Program-made: the position numbers and the translations under genes
Notes under the pieces: generated by a model
What the model was told of the DNA's origin: nothing
Seen by the model: the letters and a program-made list of their open reading frames with translations, nothing else
The model's database searches: none
Shown: piece by piece, positions 1 to 62,883 of the stretch
Layout of the letters: each line of letters begins with the position of its first letter
Position numbering within the stretch: position 1 is the first letter of the stretch
Virus record (IMG/VR): IMGVR_UViG_3300007640_000006
Coordinates: 1 to 62,883 of that record
Length of the DNA stretch: 62,883 nucleotides
Strand: one strand, 5' to 3'
Source: a virus

Positions 1-123
1 CATGGAACAGCGTGGCGTGGTCACCGCCATGAACAGCAACGGTTCGCGCGAGGTAATCCGCCATGGGTAACTCTCGCACCGCTGACAAGTTCGTAGTCCG
101 CATGCCTGATGGCGTTCGCTCTC
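1..123. repeat. Terminal duplication identical to 62761-62883 (circular-contig overlap or terminal redundancy)
   Basis: Read directly: both copies run catggaacagcgtggcgtgg ... ggcgttcgctctc. Bases 1-70 are the 3' end of the RdgC-FtsK-gamma gene (full copy 61688-62830). Confidence 0.97.
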
Positions 124-437
124 GCGTAGAAGCCGCCGCCGACCTCGACCACACCAGCATGAACACCTTCGTGGTCCAGGCGATCGAGGAAAAGCTGGCT
201 CGCGCCAAGCGCCAGGAACTTCTACTGGATGCCCTGGAGTTGGTTGCTTTCGGTAATGACGGTGGCCAGGTGCAAATGGCTCCCCGCCTGATCGGCTGGC
301 GTACCGCCGACTATCTGGAAGAGACGAACGACCACAAAGTCGCCAGCAACTGGGCGTCTGCTGTCGCAGTCCTGCCGATCTTCGAAGGCGACACCATCAC
401 CAAGCTGCCGCATGTCCCTGTGGAGACTTCGGCATGA
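63..437 (+). CDS. Arc-like ribbon-helix-helix DNA-binding protein
   Basis: N-terminus ADKFVVRMPDGVRSRVEAAADLDHTSMNTFVVQAIEEKL fits the Arc/MetJ strand-helix-helix pattern. The ATG overlaps the upstream stop (ATGGGTAA). Confidence 0.6.
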   Translation: MGNSRTADKFVVRMPDGVRSRVEAAADLDHTSMNTFVVQAIEEKLARAKRQELLLDALELVAFGNDGGQVQMAPRLIGWRTADYLEETNDHKVASNWASAVAVLPIFEGDTITKLPHVPVETSA

Positions 438-3070
438 CCGTCTGCTACGAGAAGTTCCTGCAGCAGAAGGTGCGCCTGGCTGAGCCGCAAGGCTTCGAGG
501 TCGACCAGTCTGCCTTCCATGAACTGCTCAAGCCCCACCAGCGCGCCATAGCTGCATGGATGGTTCGCCAGGGCCGCGCGGCGTGCTTCGCCGCGTTCGG
601 CCTGGGTAAGTCGATGATCCAGCTGGAAGTGGTGCGCGTCACCCGCCAGTTGGCCGGCGGCTATGCGCTGATCACCCTACCGCTCGGCGTGCGCCAGGAG
701 TTCGTCCGCGACGCCGCCAAGCTGGGTATTACGGTGAAGTTCATCCGCCGCTTCGAAGAGGTGGAGGACGAGCAGACCATCTACCTGACCAACTACGAGA
801 CAGTCCGCGACGGCAAGCTAGATCCTCGCCTGTTCAGCGTGGCCAGCCTCGACGAGGCGAGCTGCCTGCGCGGCTTCGGTGGGTCGAAGACCTTCCGAGA
901 GTTCATGGCGCTGTTCGCCGGCGACGATCGCGCCAACGGCGTCCGCACCGAAGGTGTCCGGTACCGGTACGTGGCCACGGCCACACCGAGCCCGAACGAA
1001 TACATCGAAATGCTCGCCTACTCGGCCTTCCTGGGCGTGATGGATGTTGGCCAGGCCAAGACCCGGTTCTTCAAGCGCAACAGCGAGCACGCCGACCAAC
1101 TCACCATCCATGCCCACAAGGAAGCTGAGTTCTGGATGTGGGTCGCGTCCTGGGGGATTTTCGTCCAGCGCCCGAGCGACCTGGGTTTCAGTGACGAAGG
1201 CTACGACCTGCCAGAGCTCGACATTCGCTGGCATGAGGTGCCATCCGACCATTCCAACGCCGGCCATGAACGCAATGGCCAGGGCCGCCTGCTGCGTAAC
1301 ACCGCCATCGGCGTACAGGACGCCGCAGCCGAGAAGCGCGAAAGCCTGACCGCCCGTGTCGCCAAGATGATGGAACTGCGCGCCGAGGATCCAGACGCCC
1401 ACCGGATCATCTGGCACGACCTCGAGGCCGAGCGCCACGCGATCGAGAAAGCCATTCCCTCTGTCGTCAGCGTGTACGGCTCGCAGGATATCAACGAGCG
1501 CGAGAACGCGATCATCGACTTCAGCGACGGCAAGTTTCCCGAACTCGCCGCAAAGCCTGTCATCGCCGGCAGCGGCTGCAACTTCCAGCGCCATTGCTCC
1601 TGGGCCATCTACCTGGGCATCGGCTTCAAGTTCAACGACTTCATCCAATCCATTCACCGCCTGCACCGCTTCCTGCAGCTCGGCCGCGTGCGCATCGACC
1701 TGATCTACACCGAGGCCGAGCGCGACATTCGCCGCCAGTTGGAAAGGAAGTGGCAGCAGCACAACACCATGGTTCAGCGCATGACCGAGATCATCAAGAA
1801 ATACGGCCTGTCCGTGGCCGCCATGGCTCAGCAGCTCACCCGCGCCATGGGCGTCGAGCGCGTCGAGGTCACTGGCCAGAACTATCGCATCGTCAACAAC
1901 GATTGCGTCGACGAGGCTCGCCGCCTGGCCGACAACAGCATTCACCTGACCGTTACCAGCATCCCCTTCAGCACCCAATACGAATACTGGCCCAACTACG
2001 CCGACTTCGGCCACACCGACAGCAACGAACATTTCTTCGAGCAGATGGACTACCTGACGCCCGAAATGCTGCGCGCCACCGTGCCCGGGCGCCTGGCCCT
2101 GATCCACGTGAAGGACCGCATCGTGCCAGGTGGCATGACCGGCCTCGGCTTCCAGACCGTTTACCCCTTCCACATGAAGGTGGTCGAGCACTTCACCAAG
2201 CACGGCTGGGGCTACATGGGCATGAAGACCATCGTCACCGACGTGGTGCGCGAGAACGCCCAGACCTACCGCCTCAGTTGGACCGAGCAATGCAAAGACG
2301 GCACGAAGATGGGCGTCGGCATGCCCGAGTACCTGCTGATCTTCCGCAAGCCGCCGACCGACACCAGCAACGCCTACGGCGATATCCCGGTGGTGAAGGC
2401 CAAGCCCCTGTGCATCGACGAAAACGGCCAGGTTGTGCCCTTCGCCATGGACAAGAAGCTGACCGTCACCAGGGGCAACGGCTACAGCCGCGCCCGCTGG
2501 CAGCTCGACGCGCACGGCTTCACCCGCAGCAACGGCAATCGCCCGCTGACCGAAGCGGACTTCGAAGGTATCCCGCATGACGTGATGTTCAAGCTTTACC
2601 GCGACTACAGCCTGTCCACCGTCTACGACTTCGAACACCACGTCACCATCGGCGAATCGCTGGAAGTCACCGGCAAGCTGCCCACCGGCTTCATGCTGCT
2701 GCCGCCGCAGTCCTGGCACCCGGATGTTTGGACCGACGTTGCCCGCATGCGCACGCTAAACGCCGAGCAGTACAGCAAGGGCCAGGAAATGCACCTCTGC
2801 CCCCTGCAGTTCGACATTGTCGATCGCGCCATCGTCCAGTACTCGATGGAAGGCGAAACCATCTACGACCCCTTCGGCGGAATCATGACGGTGCCCGTCC
2901 GCGCGCTAAAGCTGAAACGCAAAGCGATCGCCTCCGAACTGAACCCCCGCTATTTCCTCGACGGTGCCGGCTACTGCAAAGGCGCCGAGGAAGACATGGC
3001 CATGCCCGACCTCTTCGCCCTGCTCGATGCCGAGCAGCAGGACGATATCGCCAAGGAATCCGCCGAATGA
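434..3070 (+). CDS. SNF2/DEAD-like helicase fused to an N6/N4 DNA methyltransferase (beta-class order, motif IV before motif I)
   Basis: Walker A FGLGKS, DEAS box (SLDEAS), TATPSPN and helicase-C QSIHRLHRF. The C-terminal MTase has motif IV variant TSIPF and AdoMet motif DPFGGIMT. The start overlaps the upstream stop. Confidence 0.8.
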   Translation: MTVCYEKFLQQKVRLAEPQGFEVDQSAFHELLKPHQRAIAAWMVRQGRAACFAAFGLGKSMIQLEVVRVTRQLAGGYALITLPLGVRQEFVRDAAKLGITVKFIRRFEEVEDEQTIYLTNYETVRDGKLDPRLFSVASLDEASCLRGFGGSKTFREFMALFAGDDRANGVRTEGVRYRYVATATPSPNEYIEMLAYSAFLGVMDVGQAKTRFFKRNSEHADQLTIHAHKEAEFWMWVASWGIFVQRPSDLGFSDEGYDLPELDIRWHEVPSDHSNAGHERNGQGRLLRNTAIGVQDAAAEKRESLTARVAKMMELRAEDPDAHRIIWHDLEAERHAIEKAIPSVVSVYGSQDINERENAIIDFSDGKFPELAAKPVIAGSGCNFQRHCSWAIYLGIGFKFNDFIQSIHRLHRFLQLGRVRIDLIYTEAERDIRRQLERKWQQHNTMVQRMTEIIKKYGLSVAAMAQQLTRAMGVERVEVTGQNYRIVNNDCVDEARRLADNSIHLTVTSIPFSTQYEYWPNYADFGHTDSNEHFFEQMDYLTPEMLRATVPGRLALIHVKDRIVPGGMTGLGFQTVYPFHMKVVEHFTKHGWGYMGMKTIVTDVVRENAQTYRLSWTEQCKDGTKMGVGMPEYLLIFRKPPTDTSNAYGDIPVVKAKPLCIDENGQVVPFAMDKKLTVTRGNGYSRARWQLDAHGFTRSNGNRPLTEADFEGIPHDVMFKLYRDYSLSTVYDFEHHVTIGESLEVTGKLPTGFMLLPPQSWHPDVWTDVARMRTLNAEQYSKGQEMHLCPLQFDIVDRAIVQYSMEGETIYDPFGGIMTVPVRALKLKRKAIASELNPRYFLDGAGYCKGAEEDMAMPDLFALLDAEQQDDIAKESAE

Positions 3071-5154
3071 CTTCCTTCAAGAAACCAGCTCCGCTGGAGT
3101 TCCACACCCAGTACGGCCTGGCCTTCGATGACATGGCCAACGAAATCAATGTCGATCTGTTCGCCGGAGGCGGCGGCGCCAGCACCGGTATCGAAATGGG
3201 TCTGGGCCGCCCGGTGCATATCGCGATCAACCACAACCCGGCTGCGATCAGCATGCACGAAGCCAATCACCCGGGCGCCCTGCACCTGCAGACGGACGTC
3301 TGGGACGTTGACCCGGTGGAAGTGCTCGCCGGGCGCCAGATCGGTTGGTTCCACGCCTCTCCGGATTGTACCCACCACAGCCAGGCCGCCGGCGGCCAGC
3401 CACGCAGCAAGGAAATTCGTGACCTGTCCTGGGTGGTAAACAAATGGGCGGGCATTGCAAAGCCCCGCATCATCAGCCTCGAGAACGTGAAACAGATCCG
3501 CCAATGGGGTCCGTTGATCGCCAAGCGCTGCAAAAAGACTGGCCGCGTGGTGACGCTCGAACAGGTGAAGTGCCCGACCAGCGGCAAGATGGTGAACCGC
3601 ATCGCCGATCCTGGCGAGCGCGTGCCGCGGCATAACCAGTTCCTTGTACCGGACCCCAAGCACAAGGGACGTACCTGGCGCCGCTTCCTGGCCAGCCTGC
3701 AGGCGCTTGGCTACGTGGTGGAGCACCAGATTCTGAAGGCCTGCGACTTCGGCGCGCCGACCAGCCGCGAGCGCCTGTTTCTGGTGGCCCGCCGCGACGG
3801 TCGGCCGATCGTATGGCCGGCGCCCACGCATGCCGCCAAACCTGGCAAGGGTCAGCTGCCCTACCGTACCGCTGCCGAGTGCATCGACTGGAGCGTACCG
3901 AGCAAGAGCATCTTCGGCCGCAAGAAAGAGCTAGCCGAAGCCACCAAGCGTCGAATTGCCAAGGGCATCCACCGCGAGGTACTGGGCAAGAAACATCCCT
4001 TTATCGTACCCGTGACCCACCAGGGCTCCGACCGACTGCACAGCCTCGACGATCCTTTCCGTACCATCACCGCAGCCAACCGTGGCGAGTTGGCGGTTTG
4101 TGCCCCACACCTGGTGAAATTTCGCTTTGACCACAGTGGCGAATCCCTCGACCAACCGCTGCCCACGATCACCTCTGGCGGTAACTGTGCACGCCCTGCT
4201 GGTGCTGCTCACGCGATGGGCGTCGCTGGGGCCTCCCTTATTCAGGTCGGCTACGGGGAGCGCCCAGGACAAGAACCCCGGGTGCCTGGTCTGGATAAGC
4301 CGGTCGGTACAGTGGTCGCCGGCGGCGTGAAGCACGCCCTGGCCAGTCCTGTACTGGTTGGCGTAGGAGGCCGCGCAGGTCAAACCGAGCCACGCGGCGG
4401 CAATGACCTGATGTACACCATCACCAGTAAGGGCGACACAGGAGTGGCCACCGCGTTCCTTGCACAGGCAAACGGCGGGTTCAACGTCACCCACTCAAAA
4501 CCCGCTCTTGATCCAATGACCACGATCACCAGCACCGGAACCCAGCAACAGCTTGTCACCGCCAATCTGGTACACCTGCGTGGCAATTGCGATTCGCGCG
4601 ATGTTCAGGATCCTCTGCACACCATCAGCGCTGGCGGCCAGCACCATGCAGCGGCTACGGCTTTCCTCTCCCGACAGTTCGGCCACAGCATCGGCCAAGG
4701 CCTGGAAGAGCCAGCGCCGACTATCACCGCTGGAGGTGGTGGTAAGTCTGCGCTGGTAGAGCTGCAGCTTTCCCCTGACGACGAGGCCGGCGCACTGCGC
4801 TGCGCGGCATTCCTGATGAAGTACCACGGCACCGGCGAAAACATCGTCGGCATGAGTGACACCGTGAGCACCATCACCACCAAGGATCGGCTGGCCCTGG
4901 TCACCGTCTGGATCGGTGGCGACCCATACGTGATCGTCGACATCCACCTGCGCATGCTGAAACCGCACGAACTGTATGCGGCTCAGGGATTTCCGCCGAA
5001 CTACATCATCACCCACGGCCACGATGGGCGTCCGTTCAACGTCAGCGAGCAGGTGCACATGTGCGGCAACAGCGTCAGCCCGCCGCCGATGGCAGCGATC
5101 GCCAGGGCGAACAACCCATGGGCTACTCCGTCGCCCCAAAAGGCTGCAGCATGA
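3067..5154 (+). CDS. DNA (cytosine-5)-methyltransferase with an unusually long, internally repetitive variable region
   Basis: Motif I DLFAGGGGAS, motif IV SPDCTHHS (catalytic Cys), motif VI SLENV, motif VIII TSRERLF, motif IX QGFPPNY, motif X GNSVSPP. ATG 3067 overlaps the upstream TGA (ATGA). Confidence 0.9.
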   Translation: MTSFKKPAPLEFHTQYGLAFDDMANEINVDLFAGGGGASTGIEMGLGRPVHIAINHNPAAISMHEANHPGALHLQTDVWDVDPVEVLAGRQIGWFHASPDCTHHSQAAGGQPRSKEIRDLSWVVNKWAGIAKPRIISLENVKQIRQWGPLIAKRCKKTGRVVTLEQVKCPTSGKMVNRIADPGERVPRHNQFLVPDPKHKGRTWRRFLASLQALGYVVEHQILKACDFGAPTSRERLFLVARRDGRPIVWPAPTHAAKPGKGQLPYRTAAECIDWSVPSKSIFGRKKELAEATKRRIAKGIHREVLGKKHPFIVPVTHQGSDRLHSLDDPFRTITAANRGELAVCAPHLVKFRFDHSGESLDQPLPTITSGGNCARPAGAAHAMGVAGASLIQVGYGERPGQEPRVPGLDKPVGTVVAGGVKHALASPVLVGVGGRAGQTEPRGGNDLMYTITSKGDTGVATAFLAQANGGFNVTHSKPALDPMTTITSTGTQQQLVTANLVHLRGNCDSRDVQDPLHTISAGGQHHAAATAFLSRQFGHSIGQGLEEPAPTITAGGGGKSALVELQLSPDDEAGALRCAAFLMKYHGTGENIVGMSDTVSTITTKDRLALVTVWIGGDPYVIVDIHLRMLKPHELYAAQGFPPNYIITHGHDGRPFNVSEQVHMCGNSVSPPPMAAIARANNPWATPSPQKAAA

Positions 5155-5618
5155 AACGCCGCAAGCCCAACAACCCGCGCGCCCGGCTCGAGCGTTCCTG
5201 CCGGGCCATCCTGAGCAGCAACCACGTTGCTGTGGTGTGCATCAGCCCGAGCGGCTGGCAGGGCATGGTCAACTGGAAGTTGGCCAAGCGCATACCGCCT
5301 GGCCGCCAGGTGGCCAATGCCCTCTGCGATATCCCGCATCGCTGGACGATCTACGTCGCCGGCCTTTGCGTGGATTGGTCTGGCAATCGGTACATGAAGA
5401 GCATCGAGGCCATGCCCGATGGCAACTACCTGGCGGCGCACCTGACGGACGTTATCGAAACCTGCGTGCTCGACCAGCGCGCCAACTGCAACCCGCGCCA
5501 CCTGATCGGCTCTGGCTGGATCGCCATTCCTGCCCAGGTATCCCTGACCGAAGAACAGGCCTACCGCATATTCGATCTGGTCGGTGCCTGGAATCAGGTT
5601 CAGCAGGTGAGCGCATGA
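5151..5618 (+). CDS. Hypothetical early protein (155 aa)
   Basis: ATG 5151 overlaps the methyltransferase stop (ATGA). The ORF is open to 5618. No recognisable motif. Confidence 0.6.
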   Translation: MKRRKPNNPRARLERSCRAILSSNHVAVVCISPSGWQGMVNWKLAKRIPPGRQVANALCDIPHRWTIYVAGLCVDWSGNRYMKSIEAMPDGNYLAAHLTDVIETCVLDQRANCNPRHLIGSGWIAIPAQVSLTEEQAYRIFDLVGAWNQVQQVSA

Positions 5619-5773
5619 ACGCCCCTATCTACTGCCGCACCACTGGCCTTCGGGTCGGTGTGTGCACCTGCCTGCGCTGTATCAGCCCAAAACCTGAAAC
5701 CAACCTGGCCGGACTTCCCTGCCCGATGCCGCCGGCCAGGCCAGACAACGATTATCCCACACCTGTGAGGTGA
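5615..5773 (+). CDS. Small Cys-rich hypothetical protein (52 aa)
   Basis: ATG 5615 overlaps the upstream TGA. Peptide is MNAPIYCRTTGLRVGVCTCLRCIS... . The call rests on operon spacing only. Confidence 0.4.
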   Translation: MNAPIYCRTTGLRVGVCTCLRCISPKPETNLAGLPCPMPPARPDNDYPTPVR

Positions 5774-5776
5774 GCC

Positions 5777-7039
5777 ATGAACGAAGCAATGGAACCCATC
5801 GACCCAATCCATTCCGCGATGATGCTCGGCATGACGCCAGAGCCGTGCGAGCCGATCATCGAGATCACGCGCCAGGCGCTGACCAAGCTGCTCGACGTGG
5901 TCGAGTTCGGCGATCAACTGGAGCGCGTCGAGAAAGATCGCCTGGTCGCCTTCGTGAAAGAGATCCTGGCCGAGGCTCAGCCGGAACTGTGGGCCATGCA
6001 CAGCGTAGGCCCCAACGAAGTGCACCCGATGATTTCCAAGGAAGAAGCCGAGAAGCAAGCGGCCAGCCTGATCGCACTCTGCAAAGAGCGCTTCCCCGAA
6101 ATCCCCATCACCGTCAACGTCATCCCCTCGCCCTACTCTCCGTTCGAGCATTTCGAAATTCTGGCGGAAGAACTGACGGAGCAAGTGGCCAGCCTGCGCC
6201 AGGCTGTGGCCACTGGATCAACCCCGGCACCTGTAGGGGCCATGCCGCCGAAAATTCCGCGCGCACTGCTCGGCAAGATCGTCGACGAGCTCTTCGGCGG
6301 TGCGATCGAGGATACAAGCGCCATCGAAGACGTGTATCGGATGATCGTCCGTGAACAGCAGGCAGCACCTGCAGTTGTAAACCAGCAGGTTACTACTGCC
6401 GCCATTGCGCCGGATGCACTGGAGCAAGCCAGGCGCCACCTGTCCAACGCCATCGAGGACGCCGAGGACGGCAAGACCGCTGCCGCACTGCCGGCGTTGC
6501 GTGAGGTTGCCCACTACCTGGCGCAGGTCGCCTCCCCAGCCCCGAAAACCATGGGCATGGAAGCGATCTGCGGCAAGTACGGCAACGTGCTGCGCCCGTT
6601 CATGTCCATGATGGAAGCCGAGCTGCACGCCAACACCGGCAAGGGCGACCGCCCGGCCTGGCTGGCAATGTCTCCAGAGCAGTGCCTGCTCGAAATCTAC
6701 TACCACACCGCCAAGCTGCAGAAGGCCGTGAAGAACAACGACATGAAGGGCGTCCGCGAGTACACCGCCGACGTGGCCAATATGTCGATGATGCTGGCCG
6801 ATACCTGCGGATGGCTGGACGTGGTGAGCAGCGAGCTGGCGGCCAATCAACAGAAGCCCATGGCCGAACTGATCCGCCAGCACCGCATCGCCGTTACTCC
6901 AGAACACGAAGGCCAATGGCATGCCGATCTGTACGGCAGCGAGGCCGAACCCCTGGCACGCGCCGAAGGCGCCACGCCAGAGGCAGCGGTCGCCGCTGTC
7001 GTAGAGCTCTACCACTCCCTGCAGGAGCAGCAGCCATGA
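5777..7039 (+). CDS. Hypothetical early protein; the C-terminal part resembles all-alpha (MazG-like) NTP pyrophosphohydrolases
   Basis: GAGG RBS precedes the ATG. The segment MEAELHANTGKGDRPAWLAMSPEQCLLEIYYHTAKLQKAV...EYTADVANMSMMLADTCG resembles phage MazG-like helices. The functional call is weak. Confidence 0.5.
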   Translation: MNEAMEPIDPIHSAMMLGMTPEPCEPIIEITRQALTKLLDVVEFGDQLERVEKDRLVAFVKEILAEAQPELWAMHSVGPNEVHPMISKEEAEKQAASLIALCKERFPEIPITVNVIPSPYSPFEHFEILAEELTEQVASLRQAVATGSTPAPVGAMPPKIPRALLGKIVDELFGGAIEDTSAIEDVYRMIVREQQAAPAVVNQQVTTAAIAPDALEQARRHLSNAIEDAEDGKTAAALPALREVAHYLAQVASPAPKTMGMEAICGKYGNVLRPFMSMMEAELHANTGKGDRPAWLAMSPEQCLLEIYYHTAKLQKAVKNNDMKGVREYTADVANMSMMLADTCGWLDVVSSELAANQQKPMAELIRQHRIAVTPEHEGQWHADLYGSEAEPLARAEGATPEAAVAAVVELYHSLQEQQP

Positions 7040-7599
7040 TCGTCGACGACGTTATGACCGACAAAATCACCCTGCACGGGCTGGGCTTTGTGCAGGTTCA
7101 GCTACCGGCCGATCAGCGCCTGCACGTCTGGCACCCTGAACTGCCACGCCGTCATTGCTTCGAGCACTCGGCCATCCACAACCATCGTTTCTCGTTCTCA
7201 TCCCGTGTGCTCGTCGGCGAGCAGATCAATATCGAGTTCGACGCCACCAAGCTAGGCGACCCGACCCACGTCCTTTACCTGCACGAAGGACCGCGCACTG
7301 CGCGCGGTGGGCGTCCATGGGTTCCGGACGGGGAAGCTCGGATGATCGAGAAGTGGCGCAGTTCCTGCCACCCCGGCTGCACCTACAACATGCGCGCGTA
7401 TGACTTCCATAGAACCGAGCCTGGCGGCGACGGCAAGGTGGCCACCGTCATGACCAAGACCTTCGAAGGCCAGCAAGGCGCGCACTCCACCTGCCTTATC
7501 GGCATCGACCCTGATGGCGACTTCGATCGCTACCAGTGGTCGCCGGCGCAACTGTGGGAAATCGTCAGCGATGTTCTGACCGGGAGCAAGCGGCCATGA
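7036..7599 (+). CDS. Hypothetical early protein (187 aa)
   Basis: ATG 7036 overlaps the upstream stop (ATGA). His-rich segment HVWHPELPRRHCFEHSAIHNH. Confidence 0.6.
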   Translation: MIVDDVMTDKITLHGLGFVQVQLPADQRLHVWHPELPRRHCFEHSAIHNHRFSFSSRVLVGEQINIEFDATKLGDPTHVLYLHEGPRTARGGRPWVPDGEARMIEKWRSSCHPGCTYNMRAYDFHRTEPGGDGKVATVMTKTFEGQQGAHSTCLIGIDPDGDFDRYQWSPAQLWEIVSDVLTGSKRP

Positions 7600-8198
7600 C
7601 AACTAAACCGGCAAAGGCATATGCAGTTACTGAGCGATCCGAGGCGATGACTGTGATTGTGTTCGCAAACAGTGGCATTGCAGCCAGGCGCCAAGGCGCC
7701 AATGAGCACGACACCGATTTCAAATGCATCGAAAGCTGCCGCCGGGCGCCGTGGGCCGATCAGTACCAGAGCACCGGCAAAATACCGGCTAAAGCCTGGA
7801 TCGATAACGGCTATTCGCAGACCTGCGATTACTGCGAAACGGTGATCTATGGCGACACCACCGAGGATGAAGACGGCAACGAGCAAGAGCCAATCTTCGA
7901 AGACATTCATGCCTACTGCGGTTCTGGATGCAAAGAGGCGCGCGAACAGGATATCGCTCAGCGCAAGGCAAGCGGCGATGCCTTCCTGGCCCGCATCAAA
8001 GCTGAAAGGCCTTTCCTGACCTTCATCAACCTGCGGTGCGACTACCCCTGGATATACAACAGCGCCGAGTACACCTTCGAGGGCGCCAAGGTCGGCGGCG
8101 GAGTGAGCGAAGACAAAGACGGGAAGTTGTGTTGGCACGTTGCTGCAGTTGACGAAGAAGCATATGCCGCTTTCGTTTCAAGGGCAGCTCGGCCATGA
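7596..8198 (+). CDS. Hypothetical early protein with Cys clusters (200 aa)
   Basis: ATG 7596 overlaps the upstream stop. CDYCETV...YCGSGC suggests a zinc-binding element. Confidence 0.6.
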   Translation: MTTKPAKAYAVTERSEAMTVIVFANSGIAARRQGANEHDTDFKCIESCRRAPWADQYQSTGKIPAKAWIDNGYSQTCDYCETVIYGDTTEDEDGNEQEPIFEDIHAYCGSGCKEAREQDIAQRKASGDAFLARIKAERPFLTFINLRCDYPWIYNSAEYTFEGAKVGGGVSEDKDGKLCWHVAAVDEEAYAAFVSRAARP

Positions 8199-8335
8199 GC
8201 ACCAACGATCCCGACACCGACCGCCCCACGGTCTACGACTGGAACGCCACCTGCGATATCTGCCTGCGCCCTCGCAGTGCTGGTGGCCACCAGAAGTGTT
8301 CGAAGAAGCGCCAGGCTCTGCGCCGGCAGCAATAG
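8195..8335 (+). CDS. Small hypothetical protein (46 aa)
   Basis: Not in the ORF track (under 60 aa). ATG 8195 overlaps the upstream TGA. Peptide is MSTNDPDTDRPTVYDWNATCDICLRPRSAGGHQKCSKKRQALRRQQ. Confidence 0.35.
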   Translation: MSTNDPDTDRPTVYDWNATCDICLRPRSAGGHQKCSKKRQALRRQQ

Positions 8336-8349
8336 GAGTCTCGCCAGCA

Positions 8350-8946
8350 ATGAAAATCGAAACCACCCAGGTGACCAAGCTGCTGATCAGCGACCTCATG
8401 GGCGAGCCGTACAAGCTCGACCCTGTGTCGGTGATCCTCGAGGACTACGAGCCAGGCCGCGGCCGGATCATTATCGAGTGCGCTGGTGAATCGTGGTCGG
8501 CATGGTGGGGCGCCATGAGCGGTCGCCCCATTGCGCAGTTCGTCTGCGACAGCGGCGCCGACTACATCATCGGCTGCATCGCCAGCCAGGTACGTGAAAG
8601 CCGCTTCTCGGGTACCGCCCTGCATACCCTGGCCAAGCGCTCTGTGATTGCTCGGCGCCTTGGTGAGGGCGATTACTGGGAGTATGGCGATCGCCTCGAC
8701 AAGCATGAAGCGGCAGAACTGTGGAGCGAGCTCGACGACCTGCAAAGCGTCGAGAGTGATCAGGCCTGCTGGCGGCACTCCGATCTGCTCACCCGACTGT
8801 TCGGCGAGGAATGGTGGCACATGGCGTCTACGGCCACCGAGCCGAACCCGGCATACCACTACCTGCAACGTCTGATCGCAGCGGTACAGGCCGGCCTGCT
8901 CGAAGCTGGTCTTGCCCAACCGAAGAAAGGCAGGGCTGCAGCATGA
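8350..8946 (+). CDS. Hypothetical early protein (198 aa)
   Basis: Internal ATG of track ORF 8140-8946, 14 nt after the preceding stop. No recognisable motif. Confidence 0.6.
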   Translation: MKIETTQVTKLLISDLMGEPYKLDPVSVILEDYEPGRGRIIIECAGESWSAWWGAMSGRPIAQFVCDSGADYIIGCIASQVRESRFSGTALHTLAKRSVIARRLGEGDYWEYGDRLDKHEAAELWSELDDLQSVESDQACWRHSDLLTRLFGEEWWHMASTATEPNPAYHYLQRLIAAVQAGLLEAGLAQPKKGRAAA

Positions 8947-9509
8947 ACCACCAACCCAAAGCCGGCCGCTGCCGTGCCTGCACCAAGCTCTGGGAGGACT
9001 GCAGCTCGCTGCCCTTCCACACCATGCCGGTTCACAGCCAGGACGGTACCGACGCGGTGGTGATCTGCACAGAGTACGTCAAGGGCGCCAATGTGGTGCC
9101 CTCGAAGTCACCCGCAACTGCACCGATGCAGCGCCTGTACCTAAGTGGCCCCATGAGCGGACTTCCGGCCATGAACTACCCGGCATTCCACGCCGAAGCC
9201 GCCCGCCTGCGCGCCCTCGGGTACCACGTCGAGAACCCCGCCGAGAACCCGCCCCAGGATAGCTGGGATGACTACATGGCCGTTTGCATCCCGCAGATGG
9301 GTACCTGCGACACGATCGCCCTGCTGCCTGGCTGGTCGGAATCGCGCGGCGCCCTGCGGGAACGGCAGGAGGCGGTAAAGCTCGGCATGACGATCACACC
9401 AGCGGCGAAGATCATCGCCAGGAGAGTGCACCATGAGCATGTCCCAGTCCCATGCAGTGAAACTGATCAACGCCCAGGCGGCCGGTATCACGTTGGCGCG
9501 AGCGGTTGA
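8943..9509 (+). CDS. DUF4406-like (nucleoside 2-deoxyribosyltransferase-like fold) protein with an N-terminal Cys-rich extension
   Basis: ATG 8943 overlaps the upstream TGA. RLYLSGPMSGLPAMNYPAFHAEAARLRALGYHVENPAE...ALLPGWSESRGALRE fits the DUF4406 pattern. Confidence 0.55.
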   Translation: MNHQPKAGRCRACTKLWEDCSSLPFHTMPVHSQDGTDAVVICTEYVKGANVVPSKSPATAPMQRLYLSGPMSGLPAMNYPAFHAEAARLRALGYHVENPAENPPQDSWDDYMAVCIPQMGTCDTIALLPGWSESRGALRERQEAVKLGMTITPAAKIIARRVHHEHVPVPCSETDQRPGGRYHVGASG

Positions 9510-9639
9510 ATTGCTGGATAAAGCACGGCGTTATGTGGGTCAGTCCAACAGTGTCACGGCAATGGATCTAAGCCAGGAAATGCTGGAGTTTACCGCCAAC
9601 TATCGCCGGCAAGTTGAGGATACTGGTTGCCCGGAATAA
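9433..9639 (+). CDS. Hypothetical protein (68 aa), last gene before attP
   Basis: Track ORF that overlaps the previous gene by 77 nt and is followed by an intrinsic terminator. No motif. Confidence 0.45.
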   Translation: MSMSQSHAVKLINAQAAGITLARAVELLDKARRYVGQSNSVTAMDLSQEMLEFTANYRRQVEDTGCPE

Positions 9640-9761
9640 AGTGCGGCGGCATACTCCGCGCCGAACCCAGAATGCCCGGCTTCCCAGCAAACAGTAACGT
9701 GTATCCTGGCGTGTATCCCTAAGCGGTAAAGCCCCCGAAAGGCCCGTGATTGCGGCAAAGC

Positions 9762-9783
9762 GTGAGTCTCCCCCGGGGCACCA
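9762..9783 (+). other. tRNA 3'-end mimic (candidate attP core), not a complete tRNA gene
   Basis: gtgagt|ctccc|ccggggc|a|cca has the exact geometry of T-loop end, 5-nt T-stem, 7-nt acceptor strand, discriminator and CCA. No D-arm or anticodon arm lies upstream. Confidence 0.5.
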
Positions 9784-9829
9784 CGATCAAGATTCTGAGA
9801 TGCTCACAGAACACCAGAAACCCAGGAAA

Positions 9830-9856
9830 GCCGGCTATCTGAGCCGGCTTTTTTGT
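9830..9856 (+). terminator. Rho-independent terminator
   Basis: GCCGGCT-atctg-AGCCGGC perfect 7-bp stem followed by TTTTTTGTTT. Confidence 0.75.
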
Positions 9857-9949
9857 TTCTGGAGATCGCCAAAGGTTCAGTGAAGTTCTTGTATCCCTGT
9901 ATCCCCATATGTATCCTCGTTTCCCCGCGAACTTTGGGATACACAACAG

Positions 9950-11185
9950 GTGAAGCGCACTGCGATCAAGCGCCGGCCACTGGCTGATACCGTTCTGGCC
10001 ACCCTGGAACCGGAAGCGAAAGAATATCGTGAGCTCGACGGCGCCGGCCTTTACTTCCGTGTGAAGCCGGACGGCGGCAAGTCCTGGCAATTGCGCTACA
10101 AGAACGCCGCTGGCAAGTGGTCATGGATTGGCCTTGGCTCATACCCTGAAGTGGGCGGCGCCCTGGCGCGCAAGAAGGCCGGCGAGCACCAGGCGAACAT
10201 CAGCAACGGCGTCGACCCTCTCGAGCACAAGCGCGCCGAGAAGGCCCGCATGGATGCGGCTGCCACACGCACCTTCAGGGCTGCAGCAGAAGACTGGTAC
10301 ATGCACATGCAGGCCAAGGGGCTGGAGCAGAGCACGCTGGACAAGGTGCGCGCCTATCTCGATAAGGACATTCTGCCGGCGCTGGGCGCCAAGCAGCTCG
10401 ACGATATCACCCGCGCGGACTGCGCTGGCGTGCAGGCTATGTTCGAGGCACGCAACGCGCACAACGTAGCCAAGAAGGCGCGAGGCTGGATAAACCAGAT
10501 ATTCGGCCGAGCGATCGCCAAGGGCCTGACCGAGAACGACCCGGCCAGCCGCCTGGCAGCGATCGCCGCACCGCCACCCACCACCAAGCAGCAGCCGCAC
10601 CTGCTCGAGCATGAACTGCCCGACTTCCTGCACGCCCTGCAGGCCAGCACCAGCCGGCTACCGGCGCGCACCGCTGCATGGCTCTGCCTGTGGCTGGCTG
10701 TGCGCCCTGGCATGCTGCGCTTTGCCGAGTGGCCCGAGTTCGACCTTGAAGCCGGCACGTGGTCAGTGTCAGCGGACAAGATGAAGATGGACCGGGACTA
10801 TATGACCCCTCTCCCGCGCCAGGCTATTGCCGCCCTGCAGGATCTGCACAGGGTCACCGGCCACAACCGCTGGCTGTTCCCCGGAGTTGGCCCTAAGAAC
10901 CCGACCATCAGCGAGAACACCATCTGCCAGGTCTATGCAAAGATCGGCTACAAAGGCCGCCTTGTTGGCCACGGCACACGCCACACCGCCAGCACCCTGC
11001 TGAACGAACACGACTGGCCAAAGAAGCATATCGACGCCCAACTCGCGCACAAGGTCGAAGGCGTCGCAGGCGTCTATAACAAGGCTCAGTACCTTGAGCA
11101 GCGCCGGGTGATGATGCAGTGGTATGTCGACTATCTGGATGCTCTGGCAGCCGGTACTGCCAAGCAACTCAGTCGGAGGCCCTGA
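9950..11185 (+). CDS. int: Tyrosine integrase, P4-type (DUF4102-like N-terminal arm-binding domain)
   Basis: GTG start. N-terminus LYFRVKPDGGKSWQLRYKNAAGKWSWIGLGSYP. Catalytic region AVRPGMLRFAEW, HGTRHTASTLL, AHKVEGVAGVYNKAQY (R, H-x-x-R, H, Y). Confidence 0.92.
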   Translation: MKRTAIKRRPLADTVLATLEPEAKEYRELDGAGLYFRVKPDGGKSWQLRYKNAAGKWSWIGLGSYPEVGGALARKKAGEHQANISNGVDPLEHKRAEKARMDAAATRTFRAAAEDWYMHMQAKGLEQSTLDKVRAYLDKDILPALGAKQLDDITRADCAGVQAMFEARNAHNVAKKARGWINQIFGRAIAKGLTENDPASRLAAIAAPPPTTKQQPHLLEHELPDFLHALQASTSRLPARTAAWLCLWLAVRPGMLRFAEWPEFDLEAGTWSVSADKMKMDRDYMTPLPRQAIAALQDLHRVTGHNRWLFPGVGPKNPTISENTICQVYAKIGYKGRLVGHGTRHTASTLLNEHDWPKKHIDAQLAHKVEGVAGVYNKAQYLEQRRVMMQWYVDYLDALAAGTAKQLSRRP

Positions 11186-11247
11186 ACAGGCCCTTGCCCT
11201 GCTCAGCCAGCGCGCCGAAACTGGGCTTAGGTTTTTGGGAGATACCC

Positions 11248-11460
11248 ATGCTTCAAGTCTGGATTGGCGCCATCCTGCTGGTGCTCGGCATGTTCATGCT
11301 GCTGGCAAACCCTGTTGCCGGCGGCGTGCTGATCGGCATCGGCTACCTGCTTTACAAGAACACCAGCAAGGCCACGCGCGCCGCGGCCGAGTCCACGTTC
11401 TGGGGCATATGCTTGCTGTGCGGTACAGTTGTGGGTGTTGCAGCCATCATCGGATATTGA
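11248..11460 (+). CDS. Small membrane protein (70 aa), int-proximal cargo
   Basis: Internal ATG of track ORF 11119-11460 with a GGGAG RBS. Hydrophobic segments WIGAILLVLGMFMLLA, GGVLIGIGYLLY and GICLLCGTVVGVAAIIGY. Confidence 0.5.
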   Translation: MLQVWIGAILLVLGMFMLLANPVAGGVLIGIGYLLYKNTSKATRAAAESTFWGICLLCGTVVGVAAIIGY

Positions 11461-11478
11461 TCCGTCATTGGAGTCCAA

Positions 11479-11727
11479 ATGAAGACGTCTACGCTAATTG
11501 CCATCCTGCAAGAAAAGCTGATCACTCACGGTGATATCGACGCTGAAGTGACATGGGAAGGCATCAGCAGGCCGATATATGCTGAAAGCATTTACAAGAC
11601 CAAGGACAACAGACTGTTCATTGATGGCGAAGGCGTCGACCTATTCCACTACAAGGAACGGTTTGCCGAAGACCCAGCAGAGAGTACTTCAGTGGACGCT
11701 CCTCGCGTGCCGCAGGAAGATGAATAG
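11479..11727 (+). CDS. Hypothetical protein (82 aa), int-proximal cargo
   Basis: Track ORF with GGAG 7 nt upstream of the ATG. The stretch is visibly AT-richer. It converges on the end of the giant late gene. Confidence 0.55.
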   Translation: MKTSTLIAILQEKLITHGDIDAEVTWEGISRPIYAESIYKTKDNRLFIDGEGVDLFHYKERFAEDPAESTSVDAPRVPQEDE

Positions 11728-11761
11728 CTGCTGCGGCAAGCCCATCCTTGGCCTTGCCTGA

Positions 11762-14700
11762 TCAGAAGTCCCCGCCCGCCAGCTTCACGATCCTTTCCGC
11801 AATCTGATTCGACTGACGCTGCAGCGCATCCAGGCGCTGCCGCTTCTGCTCTGGCGTCATGCGGGTGTCGCGATATACCGCATCCATCTGGTTGCGCACG
11901 TTGCCCAGTTGCTTGCGAGCGAAGCCCAGCGCCGGCCGGTGGCGCAACTTCTCGCGGTTCGCCGCCATCAGTTGCTCGGCCGCGTCGACGCGCCCCTCCT
12001 CCCGATAGGACTTGATCGTGCGATTGAGCTGGTCGGCCTCGCGCATCATGTCGTAGAACTCAGACTGGTACTTGGTGCTGCGCGGCGAATCGCCCTGGTA
12101 CAAGACTTTCAGGATCGGGATATCGCCGCTGCGGCTGGCCGGGCGCTCGGCATCGCTGAAGGTGTTGGCCACCAGGCTCGACATATCCAGCACGTACTGG
12201 CCTAGGGTGCCGGTGTAGGCGGCGATCAGGTGGTCGACCTGCTTGGGCGACAGCCCTGCGATCGGCCCGGTAACCTGGCCCAGCACGCGGCCAATGGCGC
12301 TAGTGCGCTCGTCATACCGTGCCTCCGGCAGTTTCCCCTCGTCGCTCATATCCTCGATCGGCGAGTCGCGGAAAAAGTTGCGGTTGGCCTGCAGTTCCCG
12401 GATTGGCTGGTAGAACTGCGGTACCGGGTTGAATGCCAAGGTCTGGAACACGCCTTGCGATACCGCCTTGGCCAGGTCGCCGCCATCCTGGGTACCAGTG
12501 AGCGCGTGCAGGATTCGCTCTGGCACGGTACCGAAGATCAAGCCCAGTTCGAACGGCTTGGGAATGCGGAAATGCTCGTCGCCTAGGAAGATATGCCAGT
12601 GCATGTCTTTATCCCAGTCCATCAGTGCCTGGTAACGCTCGTCATCGTCGTTCAGGCCAGCCAGCATCAGCGAGAACAGCGCGATATAGCCGCCCTTCAT
12701 GGCCACTTCCTTGGCCAGTAGGGTCTTGTCGCCCTTCACCGCACGACCGAGCTTGTACAAGCCCTGCAGGCGCGCGTTCAGGAACGGCACCACATCGGTA
12801 AACCACTGCGCCGCGGCGAAGTTGCCGCGCAGGCTGTAGTCCATCAGATCCTTGGCTTCGTAGGATGCCTGCCGGCGAGACTTGCCGGCCTCGATCGCGG
12901 CCTTGTAGGTGCTCAGACGGTTGGCGTTCTCGACCTTGTCGCCCAGTTCCCGATACTTCTGCCAGCCCTTGCCGATCATGGCCGCGGCTTTTGCTGGGGT
13001 GTTCACCAGGCTGCCCAAGTAGGCCTCCTGCTGCGTGCGGGTGAAGCCCTTCTTCTCCAGCGCGCGGCGGATGATCTGCGCCGAGGCCTCTGGATCTGCC
13101 CCGTGCACATAGCCACCCTGGAAGCTGCCGCCGGCAAACATCAGGTCGCGGTAATCCTGATCCTCGCGCAGAGCGTCGCGCATGCCCTTGAGCGAGTCCT
13201 TGCCCAGCGTGAAGCCGTCTTTGTTGATTACCCAGGCATGCGCGGCGTCACGGATGAAGTTGCGCAGGATGAAGTCAGGCGATGCCGTTACGCCGGTGGT
13301 GAGAATCCGCTTGAAGGTCCGCCCGATCTTGGTGATCGGGTCATTGAACACGCTGCCTTCCATGAACTTCAGGCCGCGCAGCAGGCTCTCGTCGTTCACG
13401 CGGTAGTACTCGCTCTTGCCGTCGCGCTGCACCCGCACGATATCGGGGTCAGTCGGCGCAACGCGGGTCCACAGCTTCTCGAAGCCCTCGCTTTCAGGCT
13501 TCATCAGTTGGTTCACCACCTTGATGACGTTGGAGCCGGCCGGCAGGTCCAGCAGATCAGCGGCCAGCGCCAGGGCCTTGCGATCCTTGCGGATCTGCTG
13601 GGCGATCTGATCACGGCTGATCAGCACCTGCTGCCAGCGCGGGCTCTCGTCGGTCAGGAAGTCGCTGCCCTGCAGGTTATCCACCACCTCGAGCAACGCC
13701 TTGTTCTTCATCGAGGCGTCGATGCGCTTGGTCCATCCGGCCAGCATGTTGGACAGCAGGTCGTTGGTTGGCAGGTTGCCACCCTTCAGCGCCTTGATGG
13801 CAGCGGTCTGGTGCGACAGGCCGCGCTTCGACCGCGGTGCAGTGAAGATGCCTTCGCTTTCGTCCTGGCGGTAGAACGGCACGTAGTAGTCCGTCAGCCA
13901 CTTCGCCCTGGCGTCCTGATCGATCAGGCCGGCTTCTTGCGCCAGGTCGAGAACAGCCTCGTTCACCTGTGCATATTCGCGATACACCTTCTCGAAGAGC
14001 TCTTCCTTGCCCTGCCCCATTGCCACCAGCTCGGCAATCTCGGTATCGGTCAGGTTGTTCTCACGCCCCTGAGCCTTCAGCAACTGAGCGCGCTTGCCGC
14101 CGAGCCAAGCGAGCCATGGCGTCAGGTTGTCCGCGCCGAGGTCACCCAGGATATCAAGCACGCCGCGGGTACCGGCCTTGCCAGACACGATACCGTCGCG
14201 CCATTCCGGCGCCGCGTAGTGCAGCACGCCATGCATCACGTCGGCGATACCACTGGCCAGGCGGGCCGACACATACCCCTGCTGGTTTGCATCGGTGACG
14301 CCTACCGCCTCTTCAGCGCGACGGATGCCGGCCAGGCCGTCGAAAATCCCCTCTTCCGATCGCACGGACCATTCCTTGAGCTTCGCCTGCAGGCCGCCCA
14401 AGGTGACGTTGCGCACCTGATCCAGCAGGTTCTGCGCCTCGCTGCCCGCCAGCCCCAGCTTGCGCAGCGCTTCGGTGTCGCGCTGGCTGGCACGGGAATA
14501 GCGAATATCAGGATCGATCTCGTCGAATGCCCCGGTGTTGTTCGTGGCCGACTTCACCTGGTTGTTGTAGAACGCCACCCAGGTACCGGTATTCGCAAGC
14601 TGGATGCCGTCATAACCCTCGGCTTCAAGCCGCTGCCGCATAGCGATCGCCTTCTCGAAGGAATCCAGGCTCTGCGATTCCGCCACGCTCATGCGGTACG

Positions 14701-17700
14701 GGTTCTTGATCGATGCGAACAGCGGCATAACGTTGGTCAGCCCTGGCATGCCGTCGGTTGCTTTCTCTGCGTAGGCTTTCGCCAGGGTGCCGTCATTGGT
14801 GAGGAACACACCAAGCGGTGCCGTGGTGTGGCCGGTGCTGCGGCCCGGCCGGCTCTGGTCAAAGATGGTGAACTGTTCGGCGGTGCCGTGGTACAGCACC
14901 AGTGGCTCGCCGTTGCCGTCCGTCACCTTAGAGACGGTATCGGGATTGACGCGATTCAGCGCCCGGCGTACAAAGTCCCCTGGAGCCTTGGTATTGGCCG
15001 GTGTCGACCTCTGACCTTCACGGGTCATCTCGCGCGGAGAGACTGCCAAGGCTTCTTCTTTTCTATCGAGCGTCACAAGATTGTGCAGTCGGCGCCCGTT
15101 ATTGTCCTCGCGGACATTGAACACCACATACAGCGGCACCCCGTCGACAGATACGGGCATGATCAGCTTGTGGTGCGCCATCCCTTCCCGACCTTTGCTA
15201 TCGAAGTCCCAGCGCGAATACTCCGCATGGCGAATTGCGTCCTGCACCTTGGCCAGGACCGTATGTTTCGCCGGGTCTGCTGAAGTCGACACTGCTTTCT
15301 TGGCGCCGTTGTTGTTCAACCTGACCTCGCCAAGCACGTCATGCTGCAGGGTTTCACCAGACGCAACAAACCCGCGCAGCAACTCCAGCACCTTGGCCTG
15401 ACGCTCCTTGATACCCAGCCCCTTCCAGGCTTCTGGTGTTTTCAGGCGAAGCGGCTTCGATTCGTCCAGCCGCTGCTCAACCGCCAGTGCCTGCCAGTCA
15501 CCGAACCACCGGTCGAAAGATTCGCTGCGCACTTGGTGCCACTGCTTCTGATTGAGCTTCGACGGCTTGCCGTTCGGTGCCAGCAAGCGCCCCTGCTCGT
15601 CGGCGATTTCTGGACCACGACCGGAGCGCCCATCGCGCGAGAACGCCTCCCGAGCACCAGCCCGGCGCCTGCCGTTCTCGATATAGGCCCGAGCATTGGC
15701 CAACAGACCCTGAATATCGCCCTCGGTCCAACGCATGTTGAAGCCGATAGATCGCAGCGCGTTGCGCATCGCGGTCACCAAGCGCGGCCAGAACGCTTGC
15801 TGCTGGATGGTACCGGCGCCAGCCATATCGGCCAGCACTTCCTCCATGGCCACGGCCGGCTCATACCCATGCCGACGCACGAACTGATCGGCCTGGGCTT
15901 TTAGCTCTGGATTGCCGTTGTAGATACTCATCAGTAGAGGCTTTAGCCGAGCGCCGTACGCTCCCTGCATACCAGCATGACCAAGCACTTCATGCTGTAA
16001 CACGAACGCCGCGTGCTTCACGTCACGCAGGTTGTCGGCCACTAGATAAACCGTGCCGTCGCTCAGGGTGCCCTCGATATCAAAGGCGCCATCACGCTCG
16101 ACAGTACGACGCTGGCGATCCGGCAGATCCTTGATCGACTGCACCACCTTCACATCTGGCGCATTCTGCCAGGCCCCGGTCAGGCGCTTGAGTTGCATGC
16201 GCAGTTGGCCAGCGCGGGCGCCCTGGCCCTGCTCTGGAGAGCGTCGGTAGCTGTTGCGCGAGTACATGACCACCGCACCGTCATCATCAACGCGGGTTTG
16301 CACGGTCGAAAACAGCTTGTCGAAAGCATCGCTTACCGGCCCCTGCTCGTCCGGGGTCAGATACGGGTACCGATCAGCAGAACGGACGAACTGCTCCAGG
16401 GTCCGGACGTTCGCCAAGTAGTCGTTGCGATAGCCCTGGTCTGCCAGCCTGGCAATGACGTAGGTTTCAAATGCCCGGGCGCCGCGCTCGATGATCTGCG
16501 ACCAGTATGCATCCGGCGACTTGTCCAGATTGGCAGACCGGCGCGCCATGGGCGACTGATCCAGCACGTCGACCAGTTCAGCGAAAGCACGCTCTACCTC
16601 TGGCCGCACACCCGTAGGATGACGTGGATCGACCTGCCAGTTATCCGGGTTGAAGTACTCGGCATCTGGGTTCTGCTCGCGGTAGCGCTGCAGTTTGGCC
16701 AGGGACATAGGCGAACTACGTTGCGTCTTGTGGACGTACAGCGGTTCCGGCCGGTAAGTGATGAAGTTGTTATTGCGGTACGCCTGCTGGGCATTGGCGC
16801 CCCGCTCCATCGGCACCTCACCGCCACGCTGGCGAGCAAAGTAGTTATCAAGCGCATGGAACCATTCATGCGCAAGCGATCCTGCCCCGCGCGTCTTGGT
16901 CATGTTGATGACTATATTGCTCGGCTCGAAATGAGCGCTGGCACGGCCACGCCCACGCGAACCGAAGCCGATGCCGAGGCGCCCGCCGAGGCTCAAGGCT
17001 TTGGGCGGCACGCCGACCACATCGGCCAGATCCATGAACGAATCGTAGGCTTGGTTCAGCAGGCCCTGCCGATCAGCACCACCGGCACCTTGCGCAACCC
17101 AGTTGCCGAACTCGACGCCACGGAAGCCGAACACTTCAAGGAACTGCTCAGGCGTGATATCGGCGCCGTTCCGGTAATTGCGCCCGGTACGCTCGTCGTT
17201 GGTATCGCGGCGCATGTCGGCCTTGGTGACGTTGTCGCGGTTCTTTACGGCATCCCAGGCCGTGACCAGCTCACCGTGCTGGTCCGATAGAAAAGCGCGC
17301 GCTGCCTTCACATCGCTGAAGGTCTTTAGACGCCGCAGTTCTTTGTCCCCATCCTTTGAAATGAACACCTCGCCAGAACTGCGATCGGTGTAGATGGAGA
17401 ACTTCATGCGCGACTCTGGAGCCGAACCCAGATTGATCGCAGAGCGGATATCGGAGAGAGCATCGGCGACGCTATTCTTTCCGAAGAAGTGTTTCCTGCT
17501 GCCGTCGATCTCTACCTCGACCCACGAACCGGGCACCATTGTCCCGCCATCGTTGTACTTGCCGCTGGCAACACTTACCCGGCCTATACGCCCCCACTGA
17601 CCGCGATCAATACCCATCAGAAGTTCGATCTTGTCGGCGATCGGTCGCAAGCCAGGGCTGAACTCGCGCATTTTCGGAACAGTCGCATCAGCACCGATGT

Positions 17701-20700
17701 CAGCCAGCGTCTTCAGGATCTCGCGCGCGGCCTTCACCTTGTCGACCCAGACGCGCACCTTGTAAGGTACGCGCGGCTTGGCAGGGATCATCTCGCGCAC
17801 GACCTGATACGACGCAGCGTGAAACAGATCCTCGATGCGATTGATCTCGTCCTTCGGCCAAAGCTGGCTCAGGGTGCTGTTGGCGATAGCGGCATCATCC
17901 ATGCTGTCCAGACGCTCGCGCACCCCGCGCAGCTCGTCCTTCCTGGCGCCGCCCAGCTTCTCGCCGGCATCCTCTACGATTTTTGGCTGACGGCTTGCCG
18001 TCGCGGTAGGCTCTGGGCGCGCCCGCTCTTCACTGACAACACCGTACTCTTCCCGCAGCGCTTCCCAGGCCTGGCGGTTCACGCCTTCCGGGCTGTCGCT
18101 GTTCAGGTCGTTGTACTGCTCGAAGGTGATGCCGGCCGAGGCGCGATCAACGTCCGCCTCGTACTGGTCCTGCAGGCGCTGGATGGCCTGGTCGTAACCT
18201 GGCGATCCTTTCTTGATGCCGGCGGCCTTGGCCTGGCGGTCGATATAGCGCTTGCGCGGGGTCGCCAGGATCTCGGGCAGAGCCGGCGCCAGATCGGTCG
18301 CTTGAGCGGGTACCGCCTGTTCACTGGCCGCTGGTTGATCAGCAGCAGGCTGCTCGCTCAGTGCACGCTGTCCGTCTGCCCCTTGAGTTGCAGCAGGAAC
18401 ACCAGATCGATCAGTTCCTGCCGATCGCCCGGCAGCGGCAGGCCGTTCAGCCACAACTGGCTCTCGCGCCACGTTATCTGCCGCATCTGGCACAGCAGGC
18501 GTATCGCCTGCGGCTCGGTCATCAACAGGCCCTGGCCGACTATCAGCACCTTGCACCTCCTGAGACGCCTGATCAGTGAACGAACTGGGGAACTCACGCG
18601 CCAGCGGCAGCAGATCGGCCATCGGCGCATTGAGACGGATAACCTTCACATCGCCGCCGGTCTCGCGTTGCGCCAGCCATTGGTGGTGGCCATCGAGAAC
18701 ATAGCCGTCGCCAGATACCAGAATGGAGCGCTCGGTACCTTCCCGAGCAGCAGCGCGCCCTACCCGTTCCGGACTGAACTCGGCTTGCGTCGGGCGCAGG
18801 CTGCGAGCCGGCACGGTCTGTTCCTCATGCGTAACGCCGCGGGCGTTCATGAAATTGACCATGGCCCCGCGATGGTCAGCGCGAATCTGCGGCATGTCCG
18901 CGCGCGGCACGCCAAGGCTGCCGGACTGTTGGTTGAATCCGACCCAGCCACTACCGAGGTCGTCACCCTGCAGGTCACGCGCGAAAGTCACGCCGCTGTC
19001 ACGGCCATTGTCACGTGACACGTCCGTGACAGGTCGCCGCGCTGCCGGCGCCTGCCGCTCCATGCCAGGCCCGCCGATGGGGCGAACCTGGGCGCGCGGC
19101 TCAACGAATGGCGCAGTCGCACCACGCTGCGCATTACCCTGGCTGTCCACCACCATGGTGCCTGGCGCGGGCAAGCCAAGCGGCGCAGGCGGCGGTACCG
19201 GCTCACGCGGCACAGCAACCGCCCATCCACCCTCATGCGGGACGATGATCGGGCTTTCGCCCTCGCGCTGCAGTTGGTTGAACAATCCCAGCAGGCGCAC
19301 GTCTCGCTCGCCACGGAATGGGCGCCCGTTCTTCTGCACGCGAATATCGAAGTTCGGATCGCCAGCCACTGGAGTGGGCTGCACCTGCTCGACAGGCATA
19401 GGCCCGGTATCCGACTCAACCGTCGGCAGCGGTAGCGGCTGCTCGACCTGCTCGACCGACTGCGGGCCGGTGTCCGATTCCACAGTTGCCAGCGGCGGCT
19501 GCTCCGGCAGTTCGTCTACCTGCGGCACCAGTTCATCCAGGCCGCGAGGATCTTGCGGGTCGAAACCCTGCTCGGCCCAGGTATCCAACTGCCGCTTGGC
19601 GGCATCCAGCGCCTGGGCCTCTGGCACTTCCACCATCGTCTGCAGATCACGGTCGTAGCGGTAGAAGCGCAGATTGCCGTTCTCGTCCAGATCAGCCGGG
19701 AACAGCTCCTGAGCGATCGCCAGTTGCTGGCTGATCGGCTCGTATCGACCTCCCGGCTGCGTATCGGGCGCACCGCTGAGCATGGATTGACGCACAGCAT
19801 CCTGCACCGGGGTCTGGCTTCCAGTCGGCGCGCCGTCGACGGCAGTTACGGCAGCGGCAGACAGCGGGCCAGCAGCAGGGTCCAGCCCCATCTGCTCAGA
19901 CGGTCGGCGTGCAACGTTGACCGCACCGCCGATCGCAGATCCTGCCAGCGTGCCTTCCACTGCAGCACGCGGCACGCCCTCCATCAATGGCTTCTGCTCG
20001 GCCCAGTTCTGCAGCATCTGCTCTTGAACGGACTGCGGCAGCTCTTCCAGCACGCCCTCGGTCAGCGCGCCGCCAGCAACGCGACGAGCCAGCCCGGGCG
20101 ATTTGCCTGCCACCTGGCCGACACCGCCAGCCAGCGCGCTCTCCACGTCGATCAGGCCAGCACGCTGTGCAAGGCGCGCACCAAAGCCACTCAGGGCAGC
20201 ACCAGCCACACCAGCACCAGCAGACGCCAGGGCGGCGCGCCGCGGGTCGACCTCGCGATCAATCTGATCCATGGTGCCGCCGGCGATCACAGCACCCTCA
20301 CCACCAGCACCGGCCGCGATAGCCTGCCGCGCGGCCTGGCCAGCGGTCGCCGGGCTGGCGATCAGCCCAGCAGCGCGCCCACCTACCAGCGCACCACGGC
20401 CGATAGCGCCACCCGCCAGCATCTGCGGCAGCGACTCAGCCACCAGGCCTGCAACATTGCCAGGATTGCTCGCGTAGGCACCCGCGATATCCAGCGCATC
20501 GCCCTCTTCCCAGGCCTGCTCAATCTCAGCAGTACCTTGCTGGCGTTGTGGGCTGTATTCCTGCTGAGCCTCTTCCTGCCACTTGCTGGGCTGGAAGCCA
20601 GTCGCCTCACCGATCTTGTCAGCCGTCTCGTCGACAACACGGCGGCCAGTGAGCGCGCCGACACCCACATCAGCCAGACCAGTGACCACACCGGGCAACT

Positions 20701-20875
20701 GCTGCACGCCGCGTTTTAGGTCGGTACCCAGGTCGCCGAGAAGAGAAGCGTTCTGTTTCCTACCAGTTTCAGAGCGGAGGTCAAACTCATCCAGCAGATT
20801 TGACTTGTTGGTTGTTACTTCCTGCCCCTGCGATCCACCGTCGCGCAGACCAAATTCGTCAAGAAGATTTGCCAT
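11762..20875 (-). CDS. Giant polyvalent virion/ejection protein (3,037 aa): ParB-like nuclease, two HExxH metallopeptidase-like motifs and an ART-like domain
   Basis: ATG 20875 with a GGAGAG RBS (the track start 20887 is TTG). ParB-like SLRPTQAEF...YVLDGHHQW at about 18590-18900. HEWFH at 16856-16870. HEVLGH at 15977-15994. LVLYHGTAEQF...FLTNDGTLAKAYA...ASIKNPY at about 14520-14910. Confidence 0.85.
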   Translation of the reverse strand: MANLLDEFGLRDGGSQGQEVTTNKSNLLDEFDLRSETGRKQNASLLGDLGTDLKRGVQQLPGVVTGLADVGVGALTGRRVVDETADKIGEATGFQPSKWQEEAQQEYSPQRQQGTAEIEQAWEEGDALDIAGAYASNPGNVAGLVAESLPQMLAGGAIGRGALVGGRAAGLIASPATAGQAARQAIAAGAGGEGAVIAGGTMDQIDREVDPRRAALASAGAGVAGAALSGFGARLAQRAGLIDVESALAGGVGQVAGKSPGLARRVAGGALTEGVLEELPQSVQEQMLQNWAEQKPLMEGVPRAAVEGTLAGSAIGGAVNVARRPSEQMGLDPAAGPLSAAAVTAVDGAPTGSQTPVQDAVRQSMLSGAPDTQPGGRYEPISQQLAIAQELFPADLDENGNLRFYRYDRDLQTMVEVPEAQALDAAKRQLDTWAEQGFDPQDPRGLDELVPQVDELPEQPPLATVESDTGPQSVEQVEQPLPLPTVESDTGPMPVEQVQPTPVAGDPNFDIRVQKNGRPFRGERDVRLLGLFNQLQREGESPIIVPHEGGWAVAVPREPVPPPAPLGLPAPGTMVVDSQGNAQRGATAPFVEPRAQVRPIGGPGMERQAPAARRPVTDVSRDNGRDSGVTFARDLQGDDLGSGWVGFNQQSGSLGVPRADMPQIRADHRGAMVNFMNARGVTHEEQTVPARSLRPTQAEFSPERVGRAAAREGTERSILVSGDGYVLDGHHQWLAQRETGGDVKVIRLNAPMADLLPLAREFPSSFTDQASQEVQGADSRPGPVDDRAAGDTPAVPDAADNVAREPVVAERPAAAGRSAGTDRSGVPAATQGADGQRALSEQPAADQPAASEQAVPAQATDLAPALPEILATPRKRYIDRQAKAAGIKKGSPGYDQAIQRLQDQYEADVDRASAGITFEQYNDLNSDSPEGVNRQAWEALREEYGVVSEERARPEPTATASRQPKIVEDAGEKLGGARKDELRGVRERLDSMDDAAIANSTLSQLWPKDEINRIEDLFHAASYQVVREMIPAKPRVPYKVRVWVDKVKAAREILKTLADIGADATVPKMREFSPGLRPIADKIELLMGIDRGQWGRIGRVSVASGKYNDGGTMVPGSWVEVEIDGSRKHFFGKNSVADALSDIRSAINLGSAPESRMKFSIYTDRSSGEVFISKDGDKELRRLKTFSDVKAARAFLSDQHGELVTAWDAVKNRDNVTKADMRRDTNDERTGRNYRNGADITPEQFLEVFGFRGVEFGNWVAQGAGGADRQGLLNQAYDSFMDLADVVGVPPKALSLGGRLGIGFGSRGRGRASAHFEPSNIVINMTKTRGAGSLAHEWFHALDNYFARQRGGEVPMERGANAQQAYRNNNFITYRPEPLYVHKTQRSSPMSLAKLQRYREQNPDAEYFNPDNWQVDPRHPTGVRPEVERAFAELVDVLDQSPMARRSANLDKSPDAYWSQIIERGARAFETYVIARLADQGYRNDYLANVRTLEQFVRSADRYPYLTPDEQGPVSDAFDKLFSTVQTRVDDDGAVVMYSRNSYRRSPEQGQGARAGQLRMQLKRLTGAWQNAPDVKVVQSIKDLPDRQRRTVERDGAFDIEGTLSDGTVYLVADNLRDVKHAAFVLQHEVLGHAGMQGAYGARLKPLLMSIYNGNPELKAQADQFVRRHGYEPAVAMEEVLADMAGAGTIQQQAFWPRLVTAMRNALRSIGFNMRWTEGDIQGLLANARAYIENGRRRAGAREAFSRDGRSGRGPEIADEQGRLLAPNGKPSKLNQKQWHQVRSESFDRWFGDWQALAVEQRLDESKPLRLKTPEAWKGLGIKERQAKVLELLRGFVASGETLQHDVLGEVRLNNNGAKKAVSTSADPAKHTVLAKVQDAIRHAEYSRWDFDSKGREGMAHHKLIMPVSVDGVPLYVVFNVREDNNGRRLHNLVTLDRKEEALAVSPREMTREGQRSTPANTKAPGDFVRRALNRVNPDTVSKVTDGNGEPLVLYHGTAEQFTIFDQSRPGRSTGHTTAPLGVFLTNDGTLAKAYAEKATDGMPGLTNVMPLFASIKNPYRMSVAESQSLDSFEKAIAMRQRLEAEGYDGIQLANTGTWVAFYNNQVKSATNNTGAFDEIDPDIRYSRASQRDTEALRKLGLAGSEAQNLLDQVRNVTLGGLQAKLKEWSVRSEEGIFDGLAGIRRAEEAVGVTDANQQGYVSARLASGIADVMHGVLHYAAPEWRDGIVSGKAGTRGVLDILGDLGADNLTPWLAWLGGKRAQLLKAQGRENNLTDTEIAELVAMGQGKEELFEKVYREYAQVNEAVLDLAQEAGLIDQDARAKWLTDYYVPFYRQDESEGIFTAPRSKRGLSHQTAAIKALKGGNLPTNDLLSNMLAGWTKRIDASMKNKALLEVVDNLQGSDFLTDESPRWQQVLISRDQIAQQIRKDRKALALAADLLDLPAGSNVIKVVNQLMKPESEGFEKLWTRVAPTDPDIVRVQRDGKSEYYRVNDESLLRGLKFMEGSVFNDPITKIGRTFKRILTTGVTASPDFILRNFIRDAAHAWVINKDGFTLGKDSLKGMRDALREDQDYRDLMFAGGSFQGGYVHGADPEASAQIIRRALEKKGFTRTQQEAYLGSLVNTPAKAAAMIGKGWQKYRELGDKVENANRLSTYKAAIEAGKSRRQASYEAKDLMDYSLRGNFAAAQWFTDVVPFLNARLQGLYKLGRAVKGDKTLLAKEVAMKGGYIALFSLMLAGLNDDDERYQALMDWDKDMHWHIFLGDEHFRIPKPFELGLIFGTVPERILHALTGTQDGGDLAKAVSQGVFQTLAFNPVPQFYQPIRELQANRNFFRDSPIEDMSDEGKLPEARYDERTSAIGRVLGQVTGPIAGLSPKQVDHLIAAYTGTLGQYVLDMSSLVANTFSDAERPASRSGDIPILKVLYQGDSPRSTKYQSEFYDMMREADQLNRTIKSYREEGRVDAAEQLMAANREKLRHRPALGFARKQLGNVRNQMDAVYRDTRMTPEQKRQRLDALQRQSNQIAERIVKLAGGDF

Positions 20876-20885
20876 TCCGCTCTCC

Positions 20886-20910
20886 AAAAGAAAACCCGCC
20901 GTAGCGGGTT
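20886..20910 (-). terminator. Terminator-like hairpin immediately upstream of the giant gene RBS
   Basis: Minus sense: AACCCGC-tacg-GCGGGTT followed by TTCTTTTGGAGAGCGGAATG. Confidence 0.55.
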
Positions 20911-20939
20911 GAGTCTCTTGGTCGGTAGCACGAAACGCT

Positions 20940-20957
20940 AACCCTACAGGGGGTTAG
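20940..20957 (-). promoter_or_regulatory. Late-operon conserved motif, copy 7 in transcription order (CTAACCCCCTGTAGGGTT)
   Basis: Intergenic, sense orientation, about 64 nt upstream of the giant-gene ATG. Confidence 0.6.
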
Positions 20958-20973
20958 CCCTTGGCAATAAGGC

Positions 20974-21471
20974 TCACTGCTGTCCGATCGTTGTGGAAGT
21001 CCTACCATTGCGAATGGTTGTAGATCTACTGCCATCACTTCCGAAGCAGTTCGTATAGTCACCATTGCTAAGACAATTGGTGACTACCCTCTTTCTACTT
21101 GGCTCGGGTTCCTGAATCCCATTTTCGGCGTTGATCCGCTTTCTCTCCAGGCGCTCCCTTATAATTTCGTCAGTGGTCAGCTGCCTGCTACTGTCTTTCA
21201 CAACGGTAACCTTTGTTCCAGCACCACCTCCAGATTGCGCGCTATTGCCGCGCATGATTTCCGCTGCTCGTAGATTTCTCTCAACCACCGACGAACTACT
21301 TTCTGGCTCTACTGTTCGCTGCACCTCTCCCAGGTACTGGGACTCACCACCGCCAGGTGGGCATGGCACCTGAGAAAAAGCGATCGCACCATCAGGTCCG
21401 ACACATTTGAATATCTGAGCGTTCGCCACCGATGCAAACATAACCGCCAAGATAAAAATGTAGATTTTCAC
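20974..21471 (-). CDS. Secreted DUF4124-like protein (165 aa)
   Basis: GTG 21471 with a GGAGG RBS 8 nt upstream. Signal peptide KIYIFILAVMFASVANA, then QIFKCVGPDGAIAFSQVPCP (DUF4124-like). Visibly AT-richer than its neighbours. Confidence 0.65.
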   Translation of the reverse strand: MKIYIFILAVMFASVANAQIFKCVGPDGAIAFSQVPCPPGGGESQYLGEVQRTVEPESSSSVVERNLRAAEIMRGNSAQSGGGAGTKVTVVKDSSRQLTTDEIIRERLERKRINAENGIQEPEPSRKRVVTNCLSNGDYTNCFGSDGSRSTTIRNGRTSTTIGQQ

Positions 21472-21554
21472 GATGCCACCTCCATGCAGTAGCGCAACGC
21501 TACCACCAGCGTGGTCGCCAGTCATCTGAACAGCAAACTACTCGACACACGGCG

Positions 21555-23525
21555 CTATTGACCAACCGATATCCCTTTACCACGCAGAAGCTCAATCACC
21601 CGCTCTGGACTGATACCCTCGTCTCTGGCGGTCTGCTCAACTTCTGCTCGCGATACCTCACGCCTGGCACCCTGAGTTTGCTGCGAAGCATTAACCGGCT
21701 GACCGGTAGTCACGTCGATAACCTGCTTGCCAACGATCGGTCGTCCCATTTCGTCACGATCAAGAATGACGTCCTGCGTGATATAGCGGTCCTTCGCCTG
21801 GGTCGCCAAGACGTTGTAAGCCTGGCGGGCGACATTACGCTGCTCTTCGCTGATGTTCGTGTCAGAGATCTGCGCGCGCAGTTGCTCGAGGCGCTGGCGA
21901 TCCTGCATGCCCAGGTCACCCTCGGCAATCTGCTGCTGCAGGCGCTGCTGGTTGAGCTGTTCGGTGCCCATTCGCTGGGTCGTGGCGGCACGCTCCACGG
22001 CCGAGTTGGCGGCGCCCTGCTGGGTCTGCTGCCGCTGCCCTTCCGTCTGAGCCTGTCGCGCATCGAGGCGAGCATTCTGCAGGTCGGCCAGGGTTGGCGA
22101 GCGGGAACTGTCGCGCACTACGGTAACCCGACCGCCACCTTCGCCGATTTCGCCACGTCGACTGGCCTGGATCATCTGCGCACGCTCTTGGTTGGCGCGC
22201 TCGAAGCGATCGATGGCCATCTGTGCGTCACCGGGAGCACCTACGGAAAGGCCACCACCAACGCCATCGCCAACACGGTTCATACCGCCAGCAGGCATCG
22301 TCCTGGCACCAGCTGCTGCCGCGTTGTCGTTCGTGAACTCAGGGGTGCCATCGGCACCGGTACGCATGGCGATGCCGTTGCCTGCCTGGGTGTAGCCGTT
22401 TCCGGCTGGCGATACAAACTCTGGTGCATCAGCGCTTGGCGCCGATGCTTCAGGCATCATGGCAGCAGACTCTCGCGCCATAGCCTGGATACGCTCAGGC
22501 GTCATCCCGGTGGTTGCAGTTGGTGCTGGCGAAGCGGCAGGCGCTGCGCCTGCGCCGTCACGCGGCTGCACGCCGAGGGCTTCACGACCAGCAGCACGCA
22601 GACCTTCGGTGGCGCCGCTGATACGATCCAAACCTTGCTGCACGCCGCCGACCGCCTCGTCGCGATATCGCGCTGCACCACCAGGTAGCGTCGACGGGTC
22701 GCCACCAACCGCATATGCAGCTACATTGCGCAGCGCATCCCGGCCAGCAGCGATCGGAACCTGAGCTGCGCCGGCCACGGCCTGACCGATGCCGGCCGGA
22801 ACATCCAGCAGGCCCCGAACTCCCGGCATACCGAGACGCGGCGCGTCCTGTTCAGTAGTCGTCGTGGTGGTGCTTCGCGGCATGCCCAGCCCCGGCTGCT
22901 GAGTGGCAGCAGACTGCTGGCCAGGGCGCGGCATCCCGAAGCCGCCGGCGCGCGGCTCAGCCTGCGCCGGAGTCGCCTGAGCGTTGTTACCCGGTACGCC
23001 GAGGCGTGGCGCATTCTGCTGCGCAAGCGTCGTGGCACCAGGTCTCGGCAGGCCAAGGCCTGGGGTATTGGTGATATCGAACGAGGTCTGGCGCGGATTG
23101 CGCTCATCGTCAACCAACCCACCATCCACGAAGAACTGGCGCGGGCCGTCGGCTTGCTGCCCTTTCGCAGCAGCCATCACCGCCTTGGTGAGCCCGAAGC
23201 CCTTCTGCTGGTGAGTGGCGTTCTTCAGTTGGTCGAGCACCACAGCGCCAAGCGCATGCACGTCCTGGGGCGGCATTTCGTACTCGCCATTACTGACGGC
23301 CACCGGCACCTGCTTGCCAGGCATACCGAGCCGCGGCTGTTCCCTATCCGGCGCACTCTGGCTATTACGCCCAGGCATTCCCAGCCCGAGCTGAGCCGTG
23401 GTGTCGGCCGGCAGGATGTAAGTTCCTTCCGGAACGTCTTTCTTGATCGAATCGGACGTGCCAGTGCCAGGCCCTTCGATCAATCCGCCATTGGCGGCAT
23501 GCTTGCGCTTGGGAAGCCCGTACAT
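21555..23525 (-). CDS. Virion internal/ejection-type protein (656 aa) with seven (P)RLGMPG-like repeats
   Basis: GGGAG RBS. N-terminal GPGTGTSDSIKKDVPEGTYILPADTT. Repeats are LGLGMPG, PRLGMPG, GLGLPRPG, PRLGVPG, GFGMPRPG, PGLGMPR and PRLGMPG. Q-rich coiled coil near the C-terminus. Confidence 0.7.
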   Translation of the reverse strand: MYGLPKRKHAANGGLIEGPGTGTSDSIKKDVPEGTYILPADTTAQLGLGMPGRNSQSAPDREQPRLGMPGKQVPVAVSNGEYEMPPQDVHALGAVVLDQLKNATHQQKGFGLTKAVMAAAKGQQADGPRQFFVDGGLVDDERNPRQTSFDITNTPGLGLPRPGATTLAQQNAPRLGVPGNNAQATPAQAEPRAGGFGMPRPGQQSAATQQPGLGMPRSTTTTTTEQDAPRLGMPGVRGLLDVPAGIGQAVAGAAQVPIAAGRDALRNVAAYAVGGDPSTLPGGAARYRDEAVGGVQQGLDRISGATEGLRAAGREALGVQPRDGAGAAPAASPAPTATTGMTPERIQAMARESAAMMPEASAPSADAPEFVSPAGNGYTQAGNGIAMRTGADGTPEFTNDNAAAAGARTMPAGGMNRVGDGVGGGLSVGAPGDAQMAIDRFERANQERAQMIQASRRGEIGEGGGRVTVVRDSSRSPTLADLQNARLDARQAQTEGQRQQTQQGAANSAVERAATTQRMGTEQLNQQRLQQQIAEGDLGMQDRQRLEQLRAQISDTNISEEQRNVARQAYNVLATQAKDRYITQDVILDRDEMGRPIVGKQVIDVTTGQPVNASQQTQGARREVSRAEVEQTARDEGISPERVIELLRGKGISVGQ

Positions 23526-23579
23526 TGCCTATCTCCCATGAAATTACGGAAATCTTTGCACCACCCTAGCGGCACCCCA

Positions 23580-23597
23580 AACCCTATAGGGGGTCAG
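23580..23597 (-). promoter_or_regulatory. Late-operon conserved motif, copy 6 (CTGACCCCCTATAGGGTT)
   Basis: Overlaps the TGA of the upstream gene, 54 nt upstream of the 656-aa gene ATG. Confidence 0.6.
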
Positions 23598-24130
23598 ATG
23601 ATTTCCATCGCCGACCTGAATGCTGTCCAAAAACCAGCCGGCGGCGGCACAACACCACCCGCGCCAGCAACAAGAAGCGCGCCCATCACCAGATCAGCGC
23701 CAGGCAGTTGCGCAGCAATGAAAGACGCTGAATCCGGCCCTTGCTCAATCGCAGCAGAGGGAGCCCAGTGCACACCCTGCACTAGTGGGGAGGGGATGAA
23801 ATCTGGCTCGTAATCAGCCGTGAAAGTAACCATCAACGGCAGTTCGCCCGACGCGACGTAGACGGTACCGCTCGACTGATCAGCCCCTGTCTCTGTCACG
23901 CCCTCGACAACAACCAACCCGTCGAAGCTAGCCGAGGCAATAACCCCTGGATACAGACGCGCCAACGCTGGAAACGCATCGCAGCGCGAAGGGTCAAACA
24001 CTGACCATCCCCCAGAAGTCTGGCTTTCCCAGTTCCACCAGCTGGCGTAGTCACGGTTAACCGTCTCAGAACTGGCCGATATCTCAGACAGGTTTATCGG
24101 AGAGAAGACCTGAACATACCCAGTTGCCAT
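23594..24130 (-). CDS. Hypothetical tail-module protein (178 aa)
   Basis: ATG 24130 overlaps the upstream TAA by 1 nt. No motif. Confidence 0.6.
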   Translation of the reverse strand: MATGYVQVFSPINLSEISASSETVNRDYASWWNWESQTSGGWSVFDPSRCDAFPALARLYPGVIASASFDGLVVVEGVTETGADQSSGTVYVASGELPLMVTFTADYEPDFIPSPLVQGVHWAPSAAIEQGPDSASFIAAQLPGADLVMGALLVAGAGGVVPPPAGFWTAFRSAMEII

Positions 24131-24642
24131 TATGTGAAATCCTCTGCGCGAACCAGCCTGCATTCCCCGTTGGCGTAGTACACCAATCCGTTTGGCATGT
24201 TCTTAAACGAGAGGTCTTGCGGCTGCATGGCCTCATCAAACTGAAGCGCCCGGTACTGGCGCACCACCCCTTCAGCCGACACAAGAAAATACGTCCGCAC
24301 AACGACGCCAGTGCTCGACTCTTCACCGTAGAAGACCATGTTGTCGCCCGTGCTACCCAAATTGCCAAAGTCGTAGTACTCCGAAAGCATGGCCATGGTG
24401 AACCGGTGAATCTCCACCGCGGCAGCCGGCGGCGTGTCCTTGTCCGCGCTCGGCACGCATCGCATGACCCTCAGATCATTACCATCCCAACTGCTGACCA
24501 GCACCACATCGCCCACCAAAACACCAACGGTGTCGGACTCTGCAGCTACGCGGCGCAGCACTTCAGCGCCGCCAGGTGTGTAGGTGTACAAGTAGCAGTA
24601 CCCAGTGTTGAAGTCTTTTGCCGCCCGATAGAAAACAGCCAC
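24130..24642 (-). CDS. Hypothetical tail-module protein (170 aa)
   Basis: Track ORF, 9 nt after the upstream stop. Confidence 0.6.
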   Translation of the reverse strand: MAVFYRAAKDFNTGYCYLYTYTPGGAEVLRRVAAESDTVGVLVGDVVLVSSWDGNDLRVMRCVPSADKDTPPAAAVEIHRFTMAMLSEYYDFGNLGSTGDNMVFYGEESSTGVVVRTYFLVSAEGVVRQYRALQFDEAMQPQDLSFKNMPNGLVYYANGECRLVRAEDFT

Positions 24643-24651
24643 CGCGACCTC

Positions 24652-26529
24652 CTATTCCCTAACTTTCAAAGCTGTGCCGCAGTAATAAGCGCCTGCCGGC
24701 GATCCGAAATCGGCCAACATGGACCAGGTCGCGCCAGAGTCAGCACTGATGAATGTTTGCCCACCCTCGACACCAGGCTCTCCAGCAGACCGGCCAAGGC
24801 CGCCGAAGGTGATGATCACCGTCGCATGGCGAACGATTACACCGTCATCCACACGCTCGAGCACCGGGCAATCGATCGCTCCAACGAAAAGATTCGTGCG
24901 CAACTGCCGCTCCGCAACAACAATGCCTGCGACCGAAACTACATTCAGGCTGCTGTCGTAGACCATGACAACCAGATCGCCAAGACTGTTGAACACGCCT
25001 GGGCTTATCTCGATCTGGTCAGTAGCAGGAAACAGGTACTTGCCGTTCCCTATGTAGCGGACGCAGGAGAAACGGCTTTCCACGATGTTCCGGCAGTACC
25101 TTTGCGGTACCAGCTCACTGAGCACCACCACCGCGCCAGCAGACGTCAGCGCGACGATATCGATGCTGGTTTCGGTGGTACGTGCGCCTGCGCTGTAGTC
25201 CACGTCGCTGGAGAAAAAGACGGCGTAGGCTGTTTCACCGTCCGTATCGATTCCTATCGGAAACGAGAAGTCATGAGACTGCCCGTCAGTCGGATCAATC
25301 ATCGCCGCCACAGGTCCGGAGATCAGATCCTTCGTCAGCCCGCCTTCGCTCCAGCGATATGCATACACGGCATTGAACGGGGCGAAACCTTCATCTACTG
25401 CGGCATAGTTGAGGTGCAGGACAACAGCGATCACCATCCCTGAATCAAGCCGAGCCAGCATCGCTGGGTACAGGGTGTTTGACGAATACACATCATCAAC
25501 AGGATCCAGCACCGGAACCATAAGCGGCTCTGAGCCGAGCCGAGTGTCATCCAGGGAGAACCACGGCAGATCAAGGTACGGCCCGGCCGACACTGGTTGA
25601 ATCCCCCTTACCACCCCGAACCATAGCCCCTTCGCGCCGTACCTATCATCATCGTTTCGCATCTCTGCAACGGCATGGATCACCAGCAGCGTATCGAAAT
25701 AGGCCTGCCCTTCATCATCGACGCCCGTGCTCAGCTGTATCGCGCGCGCCCACGGCTGCTGCGCAGCACTGAATACCGTTGCAGCAGAACTACCAGGGTC
25801 GTATGCCGGCGGCGCAATACGCTTGCAGAACGGCAACGCTCCGGCTGTATCCCATAGCGCGCTATCAGAAACAGCGATCGACCAAGTATCCGATGGCACC
25901 TCATGGTCAGATACTTCCCAGCCATCACCACCCACGCTGTATCGAGCACGCGCGATAGCCGGCGAGTAGAGATTCAGCAGGTAGACAATGTTGCTATCTC
26001 CACGCCCCACGAATGCATATGGGTTCACCACGTAGGGACCAGGCATATAGAGCGGCACGGTCAGTTCCACGACGCCGATTCCCTGCCGCACCGAAAGCGA
26101 CGGTTGAATGCGACTCTCGATAACGCTCACGGCTGGCGCCAACGTGCCGCCGAGCACCACGGGTAATGGCGGGCATCCGGCATGGTCAGGAAACAGGCTC
26201 GCCGGCCCGCGGTTCCATGCGCGCGCTATATCGTCCCTACCGCCAGGCAGATCGATCAGTGGGCAATGCGCAGGCTCGTATCCAGATCCAGGCCCGCCGA
26301 CCAGAGCCCTGCCCGGCACAGCCACAGTTCCAGGGGTGTCGATCAAGTAGACTGTCGCTCTGTTGCCGACCCGCGACGCCTTCATGATGTAGCCGTCGAC
26401 GATCCTCGATCGCGTGATGTTCATAGCCCCTGGCAATGACCTGGCAAAACGCACAGCCCCATCCTGTAGCCACGCGGCCGAGGCCGCAAGCAGCTTCACC
26501 GTGACGCCAAGCCGGAAATTCACTGTCAC
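24652..26529 (-). CDS. Hypothetical tail-module protein (625 aa) with one BNR/Asp-box-like motif
   Basis: The GTG start overlaps the upstream TGA. C-terminal SADSGATW fits the SxDxGxTW Asp-box. Confidence 0.65.
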   Translation of the reverse strand: MTVNFRLGVTVKLLAASAAWLQDGAVRFARSLPGAMNITRSRIVDGYIMKASRVGNRATVYLIDTPGTVAVPGRALVGGPGSGYEPAHCPLIDLPGGRDDIARAWNRGPASLFPDHAGCPPLPVVLGGTLAPAVSVIESRIQPSLSVRQGIGVVELTVPLYMPGPYVVNPYAFVGRGDSNIVYLLNLYSPAIARARYSVGGDGWEVSDHEVPSDTWSIAVSDSALWDTAGALPFCKRIAPPAYDPGSSAATVFSAAQQPWARAIQLSTGVDDEGQAYFDTLLVIHAVAEMRNDDDRYGAKGLWFGVVRGIQPVSAGPYLDLPWFSLDDTRLGSEPLMVPVLDPVDDVYSSNTLYPAMLARLDSGMVIAVVLHLNYAAVDEGFAPFNAVYAYRWSEGGLTKDLISGPVAAMIDPTDGQSHDFSFPIGIDTDGETAYAVFFSSDVDYSAGARTTETSIDIVALTSAGAVVVLSELVPQRYCRNIVESRFSCVRYIGNGKYLFPATDQIEISPGVFNSLGDLVVMVYDSSLNVVSVAGIVVAERQLRTNLFVGAIDCPVLERVDDGVIVRHATVIITFGGLGRSAGEPGVEGGQTFISADSGATWSMLADFGSPAGAYYCGTALKVRE

Positions 26530-27467
26530 GCACCGCCGCTAATGATATTGGCATTCAACGTCGACGCGGCGCTTGCTGCCGACGATGCGACATCTCCATA
26601 TGCCCGCACGGCCTGGCCAAGCGCGTTGTTGCGGGTATCGCTTGCCACAGCACCGACGGCAATACGGGATTTATCCAGTTGCCCATTCATCCGCAGGTTT
26701 GCCGCCTGCAGACGCAGTTCCTCGAAGCCGAGTTGCACACGCCAGTACGACGAAAGCGAATCTTGGAACGTCGCATAGGCCTGCGTCCTGATCCTGCTGG
26801 CCTCCAGATCCTTGTTCGGCAGTTCGATCCACTGCCGATAGAAGTCGGCCATCGCCTGCAGCACACCGATCTTCAGGTTCAAAGCCTGCTGCTGGGCAAA
26901 CTTCAGCAGATCGAGCTTGATCTCTGCGTCGCGCACAGTCTGCGCACGGTTGACCTCACCAATCGCATCACTGGCCCGCTCTTCCGCCCGGGCAATTGCC
27001 TTCAGCATGGCACCTGGCGGCGAGCTGAATCCGCTCGCGGAAAACTCCGAGCGAATCTGCTCGACGGCGCTGTTGCGAACTCGATACTCACGATCCCGAC
27101 TGTCGTGCCAGACCGCCTCGAATACTTCCTTGTTCAACCCGAACGGCTTCTGCCCGGTGATGATTCCAACCAACCACTCTTCCGGCGCATAGCGCAGTGC
27201 TCCCTGCAACTCAGGAAAATACTTGTCCAGCCACTGCTCACTTTCCGAGTTCAGGAACTGGATCGTTGCACTGCTGTTGTCCGGAGAAAGAAGATCCCCG
27301 AGGCTGGTTGGCGCCGGCATGTTCACCGTCTTCCCGGTGAACACCAGGTTTCCGCCAGAAACTTGCGGCAGATATGTCGCTATCCGGCTTTCTGCAGCTC
27401 TGGCATTGCTAAGTGCAGTATTCGCGAAAGCGAACAGCTCGGCGATGTTGTCGTCTATACCGGCCAT
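26526..27467 (-). CDS. Hypothetical tail-module protein (313 aa)
   Basis: ATG 27467 preceded by AGGAGGGGA, 1 nt after the upstream TAG. The track start 27491 is less likely. Confidence 0.65.
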   Translation of the reverse strand: MAGIDDNIAELFAFANTALSNARAAESRIATYLPQVSGGNLVFTGKTVNMPAPTSLGDLLSPDNSSATIQFLNSESEQWLDKYFPELQGALRYAPEEWLVGIITGQKPFGLNKEVFEAVWHDSRDREYRVRNSAVEQIRSEFSASGFSSPPGAMLKAIARAEERASDAIGEVNRAQTVRDAEIKLDLLKFAQQQALNLKIGVLQAMADFYRQWIELPNKDLEASRIRTQAYATFQDSLSSYWRVQLGFEELRLQAANLRMNGQLDKSRIAVGAVASDTRNNALGQAVRAYGDVASSAASAASTLNANIISGGA

Positions 27468-27468
27468 G

Positions 27469-29364
27469 CTATCCCCTCCTGCCATAGCCACGGCGCTGGG
27501 TCACGCCAACTTCGAGTTCCACACTGTCTACCGTCGCAAAAGTGGCGTCAGCCAACTCAAGCCGCACATTCCACGTCCGCCCAGCAACACCCTTTGCAAG
27601 CTCCGAGCGCTTCTGCGCGCTGTCGCCAATCATCCGATAAACCCGCTCCGGCCCATCATCAGCGCACAGTCTCAGGTAGCACTCGCCATCGGTACGCACC
27701 CCAACGAAAGCCATGGCCATGCGCTTCAGGTGAGCATCGCCATAGTCGGATGCGCCGAAGTCAACCAGAGCACTGATCACTTCTTCGCTTTCACCGCCCA
27801 GGCGGTACAGCCCATCCTTGCGCCAGGCATATGCTTGGCCATCGTCATAGGTGAAACCGAGAAAATCGAAGTCGCGATAGGTGGTCAGCGCGCCGGTCAT
27901 GAAATTGACCGCGTACTGCAGGGCCTGCTGGTGAGCAGCAAAGGATCTGGACAGCACCGCAACGCGCTCCATGGCGATCATTTCTATGATCGAGCCAATC
28001 TGCGCGTCATCAGCAAACGAAATGCCGTCCTCGGCAGCCATCTCGAGGACGATGATCATGTCCGCACTGCCGGCAGCTTCGAGCGAATCCAGAGCTACCA
28101 ACAGCAGCGCGCTCTCAAGCACGTGTAGTTCGGTCGCGATTATGGCGTCGCTGCCGTCGTATACCCCTGCATCCAGATACGGTACCTGGGTATACATGAC
28201 GGGTATGCACGGCATCGATACCGCCACCAGATTGAATGGCTGCTCACCGATGGCAGATCGAACCGGAAGCTCTGCGGAAAAACGCAGCGCCTCTCCCTGA
28301 GCGCCAACAGCGCTACACAGGACCGGCGGTGTCAGCCCAATGAAACTGGTCAGGAGTTCTTCGACACTTCCCAGCCTCGCGCTGAGCGATATTGCCGGTA
28401 GTTCCGACTTCACCCACTGCGCACTCGACTCAGTTCCGATAGCAGCGATCAGCCCTGGCAGTTCAGCCTCGAAGCGAATCGACCCAGTCACTGCAACCGC
28501 CGTTGCCTCCAGCCTGATACGAGGCATACGGATATCGACTGCCGTGTAGTCGGCAGTTTCACTGATCGCAGCCACCAGCCTGATAATGTCGCACTCAAAC
28601 GATATCGGAGATTCGGATGCAGCGATCTCTGGTGAGTCGACATAATCACCAACGCTGTACAGCAATGCCCCGCCGTAAATCTCCCCAGAAGAAGGCACCG
28701 CCGATGCGTAGACCTGCGCCCCGTTGACGCTGTAGGTCACGGCGCCGTTAAAACGCTTGACCTCGACAATGGCTTGGGCTGGAAGCGGCTGCGGTCCGTA
28801 TACCGCAATGCCGCTCTCGACAATGGTGTACTCGTCTCGCCTGGCAACCAGGCTATGCGTCATCGCGCCGATAACAGGCTCGTAGGTTCGACGGCTGAAC
28901 CCGATCTGCACACCAACCGGCGACGGCGGTAGCATCCCACGAAAGAACCCGATCGCGGGAACCTGGGCCAGGCTGCGAGCGCCTGCGCTCCATCCGGTGT
29001 TGTTTCCGTAATCGTAGCGTGACGGTGAGCCAGGCACTGCCGGAATAGCCGGATAGCAGACTTGGTCGCCAACCTTTGTAGGTGTGTAGGGGCTGTAACC
29101 GGATTGCCCACTTACGCTTGAGGCACCGGCGGCCAGCTGATTGTAAATCCCACTTGGGATATTCAGTTGCCCGCTCGACGTATAGTTACTGGTTGGCAGC
29201 GTCACATATGGCGATACCGCCTTCCCAGATCCACCACTGCTGCCACTGGCGAATGCGAAAGAACGCTGTGTCGAGCCGCCAACGCAGAATGCCGCTCTCC
29301 CTGGCACAGGAAGAACGGCCGGCACATAAATCAGCTTCTGCGTCCTGGCCAGACGATTTCCCAT
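27469..29364 (-). CDS. Hypothetical tail-module protein (631 aa)
   Basis: Track ORF, start coupled to the upstream stop. No recognisable catalytic motif. Confidence 0.65.
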   Translation of the reverse strand: MGNRLARTQKLIYVPAVLPVPGRAAFCVGGSTQRSFAFASGSSGGSGKAVSPYVTLPTSNYTSSGQLNIPSGIYNQLAAGASSVSGQSGYSPYTPTKVGDQVCYPAIPAVPGSPSRYDYGNNTGWSAGARSLAQVPAIGFFRGMLPPSPVGVQIGFSRRTYEPVIGAMTHSLVARRDEYTIVESGIAVYGPQPLPAQAIVEVKRFNGAVTYSVNGAQVYASAVPSSGEIYGGALLYSVGDYVDSPEIAASESPISFECDIIRLVAAISETADYTAVDIRMPRIRLEATAVAVTGSIRFEAELPGLIAAIGTESSAQWVKSELPAISLSARLGSVEELLTSFIGLTPPVLCSAVGAQGEALRFSAELPVRSAIGEQPFNLVAVSMPCIPVMYTQVPYLDAGVYDGSDAIIATELHVLESALLLVALDSLEAAGSADMIIVLEMAAEDGISFADDAQIGSIIEMIAMERVAVLSRSFAAHQQALQYAVNFMTGALTTYRDFDFLGFTYDDGQAYAWRKDGLYRLGGESEEVISALVDFGASDYGDAHLKRMAMAFVGVRTDGECYLRLCADDGPERVYRMIGDSAQKRSELAKGVAGRTWNVRLELADATFATVDSVELEVGVTQRRGYGRRG

Positions 29365-29804
29365 TACTGCTCCGGAATGGCGAGCTGGAACAGTTCGAAC
29401 GAAAGCGGCTGGCCGTTCACCAGTGGCAGCGTGGCAATAAACATGTCACTCCCAAGAACCCCCGCCGAACCTTGGAAGCGAACAGCAGAAGCACTGGCAT
29501 CACCTGCATCGCCACTCAACACATAGCGAAAGAAGGTAGGAGTACCATCAGCAGCATTGGTACCAACCCAGGTCTCGGCGACGTTCTTCACCAAAATTCC
29601 ACCGGGCGCAGTCGCCTCGAAGGTGACCGGCGTGCCGCTACCCCCAGCACTGATTTCGTTGAGCAACACGGCACCGCCGAGAGCCGCATCAGCGGATGCT
29701 GGAATAGCCCCCGAGTAGATTCGGATTAGGCCACCGTCCAAGGTTTCCTTGAGCGATCCAGTGATTGCAAGCGCCTGGCGCAATCCGGTACTGAGCTTGA
29801 TCAT
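29364..29804 (-). CDS. Hypothetical tail-module protein (146 aa)
   Basis: Track ORF, Gly/Ala-rich, beta-type composition. Confidence 0.6.
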   Translation of the reverse strand: MIKLSTGLRQALAITGSLKETLDGGLIRIYSGAIPASADAALGGAVLLNEISAGGSGTPVTFEATAPGGILVKNVAETWVGTNAADGTPTFFRYVLSGDAGDASASAVRFQGSAGVLGSDMFIATLPLVNGQPLSFELFQLAIPEQ

Positions 29805-29814
29805 GATCGTTCTC

Positions 29815-30333
29815 CTAGATCACGTTGGTGGGAATGTAGGTAAGCCCGCACACCAGCTTGGCTTCGAGCCCAACAGACAGTTGTTTGGCGGTAGAGAAGC
29901 GGACAACCGACAGCAGCAGCCCTGAGTTGGCGCCCTTGGTGGGGTTAGAAACGATGAACGAGCCGTAGACAGTGCGGTCGGCGGTCGGCGTGAAGACGGC
30001 TTTGGCATCGACGTTGTCGTAAGTACCAGCACCGTTGTAGCTACGCTGCCAGATCGGTCGAGTGGCTTCGCTGTACTCAACGAACTCCCCCATCACCGCA
30101 GGAATGTCCGCGGCCGAGGTATTCGCGTCGGCGAGGAAGTTGTTTCGGAACAGGCCGCAGTAGAAGTTCGGTACCGGGGCAACGTCGCCGAACGGGGTCT
30201 GAATGAGGAAATCGATACCAGCCTGCGGAATACGGTTGTACTTCACCTCACGGGCAACCAGCAGACCGGTTTCCTTGTCGTAGAGCTCCAGCTCATGGCG
30301 AAAGCCCAGTACTTTCAAATGGTCAGAGTGCAT
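29815..30333 (-). CDS. Hypothetical tail-module protein (172 aa)
   Basis: Track ORF that overlaps the upstream gene end by 11 nt. Confidence 0.6.
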   Translation of the reverse strand: MHSDHLKVLGFRHELELYDKETGLLVAREVKYNRIPQAGIDFLIQTPFGDVAPVPNFYCGLFRNNFLADANTSAADIPAVMGEFVEYSEATRPIWQRSYNGAGTYDNVDAKAVFTPTADRTVYGSFIVSNPTKGANSGLLLSVVRFSTAKQLSVGLEAKLVCGLTYIPTNVI

Positions 30334-31519
30334 CGCCTATCTCCAGATCAGCAAAGTCGCCCGTGGCGAGGTTGTTCGGTTTGGCTTCTCCACGCATGGT
30401 GGTCACCACCATCGGAATGCCGTTGTTTTCAAGCACGCCAGCAGCCCCCGAGCACGCAATGTCGGGCGCGTAGGTCTGGCGGTTAGGTAGGGAGATCTCG
30501 CCGGCCGAGTTGCCGATCGCCATCCCGTATCGGGTGAACCAAGCAACTCGCTTATCCGGAAGGCGTGCAGCAGACCCGCGCACAGCCTTCAAATCGAGCA
30601 CAGGCACCTGTCTCGGCGTGCCGGTATCGAGTCCGGTGACAAAGTAGGTGCGGTCAGCAACCACATAGACACCGCCCTCGGTCGGGGCTATGACGGTCGG
30701 TGGCTCCGGGTACTGCAAAAACCCTGTGACCGGGTCCATCAGGTGCGGGGTCATCGGAGCCGTGAAAACCACGTAGTTGCCGCACACGCCAACGAGCAGA
30801 GAATGGAATGCGGCCAGCATTGAGCAGGCAGGTAACGGCACAAGCCCTGAAGTAGTGAGCCTTGCGGTCTGGTCATCGACTCCAGTAACGGCCATTGCAC
30901 CGCCAATCAGCGGGCCCTGACTGTATAGAGTCGCGCCGTTGGCAGGGCTGAGGTAGACCCTTAGAGGCCTGGCGTCATCACTGATCACGCGAATGGCCTG
31001 CCCTTCCGCGAGCCTGAATATGACAGGCTCGACACCAGACTCTTCGCCGTCGGCGCCGAACGCTGTGACAGCAACCTTGTAGATTCCCGCTGGCAGCGCG
31101 CCCGCGATCAACTCAACGTCGAACCCTGGCGCCGGCACCGCCCATGGCTTAACCTCTCTGCCGTCCGTTCGCAAACTGTCGAACGCACCGCTCAGATAGA
31201 CCTGGCCATTGATGACAGCACCAGCAATGTCACCATCAGCAGCCATGCTGCCAATCACCTGGCTTGAGTCGGAATCGGCGTGGTAGCAGCCGATATCGCC
31301 GCCCTCGACGTACACGACCCGCCCCGGCAGCGAGACAGCCAGGCGCATATCGTCAGCAGCGAGCACACGCGCATGGCTCGCACGCATTTCAAGCTGGCCA
31401 CCCTCGGTAGGGTCGAGGTTCACCAACTCACGCACGAACCCAGCAGGCAGCCGCTCAGGTTTCGCGATGTTGTTCGCGCCCTTGGCCCAGTTGTCGGTGC
31501 GGGTAGTTGGGGCTGGCAT
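30323..31519 (-). CDS. Hypothetical tail-module protein (398 aa)
   Basis: Track ORF, first gene downstream of motif copy 5. Confidence 0.65.
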   Translation of the reverse strand: MPAPTTRTDNWAKGANNIAKPERLPAGFVRELVNLDPTEGGQLEMRASHARVLAADDMRLAVSLPGRVVYVEGGDIGCYHADSDSSQVIGSMAADGDIAGAVINGQVYLSGAFDSLRTDGREVKPWAVPAPGFDVELIAGALPAGIYKVAVTAFGADGEESGVEPVIFRLAEGQAIRVISDDARPLRVYLSPANGATLYSQGPLIGGAMAVTGVDDQTARLTTSGLVPLPACSMLAAFHSLLVGVCGNYVVFTAPMTPHLMDPVTGFLQYPEPPTVIAPTEGGVYVVADRTYFVTGLDTGTPRQVPVLDLKAVRGSAARLPDKRVAWFTRYGMAIGNSAGEISLPNRQTYAPDIACSGAAGVLENNGIPMVVTTMRGEAKPNNLATGDFADLEIGDAL

Positions 31520-31579
31520 GCAGCAGACTCAGGTCGGTTTCGATGACCAAAGTCTGCTTTCAAGGTTTAGTCCGGAGCG

Positions 31580-31597
31580 AACCCTACAGGGGGTCAG
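31580..31597 (-). promoter_or_regulatory. Late-operon conserved motif, copy 5 (CTGACCCCCTGTAGGGTT)
   Basis: Intergenic, 60 nt upstream of the ATG at 31519, immediately downstream (minus sense) of the hairpin copy at 31601-31623. Confidence 0.6.
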
Positions 31598-31600
31598 GAG

Positions 31601-31623
31601 GCGCACCCTCACTTCTGTGAGGG
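31601..31623. repeat. 23-nt direct repeat, copy 1 (gcgcaccctcacttctgtgaggg)
   Basis: Identical to 31784-31806. Only a 7-bp stem can form here. Confidence 0.9.
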
Positions 31624-31653
31624 CTACGGAATGTCACTGAATACTGACGAGCA

Positions 31654-31776
31654 ATGAGTTTCGCGCAATCAAAGGCCCCGCTTGAAGCAGAAGAAGGCGC
31701 GCTGCCTGAATACAACGAGTACTCCGTAATCTGCGAAGTCCTTTATTCCCTGGCTGCTCGCAACTTTCAGCAGTAG
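31654..31776 (+). CDS. Speculative 40-codon ORF on the opposite strand between the two hairpin repeats
   Basis: ATG...TAG encodes MSFAQSKAPLEAEEGALPEYNEYSVICEVLYSLAARNFQQ. No clear RBS. Reported only because the 183-bp unit looks like an insertion. Confidence 0.2.
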   Translation: MSFAQSKAPLEAEEGALPEYNEYSVICEVLYSLAARNFQQ

Positions 31777-31778
31777 AC

Positions 31779-31811
31779 CAAAAGCGCACCCTCACTTCTG
31801 TGAGGGTGCGC
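31779..31811 (-). terminator. Rho-independent terminator after the tailspike gene (contains 23-nt repeat copy 2)
   Basis: Minus sense: GCGCACCCTCAC-agaa-GTGAGGGTGCGC perfect 12-bp stem followed by TTTTGG. Confidence 0.7.
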
Positions 31812-31884
31812 GCCGTATACTACAAGCACAGCAGTCCGAGAATTAGACCTACAGACGTTGCAGAGTTCTGCATAGAATATCAGC

Positions 31885-33768
31885 CTAAGAAACAACGCGA
31901 AGAGTCATATCGAAGATTTCGACGGTAATCGCAGTAGTTTGTGATGGTCCGGCACCGGTAGCGATGCGCAGACTAAGAACCGTTGTACCCGAGGGCACAA
32001 CTATTCTGGGCGTACGCAGCACCCAATCGAAAAACTCGCCACTAGCTGGGGCTACTATCTCCCCGGCCTCCCCGCTGGTCCCGGCAAAGTCGCCGACTTC
32101 GCAATCCACTGCGTACAATATTCCGCCAGTATGTTCCGCTCGGATATCCAGCTGCAAGGCGCGGGCATTGGTTAGCCCACTGACTCTGACGGTAGCCAGA
32201 CCCTCCACGGTGGCACCTACCGGGATCGCGACAGCATCTTGCTTGAACACTATCTGGTGTCCGGCCCCGCCCGCAGTACCGGAAATCTGGATGCGGGTGC
32301 GATTTTTCGAGTTAGCGTAAGAACCCGGTACAGCCTGACTGGCTACATCACACACTACTGTAAGACCGCTGCCTGTCGCGTCTATGCGAGAGCCGGTAGC
32401 TATCTGGCCGGTACCTATGGCCACTGTACCGTCAGAACCAAACATGCACCCATTAGGCAGCAGATTGCCGTTAGGGTTGTTGGTGGCGTGGTAAGCGTTG
32501 CCCGCGTCGGTGAAGTTATCTGGCCTGGCCGGTTCCAGTGCAGAAAGCAGCGCACCCAGGCGCCGGCCGAGTATCGACGCGCCGTAAACTCCGGGGTGAA
32601 TACCATCCGGCAGGCACTTGGCGCGACCGCGACCGCTAGTATCCGTAAAATCGACGAAATCCGGGTTTGCGTCCAGCAGTTCGAAGCCGCGACGACGGAG
32701 TGACTCGGCCTGCAAGAAGTTGTTGATGGTCGACGCCTTCTGCCTGTGCGCTGTCGTGTAGGTGGTGGCTGGCCCTCTCGGGTAAATCTTGCCCAGCACG
32801 ACAAATATACCCGCCTCCTCGAAACGGTCCAGAATCTCGGTGAGGTTGTTGATCGTGTCTGCTACGGCGATGGACTGCGTTACGTCGTTGCCACCGATAG
32901 TGCCCACAGCAATGTGTGGTGCAGCGTCGATGACTGTCTGAATACGTGCCAGGAAATCTGCCGTGTTGTCGCCACCTACGCCGAAGTTCCACTCCTGCGG
33001 AAAGAAATAGCGTTGTTGGCAGAAGCGTAGAGCCCACGGTAGATATCCGTTGTCCTTTAGTCGCTCACGAGAACTGGAGCTGGAATTATTAGCAGTGACC
33101 GAATCACCAAAAACAGCGAGGCGTTTCAGTCCTCGCGGATTCACAACTACGTCTCCCGGTATACCCGGCTCAGGAACGCCGGCTATTTGGCCGAACTTAG
33201 TAATGGTCAAATACGCCTGACTAGAGGTGCCAAAGCGATTGTATAGAGTTATCGAGGAGCCTGACGAACTGACGCCCAACCGAATACTTATATTAGAAAT
33301 CTCTCCTACTGCCTGGAAAACGCACAGAAGGCTTATACCATTCCCAGAAGTAGCGCCAGTAGTTACTCGCGATATAGACATACCCAAGAAGACGCCATCA
33401 GCCCACGCAGTAAGTATCACAGACCCTGTCGCGCTTATCTGCATATAGGGGATATCGACATGAACTTGTACTGTCTGACCTACGAACGTATCAGCTGCAT
33501 GAGTAAATAATAAGTATCCGTCTGTGCTACTCGGTTCTGAAGTGGTATTAGGTATAACATCACTAATAGCCGTAGAACTGGATAAACTAGCACTAATTCG
33601 GGCTATCGAGACAAACCCGTCCGTAAGGTCATCCAGCGTAGCTAGCGTTCCATCTTTATCTGGCAGTGTGGTAGTTCGCGGCGCTGTTAACGACGCGGCG
33701 CTGATCGTCGCCCGACCTACGCTGAGCGACGTGCGCAAAGTACCTGCTAAGTCACTAAGCCAACGCAT
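31885..33768 (-). CDS. Tail spike/fibre with a central SGNH (GDSL) esterase domain
   Basis: N-terminus MRWLSDLAGTLR...TTTLPDKDGTLATLDDL (fibre-anchor style). SGNH blocks FGDSVT, GVGGDN, GGNDV and DGIHPG lie at about 32560-33090. The 5' part is visibly AT-richer. Confidence 0.75.
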   Translation of the reverse strand: MRWLSDLAGTLRTSLSVGRATISAASLTAPRTTTLPDKDGTLATLDDLTDGFVSIARISASLSSSTAISDVIPNTTSEPSSTDGYLLFTHAADTFVGQTVQVHVDIPYMQISATGSVILTAWADGVFLGMSISRVTTGATSGNGISLLCVFQAVGEISNISIRLGVSSSGSSITLYNRFGTSSQAYLTITKFGQIAGVPEPGIPGDVVVNPRGLKRLAVFGDSVTANNSSSSSRERLKDNGYLPWALRFCQQRYFFPQEWNFGVGGDNTADFLARIQTVIDAAPHIAVGTIGGNDVTQSIAVADTINNLTEILDRFEEAGIFVVLGKIYPRGPATTYTTAHRQKASTINNFLQAESLRRRGFELLDANPDFVDFTDTSGRGRAKCLPDGIHPGVYGASILGRRLGALLSALEPARPDNFTDAGNAYHATNNPNGNLLPNGCMFGSDGTVAIGTGQIATGSRIDATGSGLTVVCDVASQAVPGSYANSKNRTRIQISGTAGGAGHQIVFKQDAVAIPVGATVEGLATVRVSGLTNARALQLDIRAEHTGGILYAVDCEVGDFAGTSGEAGEIVAPASGEFFDWVLRTPRIVVPSGTTVLSLRIATGAGPSQTTAITVEIFDMTLRVVS

Positions 33769-33770
33769 AA

Positions 33771-34454
33771 TTAGCTCGGGATCACGTAGGAGACGAGCAT
33801 GCGCGCAGCACCCTGTGTTGCGCCGCCGGCCGAATAGGTAGCGATCAGATCCTGGGCGGTCGCTTCGGCTGCGGCGGCCGGGTCTACCTCAAACACAGTA
33901 CCAGCGGCAGCGGTCAGGTCGACCTGAGTGCTACCAAGGTAACGCGACAGTTCGCCGGTCACACCGATCGAGAGTGACGGAGCACCGTCGAACGGGGCAT
34001 CGATCACGATCGCAACCAGGCGCACCACCGCATCGGCTGGCAGCTGGAACATGGCTACAGTGCCGGTCGAGTTGAACGCCAGGTCTGTGGTGTCGGTGGC
34101 TTCGAGGTTGGTGGCCGCTGCAGACGACGCCCAGGACAGATTGCCGGCGCCGTCGGTCGTCAGCGCGAAACCTGCAGTACCGTAGTTCGCCGGCATCTTG
34201 AACGTCAGCGCCTGGGTCATGCCGGTATCGGGGCGACTGATGGTAAGCATCCAGTCATCACCAGCACCAGTAGCGTCTTCATTCAGCACAAGGCTATCGC
34301 CGCTGGCGGCGATGGTGCTGCCCACAAGGGGCGCATCGGCGTCGTCGGTTGCGTTGCGCGCGCGGATCTTGCCGCCCGTGCTCTTCAGTTGCAGGCCGCC
34401 CAGGCCGAGCCGGAACAGGTTGCTGAGCGTGCCGCGTAGATCGAGAAAGCGCAT
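33771..34454 (-). CDS. Tail fibre-like protein (227 aa)
   Basis: N-terminus MRFLDLRGTLSNLF parallels the MRWLSDLAGTL of the next gene. Gly/Ala/Thr-rich. Confidence 0.6.
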   Translation of the reverse strand: MRFLDLRGTLSNLFRLGLGGLQLKSTGGKIRARNATDDADAPLVGSTIAASGDSLVLNEDATGAGDDWMLTISRPDTGMTQALTFKMPANYGTAGFALTTDGAGNLSWASSAAATNLEATDTTDLAFNSTGTVAMFQLPADAVVRLVAIVIDAPFDGAPSLSIGVTGELSRYLGSTQVDLTAAAGTVFEVDPAAAAEATAQDLIATYSAGGATQGAARMLVSYVIPS

Positions 34455-34463
34455 GGTGATACC

Positions 34464-34925
34464 TCAGTTTAGGTTGAGCACAACGAAACCAGAGCCGGCC
34501 GTTGCGCCTGCACCTGGGGTGATTTCGAGATAGATGCCGGTGCCTGCGGCGAGCGAGGCACCTGGCGTTGATTCATAAGTAGCAGTGAAGTCAGGGGCCA
34601 CCTGATCGCTGTCGAGCAGCACCGCGCCGGCCTGCGTGCGGATACGCAGCGCAGCGCCATCGCCGTCGAATGGTGTGGCGACGATCAACTGCACGGACAC
34701 CAGCAGCGCAGAGTCAGGCAGTACATGCAGAAGGCGCGGAGAGGCATCGCCATACGCAAATGCAATCGGCGGCAGCACCTGGCCGCTCTCCCCTTTTGGC
34801 CCGCGCAGGCCTGCAGCGATGACTGCGCGTGGCGCCTTCTGGCGGACGGCAATCGGCCCTGGCCGCTTCTGTACAACGGCGACGGCAGAGCTGGTGCGCG
34901 CGGCGCGGGTGGCGATCGCTGTCAC
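34464..34925 (-). CDS. Tail fibre-associated protein with a short collagen-like triplet run (153 aa)
   Basis: GTG 34925 overlaps the upstream TGA (GTGA). Contains GLRGPKGESG. The track start 35027 lies inside the upstream gene. Confidence 0.55.
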   Translation of the reverse strand: MTAIATRAARTSSAVAVVQKRPGPIAVRQKAPRAVIAAGLRGPKGESGQVLPPIAFAYGDASPRLLHVLPDSALLVSVQLIVATPFDGDGAALRIRTQAGAVLLDSDQVAPDFTATYESTPGASLAAGTGIYLEITPGAGATAGSGFVVLNLN

Positions 34926-35533
34926 GTCGTCACCTCGCGCGTTACCTCGATCGGGCTGATGGCGGTCAGCTTGTAGACCTGGCCGCCCGGGGCGATGACT
35001 TCGGCCTCGTAGAAGCCCTTGCTCCAATCCAACGCCTCGGACTGCTCGGCGGTCATGGTCAGCACGAACTGGCTCAGCGCCACGTCGACGATGACTAGGC
35101 TATCTGGATCCTCGGCAGGGTCGCTGTCCCAGGTGTGCAGCAGGTCACCGCCAGGCTTGGTGCGCACCTGGGCGCGGCACCGCCAGCCCGTGATATCTGC
35201 TGGCTTCGGTACGATCAGCAGACCGGTACCTGAAAACGGACGCCAACAATGGGCGTTCACGCCGTTCAGTTCCAGGGTGTCGGCGTCGATGACTTTCGGG
35301 TAAACCCAATCATCTGCCGGCGTGTTCAGCTCGGCCGGAGTCTTCACGCACTCGATGCGCACCGGCCAGCCGTCCGGCACGCCATGGTTCTCGACAGTCA
35401 ACCGGGCCGGCGCCGTCTGCGGCATCGCAGTGATCACCGGGTACGGAGACATGAACTCTCCCTCGGCATACATGATGCCGAACTCGAAGGTCTCGCCTCG
35501 GTAGATGGTGATGGGGATTTCAGGCGCCGACAT
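34922..35533 (-). CDS. Hypothetical tail-module protein (203 aa)
   Basis: Track ORF, 10 nt after the upstream stop. Confidence 0.6.
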   Translation of the reverse strand: MSAPEIPITIYRGETFEFGIMYAEGEFMSPYPVITAMPQTAPARLTVENHGVPDGWPVRIECVKTPAELNTPADDWVYPKVIDADTLELNGVNAHCWRPFSGTGLLIVPKPADITGWRCRAQVRTKPGGDLLHTWDSDPAEDPDSLVIVDVALSQFVLTMTAEQSEALDWSKGFYEAEVIAPGGQVYKLTAISPIEVTREVTT

Positions 35534-35543
35534 GCCAGTCTCC

Positions 35544-36242
35544 TTACTCGCCGCTCAGGCGTTCCTTGAGTGCGTAGCCCATCAACGGCCACAGCTTGCC
35601 GATGGCGTTCTGGCGCGCGATCTTGCGGCCGATCTCGGCATCGAAGTTCTCCGGCGAAGCGCAGGCCGACTCACCGGTTACGGTGAAGCCGTTGCGCAGG
35701 TCGAGCACACAGAATGTCAGCAGGTTGAGCGCCTTCGCATAGCAACTGCCCTTACCACCACCAGCCAGGCATGCGCCATGCACACCGTCGCCAGCCGTGA
35801 AATAGTATTCACCGACGATGTTCGCCTCGATGTCAGCCGACGTGATGCGTGGCGCGGTAAGGCCCTTGGCCTGGATTTCCTGCTCGATGGCATCGCAGCC
35901 GACTTTGGCCAGTTGGTCGAACGCCTTGGTTGCAAGGCCAAGCGCACTTTCGGCAAGTTCAGTCTTAGCGGCCTGCCCCTTCTGGTACGGCATCCATTGC
36001 GCGTAGAAACTGCCGACAATCATGTCGCAGCCTTCCTGCACCAAGGGCACGCTGCACACGCTGAACTGTTCGCCGTTCTGATCCCAAACGGTGAGGTTCA
36101 CCATGGTGTCGCTGTGGACGTAGGCGATCACTGCAGCCAGTGGCTGCGTGGGGTTACCGAAAGCCAGCTTGCGGCCGGCCATGTAGTCAGCGGTCGGGAT
36201 GAAGTGCAGCACGCGGCCGACGGTGGGAGTGATACGGGTCAT
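35544..36242 (-). CDS. Phage protein with a C-terminal N4-Gp49/Sf6-gp66-like region
   Basis: ATG 36242 overlaps the Rz stop (ATGA). C-terminus FTVTGESACASPENFDAEIGRKIARQNAIGKLWPLMGYALKERL resembles that family. Confidence 0.55.
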   Translation of the reverse strand: MTRITPTVGRVLHFIPTADYMAGRKLAFGNPTQPLAAVIAYVHSDTMVNLTVWDQNGEQFSVCSVPLVQEGCDMIVGSFYAQWMPYQKGQAAKTELAESALGLATKAFDQLAKVGCDAIEQEIQAKGLTAPRITSADIEANIVGEYYFTAGDGVHGACLAGGGKGSCYAKALNLLTFCVLDLRNGFTVTGESACASPENFDAEIGRKIARQNAIGKLWPLMGYALKERLSGE

Positions 36243-36733
36243 TGTGGTGCTCCGATGATCTTGCACTGCCTGTGCAGGGATACGAGCTGCTCCTGCAGCT
36301 TCAGGATTTGGTCGCGCTGGACTTCGAGGCCGGCGACGAGGGCTGGATAAGCTCGTCGAGCAGCGGCTGTAAGTTCGGGGGCGCCTGCATCAGGCTCGCC
36401 GGCAGAGGCGGTGGCTCCGTCCACTCGCACTGCGGGGCAGGTGGCAGCGACTCGCAGCCCGCAAGTACCATCAGCGAGGCAGCGATACATAGCGTCGGCA
36501 TAGTCTTCGGCACGTTGTTTCCCCTTCAAGAAAGCGTCTTCGCGCGCGGCCTGGTCAGTTGCCATTTCGCGCTGTAGGCGGTTGGTGTTGCGCAGCGACT
36601 GGATCGCCGCTGCGCCCTGCTTGGCCAAGGTCACAGCGTTGTCACGCTCGAGCACCACGGTGTCGAGGCGCAGATAGAGCAGCGCCAGGGCGATGGCCAG
36701 GCCGGCGCAAGCGGCAACCAGGGCACGGATCAT
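36239..36733 (-). CDS. i-spanin (Rz-like)
   Basis: ATG 36733 overlaps the endolysin stop. N-terminal TM MIRALVAACAGLAIALALLYL, then a coiled-coil periplasmic region. Contains an embedded lipoprotein ORF. Confidence 0.75.
   Translation of the reverse strand: MIRALVAACAGLAIALALLYLRLDTVVLERDNAVTLAKQGAAAIQSLRNTNRLQREMATDQAAREDAFLKGKQRAEDYADAMYRCLADGTCGLRVAATCPAVRVDGATASAGEPDAGAPELTAAARRAYPALVAGLEVQRDQILKLQEQLVSLHRQCKIIGAPQ
36301..36513 (-). CDS. o-spanin (Rz1-like lipoprotein) fully embedded out of frame in Rz
   Basis: Lipobox LAGC in MPTLCIAASLMVLAGC. The mature part is Pro-rich (SLPPAPQCEWTEPPPLPASLMQAPPNLQP). The start could be 36513 or 36501. Confidence 0.7.
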   Translation of the reverse strand: MPKTMPTLCIAASLMVLAGCESLPPAPQCEWTEPPPLPASLMQAPPNLQPLLDELIQPSSPASKSSATKS

Positions 36734-37284
36734 TGGACGCTCCAGCACTTGGCGTGGCGCTCAAGCTGGCGGGCCCACACGCCCCAGCAGCGCGTGTTGG
36801 GCTTGCCGTTCACCAGGGTCGAGCAGTCGTATTTGGCGGCATAGCGCCATTTCAGCAGCGCGTCGCATGCCTTCGGGTACTCGCCAGCCAGCAGATGGCG
36901 GCGCATCGAGGATGATCGCCAGTTGCCGATGCCGTACTGGCCGGTGAAGTCGAGGTAGAGGTCGTATTCCTCCTGAAACAGCTTCACGCCAGGCAGCGAG
37001 GCCTGGAATCGGTTCTCTTCTTCGCTGTGCAGCGCCCTGGCTAGCTGCTGGGCGCGCTCGCGAGTGATGGGAGGATCTGCGAGAGTGACGCGCGTACCGT
37101 CTTCGTAGCGGGTCGAGCCGTGGCCGATGGTTGGCAAGTCGCCCTTGGTCGGGATGTGCGGAGCAAGCAGCTCGACGCCATCCTTCTGCACCACCGGGCC
37201 TTCGCCCTCGCTCTTGATCCAGGTGCCGAAGCCGGCCAGGCTGAGCGTCAGCGCCGTGACGGCAATCCGGTTGCGGATGCTCAT
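36730..37284 (-). CDS. SAR endolysin (T4-lysozyme-like muramidase, GH24-like)
   Basis: ATG 37284 overlaps the holin stop. Weakly hydrophobic N-terminus IAVTALTLSLAGFGTWI, then SEGEG...D...TIGHGST (E-D-T style catalytic pattern). Confidence 0.85.
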   Translation of the reverse strand: MSIRNRIAVTALTLSLAGFGTWIKSEGEGPVVQKDGVELLAPHIPTKGDLPTIGHGSTRYEDGTRVTLADPPITRERAQQLARALHSEEENRFQASLPGVKLFQEEYDLYLDFTGQYGIGNWRSSSMRRHLLAGEYPKACDALLKWRYAAKYDCSTLVNGKPNTRCWGVWARQLERHAKCWSVQ

Positions 37285-37547
37285 TGCTGCCTGCCTTCGA
37301 GGCCGCAGCGCTCGCGAAGCGCCTCGATGCGCGCCAGGCTCTCGGCCTGCTCCCGCTTGTCGCGTCGGTGCTGGAAGTAGAAATTGCAGGCCAGGCCGAG
37401 CAGCGCGATGACAACGCCAGAAAGCCCGATCCAGTTGATCTGAGCCAGCCAACCGAAAGCCCCTGCAATTGCGCCGCCGAGCATGCTCTTGTTCGTGATC
37501 GAAACGGCTACCGTGTCCACGGTGCTTTCATTGATTTGAAGTGCCAT
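37281..37547 (-). CDS. Holin, two-TMD (pinholin-like, paired with the SAR endolysin)
   Basis: 88 aa. TMDs GGAIAGAFGWLAQI and WIGLSGVVIALLGLACNFYF, with a charged C-terminus RRDKREQAE. Confidence 0.75.
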   Translation of the reverse strand: MALQINESTVDTVAVSITNKSMLGGAIAGAFGWLAQINWIGLSGVVIALLGLACNFYFQHRRDKREQAESLARIEALRERCGLEGRQQ

Positions 37548-37610
37548 GCTCGCTCCCGTGCTGGCTGGTCTGCTTTGACGGGATGCTATGAAGCGGAACG
37601 AACAGTGGCG

Positions 37611-37628
37611 AACCCTACAGGGGGTCAG
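37611..37628 (-). promoter_or_regulatory. Late-operon conserved motif, copy 4 (CTGACCCCCTGTAGGGTT)
   Basis: Overlaps the TGA of the upstream gene, 63 nt upstream of the holin ATG. Confidence 0.6.
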
Positions 37629-38281
37629 ACCCAGGCTTTGTTGTGCTGCTCAACGTCCTGGCGGGTGATGCGGCGCAGATCGCTGTCGGGGCGATCGCCG
37701 AAATAGGCGGTGAATGCGGCCAGGGCTGCATCGGCGCGGCCGAGGTCCAGCGTCTCGCTATCCGGAACACTGAAGGCGCGATGCAGTGCCCAGTTCACCA
37801 GATGCCGGTGATGGGCCTGGTTGATCTCTGGCTTCGACGACTTGTCGGCGGTGAGGCCGCGGATAGGCAGGCGGTACCCTTCCAGCTTGAGCGTGCCACC
37901 CAGGCGCGGCGTCGGTACCAGGCGGATGCTGGTGTCGCCCTGGATAGCGAAGCGCGGAACGTCGGTGCGGTCGCGCCAGCCTGGCATGTTGTCATCCAGC
38001 CACTCGCGCGAAACCAGCTTGACCTCGCACCGCTCGGTAGAACCTGCCTCAAGCAGGCCCAGGTGATCGATCTCGTACAGCACCTGGCTTAGCGGATAAA
38101 CCGTCTCACCTGCAGCGATATCGATCTCGAAGCTCGCATTATGCAGCAGGCGCCCGCGAATGCAGGCCTCCTGCTCTGCCTCAATGAGCCAACGCGCAAC
38201 GTCAGGCTGCTCGAACAGGTACGGTTCAACCTTGTCCTGTGCGGTAGTCCTGAAATCCTTGGTCAGCTCGTCGAGAGTCAT
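37625..38281 (-). CDS. Hypothetical head-module protein (218 aa), possible head-tail adaptor
   Basis: The call rests on position alone: it is the last gene of the head block, before the lysis cassette. Confidence 0.45.
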   Translation of the reverse strand: MTLDELTKDFRTTAQDKVEPYLFEQPDVARWLIEAEQEACIRGRLLHNASFEIDIAAGETVYPLSQVLYEIDHLGLLEAGSTERCEVKLVSREWLDDNMPGWRDRTDVPRFAIQGDTSIRLVPTPRLGGTLKLEGYRLPIRGLTADKSSKPEINQAHHRHLVNWALHRAFSVPDSETLDLGRADAALAAFTAYFGDRPDSDLRRITRQDVEQHNKAWV

Positions 38282-38284
38282 GGA

Positions 38285-39160
38285 TCACACCACCCCGAAC
38301 TGGTCGATCATGCCGGTGACCGCCTGGCGCAGTTCGGCGACAGACTTGCGCTTGTTGAGGTTCTGCTGGTAGTTGGTCATGGCGTACTCGGCCAGCGAGT
38401 CCTTGGTCATGATGTTGATCTGCTGCTTCAGGTCGAGAATGCGATTCTCCTTCTCGCGGTTCTCGTCCTCGAGCTTCTTGGCAGCAGCCAACTGGCGAGT
38501 GGTGTCGTCGTCTTCATCCTTGTCTTCGACCTTATCCGACTTCGCAGGCGCTTCGGCTAAGGCCTTGGCGCTGCCTTCTTCGAACATGTCGGGGTGACGC
38601 AGGAACTTGCGGGCGATATCGGCCGGCATGGCGCGCTCCTGGCCCTGAGTGAAGCTCAGGCCGGTGCCATACAGGTGATCGGTGTAGGTTTCCTTGCGGC
38701 CGATGTAGACCACCACGATCTTGCCAGGGCCAGCCGGTGCGCTCGGCGCAGCCTGACCTGCTGGAACCTTGGCCAGTGCAGCAGCAACGGCAGCGGCAGC
38801 CGCTTCGTCAGCGTCCGGCAGAACCTTCAGCGCATGCACGACGGCACGGAACAGGTAGTCCTTCGACTTCTGCTCGGGCGGCAATTCATCGTAGGGGCGG
38901 CAGCACGGGTGAGTCTTCTTCTCGGCGTCCTTCACTTCGCCGTACACCCAGCCGTCGGCGACCTTCTGAGCCAGCCAGCTTTCGTGCGATTGCTCGGGAG
39001 TGGCATCAGGGTTGGCCAGGTGCATTTCGACACCAGCGATGGCGCTCTTCTGCTGCCATTCCGGCGCGTCATCCCAGGTTGGCTGGGAATCATCGCCCAG
39101 CGACAGACAGAACGCCGCGTTGATGGCGTGCGCGACCTTCGCAATGACCAGTACTTTCAT
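38285..39160 (-). CDS. RyR-domain protein (291 aa) in the head module
   Basis: SHESWLAQKVADGWVYGEVKDAEKKTHPCCRPYDELPPEQKSKDYLFRAVVHAL fits the RyR-domain consensus (HExW..K..GW.YG...K.HP...PY.ELP...K). Acidic coiled-coil C-terminus. Confidence 0.7.
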   Translation of the reverse strand: MKVLVIAKVAHAINAAFCLSLGDDSQPTWDDAPEWQQKSAIAGVEMHLANPDATPEQSHESWLAQKVADGWVYGEVKDAEKKTHPCCRPYDELPPEQKSKDYLFRAVVHALKVLPDADEAAAAAVAAALAKVPAGQAAPSAPAGPGKIVVVYIGRKETYTDHLYGTGLSFTQGQERAMPADIARKFLRHPDMFEEGSAKALAEAPAKSDKVEDKDEDDDTTRQLAAAKKLEDENREKENRILDLKQQINIMTKDSLAEYAMTNYQQNLNKRKSVAELRQAVTGMIDQFGVV

Positions 39161-39175
39161 GTTCGTGTCCTACCT

Positions 39176-39202
39176 TGCGGAAAAAGAAAGGGGCCGAAGC
39201 CC
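39176..39202 (-). terminator. Rho-independent terminator
   Basis: Minus sense: GGGGC-ttcg-GCCCC followed by TTTCTTTTTCC. Confidence 0.75.
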
Positions 39203-39217
39203 CTCCCAAGCTGCGTA

Positions 39218-39700
39218 TCAGCGGGCGCCTTGCAGTTCGCCGCTCACCAGCACCTCGATCTTGCTGGCCTTGGCGTTGTCAGCGACAGCCGTGGTCAGGA
39301 TCAGGCGTGCCGGCTTGGCCAGCGTCTTCAGGGCTTTACCCGCATTGGCACGCAGGCGCGCAGCGGTTGCCAGGGCGAAGCCGGTACCGAAGTACGCGGC
39401 ATCCTGCGGCACAGTGGTGTCATCCACACCATCCTCGTAGGCAAAGCCCAGCGAGCCGGTGATAGTGGCGGTCATGCCGGTGCTGATCAGGATCGAAGCA
39501 TCGTCCAGGCGCATGCCTTCCGGCAGTGGGCCGAGGTCGACCACATCGGCAGCAGCGATCGCTGCAGTCGAATCAGCGTTGAGCGCGGCACCGTTGGAGC
39601 CGGTTTCCAGGGTGAACTTCAGGGTGGTGGTGTTGCCATAGGCACCAGCAGCACCGCCGAACTGGCGATTGCCGTAGGTCTTTAGGGTTACTTTGGCCAT
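39218..39700 (-). CDS. Capsid-associated structural protein (160 aa), possible decoration protein
   Basis: AAGGAG RBS, directly downstream of the capsid gene, followed by a strong terminator. The function is positional only. Confidence 0.5.
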   Translation of the reverse strand: MAKVTLKTYGNRQFGGAAGAYGNTTTLKFTLETGSNGAALNADSTAAIAAADVVDLGPLPEGMRLDDASILISTGMTATITGSLGFAYEDGVDDTTVPQDAAYFGTGFALATAARLRANAGKALKTLAKPARLILTTAVADNAKASKIEVLVSGELQGAR

Positions 39701-39734
39701 GATGGGCTCTCCTTCAATGGGGTTCAGTAAAGGC

Positions 39735-39754
39735 GGGCCGGTGTTACCCGGCCC
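39735..39754 (-). terminator. Stem-loop after the capsid gene (possible attenuator)
   Basis: GGGCCGG-gtaaca-CCGGCCC with only a weak U-tract (GCCTTTAC). Confidence 0.35.
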
Positions 39755-39760
39755 AACCCA

Positions 39761-41053
39761 TCACTTGCGAGCGCCGATGATCGGCACAGCGGTGTCGATC
39801 GCGGTGGCACCGTAGTCGGTGAACTCGGTACCGTTGCCGGTCTCGATCGCGAAGCGGATCTTGCTGACGCCACGAATGGCACCCAGCAGCAGTTCCACCT
39901 TGTCGCCGTGGTCCAATTCCTTCTCGCTCCAGAAGAACGGGATCTTGGACTTCTCGCTGGCAGCCATCGCCTCGGCCACGGCCTGGCCACCCAGCAGGAT
40001 GGCGCGGTCGATAGCGAAGTTGGTGCCGAAGCTCGAAGGCACGATGCAGGTGCTCTCGGTTTCGCTGTTGCTGGCCGCGCAGTAGCGGATGGTGTCGCCG
40101 GCGTAGAAGCGGATCGGCTTCGGCATCTTCACGATCAGCACGCCATTCCACAGACCGACCTCGCCCAGGAACAGCGGGTGGCCTTTGGCTTGCTGGGCAC
40201 GTGCCATCGCACTGGCCTGCAGTTGACGGAAGTTTGGATCAGCTGCGAACAGGTTGTACTGAGCAGCGGAAACCAGCATCACGCGCAGCGGCGATTCGTT
40301 GGCAGCAGCGTCACCTTCGAAGATCACCGGAGGCGGCGGCAGAGCCACCTGATCGAGATAGGTACGCACACCATCCACGGTGTCCATCTTGAACAGGTCG
40401 GTGGTCGCCAGGTCGACTTCACCAGCGTTCACGGTGAACGGCTTGATGCCGTTGCCACCATCGGCGATGAAGTGACGGTTCTTGGTCGGCGCTTTCACGC
40501 GGTTGACCATGATCTTGGCGAAGTCCGGATGCGCTTCGGTTGGCACAGCCCATTCGATGTTGTCCTGAAAACCGCGAGCACCAGCCATGTGCACCAGCAG
40601 GCTCTGGTCGACATAGGCGTCCATCTTCGCCTGTGCGACAGGGCGACCCAGGCGGCGGAAGTCGGCCGGACTGCGGATGGTGGTCATGGTGTCGCCGAGG
40701 TCGATCGGGAAGCGCGCCTGGTTCACGCGCAGCTTGTCCTCGGACAGTTTCATGCCCACACCGCGACCCTCGGCATACTCGCTACCCATGATCGGGTAAC
40801 CGCCTACCGGGTTCAGCAGGTGGAAGGTGACTTCATCACCGCGGCTCTTGCCCAGGTCCTGGCAACGAACAATCGGCATGTGCTGGGTGGTCTGCTTGCG
40901 CAGGGTAGCCTCGGCACCAGCGGTGCCTTTCGGCATCTTGCCGGTGAGGCGGTTCATGGTGGTATTGCGCTGGGTGTGGACGGCGAACAGGCCGACGGCC
41001 TGCTCAACCATCGCCTGCGGGTCGCCGTAGCGCATATGAGTCTTGTCGGTCAC
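39761..41053 (-). CDS. Major capsid protein (430 aa)
   Basis: GTG start with an AAGGAG RBS 7 nt upstream. The gene follows the scaffold gene. Size and composition fit HK97-fold capsid proteins of the N4/DUF4043-like type (from memory, unverified). Confidence 0.75.
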   Translation of the reverse strand: MTDKTHMRYGDPQAMVEQAVGLFAVHTQRNTTMNRLTGKMPKGTAGAEATLRKQTTQHMPIVRCQDLGKSRGDEVTFHLLNPVGGYPIMGSEYAEGRGVGMKLSEDKLRVNQARFPIDLGDTMTTIRSPADFRRLGRPVAQAKMDAYVDQSLLVHMAGARGFQDNIEWAVPTEAHPDFAKIMVNRVKAPTKNRHFIADGGNGIKPFTVNAGEVDLATTDLFKMDTVDGVRTYLDQVALPPPPVIFEGDAAANESPLRVMLVSAAQYNLFAADPNFRQLQASAMARAQQAKGHPLFLGEVGLWNGVLIVKMPKPIRFYAGDTIRYCAASNSETESTCIVPSSFGTNFAIDRAILLGGQAVAEAMAASEKSKIPFFWSEKELDHGDKVELLLGAIRGVSKIRFAIETGNGTEFTDYGATAIDTAVPIIGARK

Positions 41054-41085
41054 GGTGAATCTCCTTGATCACGGGACACGGAGCG

Positions 41086-42141
41086 TCAGACGCTCCGGTT
41101 CAGAAATGCCTCGATCTGGTCCGGGCTCTTGTCCATCAAGGCCTCAGCCATATCTACGGCGCCTAAGTTCGCCAGTGCTTCGCTGCCAGTGGCCGGGCCT
41201 GCTCGGCCGCCCGGAATATCCGAGAGGCTTACAGGTACCGCCGGCTTGGCCGCTTCCACGGCTTGCTTGGCTGCTGCCTTAACGTCCGTACTTGCGGGCG
41301 CCTCGGCTGCTGCCTGAGTTTTCCCAGTGGCTTCCTTGTACGTGTCGATGAACTCGATGATTTCCTCGGCAGTGCCCTTCTCCATCACCGAGCGGTATGC
41401 GCTACGGGCGAATCCGGGTTGCGACTCGATCCACGCATCCAACTCCGAGCTCTCGATAATCGAATCGAGGTCAGGGTGCTTGGCGTAGATCGCCTGCGCG
41501 TGAGCTTCCTGCTCGGTCATCTGCTGCTTCTGCTGCAGGGGGGCCACTTGCTGCTTCACCAGATCGGCCAGCAGTGCCGGGGCACTCTTGGCGATCAAGG
41601 CTTGCACGCCTTTGGCCAACGCTTCCGGGGAGAAATCCCCGAACAACTCTGGGTCAACGCCGGCATCCATAGCGGCCTCAGCGGCTGCCAGGTGTTTGTC
41701 GGCATCGGTCGGCGCCATCCCGGCGTCCACCCGTTGCTGTGCTTTTTCCCTGAGCGTTTCCAGTTCCTTCTGGGTATCCTGCAGCTTCTGCAGAGCTTCC
41801 TGCTCGCGAGCTTCCGCTGCTTGCTTTCCTTCTCGCGCATCCAACAGGCGCTGATACGGAATGGTGTGGACGTTGTCCTTCGCCATGATCACGGACTTGG
41901 CCGGATCTTCCGCCTCAACGCTTGCCGCGTTGTCATCGGTGTTCGATACGTCGTCAGTTGCCTGTGCGCCGTCAGTGGCTTGCGCGGCTTCTGCAGCAGC
42001 AGCGGCGGGCGTATCGCTGCCAGTTTCCGAGGTCTGTTCCCCGGTATCGCCCATATCCGCCAGCTCAAGAAGCTGGGCGGCCTGCTCTGCCGTCATCTCA
42101 CCGTTCGGTGCGTGTTGCTGGATAAACTCGTTCGGATTCAT
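41086..42141 (-). CDS. Scaffolding protein (351 aa)
   Basis: Lies between the portal and capsid genes. Acidic, Ala/Glu/Gln-rich, predicted coiled coil. Confidence 0.7.
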   Translation of the reverse strand: MNPNEFIQQHAPNGEMTAEQAAQLLELADMGDTGEQTSETGSDTPAAAAAEAAQATDGAQATDDVSNTDDNAASVEAEDPAKSVIMAKDNVHTIPYQRLLDAREGKQAAEAREQEALQKLQDTQKELETLREKAQQRVDAGMAPTDADKHLAAAEAAMDAGVDPELFGDFSPEALAKGVQALIAKSAPALLADLVKQQVAPLQQKQQMTEQEAHAQAIYAKHPDLDSIIESSELDAWIESQPGFARSAYRSVMEKGTAEEIIEFIDTYKEATGKTQAAAEAPASTDVKAAAKQAVEAAKPAVPVSLSDIPGGRAGPATGSEALANLGAVDMAEALMDKSPDQIEAFLNRSV

Positions 42142-42262
42142 GCCTGTCCCGCCACATATCGCCGTGGCCGCAATGGGTTCAGCAGTTACGAGGCGTCGCC
42201 GCCTCGCGCATCGCCAGGTCGCACCTGGCTTGCGAACGAGTGTCGCGAGGGGATCGGAAAAG

Positions 42263-42294
42263 AAAAAACCCTACAGGGGGTCAGATCTGTAGGG
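42263..42294 (-). terminator. Hairpin plus T6 after the portal gene, incorporating motif copy 3
   Basis: Minus sense: CCCTACAG-atctgacccc-CTGTAGGG (8-bp stem, 10-nt loop) followed by TTTTTTCTTTT. Confidence 0.55.
42267..42284 (-). promoter_or_regulatory. Late-operon conserved motif, copy 3 (CTGACCCCCTGTAGGGTT)
   Basis: Intergenic, 125 nt upstream of the scaffold ATG. Forms the 3' arm and loop of the hairpin above. Confidence 0.6.
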
Positions 42295-42302
42295 CTTTCA
42301 GG

Positions 42303-44603
42303 TCAGGCGAGGTTGTCGGTGGTGCTGACAGTCTCGATTCCCTGCATTCCGGTACCAGGCTCAGCAGGTACCGGCGGGAAGGCTGGACTGGTGTTCTCGC
42401 GCACTGGCGGCAAGCTATCAGGGCCACCTGGCTGCACATAAGGCGTCTTGATGTTCATCGCTGCAGTGGCGTCGGCCTGCGGGAAGTTTGGATCGTCGCC
42501 CTGCTGCTGTTCGTAGCCGGCGCCCTTCATGATCTCGTCGGCGACCGGGGCGATCATCGGCATCTGCGCGACCTGGGCAGCCGCTTGCATAGCCGAGTAA
42601 GCGGCCTGCACGCCAATCTGCACGGACTCGCGGCGGATCTTCTCGATCTCGGCGTCTGTCTTGCCCTCCTTCATCGCCAGTTCGCGCATCTTCAGTTCTA
42701 CGCCTGACTTGGCCAAGGCTTCGTCCACCGCCTGCTTGATGCGCTGCTCGACCTGCTCCGGCGATTCCTGCTCGCCAGCGGCGCGAATTGCTTCGACCAC
42801 ATCGCGCTTGAACGGCACATCCATGAGGCTGACCAAGAACGGCAGCACTGCGGCCTGGTACTGAGGCGGCAGGCTCTTGACGGCCTCGGAAAGCGCAGCC
42901 AGCTGCTGCGCGCGATAGCTGTTGGTGCTCGGCACATCCTCCAGAGCTACTTTCAGGCGAGTCCGCTGCAAGTCGTTCGACAGATAGGTGTAGCCGGCCG
43001 GGTCCTGCTCCGGCTTGTTGATCACCACGGTACGATCCTCTCGCACCGCATCGCCCTCGATGATGATCGTCTGCTGCTTCGCGCCGAGATCCTTGATGAT
43101 CATCGACAGGAGCATTTCGCCAACCAGCGTCCGGCCGGCGCGGAAGTTGTCCATCATCACACCCAGCGCCTGGTTGCTCTGCTCGATCTGCATCGCCTCC
43201 TGCCGGCCACTGGTGGCAGTACCTTCCTTGCCCATAAACCCAGTTGTCACCGCCGATACGCGCTGAATCGCGGAGCGGTTGTCCTGCAGCATCTGGAACT
43301 GCTGTTGATTCAGTTGGTAGTCACGATGCACCTGAAAACGAGCGCCAGGGTTGTTTCTGAAGTGATCGGCATTCAGCACGATATCCGCATCCACGCGCGC
43401 CACCTGCTGGCGAAACTGGGCATCGGTCATATCCACGGCGCCCTTGGTGCGCTCGGTGCGTACCGACGCCATACCCCAGCGCAGCTTGCTGATGCCGCTG
43501 TTCAGGCTGTCCTGCGGGTAGATCATGTCGCGCACGTAGCCGAATGGCACTCTGGTACCGTCCTCACGGAAGCCCCAGAACGGAGCATAGGGGTAATGCC
43601 GGTGGGTGTACGGGGTCGGTCCATCGTGCAAGCGGTGCGGGCCAAGCCAATAGCTACGACGCACGCGAGCCACTACGGCACGACTGTAGGTCGACATGCC
43701 GCTGGCAAGCGCCACCTGATGCGCCATGTTGCTCTCGTCGTACTCGACCACACGACCATCGGGCGCGGTGATGACGCCAACCTCAACCCAGCGCCGGTAC
43801 CAGACTTCGGCCAGGCAGATCTCCTTCGAGGTCGGGTTGTACCAGCGTTCCTCTTGCACGGTCCAAGCGCGCGCTTCTGCCCAGGCGTTGTGCAACCCAG
43901 TCGAATCGCCGCCGTCATTTGCAGCGTTTGGCGTGTCCATCCACCACTCGGCACCGTGCTTGCCGATCGCCAGGATCAGTTCCTTGTGCTCGGGGAACAC
44001 GCGAGCGATACGGTCAGGCAGCAGCCAGCGCTGACGACGCAACCAGCGCGCATCGCTCAAGTCCTTCTCGATCGCGGCAAAATCCCAGTGGATTTCGTTA
44101 CGGTGCACCACGCTGCAACGGTAGGGGTACTTGAAAGGGTCGCTCTCGCGCTTCACCTCAACCCATCCAAGGCCGACCGCAATCTGCGGCTGGAATGCAT
44201 CGCTGCAGGCGTCGTCGGCCTTCGCATGCCGCTCAGCCTGGTTGAGCTTGTAGTTCAGCGCATCGGCCACGTCCTGGCCGCCCACTTCGCCATCCGGCGT
44301 CACGCGCCAGTCAGTGCGGGTCGCACTCTCGTAGCCACGGATAGACAGCAGTGCCGGGCCGATCAGGTTCTCGACTGCTGGCGGAATACCCAGCGCACGC
44401 TGCCTGGCCAGCAGCTCGCCATCGAGTTGGTTGCCGTCCGCGTAGTCCATTTCCTTGTCGGCGGTGCCGCGCCACTTCGGCTGTTCCTCGATCTCATGCA
44501 TGATCTCGGTGTACTCGTCGAGCGTCAGCGCGAGCTCGTCTTTCGCCTCTTCGGCCTGCTCGGGGTGCTTGAGTGCGGTAGCGTCCATCTGGTGGTTCCT
44601 CAC
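42303..44603 (-). CDS. Portal protein
   Basis: 766 aa, directly downstream of TerL. GTG 44603 overlaps the TerL TGA. An alternative ATG at 44588 has a GAGGA RBS. Confidence 0.8.
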   Translation of the reverse strand: MRNHQMDATALKHPEQAEEAKDELALTLDEYTEIMHEIEEQPKWRGTADKEMDYADGNQLDGELLARQRALGIPPAVENLIGPALLSIRGYESATRTDWRVTPDGEVGGQDVADALNYKLNQAERHAKADDACSDAFQPQIAVGLGWVEVKRESDPFKYPYRCSVVHRNEIHWDFAAIEKDLSDARWLRRQRWLLPDRIARVFPEHKELILAIGKHGAEWWMDTPNAANDGGDSTGLHNAWAEARAWTVQEERWYNPTSKEICLAEVWYRRWVEVGVITAPDGRVVEYDESNMAHQVALASGMSTYSRAVVARVRRSYWLGPHRLHDGPTPYTHRHYPYAPFWGFREDGTRVPFGYVRDMIYPQDSLNSGISKLRWGMASVRTERTKGAVDMTDAQFRQQVARVDADIVLNADHFRNNPGARFQVHRDYQLNQQQFQMLQDNRSAIQRVSAVTTGFMGKEGTATSGRQEAMQIEQSNQALGVMMDNFRAGRTLVGEMLLSMIIKDLGAKQQTIIIEGDAVREDRTVVINKPEQDPAGYTYLSNDLQRTRLKVALEDVPSTNSYRAQQLAALSEAVKSLPPQYQAAVLPFLVSLMDVPFKRDVVEAIRAAGEQESPEQVEQRIKQAVDEALAKSGVELKMRELAMKEGKTDAEIEKIRRESVQIGVQAAYSAMQAAAQVAQMPMIAPVADEIMKGAGYEQQQGDDPNFPQADATAAMNIKTPYVQPGGPDSLPPVRENTSPAFPPVPAEPGTGMQGIETVSTTDNLA

Positions 44604-46216
44604 GTGCGCCAGTCAGGTGCTGGGGCTTCTGTGTACGACTGCCGGCCCTGGTGTCCGAGCATGTCCAGTTCTTTGGCCTGCGCCCACTGACGAAAGGCGT
44701 CGGCGCCCTCGCTGCAGCCGTTGGCCTTGTTCGGTGCGTTGTCGAGAAAGCGGTTTTCGGAGCGGCTGAACTTCTTGCGGTAGTTGTCCAGGCGGTTGAT
44801 GCCGTCGGCACAGGCCACTTCGTCGATGAAGCAGCCCTTCATGTGCTTGCGGGTCTGCTGGATGCCGGTAATCAGTTCAGTGATGCGCGGCACGATGACG
44901 AACGTGTGCCCGGGCAGCAGATCCTCGAGCATTTCCAACACGCTGCGGTTGTAGTCGCCCAGGCGCTTGTGCGCGGCGTCATGCGGTAGGTAGTGGGTGC
45001 CGTACAGATAGCCGCGGTCCTTCAGTTCCTGCGCGTAGTGGCGCAGATCCTTGCCGTGCTCTTCGTAGTAGTCGACGAATCGATCCTCGCCGCGCAGTTC
45101 CTGCTGGAACCACACAGCGCAGCCGTCGCTGTTGCCGATATCCCAGAAGGTGTTCACCGGCACGTCGAGCACAGGCACGCGAGTGATCCCGCCGCGCTTG
45201 CGCATGGCCTGCATGTCCTCGGCGTAGTAGTTGCCCTCGGTGCTGATCTGGAAGGCTTCATCGGGCGTGCCAGGGTATTCCTGCCACATCCGCTCTTCCT
45301 TGCCGGCGAAGTCGGCCTGCTTGGTGGCCACGTACCAGGCGCGCTGGTCCGGGTCGATCTTGCAGTCCATCAGTGCTTCGAGCTTGTCGAAGTAAGCGTG
45401 CTGGCCGCGATCGACCGGCACCGTGACGCTCGGCAGCCGATAGTTCGGCTCCTGCCACCAGGCGTAGAAGTGGAAGCGGTAATCCTTGGGCGTGAGGGGC
45501 TTCTTGTCCCGGTAGTTCTTCTGGGCGATCTGCACCATGTTGAAGAACTCGCCTTCGCGCCCTTCCGCCGTGCTCTCGATCACCAACACGCCATTGGTTG
45601 GCACGGCCGGTATCGAACCGGTGACCACTTCCTGCGCCTTGTCCGGGTACTTGGCGCAGATTTTCCCGAACTCGGAGACGTGCAGGCGGTGGATGGTGCC
45701 AGAGCGCATCGAGGTCGCCACACGCACAGAACTGTTGTTGTGCGCGAAAAGCAGCTCGACCGCGCTATCCCTGGCCAGCGGAAAGCGCTCACGGATCTCG
45801 TCCGGAAGGTTCTCGTAGGCGAATTTCACCTTGTCGCGGAATATCGTCTCGGCCGCCTCGCGATCCTGAGCGATGATGCCGCAGCGCTGGTTGGCGTTGA
45901 ACAGCGCGTGATCCAGCCACAGGATGGCGATCAGTGTCGTGAAGCCGAGTTGGCGTGCCTTCAGGATCAGGTTGCGATGCCACAGCCGCTTCAGGAACCG
46001 CTTCTGCGCCCGGTTCGGCTTGAACGGCATCACGAACGACTCGCCTTCCTCGACGATGTTGCCGAGCTCGTCGACTTTGTCGTCGCCCTTCACCATGATT
46101 TTGTACAGGCAGCCAGAGAACAGGCGCCATTCAGGGTCAGCCAGGCAGCGCGCCAATTCCTCTGCATTGGTCGGCAGAGGCTGCAGTGGCGTGTCGTGCG
46201 TCACTCGCATGGCCAT
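44600..46216 (-). CDS. terL: Terminase large subunit
   Basis: Walker A-like LILKARQLGFTT and Walker B-like IHRLHVSEF, with a C-terminal nuclease-sized half. GAGGA RBS. Confidence 0.9.
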   Translation of the reverse strand: MAMRVTHDTPLQPLPTNAEELARCLADPEWRLFSGCLYKIMVKGDDKVDELGNIVEEGESFVMPFKPNRAQKRFLKRLWHRNLILKARQLGFTTLIAILWLDHALFNANQRCGIIAQDREAAETIFRDKVKFAYENLPDEIRERFPLARDSAVELLFAHNNSSVRVATSMRSGTIHRLHVSEFGKICAKYPDKAQEVVTGSIPAVPTNGVLVIESTAEGREGEFFNMVQIAQKNYRDKKPLTPKDYRFHFYAWWQEPNYRLPSVTVPVDRGQHAYFDKLEALMDCKIDPDQRAWYVATKQADFAGKEERMWQEYPGTPDEAFQISTEGNYYAEDMQAMRKRGGITRVPVLDVPVNTFWDIGNSDGCAVWFQQELRGEDRFVDYYEEHGKDLRHYAQELKDRGYLYGTHYLPHDAAHKRLGDYNRSVLEMLEDLLPGHTFVIVPRITELITGIQQTRKHMKGCFIDEVACADGINRLDNYRKKFSRSENRFLDNAPNKANGCSEGADAFRQWAQAKELDMLGHQGRQSYTEAPAPDWRT

Positions 46217-46219
46217 AGG

Positions 46220-47068
46220 TCAGTCCTCGCCATGCTCAGGGTCGTGCGCCACTGTCTTGAACCCGTTCGAATTACCGCTGGCGATCGAGTGCAGGAGGCT
46301 GGCCAGCGGGTCGACGCGCTGCTGGTTGTCCTTCTCGTACAGGCCCAGGTGCTTGAACAGCTTCTCCATGGCCGCATCTTTCGAGTGCGTCATGATCTCG
46401 ATGCCGAACTTCGTCTGCTTCACGCCGGCATACAGCGACGCAGCACCAGGCGAAAGCTTGCGGGTGTCCTTCAGCACTACACGCGGGTAGCCGTGTCCAC
46501 CGCATTCCGGGCAACCAGGGAACGGATCACGGTTCGGATCGAAGCCAACGCCGCCGTCTTCTGGGAAATCCTCGGGTTCTTCGCCTTCGTCCACCCACAG
46601 CTTGTACGCATAGTCACGTTCGATCTGGGTGCGCTGGCGCATGTGCCCTTCGCCGTAGCAGTGACGGCAGCACACAACCACCAGCTCGGTCAGCTCGCGA
46701 GCATCGGCCGTGACCTGATTCCACGCCTCGCGCAGCACACGATCAGCAGTGATCTCGGTGCGCTGTTGCTGTTTCAGCCGCGCTTCAGCGATAGCCGCCT
46801 GGATATTAGGTTTCGTTAGGTTCTCGCATCCAACGACTGCAGCCGTCTTCTCGCTGTATCCAGCACGGATCGCTGCCTGCTTGGCGTTCAGGTCGACCAT
46901 GTACTCTTCGACGAATCGAACCTGCAGGGCTGTAAGCGCTACCTCAGCGTTATGCACCTTCACCGTATTGCGAGCACGCGCAGTCGAGCCGGTCGCCTTA
47001 TTCTTGGCTACCGGCTTCTTCACTGGCTTCTTGGGTGCGGGCTTGGCGCCCTTCTCTTTCGTGGTCAT
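46220..47068 (-). CDS. terS: Terminase small subunit (Terminase_2-like)
   Basis: FVEEYMVDLNAKQAAIRAGYSEKTAAVVGCENLTKPNIQAAI fits the HTH of small terminases. Cys pairs CCRHCYG...CPECGGHG lie in the C-terminal half. Confidence 0.85.
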   Translation of the reverse strand: MTTKEKGAKPAPKKPVKKPVAKNKATGSTARARNTVKVHNAEVALTALQVRFVEEYMVDLNAKQAAIRAGYSEKTAAVVGCENLTKPNIQAAIAEARLKQQQRTEITADRVLREAWNQVTADARELTELVVVCCRHCYGEGHMRQRTQIERDYAYKLWVDEGEEPEDFPEDGGVGFDPNRDPFPGCPECGGHGYPRVVLKDTRKLSPGAASLYAGVKQTKFGIEIMTHSKDAAMEKLFKHLGLYEKDNQQRVDPLASLLHSIASGNSNGFKTVAHDPEHGED

Positions 47069-47102
47069 GCCCGGAGTCTTTCCGGGTGATGGCAGGGTGT
47101 CG

Positions 47103-47120
47103 AACCCTACAGGGGGGCGC
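47103..47120 (-). promoter_or_regulatory. Late-operon conserved motif, copy 2 (GCGCCCCCCTGTAGGGTT)
   Basis: Lies between the terminator at 47154-47180 and the terS ATG (34 nt upstream). Confidence 0.55.
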
Positions 47121-47153
47121 AGGCTATGGCTGGCAAGGGTTTGGGCAGAGACA

Positions 47154-47180
47154 AGAAAGCCCGCACTCGGCGGGCTTTCT
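47154..47180 (-). terminator. Intrinsic terminator between the early-right and late genes (potentially bidirectional)
   Basis: AGAAAGCCCGC-loop-GCGGGCTTTCT 11-bp inverted repeat. Minus sense is followed by TGTCTCT and plus sense by CTGCATC. Confidence 0.6.
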
Positions 47181-47193
47181 CTGCATCGGTGGG

Positions 47194-47472
47194 TCAGGCG
47201 CTCGATCGCGCCCAGTGCAGCACCTGGTCATTCGTGCGGTTGAACACCATACCGGCACTGGCGATACGCATGTCGCTGCGCAATGCGGGGCTTTGCTTGC
47301 TCTCCAGGCTGCGAGGCTGCATCACCTCGGCCAGGTTGCGCTTGGCCTCGGCAGCATAGTGCTGGTCAGCGTAGGCCTTGAAGGCCAGGTGGTCGGCGGG
47401 TACCGGCGCAGCGAACACCAGGCCGCTGGACAGATACAGGATCGCGATAACGCACAGCAGGACTTTCTTCAT
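47194..47472 (-). CDS. Small secreted protein (92 aa)
   Basis: Internal ATG 47472. Signal peptide MKKVLLCVIAILYLSSGLVFA|AP. Flanked by motif copy 1 upstream and a terminator downstream. Confidence 0.6.
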   Translation of the reverse strand: MKKVLLCVIAILYLSSGLVFAAPVPADHLAFKAYADQHYAAEAKRNLAEVMQPRSLESKQSPALRSDMRIASAGMVFNRTNDQVLHWARSSA

Positions 47473-47540
47473 CTTCGGACGCCTCGACAGGTTGAGGTAG
47501 TTGGCAGTCCGAGTGTTTCGCTGGCATCCCTGCCAGTTCA

Positions 47541-47558
47541 AACCTTACAGGGGGTCGT
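47541..47558 (-). promoter_or_regulatory. Late-operon conserved motif, copy 1, most divergent (ACGACCCCCTGTAAGGTT)
   Basis: Overlaps the TAA of the upstream gene, 68 nt upstream of the ATG at 47472. Confidence 0.5.
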
Positions 47559-47913
47559 TCGGCGTGAAGGTCACATCGAACTCGCCCATCAGCGGCACCG
47601 CCTGACCGGCAGCCTGGCCATTGCCATACTGCAAATGCCGGCGCTCGGTGCGCTCTTCCGCGCGATCATCACCAGGGAAGTGCTTGGCGTTCATGTGCAT
47701 GTGGTTGCAGATGATGCCGGCCATCAAGCCAAGGGCAGCAGGATCTGCGTCGGGTACCAGGCAGGCAGTGCTCAGACTGCCGCCATCGATCTCGACTGAG
47801 AACAAGGCGACCGGATCATCACCCTGCTCGGATGACTGCAGCGCGTAGTGGACGACCATGGGGGTCATCTTCGCCTGCTGCTGGGTGTCAATTTCTTGGA
47901 TTGGATTGCTCAC
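47545..47913 (-). CDS. Hypothetical protein (122 aa)
   Basis: GTG 47913 with a GGAGG RBS 9 nt upstream. The track start 47973 lacks an RBS. Confidence 0.5.
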   Translation of the reverse strand: MSNPIQEIDTQQQAKMTPMVVHYALQSSEQGDDPVALFSVEIDGGSLSTACLVPDADPAALGLMAGIICNHMHMNAKHFPGDDRAEERTERRHLQYGNGQAAGQAVPLMGEFDVTFTPNDPL

Positions 47914-47984
47914 AGTGATTGCCTCCAGGGCATATTCGTTAAACCTGCACGGGCGATTTGCGCCCCTTCCCACCTAAAACTGAC

Positions 47985-48205
47985 CGTCACGCAAGCGTCA
48001 CAGCCGAAACGTCACATGTGACACCTAAGTGACGCCTTTCTGCGCCGCCTCCAGCTTGCGCTCTCGCCAACGTGCAGTCCGCTTAGCGCCTGGGCTGCGC
48101 TGCTTTTCTTGAGCCGCTACAGGTATGCCTTGCAGTTGCTCATGCGTCACACCAGGCGTCACATGTGTGACGCCTCCAAGCGTCACAACTCCATCCAATG
48201 TGACG
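47985..48205. repeat. CGTCAC/GTGACG hexamer array A: two clusters (4 + 5 copies) including perfect palindromes
   Basis: Copies start at 47985, 47996, 48010 and 48029(inv), then 48145, 48157, 48167(inv), 48181 and 48200(inv). A 12-bp palindrome GTCACATGTGAC lies at 48011-48022. A 20-bp palindrome GGCGTCACATGTGTGACGCC lies at 48155-48174. Confidence 0.85.
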
Positions 48206-48657
48206 CCCTGTAATGCCCCCCCAGCCGCCTTTCCGATAGTCCTTTCGAACCGATTAAGGCGCCCCTGAATCTCCCCGTTGAGCAATGCGGTTTGATGCCC
48301 TACTTCGATACTGGCGGCCTGCATCATTACCCCTGCCTGGATCCTGGCGAGCATGCGATCCTCGGCCGGCGTAAGGATAAGCACCTGATCGCCGATCTCC
48401 AGATTCACCGTTCCGTCCGGCAGCAGCGTCTTGCTCATGGGGCGCGCAGGTGGATGCTGTTCTGCCGGAACGAACACGCCCCTGCCGACCCGGACAATCA
48501 ACATTTCCTCAATGAGCGCCTTCAGCCGATCGTCGATGATCGACAGCTTCAGGCCGGTCAACTCATGCAGCGTTTCACGGGTAACGATCTGCTCCTGCTG
48601 GTGCAGGTCGCGCAGTGCGTCGAGTACGACCTGTGTCGATGATTTCTTCGCTGTCAT
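48025..48657 (-). CDS. Putative winged-helix DNA-binding protein (210 aa)
   Basis: N-terminus VLDALRDLHQQEQIVTRETLHELTGLKLSIIDDRLKALIEEMLIVRVGRGVFVP is wHTH-like. The C-terminus carries GVT/VT repeats imposed by hexamer array A. Confidence 0.55.
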   Translation of the reverse strand: MTAKKSSTQVVLDALRDLHQQEQIVTRETLHELTGLKLSIIDDRLKALIEEMLIVRVGRGVFVPAEQHPPARPMSKTLLPDGTVNLEIGDQVLILTPAEDRMLARIQAGVMMQAASIEVGHQTALLNGEIQGRLNRFERTIGKAAGGALQGVTLDGVVTLGGVTHVTPGVTHEQLQGIPVAAQEKQRSPGAKRTARWRERKLEAAQKGVT

Positions 48658-49106
48658 CGCTCGCTCTCCCCTGTCTCACGAATCAGCCCCTGCTCTCGCA
48701 GGATTCGCCATTGCTCGGCCGGCACTACGCGCTGGTTCTCTTGTGCAAGAGCCTGTTGCGCTTGTCTGGCGGCCAGCGCCTCGTCGACGATCAAGCCGAC
48801 ATGAGAGGCGGATGAAGTCCTGCTGCATGCCATCAGCGCGGCGCGCAGCCGCTTCTCATCCTCTATGCCTCTGATCAGTTGCTCTGCATTCGCTTTGGCC
48901 AACTCTCTGAACTGGTCGCGTTCGCCCTGCAGGACTGCGCACGCCTGGGAACACCGCTCCCAACGGGCATGCCCGTCACGGTGAATAGCGTCAATGCGGT
49001 CGTAGTCGCGGAGCAGCTCCCGCACGTCGTTGATATCGACCGTGACCCTGATCGACTGGCTTTCAGTCGCACCGCGCAGGCGCGTTAGTACATGATGGAA
49101 ACTCAT
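48654..49106 (-). CDS. Hypothetical protein (150 aa), candidate regulator by position
   Basis: ATG 49106 with a GGAGAA RBS, preceded by a 210-nt gap. No recognisable motif. Confidence 0.5.
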   Translation of the reverse strand: MSFHHVLTRLRGATESQSIRVTVDINDVRELLRDYDRIDAIHRDGHARWERCSQACAVLQGERDQFRELAKANAEQLIRGIEDEKRLRAALMACSRTSSASHVGLIVDEALAARQAQQALAQENQRVVPAEQWRILREQGLIRETGESER

Positions 49107-49316
49107 TTCCAATTCTCCACTGGCTCGCGCTCTGCGCTGTTTGCCCACTCGCTGCCGAAGACCTCCATAGGGCCGAAGCACGGCGGTTCGGATTTACTCT
49201 TGAAGCCGGCCAGCCAGTAGTAACCACTGTGCTGGGTGGCGCCGCAGTGGTCGCACTGCTGCTATGCGCCGAAACCTGGGGCGCTCTGGCGCCGGTATAG
49301 GTGCTGCCTCATGCCG

Positions 49317-49676
49317 TCACGCATAGTGAAATTTCAGGTACTTGCCTTTCGGCAGGGGAATCCAGATCCATCCGTAGTAGTCGTCGCCGGCTGGGCAGCC
49401 ACCGCTATGCTGGTCGATGTAGACATAACGGAACGCAGTGCCTGGCTCGTCCTGGCGCTCGCCGCCGTGCGTGTCCGTAAGCTCGAAGTCACACACGATG
49501 CTGTCGTCGCAGTAGTCAATGAACTGCTCAATGCTGGCCAGCTTTCGCGGGCTCACCAGCAGAGCGACCTGGGCCAGCACTTCGCGCCGGTTCTTCTCCA
49601 ACTCGGCGTAGTGCCTGGCCATTGCAGCCGCGTAGTCGGCTTCGATATCGGCCTCGGTTTTCGTCGGTTCAGACAT
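49317..49676 (-). CDS. Hypothetical nin-region protein (119 aa)
   Basis: Track ORF that overlaps the NinG stop by 8 nt. Confidence 0.55.
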   Translation of the reverse strand: MSEPTKTEADIEADYAAAMARHYAELEKNRREVLAQVALLVSPRKLASIEQFIDYCDDSIVCDFELTDTHGGERQDEPGTAFRYVYIDQHSGGCPAGDDYYGWIWIPLPKGKYLKFHYA

Positions 49677-50373
49677 GGCTGGCCTCCTGTTGCTTTTTCA
49701 GGTCGCGCAGCAGCGCCCGGTAATGCGCGGTGATCTGCTTGAGTTCGTCGATGGTGTATTTGCGTGGGCGGTGATCGGCTTCCAGCGCTTCCACTGCCGG
49801 CAGGCCGATACGCTCGATCAGGCCGGCACGGAAGCCGTTGCGCACCGACTCGCCCTTGCGCGCGTACTTGGCTGAGCCGCCGTTGCAGCCTTTGCACTGG
49901 AGCCAGATGTTGTTCTCTTCCAGGCGCAGTTCAGGCCTGGCACCTTTGCTCAGATAGTGGCCACCGTCCCAGGCGCCGCCTGTTTTCCAGCCTTGAGCGG
50001 CCTCGATCTCTGCCTGACTCTTGCCGCAACTGATGCAGCCGCTACCGATCGAAAGCTCATAAACCCGGCGGTACGCCTGCACCGCGCTGGTGGCCTCCTG
50101 AACGAAATCGCCATGGCTCTTCAGCTTCTCCCGGCGCTCGCCGATCTCGCGCCGCTCCCGCTGATCAATGGCCATGCGCGCCTTCTTCTGGTTGGCAGGC
50201 TGATCAGCGATCGCCAGGCCGCACTGCCAGCAGCAGACCTTCTGGCCGATCTTGGGCGTGAATTTCACGTCACAGGCCGGGTTGTCGCACTTGCGCTGGC
50301 GATGCTTGCGCTCAGCAATGCCGCTGGCCTTGGCCTTCAGTGGCGTCTTGCGCTTCAGCTCTGTTCTCTTCAC
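49669..50373 (-). CDS. ninG: NinG/Rap-like recombination endonuclease
   Basis: Basic N-terminus with CDNPAC...CCWQC. GCISCG...GHYLSKGARPELRLEENNIWLQCKGCN fits the lambda NinG pattern. Confidence 0.8.
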   Translation of the reverse strand: MKRTELKRKTPLKAKASGIAERKHRQRKCDNPACDVKFTPKIGQKVCCWQCGLAIADQPANQKKARMAIDQRERREIGERREKLKSHGDFVQEATSAVQAYRRVYELSIGSGCISCGKSQAEIEAAQGWKTGGAWDGGHYLSKGARPELRLEENNIWLQCKGCNGGSAKYARKGESVRNGFRAGLIERIGLPAVEALEADHRPRKYTIDELKQITAHYRALLRDLKKQQEASHV

Positions 50374-50585
50374 GCTGGCACCACTCCGAACATCGTCGCC
50401 TTCACAAGATCAAGCGATTGCTCTTCTGTAAAACCTTGTTGGACGTATGCCAGGTAGATAGCCCGGTTAACCTCTGCCACCAGCTGGTAGTGCTCGATAA
50501 CGACGGGCAAATTCCTGCGCAACGCCTCTACTGCACCCTTGATATCGTCTTGCTTGCTTGGTAGTTCGCGAATGTTGTCTGTCAC
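50370..50585 (-). CDS. Hypothetical protein (71 aa)
   Basis: The GTG start overlaps the upstream TGA. Confidence 0.5.
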   Translation of the reverse strand: MTDNIRELPSKQDDIKGAVEALRRNLPVVIEHYQLVAEVNRAIYLAYVQQGFTEEQSLDLVKATMFGVVPA

Positions 50586-50863
50586 GCTGGCACCTCGCTG
50601 GACTTCTCGCGCTCAGGGGTGAAGTCGCCGCGCAGCGGAATCAGGTGGCGCTCGGCGACGATGGCGCGCAGGCAATCCCGCTCGACCACCCACATGGGAT
50701 TGCGCAGGCGGTAAGTGACACCGTGCAAGGTGAACTCTTCCCCTCGCTCGCCGCGCGCCAGCAGTTCAAATTGGCTGCCAGCCTCGATAACTGGAGTGCC
50801 GCCGGCAAAGGCCAGCGTGCTACGGGTGGTAACGGCGATGTCGCCTGGTCTGAACTGGCTCAC
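50582..50863 (-). CDS. Hypothetical protein (93 aa)
   Basis: The GTG start overlaps the upstream TGA. Confidence 0.5.
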   Translation of the reverse strand: MSQFRPGDIAVTTRSTLAFAGGTPVIEAGSQFELLARGERGEEFTLHGVTYRLRNPMWVVERDCLRAIVAERHLIPLRGDFTPEREKSSEVPA

Positions 50864-51426
50864 TGCTCACGCTCCCCAGGCATCAGGCCGGTCATGTTCT
50901 CGATCGCTTCCTCGGTAAGGCCTGGCCAGTAGTTGGCGATCAGGTGCTGGCAGATGCCCCGCCAGAATTCCTTGAAGCGCTCTTCGGTCATGTAGTCGAA
51001 ACTGATCGACTCCGGTATCAGGCGCGTAACACGCCCCAGGTCTGGGATGTTGAACGCCTCATAGGTGCAGCACACGCCGGCGTCTAGCTGCAGTTTCTTG
51101 ATGGTGGTGTGGGCGTCGAGGCCCTGGAACTTGTCGACCTGCTCGGCGACCACCCGGCCGAGGGCGTGCACCAGCCTATGAAACTTAACGTTGCGCGCCT
51201 GCTTGATCTCGCAGCGCACCTGATCGTTAATCCGATACTCGCGCTCTTTGCACAGGAATCGGTCGATGCTGCTGTCGGCCACCAGGGCCTTTAGCACCTC
51301 ACCTGTTTCCTGATCGACTACGGCGCGCCAGCGCATGTATATCGGGCGCTGGGCACGCGCCTGGCGCTTCTTCTTGGCCTCTGGTGTCTCAGCCTTTGGT
51401 GTTGTGGCTGTGGCTGCCTTACCCAT
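50860..51426 (-). CDS. Hypothetical nin-region protein (188 aa), DUF1367-like resemblance
   Basis: Track ORF with a basic N-terminus. The family call is from memory only. Confidence 0.5.
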   Translation of the reverse strand: MGKAATATTPKAETPEAKKKRQARAQRPIYMRWRAVVDQETGEVLKALVADSSIDRFLCKEREYRINDQVRCEIKQARNVKFHRLVHALGRVVAEQVDKFQGLDAHTTIKKLQLDAGVCCTYEAFNIPDLGRVTRLIPESISFDYMTEERFKEFWRGICQHLIANYWPGLTEEAIENMTGLMPGEREQ

Positions 51427-51733
51427 GGCGCACCCCCTGCTGGTCTGTGTTCAGGGCCGGCTGGTCCCAGCCATAGGCACGGTTGAAGCACAGGGCGCAC
51501 ATGCGCATGTACGAGGCGCCGACGGCACTCACCGGCTCGACCTGGCCGCGAATGTCATAGAAGCGATCGCCAATCTTGGTGATGACGTGGTCGCTGTCGT
51601 ACCAGGGTTCGGCATCAGGGAATGCCTGTTTCAGCAGCAGATAGACCCTGAAACAGCCCCCATTCAGGCCGTAGCGGGACATATCCGGGTGCACGTCGCG
51701 CAGGGCAGCGAGGAATGCGAGTACGTCAGCCAT
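51419..51733 (-). CDS. Hypothetical protein (104 aa)
   Basis: ATG 51733 overlaps the upstream gene end (AATGGCTGA). Confidence 0.5.
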   Translation of the reverse strand: MADVLAFLAALRDVHPDMSRYGLNGGCFRVYLLLKQAFPDAEPWYDSDHVITKIGDRFYDIRGQVEPVSAVGASYMRMCALCFNRAYGWDQPALNTDQQGVRHG

Positions 51734-52064
51734 TGGCGCCACCCTCGGCCATCGCCCTGTCGATAGAGTGATCCACGTCCGACTGACGGAAGCGCACGCC
51801 AGTCATCCAGATCGGGGTACTCAGGTAGAAGGGATGTGCGTTTTCGCTCTTGTCGCGTAGCCACAGATAACGCTCTGAGTTCGCACGCAACCTGACGTTT
51901 TCTTCCAGCAGCGACAGGATCTCCTGAGGCTCGGTCAGACGCCGGTACTCTTCCTGCTGCGCGGGGAAAAGCGCGGCCTGCTCTTCGGTGAAGTCTTCGC
52001 CGTGCGCATCACGGAGCATGATCAACGCCAGTTCGTGCAGGCGCTTTTGCTGTTCTGCGTTCAC
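51726..52064 (-). CDS. Hypothetical protein (112 aa)
   Basis: GTG 52064 overlaps the upstream TGA, with an AGGAGG RBS 7 nt upstream. C-terminal RYLWLRDKS motif. Confidence 0.5.
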   Translation of the reverse strand: MNAEQQKRLHELALIMLRDAHGEDFTEEQAALFPAQQEEYRRLTEPQEILSLLEENVRLRANSERYLWLRDKSENAHPFYLSTPIWMTGVRFRQSDVDHSIDRAMAEGGANG

Positions 52065-52297
52065 TGGGTCACCTCCTGCACCAGGGCGATGATGCTTTCC
52101 ACGCCCTTGGCGAAGCTGGCGGGCTTGCACTGCATGCACTGACGTAAACGGTCGGCAAGTTGCGAGCGGCCATCCTGCAGCTCGAGCAGCAGGCGACCAT
52201 CACGCACGATATCCAGCGCGTGCTTGCGGCCTTCCAGCCAGCCGACGCGGTCGAAGTGGCCTTTCTGGGGGATTGGCAGATGGGTGAGCATGTTCAC
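52061..52297 (-). CDS. Hypothetical protein (78 aa)
   Basis: The GTG start overlaps the upstream TGA. Confidence 0.5.
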   Translation of the reverse strand: MNMLTHLPIPQKGHFDRVGWLEGRKHALDIVRDGRLLLELQDGRSQLADRLRQCMQCKPASFAKGVESIIALVQEVTQ

Positions 52298-52614
52298 TTG
52301 GCACCAGCCTTGCCGATCTCAGCAGCAGCTCGGACGCTTGCCATGCGACGAGCCTTATCCCGATCGCCGCTGTGCTTGCTGAATGCCTCAAAACACGCGA
52401 TACCATCGACGCGCTCGCTAAGCACACCAAACTCGGTAACGTCGATGCTGAGCCTGCACGCCACTTCAAGTCGCGCGCATTGCCCGTCGTCAGTCAGCGG
52501 AGTCCACGCGGATGCACCGTCAATGCTCGGCACATACCCCAACCCGCCATTAAGCCAACGCAGCCGGTATCCAGCACCGCGCGCGGCCTGTTCCGTCAGT
52601 TCAGTCACATTCAT
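52294..52614 (-). CDS. Hypothetical protein (106 aa)
   Basis: ATG 52614 shares one base with the upstream TGA (TGATG). Confidence 0.5.
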   Translation of the reverse strand: MNVTELTEQAARGAGYRLRWLNGGLGYVPSIDGASAWTPLTDDGQCARLEVACRLSIDVTEFGVLSERVDGIACFEAFSKHSGDRDKARRMASVRAAAEIGKAGAK

Positions 52615-52787
52615 CACCGCACACCTCCCCGGCCGATCACGGCCAAACGCCCGTCGGCCACCAGCACACGGCGCTGGCCACGGATCAGAATCAGCTGGTC
52701 ACCCTCACGCGCTACGCAGTAGTTGCGCGAGAGCAGGAAATCGACGGAATCCCGCAGATCGCTCTGCAGGCGGCGCTCAAGTTTCAT
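52614..52787 (-). CDS. Small hypothetical protein (57 aa)
   Basis: Internal ATG (MKLERRL...) overlapping the upstream gene end by 11 nt. Confidence 0.4.
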   Translation of the reverse strand: MKLERRLQSDLRDSVDFLLSRNYCVAREGDQLILIRGQRRVLVADGRLAVIGRGGVR

Positions 52788-53451
52788 GTGCGGCTCCTTT
52801 CTTGGTCTGGCCAAGGCGTTTGGATTCGCTGATCAATTCCCCGACCGACTTGCCCGCGCGAGTGATGGCCAGCCGGCCACCAGCGCCCTTCTGCAGCACA
52901 GCCAGGCATGCTTTGCGATCGCCGATCAGCAGCGGATCTGGCGCCTTGAAACGCCCGCCGCTCTCGGCCTCGGAAATCCCGATCAAGTGTTTCGGGTAGT
53001 CATCACCCACCCCGCCAGCGATCACGAAAGCCCGGTACCGCCGCGCAAACTCCAGCCCCTGGAACTTGTAATCTTCCTCAGAATTCGCGGTGCAGAGCTT
53101 CACCCAGCCCCCCATGTCATCCAGCACGCGATGCACAATCGGGTCATCGAACACCACGGACTGATACGGCCCAACGCGACGCACAGTCTTGTCGACTCGA
53201 CTCCATGCCAGCATTCCCTGGTCCTGGCTGGTACCGTCGATCAGCCGCACCACATCGGCCGGCTTCGGCGCAAACTGGCCGCTGTCCGGGTTCTGCACAT
53301 GGGCGTTCAGCCCTCGGCGCACCGACTCAATGTCGTAACCCGCCAGAGCATCGAAGAACACGTCGACGAAACCGGTGGTGATCTGCTTGCTGTAAACGCT
53401 CATGACCTTGGCGAGCATCGCGGCCAGCGCTACCTTGTCTTCAGCTTTCAC
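52777..53451 (-). CDS. Lambda-P-like replication protein (candidate helicase loader)
   Basis: The GTG start overlaps the upstream gene end. VRRGLNAHVQNPDSGQFAPKPADVVRLI resembles the lambda P segment ...RRQNRPFLPSPGQFVAWC. Weak, from memory. Confidence 0.45.
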   Translation of the reverse strand: MKAEDKVALAAMLAKVMSVYSKQITTGFVDVFFDALAGYDIESVRRGLNAHVQNPDSGQFAPKPADVVRLIDGTSQDQGMLAWSRVDKTVRRVGPYQSVVFDDPIVHRVLDDMGGWVKLCTANSEEDYKFQGLEFARRYRAFVIAGGVGDDYPKHLIGISEAESGGRFKAPDPLLIGDRKACLAVLQKGAGGRLAITRAGKSVGELISESKRLGQTKKGAAHET

Positions 53452-54454
53452 GGACGTAGTCCCCTTCGATTACCGGGTCGTCTTCTCGCAGGAAATCCTG
53501 CACACCACCGCCGCCTTGCTGCCTCTGCAGTTGACGAACCACCTCGTTGTTCGCGTCTTCGAGCTGCTGCTGCCGGTTCATCGACCCGCCGCGGCGCGCC
53601 TGTTTCTCCAGCAAATCGGCCTGAGCTTTCCGCATCCAGCGCTGCCAGGTCGCAGTCCAGTCGGCCATTGGCTTGCCGTTGCCTTTCCAGTAGTCGAGGA
53701 ACTGTTCCAGCTCCCAATCCAGATTCACGTCGGGCACCTTCTCCCTGGCCCACTCCAGCATTGCCGTGGTCATCAGGAACGGCAGCGGCAGCGGCTTCTT
53801 CGGCTTGGCGCGTGCGCCTTTCGATTCAGCCGTCGCAGCCGGATTCTTCGCCGGCTGTCCCTGTGACGGGTCACCAGGGGGGCTAAAGGGGGTATTACTC
53901 TTGTCTTCTCTAGTCTTATCTGGTGTGACTTCGGCGTGACTCTCGTCGCGCGTCACGTCGCCACCGTCGCGCGTCACGCTGTCGTCACGCTCATTTTGTG
54001 ACGACTGTTGCGCTGCTTTTTTGCGAGCCCGATACGCTGCACTCCGCGCAGCACTAGAGCTCTGTCGCCTTCCAGTCGAGTCACGGAGCAGCGGCTGCCG
54101 CTCGTCCCAACTGGCCAACCTGCCGCCAACGATCAACCCGCGATCAGTCAGCGCAGCGACAACAGCAGCTGTCTTTCCGTCGCCAAAACCGAGCAAAACA
54201 TCGTGATCGTCACAGTCAAAACTGGTCACGTCACCGCGCGACACTCGAACCGTTTCCGTCACGCCTTCGTCACGCCCGTCACGCTCTGCGTCACGCACCG
54301 TCACGCTCACGTCACACTCAGGAACCGCACTCGCGCACTCAAGCAGGCATGCCCACACCGCCAGCACTTCGCCAACGGAAGCACCTGACATGCGCGCAAC
54401 GCGCTGAAACTTCGGGTCAGTAACTGTCCCGTGCCACCACCGGAGCCAATCCAT
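53441..54454 (-). CDS. Replication initiator / replisome-organiser-like protein carrying internal iterons
   Basis: N-terminus MDWLRWWHGTVTDPKFQRVARMSGASVGEVLAVWACLLECAS fits the replisome-organiser N-terminal pattern. C-terminus has LEQFLDYWKGNGKPMADWTATWQRWMRKA. About 15 CGTCAC copies lie inside the gene. Confidence 0.6.
   Translation of the reverse strand: MDWLRWWHGTVTDPKFQRVARMSGASVGEVLAVWACLLECASAVPECDVSVTVRDAERDGRDEGVTETVRVSRGDVTSFDCDDHDVLLGFGDGKTAAVVAALTDRGLIVGGRLASWDERQPLLRDSTGRRQSSSAARSAAYRARKKAAQQSSQNERDDSVTRDGGDVTRDESHAEVTPDKTREDKSNTPFSPPGDPSQGQPAKNPAATAESKGARAKPKKPLPLPFLMTTAMLEWAREKVPDVNLDWELEQFLDYWKGNGKPMADWTATWQRWMRKAQADLLEKQARRGGSMNRQQQLEDANNEVVRQLQRQQGGGGVQDFLREDDPVIEGDYVRES
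53925..54315. repeat. CGTCAC(G) hexamer array B (candidate replication origin iterons)
   Basis: Copies lie at 53925(inv), 53936(inv), 53951, 53972, 53983, 53998(inv), 54208, 54225 and 54229. A phased run follows at 54257, 54268, 54277, 54289, 54299 and 54310 (spacing 9-12 bp). Confidence 0.8.
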
Positions 54455-54456
54455 CG

Positions 54457-54651
54457 TTAATGCGAAGCCTCGGCAGCTAGGAACTCGGTAACGATCTGCG
54501 TCACCGCCTGTTCGGTTGTGATGCCCTTGCTGCGCGCGTAGTGCTCAAGCCGAGTGCGCTGGATAGCGGACATTTCGGCGAGGTAGCACGCGCTTTCTTC
54601 AGCAATCTGCTGTGGTTGCGGCTGCCCAAACTCTTGGCTGCTCATGCTCAC
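54457..54651 (-). CDS. Small protein (64 aa) with a CopG/RHH-like C-terminus (cII position)
   Basis: RTRLEHYARSKGITTEQAVTQIVTEFL resembles RHH helix pairs. The start is coupled to the cro-like stop. Confidence 0.5.
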   Translation of the reverse strand: MSMSSQEFGQPQPQQIAEESACYLAEMSAIQRTRLEHYARSKGITTEQAVTQIVTEFLAAEASH

Positions 54652-54851
54652 GCAACCTGAAAAATGTCTGGGCGTAGATCAAAGGCTGAGACGGCGCCGC
54701 CGCACGCATCGACAACCGCGCGAACCCTGTGAGCGGGAACGCCACGTGTTTTCCACTGGGTAATTGCCATGGGTGTCACGCCAACCTTTTCGGCCAGCGC
54801 CTTGGCTGACCCAACCGCCTCGATAGCGGTTTCAAGAGGTGTCTTTTTCAT
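54648..54851 (-). CDS. cro: Cro-like HTH regulator (YdaS/Cro family-like, 67 aa)
   Basis: ATG 54851. LETAIEAVGSAKALAEKVGVTPMAITQWKTRGVPAHRV is HTH. Divergent from cI. Confidence 0.7.
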   Translation of the reverse strand: MKKTPLETAIEAVGSAKALAEKVGVTPMAITQWKTRGVPAHRVRAVVDACGGAVSAFDLRPDIFQVA

Positions 54852-54935
54852 AAACGGATCGCCAGCTCTCTCATAAACACAAATCAACGATACGTTTATT
54901 TATGTATTTGCACAAGCGGCGTAAACTCTTTGTTT
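54852..54935. promoter_or_regulatory. Divergent cI/cro control region with TAAAC/GTTTA operator half-sites
   Basis: ATAAAC at 54850 and 54873, GTTTAT at 54894 and 54932. A 15-bp palindrome TAAACTCTTTGTTTA at 54922-54936 overlaps the cI ATG. The -10-like TAAACT lies 11 nt before the cI ATG, so the cI mRNA would be near-leaderless. Confidence 0.6.
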
Positions 54936-55661
54936 ATGGAAAAAGAACATTCAGGCATACGCCTACGCTCCCTACTCGAAGAGAGAGGGATCACGTTTGT
55001 AGACTTTGCGAGCTCCCTCGGCCTGCCCGCCCCGCAGAACATCCACAACTGGTGGACTCGCGGCGTGCCGAAAGGGAAGGTGCGACAGGTCTGCGCACTC
55101 TTAAACGTCAGCCAGGAATGGCTGGAGGATGGCGTGCTGCCAGTTGAAAGCAGCTCTCCAGTTCGCCAGATAACCGCAGAAGCGGTCATGAATGGCCCGA
55201 TAGAGGCCTGGGACGACGATACCCCACTGCCGGATGACGAAGTCCTAGTGCCGTTTCTCAAGGAAGTAGAACTTGCCGCAGGGAGCGGGTGCATGTCCGT
55301 TGAAGTCAACACGAAGAGAAGGCTGCGCTTTGGAAAGTACAGCCTGAAAAACCAAGGCGTCGATCCAGCAAATGCGCGCTGCGTCACCATCACCGGCAAC
55401 AGCATGGAGCCTGTGCTACGCAACGGAGCGACCGTCGGCGTGGACGTTGGCAATACCCGCATCATCGATGGCGACCTATACGCCATCAACCACGGCGGTC
55501 AACTACGCGTTAAACAGGCCTACCGGCTCCCCGGTGGCGGCCTGCGCCTTCGTAGTTTCAATCGTGACGAACACCCGGACGAGGAGTACTCCCTCGCCGA
55601 CATAGAGCGACATGAAATTACCGTGATCGGGCGCGTTTTCTGGGGGGCGATGTTCTTCTAG
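54936..55661 (+). CDS. cI: CI-like repressor, HTH plus S24 (LexA-type) autopeptidase domain
   Basis: N-terminal HTH LRSLLEERGITFVDFASSLGLPAPQNIHNWW. C-terminal GNSMEP (Ser) and LRVKQ (Lys). Confidence 0.9.
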   Translation: MEKEHSGIRLRSLLEERGITFVDFASSLGLPAPQNIHNWWTRGVPKGKVRQVCALLNVSQEWLEDGVLPVESSSPVRQITAEAVMNGPIEAWDDDTPLPDDEVLVPFLKEVELAAGSGCMSVEVNTKRRLRFGKYSLKNQGVDPANARCVTITGNSMEPVLRNGATVGVDVGNTRIIDGDLYAINHGGQLRVKQAYRLPGGGLRLRSFNRDEHPDEEYSLADIERHEITVIGRVFWGAMFF

Positions 55662-55706
55662 CAACCTAATGCACCATGGAAATTAGGCATATTCAGAGGT
55701 AGGCCA

Positions 55707-56081
55707 ATGGCAGGGAATAAGATGCTGGAAGAGCGTATGCGCCTGGTAACACCGCATACGTACAACGCGCTGACGCAATTGGTTATGGCCCTTGCCGGAG
55801 CAGCAAAAAATCTTGGCAAGAAAACATGGTTTGGCCGTGACAAAGGCGTAATTGCCTACGAAAAGCTAATTGATAAGCTCCGCCACACTGTAACCGCCAT
55901 GACACTAGATGGAGTGGTCAAGCCTGCGACACCTGCACCAGAACTGGTAGACAAGATCGTCGAAGGCTTGGAATTTTTCAGCCAGGCACACCCCAACTGG
56001 CAAGACGCCTACCAGTTCGCCAGCTACTTCTTCATAGAAGAACGTGACAACGCAATTGCCATCCTTGATCGCATGAGATAA
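55707..56081 (+). CDS. Hypothetical protein (124 aa) co-oriented behind cI (rex position), in an AT-richer island
   Basis: Track ORF with AGAGGTAGG upstream. No recognisable motif. Confidence 0.6.
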   Translation: MAGNKMLEERMRLVTPHTYNALTQLVMALAGAAKNLGKKTWFGRDKGVIAYEKLIDKLRHTVTAMTLDGVVKPATPAPELVDKIVEGLEFFSQAHPNWQDAYQFASYFFIEERDNAIAILDRMR

Positions 56082-56099
56082 GCGAGATCACCATAAGCC

Positions 56100-56219
56100 A
56101 TGAAATGGCTTCGGTTCTTCGATGCACTCGCCAGGGGCGACAAAGGGGCGATCAGGTGGCTGCTACTGTGGATCGCTATCGTGGTCACTCTTGCCCTGGT
56201 GCTGAACCTTGCGCGCTAG
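56100..56219 (+). CDS. Speculative 39-aa single-TM peptide
   Basis: Not in the track. Peptide is MKWLRFFDALARGDKGAIRWLLLWIAIVVTLALVLNLAR. The RBS is weak. It overlaps the 3' end of the convergent 63-aa ORF. Confidence 0.3.
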   Translation: MKWLRFFDALARGDKGAIRWLLLWIAIVVTLALVLNLAR

Positions 56220-56376
56220 CATCCAGATTGATCAGTTCACTTTCCCAAGAGAGGCAGCGGTCAATCGCCACAGCTAGCCGATCCTTTAGTGCGTTCAGAT
56301 CCTCTGTTTCATCAACCAGACGCTGCAGATTGCGCAGCGTGCCGAATACACGTTCTTTGGGGGTCATGTTATCCAT
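56185..56376 (-). CDS. Hypothetical helical protein (63 aa)
   Basis: ATG with AGGA 10 nt upstream. Peptide MDNMTPKERVFGTLRNLQRLVDETEDLNALKDRLAVAIDRCL looks like a genuine coiled coil. Its strand conflicts with the cI-operon reading. Confidence 0.4.
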   Translation of the reverse strand: MDNMTPKERVFGTLRNLQRLVDETEDLNALKDRLAVAIDRCLSWESELINLDASAQGSAPGQE

Positions 56377-56393
56377 GGTTGGTCGTCCTGATA

Positions 56394-56882
56394 TCAGAGT
56401 TTATGTCGCTGGCCTTTAGCCTCTGCCCTCAGTTGTTCCATCAATCGCAAGTGGCAGGCTTTTAGCCGCCGATCAAGGAGAAATGCATTGGCAAGACTCC
56501 AGAGCATAGTCAGCAAGGCTGTCATATCAGCCAACCGCATCATCGCCTTCCCAGTGTTACTTGTAATGAGGGCGTTTTCGGCGATCGGTATCACAAGCGC
56601 GATTACCAGGGCGGCTGCAACGGCTATCCGAAGGGATCGACTGATTCTAGCCTCAATCACTCTGGTTTCCCTTGAGCTGTGCTTTTTGTTCATTGTGATG
56701 ATCCTGACTTCGTTAGGCCTCAGCAGCGCCAAAACAGGGATGGATGTGATGATTATTGCCATGAGGATGGTTCTGATAGCCCTCGCGGCAGCTTCAATGA
56801 TTTTTTTCAGGTACACCAAGGTCGACCTGAAGCACCGAGAAAGCGCTGAGAAACGCAGCATCGCCAGATCTCGACGCAACAA
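56394..56882 (-). CDS. Alternative reading: multi-pass membrane protein (about 155-162 aa)
   Basis: Its stop lies 17 nt before the 63-aa ORF start (operon-like). No convincing RBS or promoter. Mutually exclusive with 56488-56886(+). Confidence 0.3.
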   Translation of the reverse strand: MLRRDLAMLRFSALSRCFRSTLVYLKKIIEAAARAIRTILMAIIITSIPVLALLRPNEVRIITMNKKHSSRETRVIEARISRSLRIAVAAALVIALVIPIAENALITSNTGKAMMRLADMTALLTMLWSLANAFLLDRRLKACHLRLMEQLRAEAKGQRHKL

Positions 56883-56886
56883 GTGA
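56488..56886 (+). CDS. Alternative reading: three-TM membrane protein (132 aa) with a basic C-terminus
   Basis: TTG start with an AAGGAG RBS 7 nt upstream. The ORF ends 15 nt before a plus-strand terminator. TMs are IIAFPVLLVMRAFSAIGITSAI, LILASITLVSLELCFLFIVMILTSLGL and MDVMIIAMRMVLIALAAASMIFF. Confidence 0.4.
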   Translation: MARLQSIVSKAVISANRIIAFPVLLVMRAFSAIGITSAITRAAATAIRRDRLILASITLVSLELCFLFIVMILTSLGLSSAKTGMDVMIIAMRMVLIALAAASMIFFRYTKVDLKHRESAEKRSIARSRRNK

Positions 56887-56901
56887 CACTCATTACCTAG
56901 A

Positions 56902-56930
56902 AGCCCGGCCCAGCGCCGGGCTTTTTCGTT
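56902..56930 (+). terminator. Rho-independent terminator ending the cI-side transcription unit
   Basis: AGCCCGGC-ccagc-GCCGGGCT 8-bp stem followed by TTTTCGTTT. Confidence 0.75.
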
Positions 56931-56966
56931 TCTACCGACCAGATCGGCCGGCCTTGATCATGTCAC

Positions 56967-56984
56967 AAATAAACAAAATAAACA
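56967..56984 (+). promoter_or_regulatory. Tandem AAATAAACA AAATAAACA operator-like repeats upstream of the early promoter
   Basis: Two abutting 9-mers. A third copy at 57001-57009 lies inside the promoter spacer. Confidence 0.5.
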
Positions 56985-56991
56985 TTTGGTG

Positions 56992-57020
56992 TTGACGCAC
57001 AAATAAACACGATGTTTAAT
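56992..57020 (+). promoter_or_regulatory. Sigma70-like early-left promoter (PL analogue) with an embedded operator
   Basis: TTGACG-17 nt-TTTAAT. The palindrome TAAACACGATGTTTA (57004-57018) overlaps the -10. The first gene starts at 57064 with a GGAGG RBS. Confidence 0.6.
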
Positions 57021-57063
57021 TGCCTCCAAGCAAAGCCGAAAGGCCACCACACGGAGGCAAGCC

Positions 57064-57423
57064 ATGTATCTGCATCCCAACCTGATCAACAGCGCCAACC
57101 CGCTGCCGTATCCGGGCCTTCCGGAGCGTGAAGAAACCCGCAAGCGTGCCCTTGCAGTTATGCAGCGCCAGGTGCTGAACGAGCTGCAACTTGGCGAACC
57201 GAAGCTGTGCCACGCCTTCGCCCAGTTCTGCGCTGATCGTTTCGATGAAGCCACCAGCTATGCGCTGTGTGTCTCCCGCATCGTTGGCGAGAAGGCAGAA
57301 CAGAAGCAGGCCGACAAGCTGGTCACCGAGCACGTCGAGAAGTGCCGCCCGCTGTTCGTGGACGAGGAAGTCGAGCGCCGCATCATCGGCGCGAAGTACG
57401 AAGCACTGGGGCTGCCGCAATGA
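57064..57423 (+). CDS. Hypothetical first early-left protein (119 aa)
   Basis: GGAGG RBS, first ORF after the promoter. Confidence 0.65.
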   Translation: MYLHPNLINSANPLPYPGLPEREETRKRALAVMQRQVLNELQLGEPKLCHAFAQFCADRFDEATSYALCVSRIVGEKAEQKQADKLVTEHVEKCRPLFVDEEVERRIIGAKYEALGLPQ

Positions 57424-57572
57424 TCCGCGCCAACAACTGGCGCCGGAACCTCGACCCGCGCGATCCCAACTACCTCGACCCGCTCACCGATGAAGAGCTG
57501 GCCGAGCAAGAGGATGACGAAACCTGGATGGCCGAGTGCCGCGAGCAGGATGCAGAGGTGGCTTATGTCTAA
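57420..57572 (+). CDS. Small acidic hypothetical protein (50 aa)
   Basis: ATGA overlap with the upstream stop. Confidence 0.5.
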   Translation: MIRANNWRRNLDPRDPNYLDPLTDEELAEQEDDETWMAECREQDAEVAYV

Positions 57573-57780
57573 GACCTCTCACGCCATGATCCAGCGCGCT
57601 ATCGCCCAGCGGGCGCAGATGGAAGGCCAGCCGATTCTGCTGCAGGCGGTCACCAAGGCTTACGCCGACGGAATGATCGAACTGGCCTACGCCGAAGGCC
57701 TGATCACCGATGCCGAGCACGACGACTACCGCAAGCGGTTGGCAGCTATCGGCAATCGCCAGGCGGTGCCCCATGGCTAG
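57565..57780 (+). CDS. Hypothetical protein (71 aa)
   Basis: ATG 57565 overlaps the upstream gene by 8 nt. Confidence 0.55.
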   Translation: MSKTSHAMIQRAIAQRAQMEGQPILLQAVTKAYADGMIELAYAEGLITDAEHDDYRKRLAAIGNRQAVPHG

Positions 57781-57913
57781 CCCATTCACAGGTCGCTGCT
57801 TTGCCGAGGCATTCGCCCGCGCCACTGCGGCCGGCGTCACCGATATCCGCCAGATCAAGCGAACCGTCCGCCGTCGCGGCATGTGGTTCATCACCTGCGA
57901 GGTGCCGGCATGA
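57773..57913 (+). CDS. Small hypothetical protein (46 aa)
   Basis: ATG 57773 overlaps the upstream gene by 8 nt. Confidence 0.4.
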   Translation: MASPFTGRCFAEAFARATAAGVTDIRQIKRTVRRRGMWFITCEVPA

Positions 57914-58017
57914 GTCGTTTCACGAAAGACACCCTGCGCGCCGCAGCTGTGTGGCTCGCCATCTGGGGCGCCTGCATGGCAGCAGCCCTGATCAAGTACG
58001 GAGTACCGCCCGCATGA
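57910..58017 (+). CDS. 35-aa single-TM peptide
   Basis: Not in the track. ATGA overlaps at both ends. Peptide is MSRFTKDTLRAAAVWLAIWGACMAAALIKYGVPPA. Confidence 0.35.
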   Translation: MSRFTKDTLRAAAVWLAIWGACMAAALIKYGVPPA

Positions 58018-58256
58018 CAACAACAGCCACAGCACAGGCCGCAACAGAGGACCGCCTGATTCGTTTGCCGGAAGTGATCAAGGCCACCGGCCTTTCGAAG
58101 TCGACGATCCGTCGGCTGTGCCTGGAGAAGAAGTTTCCGGCCAAGCGAAAGCTGATGGGCGACGGCCCGAAAGACCCCGTCGCCTGGTCAGCCAACGAAG
58201 TGCAGGCCTGGATCGATCAACGCAAGAACCCCGCCAACGACGGCGAAGAACAGTAG
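58014..58256 (+). CDS. AlpA-family HTH protein (regulator or excisionase candidate)
   Basis: LIRLPEVIKATGLSKSTIRRLCLEKKFPAKRKL...VAWSANEVQAWI fits the AlpA/Xis-type pattern. Confidence 0.75.
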   Translation: MTTTATAQAATEDRLIRLPEVIKATGLSKSTIRRLCLEKKFPAKRKLMGDGPKDPVAWSANEVQAWIDQRKNPANDGEEQ

Positions 58257-58266
58257 GACGGCAACC

Positions 58267-58929
58267 ATGGAACAAACCAACAAGATGGCGATGCTCTATG
58301 CCGCCCTCGCAAGCGCTCAGGCCGAGTACTCCCCTCTGGCCAAGAACCGCACCGTCAAGATTCGCACCCGCACCAACGGCGAGTATGAGTTTCGCTACGC
58401 CGATCTCGAGGCAGTGTTCAGCAGCACCAGGCCTGCGCTTACCAAGCACGGCATCAGCTTCATCCAGACCATTCAGCCTGCAAACGGCCACAGCTCGCTG
58501 ATCACCATGCTCGCCCACAAAGACGGCGGCGTCCTGACCTCTGAGATTGAATTCAGCATGCCCCAAAGCGGCGATATCAAGGATTTCGGCGCGCACCTCA
58601 CCTACCTGCGCCGCTACGCAGCGACCGCCCTTCTCGGCGTTGCAGCTGATGACGACCTTGATCAGAACGGCGAAGGCGCCGGCGAAGGCGATCGGAAGCC
58701 AGCAGTCCAGCAATCGCAGAACGATCCTGCGCCGGAGAAAACCCCCGCCGGCAAGCCCGCCTATTCCGACAAGAAGCTGCAGGAAATGCTGCCGAAATGG
58801 CGCGACCTGATCGCTTCCGGACAGAAGACCGCTGCTCGAATTATTTCCACCGTCAGCAGCAGCAACACCCTCTCTGAAGACCAGATCGCACAGATCCGTG
58901 CGCTCGAGACCGAGGAAGCACAAGCATGA
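58267..58929 (+). CDS. erf: Erf-family single-strand annealing protein
   Basis: YADLEAVFSSTRPALTKHGISFIQT...LAHKDGG...GAHLTYLRRYAATALLGVAADDD fits the ERF pattern. Confidence 0.85.
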   Translation: MEQTNKMAMLYAALASAQAEYSPLAKNRTVKIRTRTNGEYEFRYADLEAVFSSTRPALTKHGISFIQTIQPANGHSSLITMLAHKDGGVLTSEIEFSMPQSGDIKDFGAHLTYLRRYAATALLGVAADDDLDQNGEGAGEGDRKPAVQQSQNDPAPEKTPAGKPAYSDKKLQEMLPKWRDLIASGQKTAARIISTVSSSNTLSEDQIAQIRALETEEAQA

Positions 58930-60578
58930 AAATCCATGACGTAACCCAAGGCTCGCTCGAGTGGCACGTACTGCGCGGCAGCCATTTCACCGCCAGTGAA
59001 GCGCCGGCCATGATGGGCGCCTCCAAGTACATGACCCGCGCCGAACTGCTGCGCCAGAAGAAAACCGGCCTCGCCCCTGACGTGAGCGCTGCCAAGCAAG
59101 AACTGTTCGACCGCGGCCACGCAGCCGAAGAAGCGGCGCGCGAGATCCTGGCCGCCCGCATCGGCGAAGACCTCTACCCGGTCACCTGCTCCCGCGACAA
59201 CCTGCTGGCCAGCCTCGACGGCATGGACATGGCAGAGAAAGTGCTCTTCGAGCACAAGCTGTGGAACGAGAAGCTGGCCGCCCAGGTGCGCGCCGAGCAG
59301 CTCGAAGCGCACTACTATTGGCAGTTGGAACAGCAACTGCTGGTCACCGGCGCCGAGAAGGTCATCTTCGTCTGCTCCGACGGCACCGAAAACAACTTCG
59401 TGTCCATGGAGTACTACCCGGTACCAGGCCGCGCCGAAGCGCTGGCCGCTGGCTGGAAACAGTTCGCTGCCGACCTCGAAGATCAGGAAGCCCCAGCCGC
59501 AAAGCCGGTCGAGAAGATCGGTCGTGCACCGGAAATGCTGCCAGCGATCCACGTCGAAGTCACCGGCATGGTCAAGCACTCCAACCTTGACCAGTTCCGC
59601 GCCATGGCCATGGAAGCGATCAGCAACATCAACACCGACCTGCAGGACGATCAGGACTTCGCCGACGCCGAGAAGACTGTGAAGTGGTGCACCGACGTTG
59701 AGACTCGCCTGTCCGCCACCAAGAGCCACATCATGGGCCAGGCCCAGGATATCGACGCTGTTATCCGCACCCTTGACGAGGTGAACGAGGAAGCGCGCCA
59801 GGTTCGCCTGCGCCTCGAACGCCTGGTCAAGAACCGCAAGCAAGAGATCCGCGACAAGATCGTGCTGGACGCCAACGAGGCATTCCGCAAACACATCGCC
59901 GACCTCGAAGCCAGCTTCGGCGGCAAGATTCGCATGCCTGCCGTAGGCATCGACGTGGCCGGCGCCATCAAAGGCAAGAAGACCATCACCAGCCTGCGCG
60001 ACTCAGCCGACGCCGAACTGGCGCGCGCCAAAGTCGACGCCAGCACCATTGCCACCGGCATCACCCACAACCTGACCACCCTGCGCGATCAGGCCGCTGG
60101 CTTCGAGTTCCTGTTCCACGACGCTCAGCAGCTGGTGCTCAAGGCCAGTGAAGACCTGCAGGCGGTGATCAGCAACCGCATCAACGAACACAAGCAGGCC
60201 GAGCAGCTTCGCCAGGATCAGGAGCGCGAGCGCATCCGCCAGGAAGAAGTGCAGAAGATCGAAGCCGAGCAGTTGGCCAAGCAGCAGGCAGCGGCCCAGC
60301 CCGCCGAGCCAGCGCCGATCGCTGCAGTCGCAGAGCCAGCAGCAGTTCAGCCGGTCAAGCAACAGGCCCCGGCCGACGACGGCCAGCGCATCAAGCTCGG
60401 CGATATCAACAGCACCCTCGGTTTCACCGTAACTGCCGAGTTCCTGCGCTCGCTCGGGTTCGATGCCGTTGATCGCAAGGGCAATGCGGTTCTGTACCGC
60501 TCCAGCGACTGGCCGCGCATCTGCGGCGCCCTGGTGCAACACATCAACAGCGTAGCGACCCAGAAAGCCGCCGCCTAA
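58926..60578 (+). CDS. YqaJ-like (lambda-Exo-fold) exonuclease with a ~350-aa C-terminal extension
   Basis: QGSLEWHVLRGSHFTASEAPAMMG...ASLDG...FEHKLW (PD-(D/E)XK). The extension is coiled-coil rich and ends in KLGDINSTLGFTVTAEFLRSLGF. Confidence 0.8.
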   Translation: MKIHDVTQGSLEWHVLRGSHFTASEAPAMMGASKYMTRAELLRQKKTGLAPDVSAAKQELFDRGHAAEEAAREILAARIGEDLYPVTCSRDNLLASLDGMDMAEKVLFEHKLWNEKLAAQVRAEQLEAHYYWQLEQQLLVTGAEKVIFVCSDGTENNFVSMEYYPVPGRAEALAAGWKQFAADLEDQEAPAAKPVEKIGRAPEMLPAIHVEVTGMVKHSNLDQFRAMAMEAISNINTDLQDDQDFADAEKTVKWCTDVETRLSATKSHIMGQAQDIDAVIRTLDEVNEEARQVRLRLERLVKNRKQEIRDKIVLDANEAFRKHIADLEASFGGKIRMPAVGIDVAGAIKGKKTITSLRDSADAELARAKVDASTIATGITHNLTTLRDQAAGFEFLFHDAQQLVLKASEDLQAVISNRINEHKQAEQLRQDQERERIRQEEVQKIEAEQLAKQQAAAQPAEPAPIAAVAEPAAVQPVKQQAPADDGQRIKLGDINSTLGFTVTAEFLRSLGFDAVDRKGNAVLYRSSDWPRICGALVQHINSVATQKAAA

Positions 60579-60651
60579 CCAATCCCTGATTCACCGACCG
60601 CGCCGGCCTATCCGGCGTGGGTTGGGGTTCCTACACCCTGGAGTCACCGAA

Positions 60652-61236
60652 ATGACCATGAAAGCCAACGTATTCGACTTCGAAACGTCCGGTATGCCGG
60701 CCTGGAAAGATCCGAGCGATGCCGAACATCAGCCCCATATCGTCGAGGTCGCAGCGCTGCTGTATGACGCCGCCGGCAACATCATCGACCGCTACCAGGC
60801 GATCGTCCGCCCGGCCGGCTGGGAAATCACCCCGGAAATTACCGCCATCCATGGCATCAGCCATGAGCAGGCCATGGACGAGGGTATTCCGGAGATCGAG
60901 GCCCTGGACGGGTTCCTGGCCATCCACACCCAGGCAGCAATCCGCGCCGCCCACAACGCCACCTTCGACGACCGTATCGCGCGCATCGCCATCGCCCGCT
61001 ACCACGGCAAGGATCTGGCCGACGCCTTCAAGGAATCCACCACCAAGGTCTGCACCTGCTACGAGTCGCGTCCGGTGCTGAACCTGCCAGGCAAGAAGCT
61101 GCCCACCCTGGCCGAGGCCTACAAGCACTTCACTGGCGAAGACCTGGTGGAAGCCCACCGCGCAATGCCCGACGCCCTTGCGTGCGCCCGCGTGTACTTC
61201 GCCCTGATGGGCGTGGCCATGCCTGCATTCGCCTGA
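60652..61236 (+). CDS. DnaQ-like DEDDh 3'-5' exonuclease
   Basis: Exo I FDFETSG, Exo II AHNATFD, Exo III HRAMPDA. GGAG RBS before ATG 60652. Confidence 0.85.
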   Translation: MTMKANVFDFETSGMPAWKDPSDAEHQPHIVEVAALLYDAAGNIIDRYQAIVRPAGWEITPEITAIHGISHEQAMDEGIPEIEALDGFLAIHTQAAIRAAHNATFDDRIARIAIARYHGKDLADAFKESTTKVCTCYESRPVLNLPGKKLPTLAEAYKHFTGEDLVEAHRAMPDALACARVYFALMGVAMPAFA

Positions 61237-61254
61237 CCAACAGGAGCCCCGGCC

Positions 61255-61677
61255 ATGGAACACATGCACAACGAAACAACACTCAACCTGCCGACCCTGT
61301 CATCCAAGGATGCAGCTCGTCAGTGGCTCGCTGACAAGCTGGCTGAGTACCAGTCCGGGGCCGAGCAGGTAACCGAGTCGCCGATCGAGAAGCGCCCACT
61401 GGTCAGCGGCCAGTGGCGCTCTCCCGACATGACGATCATCACCGACGCCCGTCGCCATGAGCAGGCCGCCAAGGCCCATCGCAAGGCAGGCGGTCGCCCA
61501 CTTGGCTCTGTCGTTGAAGACAGCCCCGCACTGATCGAGCGCGCCCGCGCAATGGCCGGCATTGGCATCGCCAAGTCTACCGCCGCCAAACGCCTGGAGA
61601 TCGGCACCACTCGCCTCGAGCGTCTGGCCGAGCAGAACGGCATCCAGCAGTACAAAAAATCCCCTAAAGCCGCCTGA
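61255..61677 (+). CDS. Hypothetical protein with a C-terminal HTH (140 aa)
   Basis: [29 protein letters not shown] is HTH-like. Confidence 0.55.
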
Positions 61678-61687
61678 GGATCACACG

Positions 61688-62830
61688 ATGAACCTGATCA
61701 AGTGTGCAACCGTATATCGCGCTGACCTTCCTGAAGCTGCAGCGCTTGCCGAACACCTGGCAGAAGTGCCGTTCACTCCTGTACTTGAAAGCCACATTTC
61801 GTCTAGCGGCTTCATCCAGAACCCGGCTACTGAGCAACTGGTAACCGAGTTTCCTGGCGGTTTCTCTTTCCGCCTGCGCCGGGATATCAAGCCGATATCG
61901 GCCAAAGCAGTCGACCTGGCACTTGCTGACCAGATTTCGGCAAAGGCCAAGGAACTCGACCGCGACCTGACTAAGGAAGAGGTCGACCAGTTGAAGACAA
62001 CGATCTTTGACGAGGCGATCAAATCCACTCTTCCTGAGCGCACCGAGCTCAATGCGTTCTATCACATCGACAGTCGCACCCTGATCCTGCCCACCAGTAA
62101 CAAGCACTTGGCCAACGCCCTGTTGATCAAGCTGCTGGATGCGGTGGAATCAGTGGAAACCCGCACCATCCACGTCAGTGAAGTGAAAGGCGGCCTCACC
62201 GCTCGCCTACGCGATCACTTCGAGGACGAGGACAAGAAGTCTTTTCACGGCTTCGCTATCGGTGACTCGGTGGTGATGAAGGGTGACAAGGGCCGCGCCA
62301 GTTTCGATCTCGACAACCTCGACAATGCCAAACAGGGTGTGCTGGAAGCCCTGGCGAGCAACATGCAGGTTGAACGCCTGGAGCTCTGCCACGCCGATGC
62401 AGTGAACTTCAAGCTGACCAAAGACTTCCAGCTTCGCAGCATCACCTACCTCGCCAGCGATCAGGACGAAGAACAGGACTTCGACACTTACGGCGAACTC
62501 TGGGGACATACCGCAAGCGTCCAACTGCTGCTTCTGTCGGCCACTGTTCAGGCTCTCTGTGACCTGTTCGGGTATCAGGAAAAGCCGCTCGATGATGGCG
62601 AGAAAGAGAAGACCGGCAGCCAGCAGGATCTGCCGCTGGAGGATGACTCTCTCTACGATGCCGCCGTCGAGTTCGTTCGCGAGAGCGGCCGGGCCAGCAT
62701 TTCAGCCGTACAGCGCAAGCTGAAGATCGGCTACAACCGCGCCGCCCGCATGATCGAAACCATGGAACAGCGTGGCGTGGTCACCGCCATGAACAGCAAC
62801 GGTTCGCGCGAGGTAATCCGCCATGGGTAA
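61688..62830 (+). CDS. RdgC-like recombination-associated domain fused to an FtsK-gamma winged-helix domain
   Basis: The N-terminal ~300 aa parallels RdgC ([10 protein letters not shown]...VPFTP...[36 protein letters not shown]). C-terminus [57 protein letters not shown] closely parallels E. coli FtsK gamma. Confidence 0.8.
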
Positions 62831-62883
62831 CTCTCGCACCGCTGACAAGTTCGTAGTCCGCATGCCTGATGGCGTTCGCTCTC
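62761..62883. repeat. Second copy of the 123-bp terminal duplication
   Basis: Identical to bases 1-123. Contains the end of the RdgC-FtsK-gamma gene and the first 61 nt of the Arc-like gene (ATG at 62823). Confidence 0.97.

Follow-up and report, generated by a model that had tools for sequence, protein, structure and literature searches.

In temperate phages, the DNA that separates the repressor gene from the early-left promoter raises a specific question, namely, which genes are carried there and whether their products protect the lysogen. Many anti-phage functions come from prophage genes that are expressed together with the repressor. We address this question for a Pseudomonas prophage represented by a virus sequence of 62,883 nucleotides (IMG/VR record IMGVR_UViG_3300007640_000006; hereinafter, the window), in which this interval is a slot holding five small uncharacterized genes, denoted A, B, C, D+, and D-. 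The initial annotation interpreted the region behind cI as a candidate exclusion or abortive infection module built along the lines of RexA/RexB of phage lambda. Our analysis retains much of the gene map of that proposal, resolves its membrane protein into two overlapping genes, and changes the picture of how the genes are inherited.

Organization of the slot

The slot follows the gene of the cI repressor (54930..55661, plus strand), a protein with helix-turn-helix and S24 peptidase domains (Peptidase_S24, 1.2e-20; PHROG 4, 2.1e-46) that may start at the ATG at 54936 rather than at 54930. Divergent from cI lies the gene of a 79-aa cro-type regulator (54648..54887, minus strand; Pfam YdaS_toxin, 4.2e-17; PHROG 35), for which the match to P22_Cro (1.4e-5) is under the Pfam gathering score. 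On the other side, the slot ends at an intrinsic terminator (56899..56931, plus strand) that closes the cI-strand transcription unit just before the OL operators and the pL promoter (56979..57020, plus strand); the early-left operon then starts with the gene at 57064, and ERF, YqaJ, and related genes lie downstream. This order (divergent cro, cI, island, terminator, OL/pL, early-left genes) corresponds to the rex position, as originally proposed. The region is also AT-richer than its surroundings, again in agreement with the first description: the G+C content of 55662-56930 is about 51%, against about 56-64% in the flanks, and in 300-nt windows, it amounts to 0.49-0.53 across 55550-57049, 0.56-0.60 in the cI flank, and 0.61-0.64 past 57050.

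The terminator consists of a stem of 11 pairs (56899-56925) followed by UUUUUCGUUUC, with a free energy of -20.2 kcal/mol (z = -4.98; 0 of 200 shuffled sequences fold equally well). The hairpin is identical across four related loci, among them L009, L012, and L013, and lacks a U tract when read on the minus strand. The strong plus-strand terminator placed ahead of the early-left promoter in the initial annotation is confirmed. As read from the sequence, pL comprises a -35 element TTGACG (56992-56997) and a -10 element TTTAAT (57015-57020) spaced by 17 nt. It is accompanied by operator-like sites of the form TAAACA-N3/5-TGTTTA at 56979-56995 and 57004-57018, with a single further site of this kind in the whole window, at 54922-54936, beside the cI start.

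No terminator-like sites were found on the plus strand between cI and 56899, and with the absence of a predicted terminator as the basis, genes A, B, and D+ plausibly share a transcript with cI. Genes C and D- are oriented opposite to cI and hence are excluded from the repressor transcript, so that co-transcription with the repressor, suggested originally for the island, is plausible for three of the five genes. A consensus promoter scan of both strands yielded no site, for D- and C included; the scan missed even pL and, accordingly, is silent on any promoter of D- or C.

Genes A, B, and C

Gene A (55707..56081, plus strand) encodes a 124-aa cytoplasmic all-alpha protein of an uncharacterized family that recurrently follows cI-type repressors. 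This is a real gene, as evidenced by 15 homologs with identity down to 48% and a codon log-likelihood ratio (LLR) of +0.30 compared with -0.44 in the antisense frame; in a profile search of public data, the family comprises 233 clusters. A repressor of the cI type precedes A in at least five lineages (the window, L001/L002, L024, L025, and, after one gene, L026). The AF2 model of A is confident (pLDDT 91.6) and consists of six helices, but a Foldseek search against PDB and BFVD detected no matching fold (best E ~0.5), and a sequence search of PDB with the A profile gave no match. The partners of the A domain in long proteins, as identified by a Pfam scan, are only Sel1, MORN, and zinc-ribbon domains, which indicate no function.

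Gene B (56100..56219, plus strand) encodes a single-pass membrane peptide with the motif M-x-W-L/F-R-F-F-D-A followed by the predicted transmembrane segment (residues 15-39). The peptide, initially listed as a mere possibility, keeps a length of exactly 39 codons across five lineages (the window, C11 (L001), L012, L015, and L022), evolves with a pN/pS of 0.39-0.63, has a codon LLR of +0.21 versus -0.23, and precedes D+ in five lineages. Gene C (56185..56376, minus strand), whose 3' end overlaps that of B by 35 nt, encodes a 63-aa acidic helical protein and lies 17 nt downstream of the D- stop codon. An IMG/VR search for C produced no match, and C is known from two lineages, with the homolog found in L013/L014. 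Between the window and L013, differences by codon position are distributed 6/0/16 (pN/pS 0.08), and the codon LLR is +0.40 versus -0.48, so this opposite-strand ORF is a gene as well; such strong purifying selection implies that the minus strand of the slot is expressed.

Searches for known families support the early observation that the products of the island contain no recognizable motifs. Scanned against Pfam-A at E <= 1, A yielded a chance match only, and B, C, D+, and the 162-aa ORF encompassing D- could be assigned to no family; no island ORF matched PHROGs or NCBIfam, and the island had no match in Rfam. The PADLOC check for known defense systems, recommended in the initial annotation, was run with PADLOC-DB 2.0 and yielded no match in the window itself, the best hit being a chance match of C to Csm3 (E = 0.056). 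In GenBank phages, searched at the DNA level and with tblastn (island, A, D+, D-), the only match was the terminator (Aurca01); in particular, D+ and D- had no tblastn hit among 50,697 GenBank phage records.

The overlapping genes D+ and D-

The remaining part of the slot was described initially as a single multi-pass membrane protein (56394-56886) of uncertain strand. The membrane-protein coding holds but the single ORF does not: the same DNA appears to encode two membrane proteins, D+ on one strand and D- on the other, judging from the conservation of their reading frames. Gene D+ (56488..56886, plus strand), the last gene before the terminator, encodes a 132-aa protein with a basic N-terminal part, hydrophobic segments at ~50-83 and ~83-108, and a basic tail. 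Gene D- (56394..56693, minus strand), antisense to D+, encodes a 99-aa protein predicted to form a two-helix membrane hairpin with basic N- and C-termini. Along with B, both proteins show clear hydrophobic segments with basic flanks in hydropathy plots. The AF2 model of D- contains helices 4-42 and 47-98 but is of low confidence (pLDDT 66.5), so it was left out of the fold search.

The start of D+ is an in-frame TTG preceded, at 6-7 nt, by AGGAG in 6 of 8 loci; in the other two (L015 and L016), the TTG is replaced by CTG, with an ATG two codons downstream. The D+ frame remains open until just before the terminator in all 8 loci. The C-terminal motif F-[KR]-x-x-[KR]-[VI]..R-x-H is retained even though the DNA is unalignable between types, the non-overlapping part evolves with a pN/pS of 0.31-0.82, and in C11, the C-terminus is replaced. 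A shorter version of D+, with a plus-strand start close to that of D-, is disfavored given that no internal start is conserved.

For D-, an AGGA/GGAGG sequence lies 8-12 nt upstream of the ATG in 8 of 8 loci, and the tail outside the overlap (56397-56486) has a codon LLR of +0.16 versus -0.39. The homologs are 99-108 aa long and match the 162-aa minus-strand ORF (56394-56882) only from Met64 on; the extension is not conserved, with stop codons upstream of Met64 in L009, L013, L015, L016, and L017, and we rejected the longer gene model. The SLATT profile was not detected above its threshold (12 bits for D- of the window against a cutoff of 40). SLATT_2 was hit by 2 of 8 D- members (best E = 0.024), DUF4231 was hit at E = 0.3, and TrbK_Ti non-significantly at E = 0.14; the matches to SLATT_2, DUF4231, DUF5337, and TrbK are all sub-threshold, and we take them to be compositional.

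Purifying selection in both frames of the overlap

The overlap spans 206 nt (56488..56693), and both D frames are open across it in all 10 related loci. Because the two frames share third codon positions, a strand test based on third bases is unusable, and for a test restricted to wobble columns with invariant first and second bases, just 7 columns qualified, which is too few. Estimated with a home-made procedure from 8-10 related sequences with near-saturated synonymous sites, NS/SS for D+ is 0.43-0.45 (0.44 with 10 loci) and SN/SS for D- is 0.42-0.48 (0.38 with 10 loci); in four single-coding control genes, the real frame gave 0.30-0.43 and the shadow frame 0.72-0.83. The BLOSUM score of the replacements is -0.25 for D+ and +0.03 for D-, compared with -0.7 to -1.1 in the control shadow frames. 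Under a simple simulation model with selection on a single frame, 0 of 300 replicates reached the observed values, for either frame: the unselected frame showed NS/SS or SN/SS of ~0.9 and BLOSUM scores of about -0.7 to -0.8, and, given the composition of D itself, it remained open in every leaf in just 1-5% of the runs. Judging from these substitution patterns, amino-acid-level purifying selection acts on both frames of the overlap. Constraint on the plus frame is present in all thirds of the overlap; in the last third, D+ replacements are shadow-like by BLOSUM score (-0.66).

These results bear directly on the alternative under which one of the two proteins alone is translated, its partner being a shadow ORF held open by composition. 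Antisense frames sharing the wobble position are frequently open in G+C-rich genes, and the D+ overlap nearly lacks codons for Tyr, His, and Gln, those that produce stops on the other strand. Furthermore, the codon LLR of the overlap is about zero in either frame, and gene finders prefer D-, which they call in most genomes, to D+, which they call in near-identical copies only. Nevertheless, we consider translation of one partner alone doubtful: the simulated shadow frames are far from the observed ratios and BLOSUM scores, Shine-Dalgarno sequences and start codons are conserved for D+ and D- alike, each gene has a coding signature outside the overlap, and both frames are retained where the D module is inverted. 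Long antisense overlapping genes supported by OLGenie-type evidence of purifying selection have been described in a G+C-rich Pseudomonas genome (PMC8850804). Those pairs are similar to D+/D- in the kind of evidence but consist of young ORFs inside long conserved genes (PMC8850804), whereas D+/D- is a pair of small genes that are similar in age and co-conserved as a mobile prophage cassette.

Mosaic gene content of the slot

Comparison of related loci shows that the island is a mosaic of independently assorting modules and not a fixed pair of the RexA/RexB kind. D is present without A in six lineages (L009, L012, L013, L015, L017, and L019), and A is present without D in at least 7 loci (L003, L006-8, and L024-26), so that the pairing of a soluble protein with a polytopic membrane protein, a central element of the initial proposal, does not hold as a unit. 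The slot reads cI-A-B-D-69aa in C11, cI-B-D in L012 and L015, and cI-T5orf172-C-D in L013, whereas in L017, the cargo includes a TerB-domain gene, and the D module is inverted and located away from the 3' end of cI. The T5orf172 gene that takes the place of A in the sister prophage L013 matches the PADLOC defense candidate PDC-S57 (E = 3.5e-24); this candidate occupies the same post-cI slot but is absent from the window and unrelated in sequence to A.

Possible functions of the slot

The explanation that we favor, with a probability of about 45%, is that the interval from cI to OL/pL serves as an accessory slot in a family of Pseudomonas lambdoid prophages, with its cargo swapped among relatives. 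Here, the repressor strand encodes the cytoplasmic protein A, the 39-aa peptide B, and the membrane protein D+, all of which would be made in the lysogen as PRM read-through, given that no terminator was found ahead of the hairpin at 56899; the opposite strand encodes D-, antisense within D+, followed by C. The membrane proteins, possibly together with A, might guard the lysogen against superinfecting phages, either by keeping them from entering at the inner membrane or through abortive infection. As a site of lysogen-protecting genes, the slot is plausible by virtue of its position, an argument that is circumstantial insofar as such slots also hold non-defense cargo. Small inner-membrane proteins that are expressed in lysogens and encoded in or near the immunity region are typical of superinfection exclusion (P22 SieA/SieB, T4 Imm, HK97 gp15, lactococcal Sie2009). 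B, D+, and D- resemble these in size, predicted membrane location, and position in the immunity region but have no homology to any described Sie or Imm family in Pfam, PHROG, NCBIfam, or PADLOC.

The mRNAs of D+ and D- are complementary over 206 nt, and so the two proteins are probably made in different states, one during lysogeny and the other in another state. The nearest precedent, one without homology to D+ or D-, is Fc02, a transposable beetrevirus of P. aeruginosa, in which olg1/olg2 and gene 10 overlap on opposite strands by the repressor gene, one of the overlapping ORFs being carried on the lysogen repressor transcript and the other expressed from the opposite strand (PMC9936078). Superinfection exclusion is conferred by the olg and gene 10 products alike, and Gp10 partitions into the insoluble fraction (PMC9936078). 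Both phages are temperate phages of Pseudomonas with coding ORFs that overlap on opposite strands beside the repressor; dual coding is based on evolutionary evidence here and on experimental demonstration of expression and phenotype in Fc02, where the genes, unlike D+/D-, lie upstream of the repressor and overlap the early ner operon. A full strand switch, in which D+ (with B) would be lysogenic and D- (with C) would belong to another state, with both proteins translated and both excluding or aborting phages, is a tentative idea that we consider rather unlikely to hold in its entirety.

Among the alternatives for function, it is unlikely that the slot carries lysogenic-conversion cargo unrelated to phage defense, affecting, for example, the host envelope or stress physiology. 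Moron slots commonly carry host-fitness genes, and the TerB-domain gene in L017 and the lack of matches to defense models would fit. Against this stand the defense candidate in the sister slot and the observation that, of the known small inner-membrane proteins whose prophage genes adjoin a repressor gene, most act in exclusion (PMC9936078, PMC11436027).

A regulatory or addiction module, in which the convergent, complementary transcripts cI-A-B-D+ and D--C would act through interference or an RNA duplex, and would either tune cI or the lysis-lysogeny switch or silence a toxic membrane protein in the manner of type I toxin-antitoxin systems, appears quite unlikely. The proteins indeed are small and hydrophobic, and no terminator is predicted on the minus strand between C and cI, so that transcription of D-/C would continue into B, A, and cI in the antisense orientation; in addition, a possible extended -10 element (TGACATGAT, minus strand, ~56956-56964; a weak one, spotted by eye) lies beside the OL operators. 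However, type I systems combine a toxin of less than 60 aa with a non-coding antisense RNA, whereas here the products are 99 and 132 aa long and both partners are under selection at the amino acid level; moreover, Rfam gives no match, and the inverted D module of L017 lies away from the cI 3' end.

The resemblance to lambda cI-rexA-rexB on which the initial annotation relied persists in the position of the slot and the strand of A, B, and D+ (not C or D-) behind cI, in the terminator just before OL/pL, and in the small membrane protein encoded by the last gene; it does not extend to sequence or fold, to inheritance of soluble and membrane genes as a two-gene unit, or to the two extra opposite-strand genes, one of them antisense within the membrane gene. 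Abortive infection of the RexA/RexB type, with A sensing infection and gating a D+ channel (with B) that would depolarize the cell, is highly improbable: although A adjoins B and D+ in the window and C11, has a 101-aa hydrophobic, probably multi-pass protein encoded 3 nt upstream in L006-8, and in L026 lies near a lipoprotein-like gene and a gene whose 170-aa product includes a strongly hydrophobic region, the membrane neighbors of A in these unrelated contexts share no homology, A and D are inherited independently of one another, no counterpart of the A fold was found in PDB, and Pfam shows no RexA or RexB match at E <= 1.

Implications

The slot adds four unannotated families: A, with its 233 clusters and a confident fold without a match, the small membrane protein B, D+, and D-. 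The D+/D- pair is conserved in about ten prophage lineages, in both orientations relative to its neighbors, and provides a compact, experimentally tractable example in which a single stretch of 206 nt specifies two proteins, one per strand. To our knowledge, such opposite-strand protein pairs are rarely documented in bacteria or phages; gene callers keep one strand, so antisense pairs are systematically missed. If both D proteins are made and both exclude phages, as in the unrelated Fc02, this arrangement would point toward a general design principle for immunity regions. Should the strand switch prove true, D+/D- would constitute an antisense pair, conserved and co-evolving, that is independent of the Fc02 pair and shares no homology with it; this would suggest that iso-functional sense/antisense coding beside repressors is a recurrent solution of temperate phages.

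Prophage setting of the island

A lambdoid prophage from the Pseudomonas oleovorans/mendocina group (Ectopseudomonas) makes up the window, and the proteins of its AT-richer island recur as exact copies in assemblies of E. oleovorans, E. mendocina and Pseudomonas sp. The gene order is cro (54648-54887, minus strand; YdaS/P22_Cro families), cI (54930-55661, plus strand; HTH plus Peptidase_S24), the island (55662-56930), an intrinsic terminator, OL/pL, and the early-left operon, which begins at 57064 with a 119-aa gene followed by AlpA-like, ERF, YqaJ and other genes. An operator-like palindrome, TAAACA-N3/5-TGTTTA, is present in just three copies in the 62.9-kb window: one at 54922-54936, adjoining the cI start, and two, at 56979-56995 and 57004-57018, that overlap a TTGACG-17-TTTAAT promoter. 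All three probably serve as cI operators, at OR and OL. The gene order and the palindrome positions thus show that the initial annotation mapped this region correctly. The cI ORF as listed starts with TTG at 54930, and that exact protein is absent from the public collection; ATG 54936 (MEKEHSG...), which is overlapped by an operator-like site, is the more likely start.

Two further features described initially hold up, namely, the low G+C content of the island (49-53% vs 60-64% in the flanks) and the strong plus-strand terminator, a hairpin at 56899-56925 followed by UUUUUCGUUUC (-20.2 kcal/mol, z = -4.98). The hairpin is invariant in four related prophages despite the differing cargo on the cI side and has no U tract on the minus strand; no other plus-strand terminator-like site was found between cI and 56899. 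Of the whole region, just the terminator (56896-56942) has a counterpart among GenBank phages, in Pseudomonas phage Aurca01 (93.6% over 47 nt).

Genes A, B and C

A codon-composition discriminator trained on 41 long ORFs of the window told the real frame from the wobble-sharing antisense frame in 41 of 41 leave-one-out trials and clearly supported three of the ORFs proposed initially, A (55707-56081, plus strand), B (56100-56219, plus) and C (56185-56376, minus); together with the homologues and the pN/pS values of B and C, this establishes them as real genes. Protein A (124 aa) has 15 homologues, with identity down to 48%, and an exhaustive profile search yielded 233 clusters. The protein carries the invariant motifs GKKTxFGRDKG and PNWQDAY, and the domain sometimes occurs in fusion with Sel1, MORN or zinc-ribbon modules. 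Structure prediction for A, a check proposed initially, yielded a confident six-helix bundle (pLDDT 91.6) with no structural neighbour in a Foldseek search (best E-value ~0.5). One protein from the profile search, P0040 (1473 aa), contains 21 separate matches to the A profile, the best covering profile positions 13-51, and is either an assembly artefact or a tandem-repeat protein that derives from part of the A domain.

Peptide B has exactly 39 codons in five lineages, with ATG, GTG or TTG as the start and pN/pS of 0.39-0.63. Its start codon lies inside a 7-bp hairpin (AAGCCAUgaaAUGGCUU, 56095-56111) with a fold energy that is not significant (z = -1.66), and this hairpin may or may not limit B translation. 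C (63 aa) is a real minus-strand gene because it differs from its homologue in a sister prophage (L013) at 6, 0 and 16 first, second and third codon positions, respectively (pN/pS 0.08).

A probable antisense pair of membrane protein genes

The most unusual feature of the island was missed initially: the membrane ORF at 56394-56886 is indeed open, but what was taken for a single gene of unresolved strand is probably two genes on opposite strands, D+ (56488-56886) and D- (56394-56693), antisense over 206 nt (56488-56693). A longer, 162-aa minus-strand ORF is ruled out as a gene, given that homologues (99-108 aa) match it from Met64 only and that the minus frame upstream of this ATG contains stops in five loci (L009, L013, L015, L016 and L017); therefore, D- is delimited as 56394-56693. 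An AGGA or GGAGG motif lies 8-12 nt before its ATG in 8 of 8 loci, and the protein is predicted to form a clean hairpin of two helices, basic at both ends.

The D+ frame is open in every locus and ends within a few codons of the terminator. Between locus types, the DNA of its last ~62 codons (pN/pS 0.31-0.82) is unalignable, and yet the protein sequence retains a hydrophobic helix and, after it, F-[KR]-x-x-[KR]-[VI]..R-x-H. An in-frame TTG is preceded by AGGAG at 6-7 nt in six loci; in two loci, TTG is replaced by CTG, with an ATG two codons downstream. B lies immediately upstream on the same strand in five lineages. In L015 (~3239-3245, cI strand), the B stop is directly followed by an ATG in the D+ frame (TGAATG), so that D+ may be translationally coupled to B there, with an N-terminus 13 aa longer.

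Outside the overlap, each gene carries its own coding signature: the codon score is +0.16 vs -0.39 in the opposite frame for the D- tail (56397-56486) and +0.06 vs -0.12 for the D+ C-terminus. Within the overlap, the scores of both frames are close to zero and fall between those typical of real and of shadow frames. Because D+ and D- share third codon positions, changes in the overlap were counted in four OLGenie-style classes, NS and SN (one frame changed, the other synonymous), NN (both nonsynonymous) and SS (both synonymous), with transitions and transversions separated and four single-coding genes from the same loci as controls. For transversions in 8 loci, NS/SS or SN/SS was 0.45 (0.25-0.71) for D+ and 0.48 (0.32-0.70) for D-, compared with 0.43 for real and 0.83 for shadow control frames; the respective values for transitions were 0.55, 0.47, 0.30 and 0.72, and for all changes in 10 loci, 0.44 for D+ and 0.38 for D-. 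The mean BLOSUM62 score of replacements was -0.25 in D+ and +0.03 in D- (-0.15 to +0.21 in real and -0.71 to -1.10 in shadow control frames), and both frames are open in 10 of 10 loci.

For the alternative, that only one frame is selected, the sequence of D itself was evolved in simulation along an approximate tree, under a model tuned to match the SS and NN rates seen in the loci. The unselected frame then showed a ratio of about 0.91-0.93 ± 0.09 and a BLOSUM score of -0.68 to -0.79 ± 0.12, and 1-5% of runs left it open in every leaf; the observed values were reached in 0 of 300 runs under either single-frame model and are compatible with a two-frame model. Both constraints persist in the six loci of one orientation and in every third of the overlap taken separately, although D+ replacements in the last third follow a shadow-like pattern. 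These statistics come from a small number of sequences whose synonymous sites are near-saturated, and from a home-made estimator and a simple model; we consider D+ very likely to be real and D- likely, and put the probability that both are translated at roughly 0.6.

The closest precedent is in P. aeruginosa phage Fc02, where olg1 is on the repressor transcript in the lysogen and overlaps gene 10, which is read from the opposite strand after induction. Each of the two confers superinfection exclusion, and Gp10 occurs in the insoluble fraction (PMC9936078). The island genes have no sequence similarity to this pair and are arranged differently. For the P. aeruginosa chromosome, too, there are reports of antisense overlapping genes subject to purifying selection (PMC8850804).

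A mosaic slot behind the repressor

The slot between cI and pL is occupied by A-B-[C, minus strand]-D in the window, A-B-D-69 aa in Pseudomonas sp. C11, B-D in L012 and L015, D only in L009, T5orf172-[C, minus strand]-D in L013, and, in L017, 2.5 kb comprising two minus-strand genes, a TerB-domain gene and a small TM gene, then the D module. A hairpin without a T tract lies between convergent genes in the L017 slot. A is found without D in at least seven loci (L003, L006-8, L024-26) and D without A in other slots, so that the two are not an obligate pair; the association of B with D+ is more consistent. In L017:2109-3404 and L019:107-609, the D+/D- cassette lies inverted with respect to the early-left (ERF-type) genes; it moves as one unit, in either orientation.

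In a distant lineage (L006:1191-1873 and L008:512-1194), A is preceded, with a 3-nt gap and next to a divergent HTH regulator, by a 101-aa protein, most of which is strongly hydrophobic, with what look by eye like four TM segments; like peptide B, it starts with MNWL, which may be coincidence. In L026:1352-3560, a cro-like gene diverges from an HTH repressor gene followed by a 94-aa lipoprotein-like gene, the A homologue and a 170-aa protein. Judged by eye, this last protein is SLATT-like, with two TM segments in a strongly hydrophobic stretch; it has no Pfam or PADLOC match.

Putative role in the lysogen

The island proteins, in which no motif was recognized initially, belong to no known family: A, B, C, D+ and D- had no match in Pfam, PHROGs, NCBIfam, PADLOC, Rfam or PDB sequences, PADLOC thus detecting no known defence system among them, and A, D+ and D- had none in GenBank phage records (tblastn). 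Superinfection-exclusion factors are usually small membrane proteins (review PMC11436027). A lysogen-protective role is favoured, on circumstantial grounds, because A directly follows cI-type repressors, themselves differing, in at least five lineages; because B, D+ and D- are predicted small membrane proteins, as exclusion factors usually are; and because the T5orf172/MUG113 gene directly after cI, in the position of A, in L013 (8500-9033, minus in the locus) matches the PADLOC candidate PDC-S57 (E = 3.5e-24) and has a weaker match to PD-Lambda-1. The PDC-S57 match also suggests that the slot is a defence hotspot. For the island itself, a defence function is putative. The rex-like reading holds only in part: it agrees with the position and with the likely expression of A, B and D+ in the lysogen, but there is no Rex-type two-gene unit, A and D not being obligate partners. 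The island is probably repressor-linked accessory or exclusion cargo.
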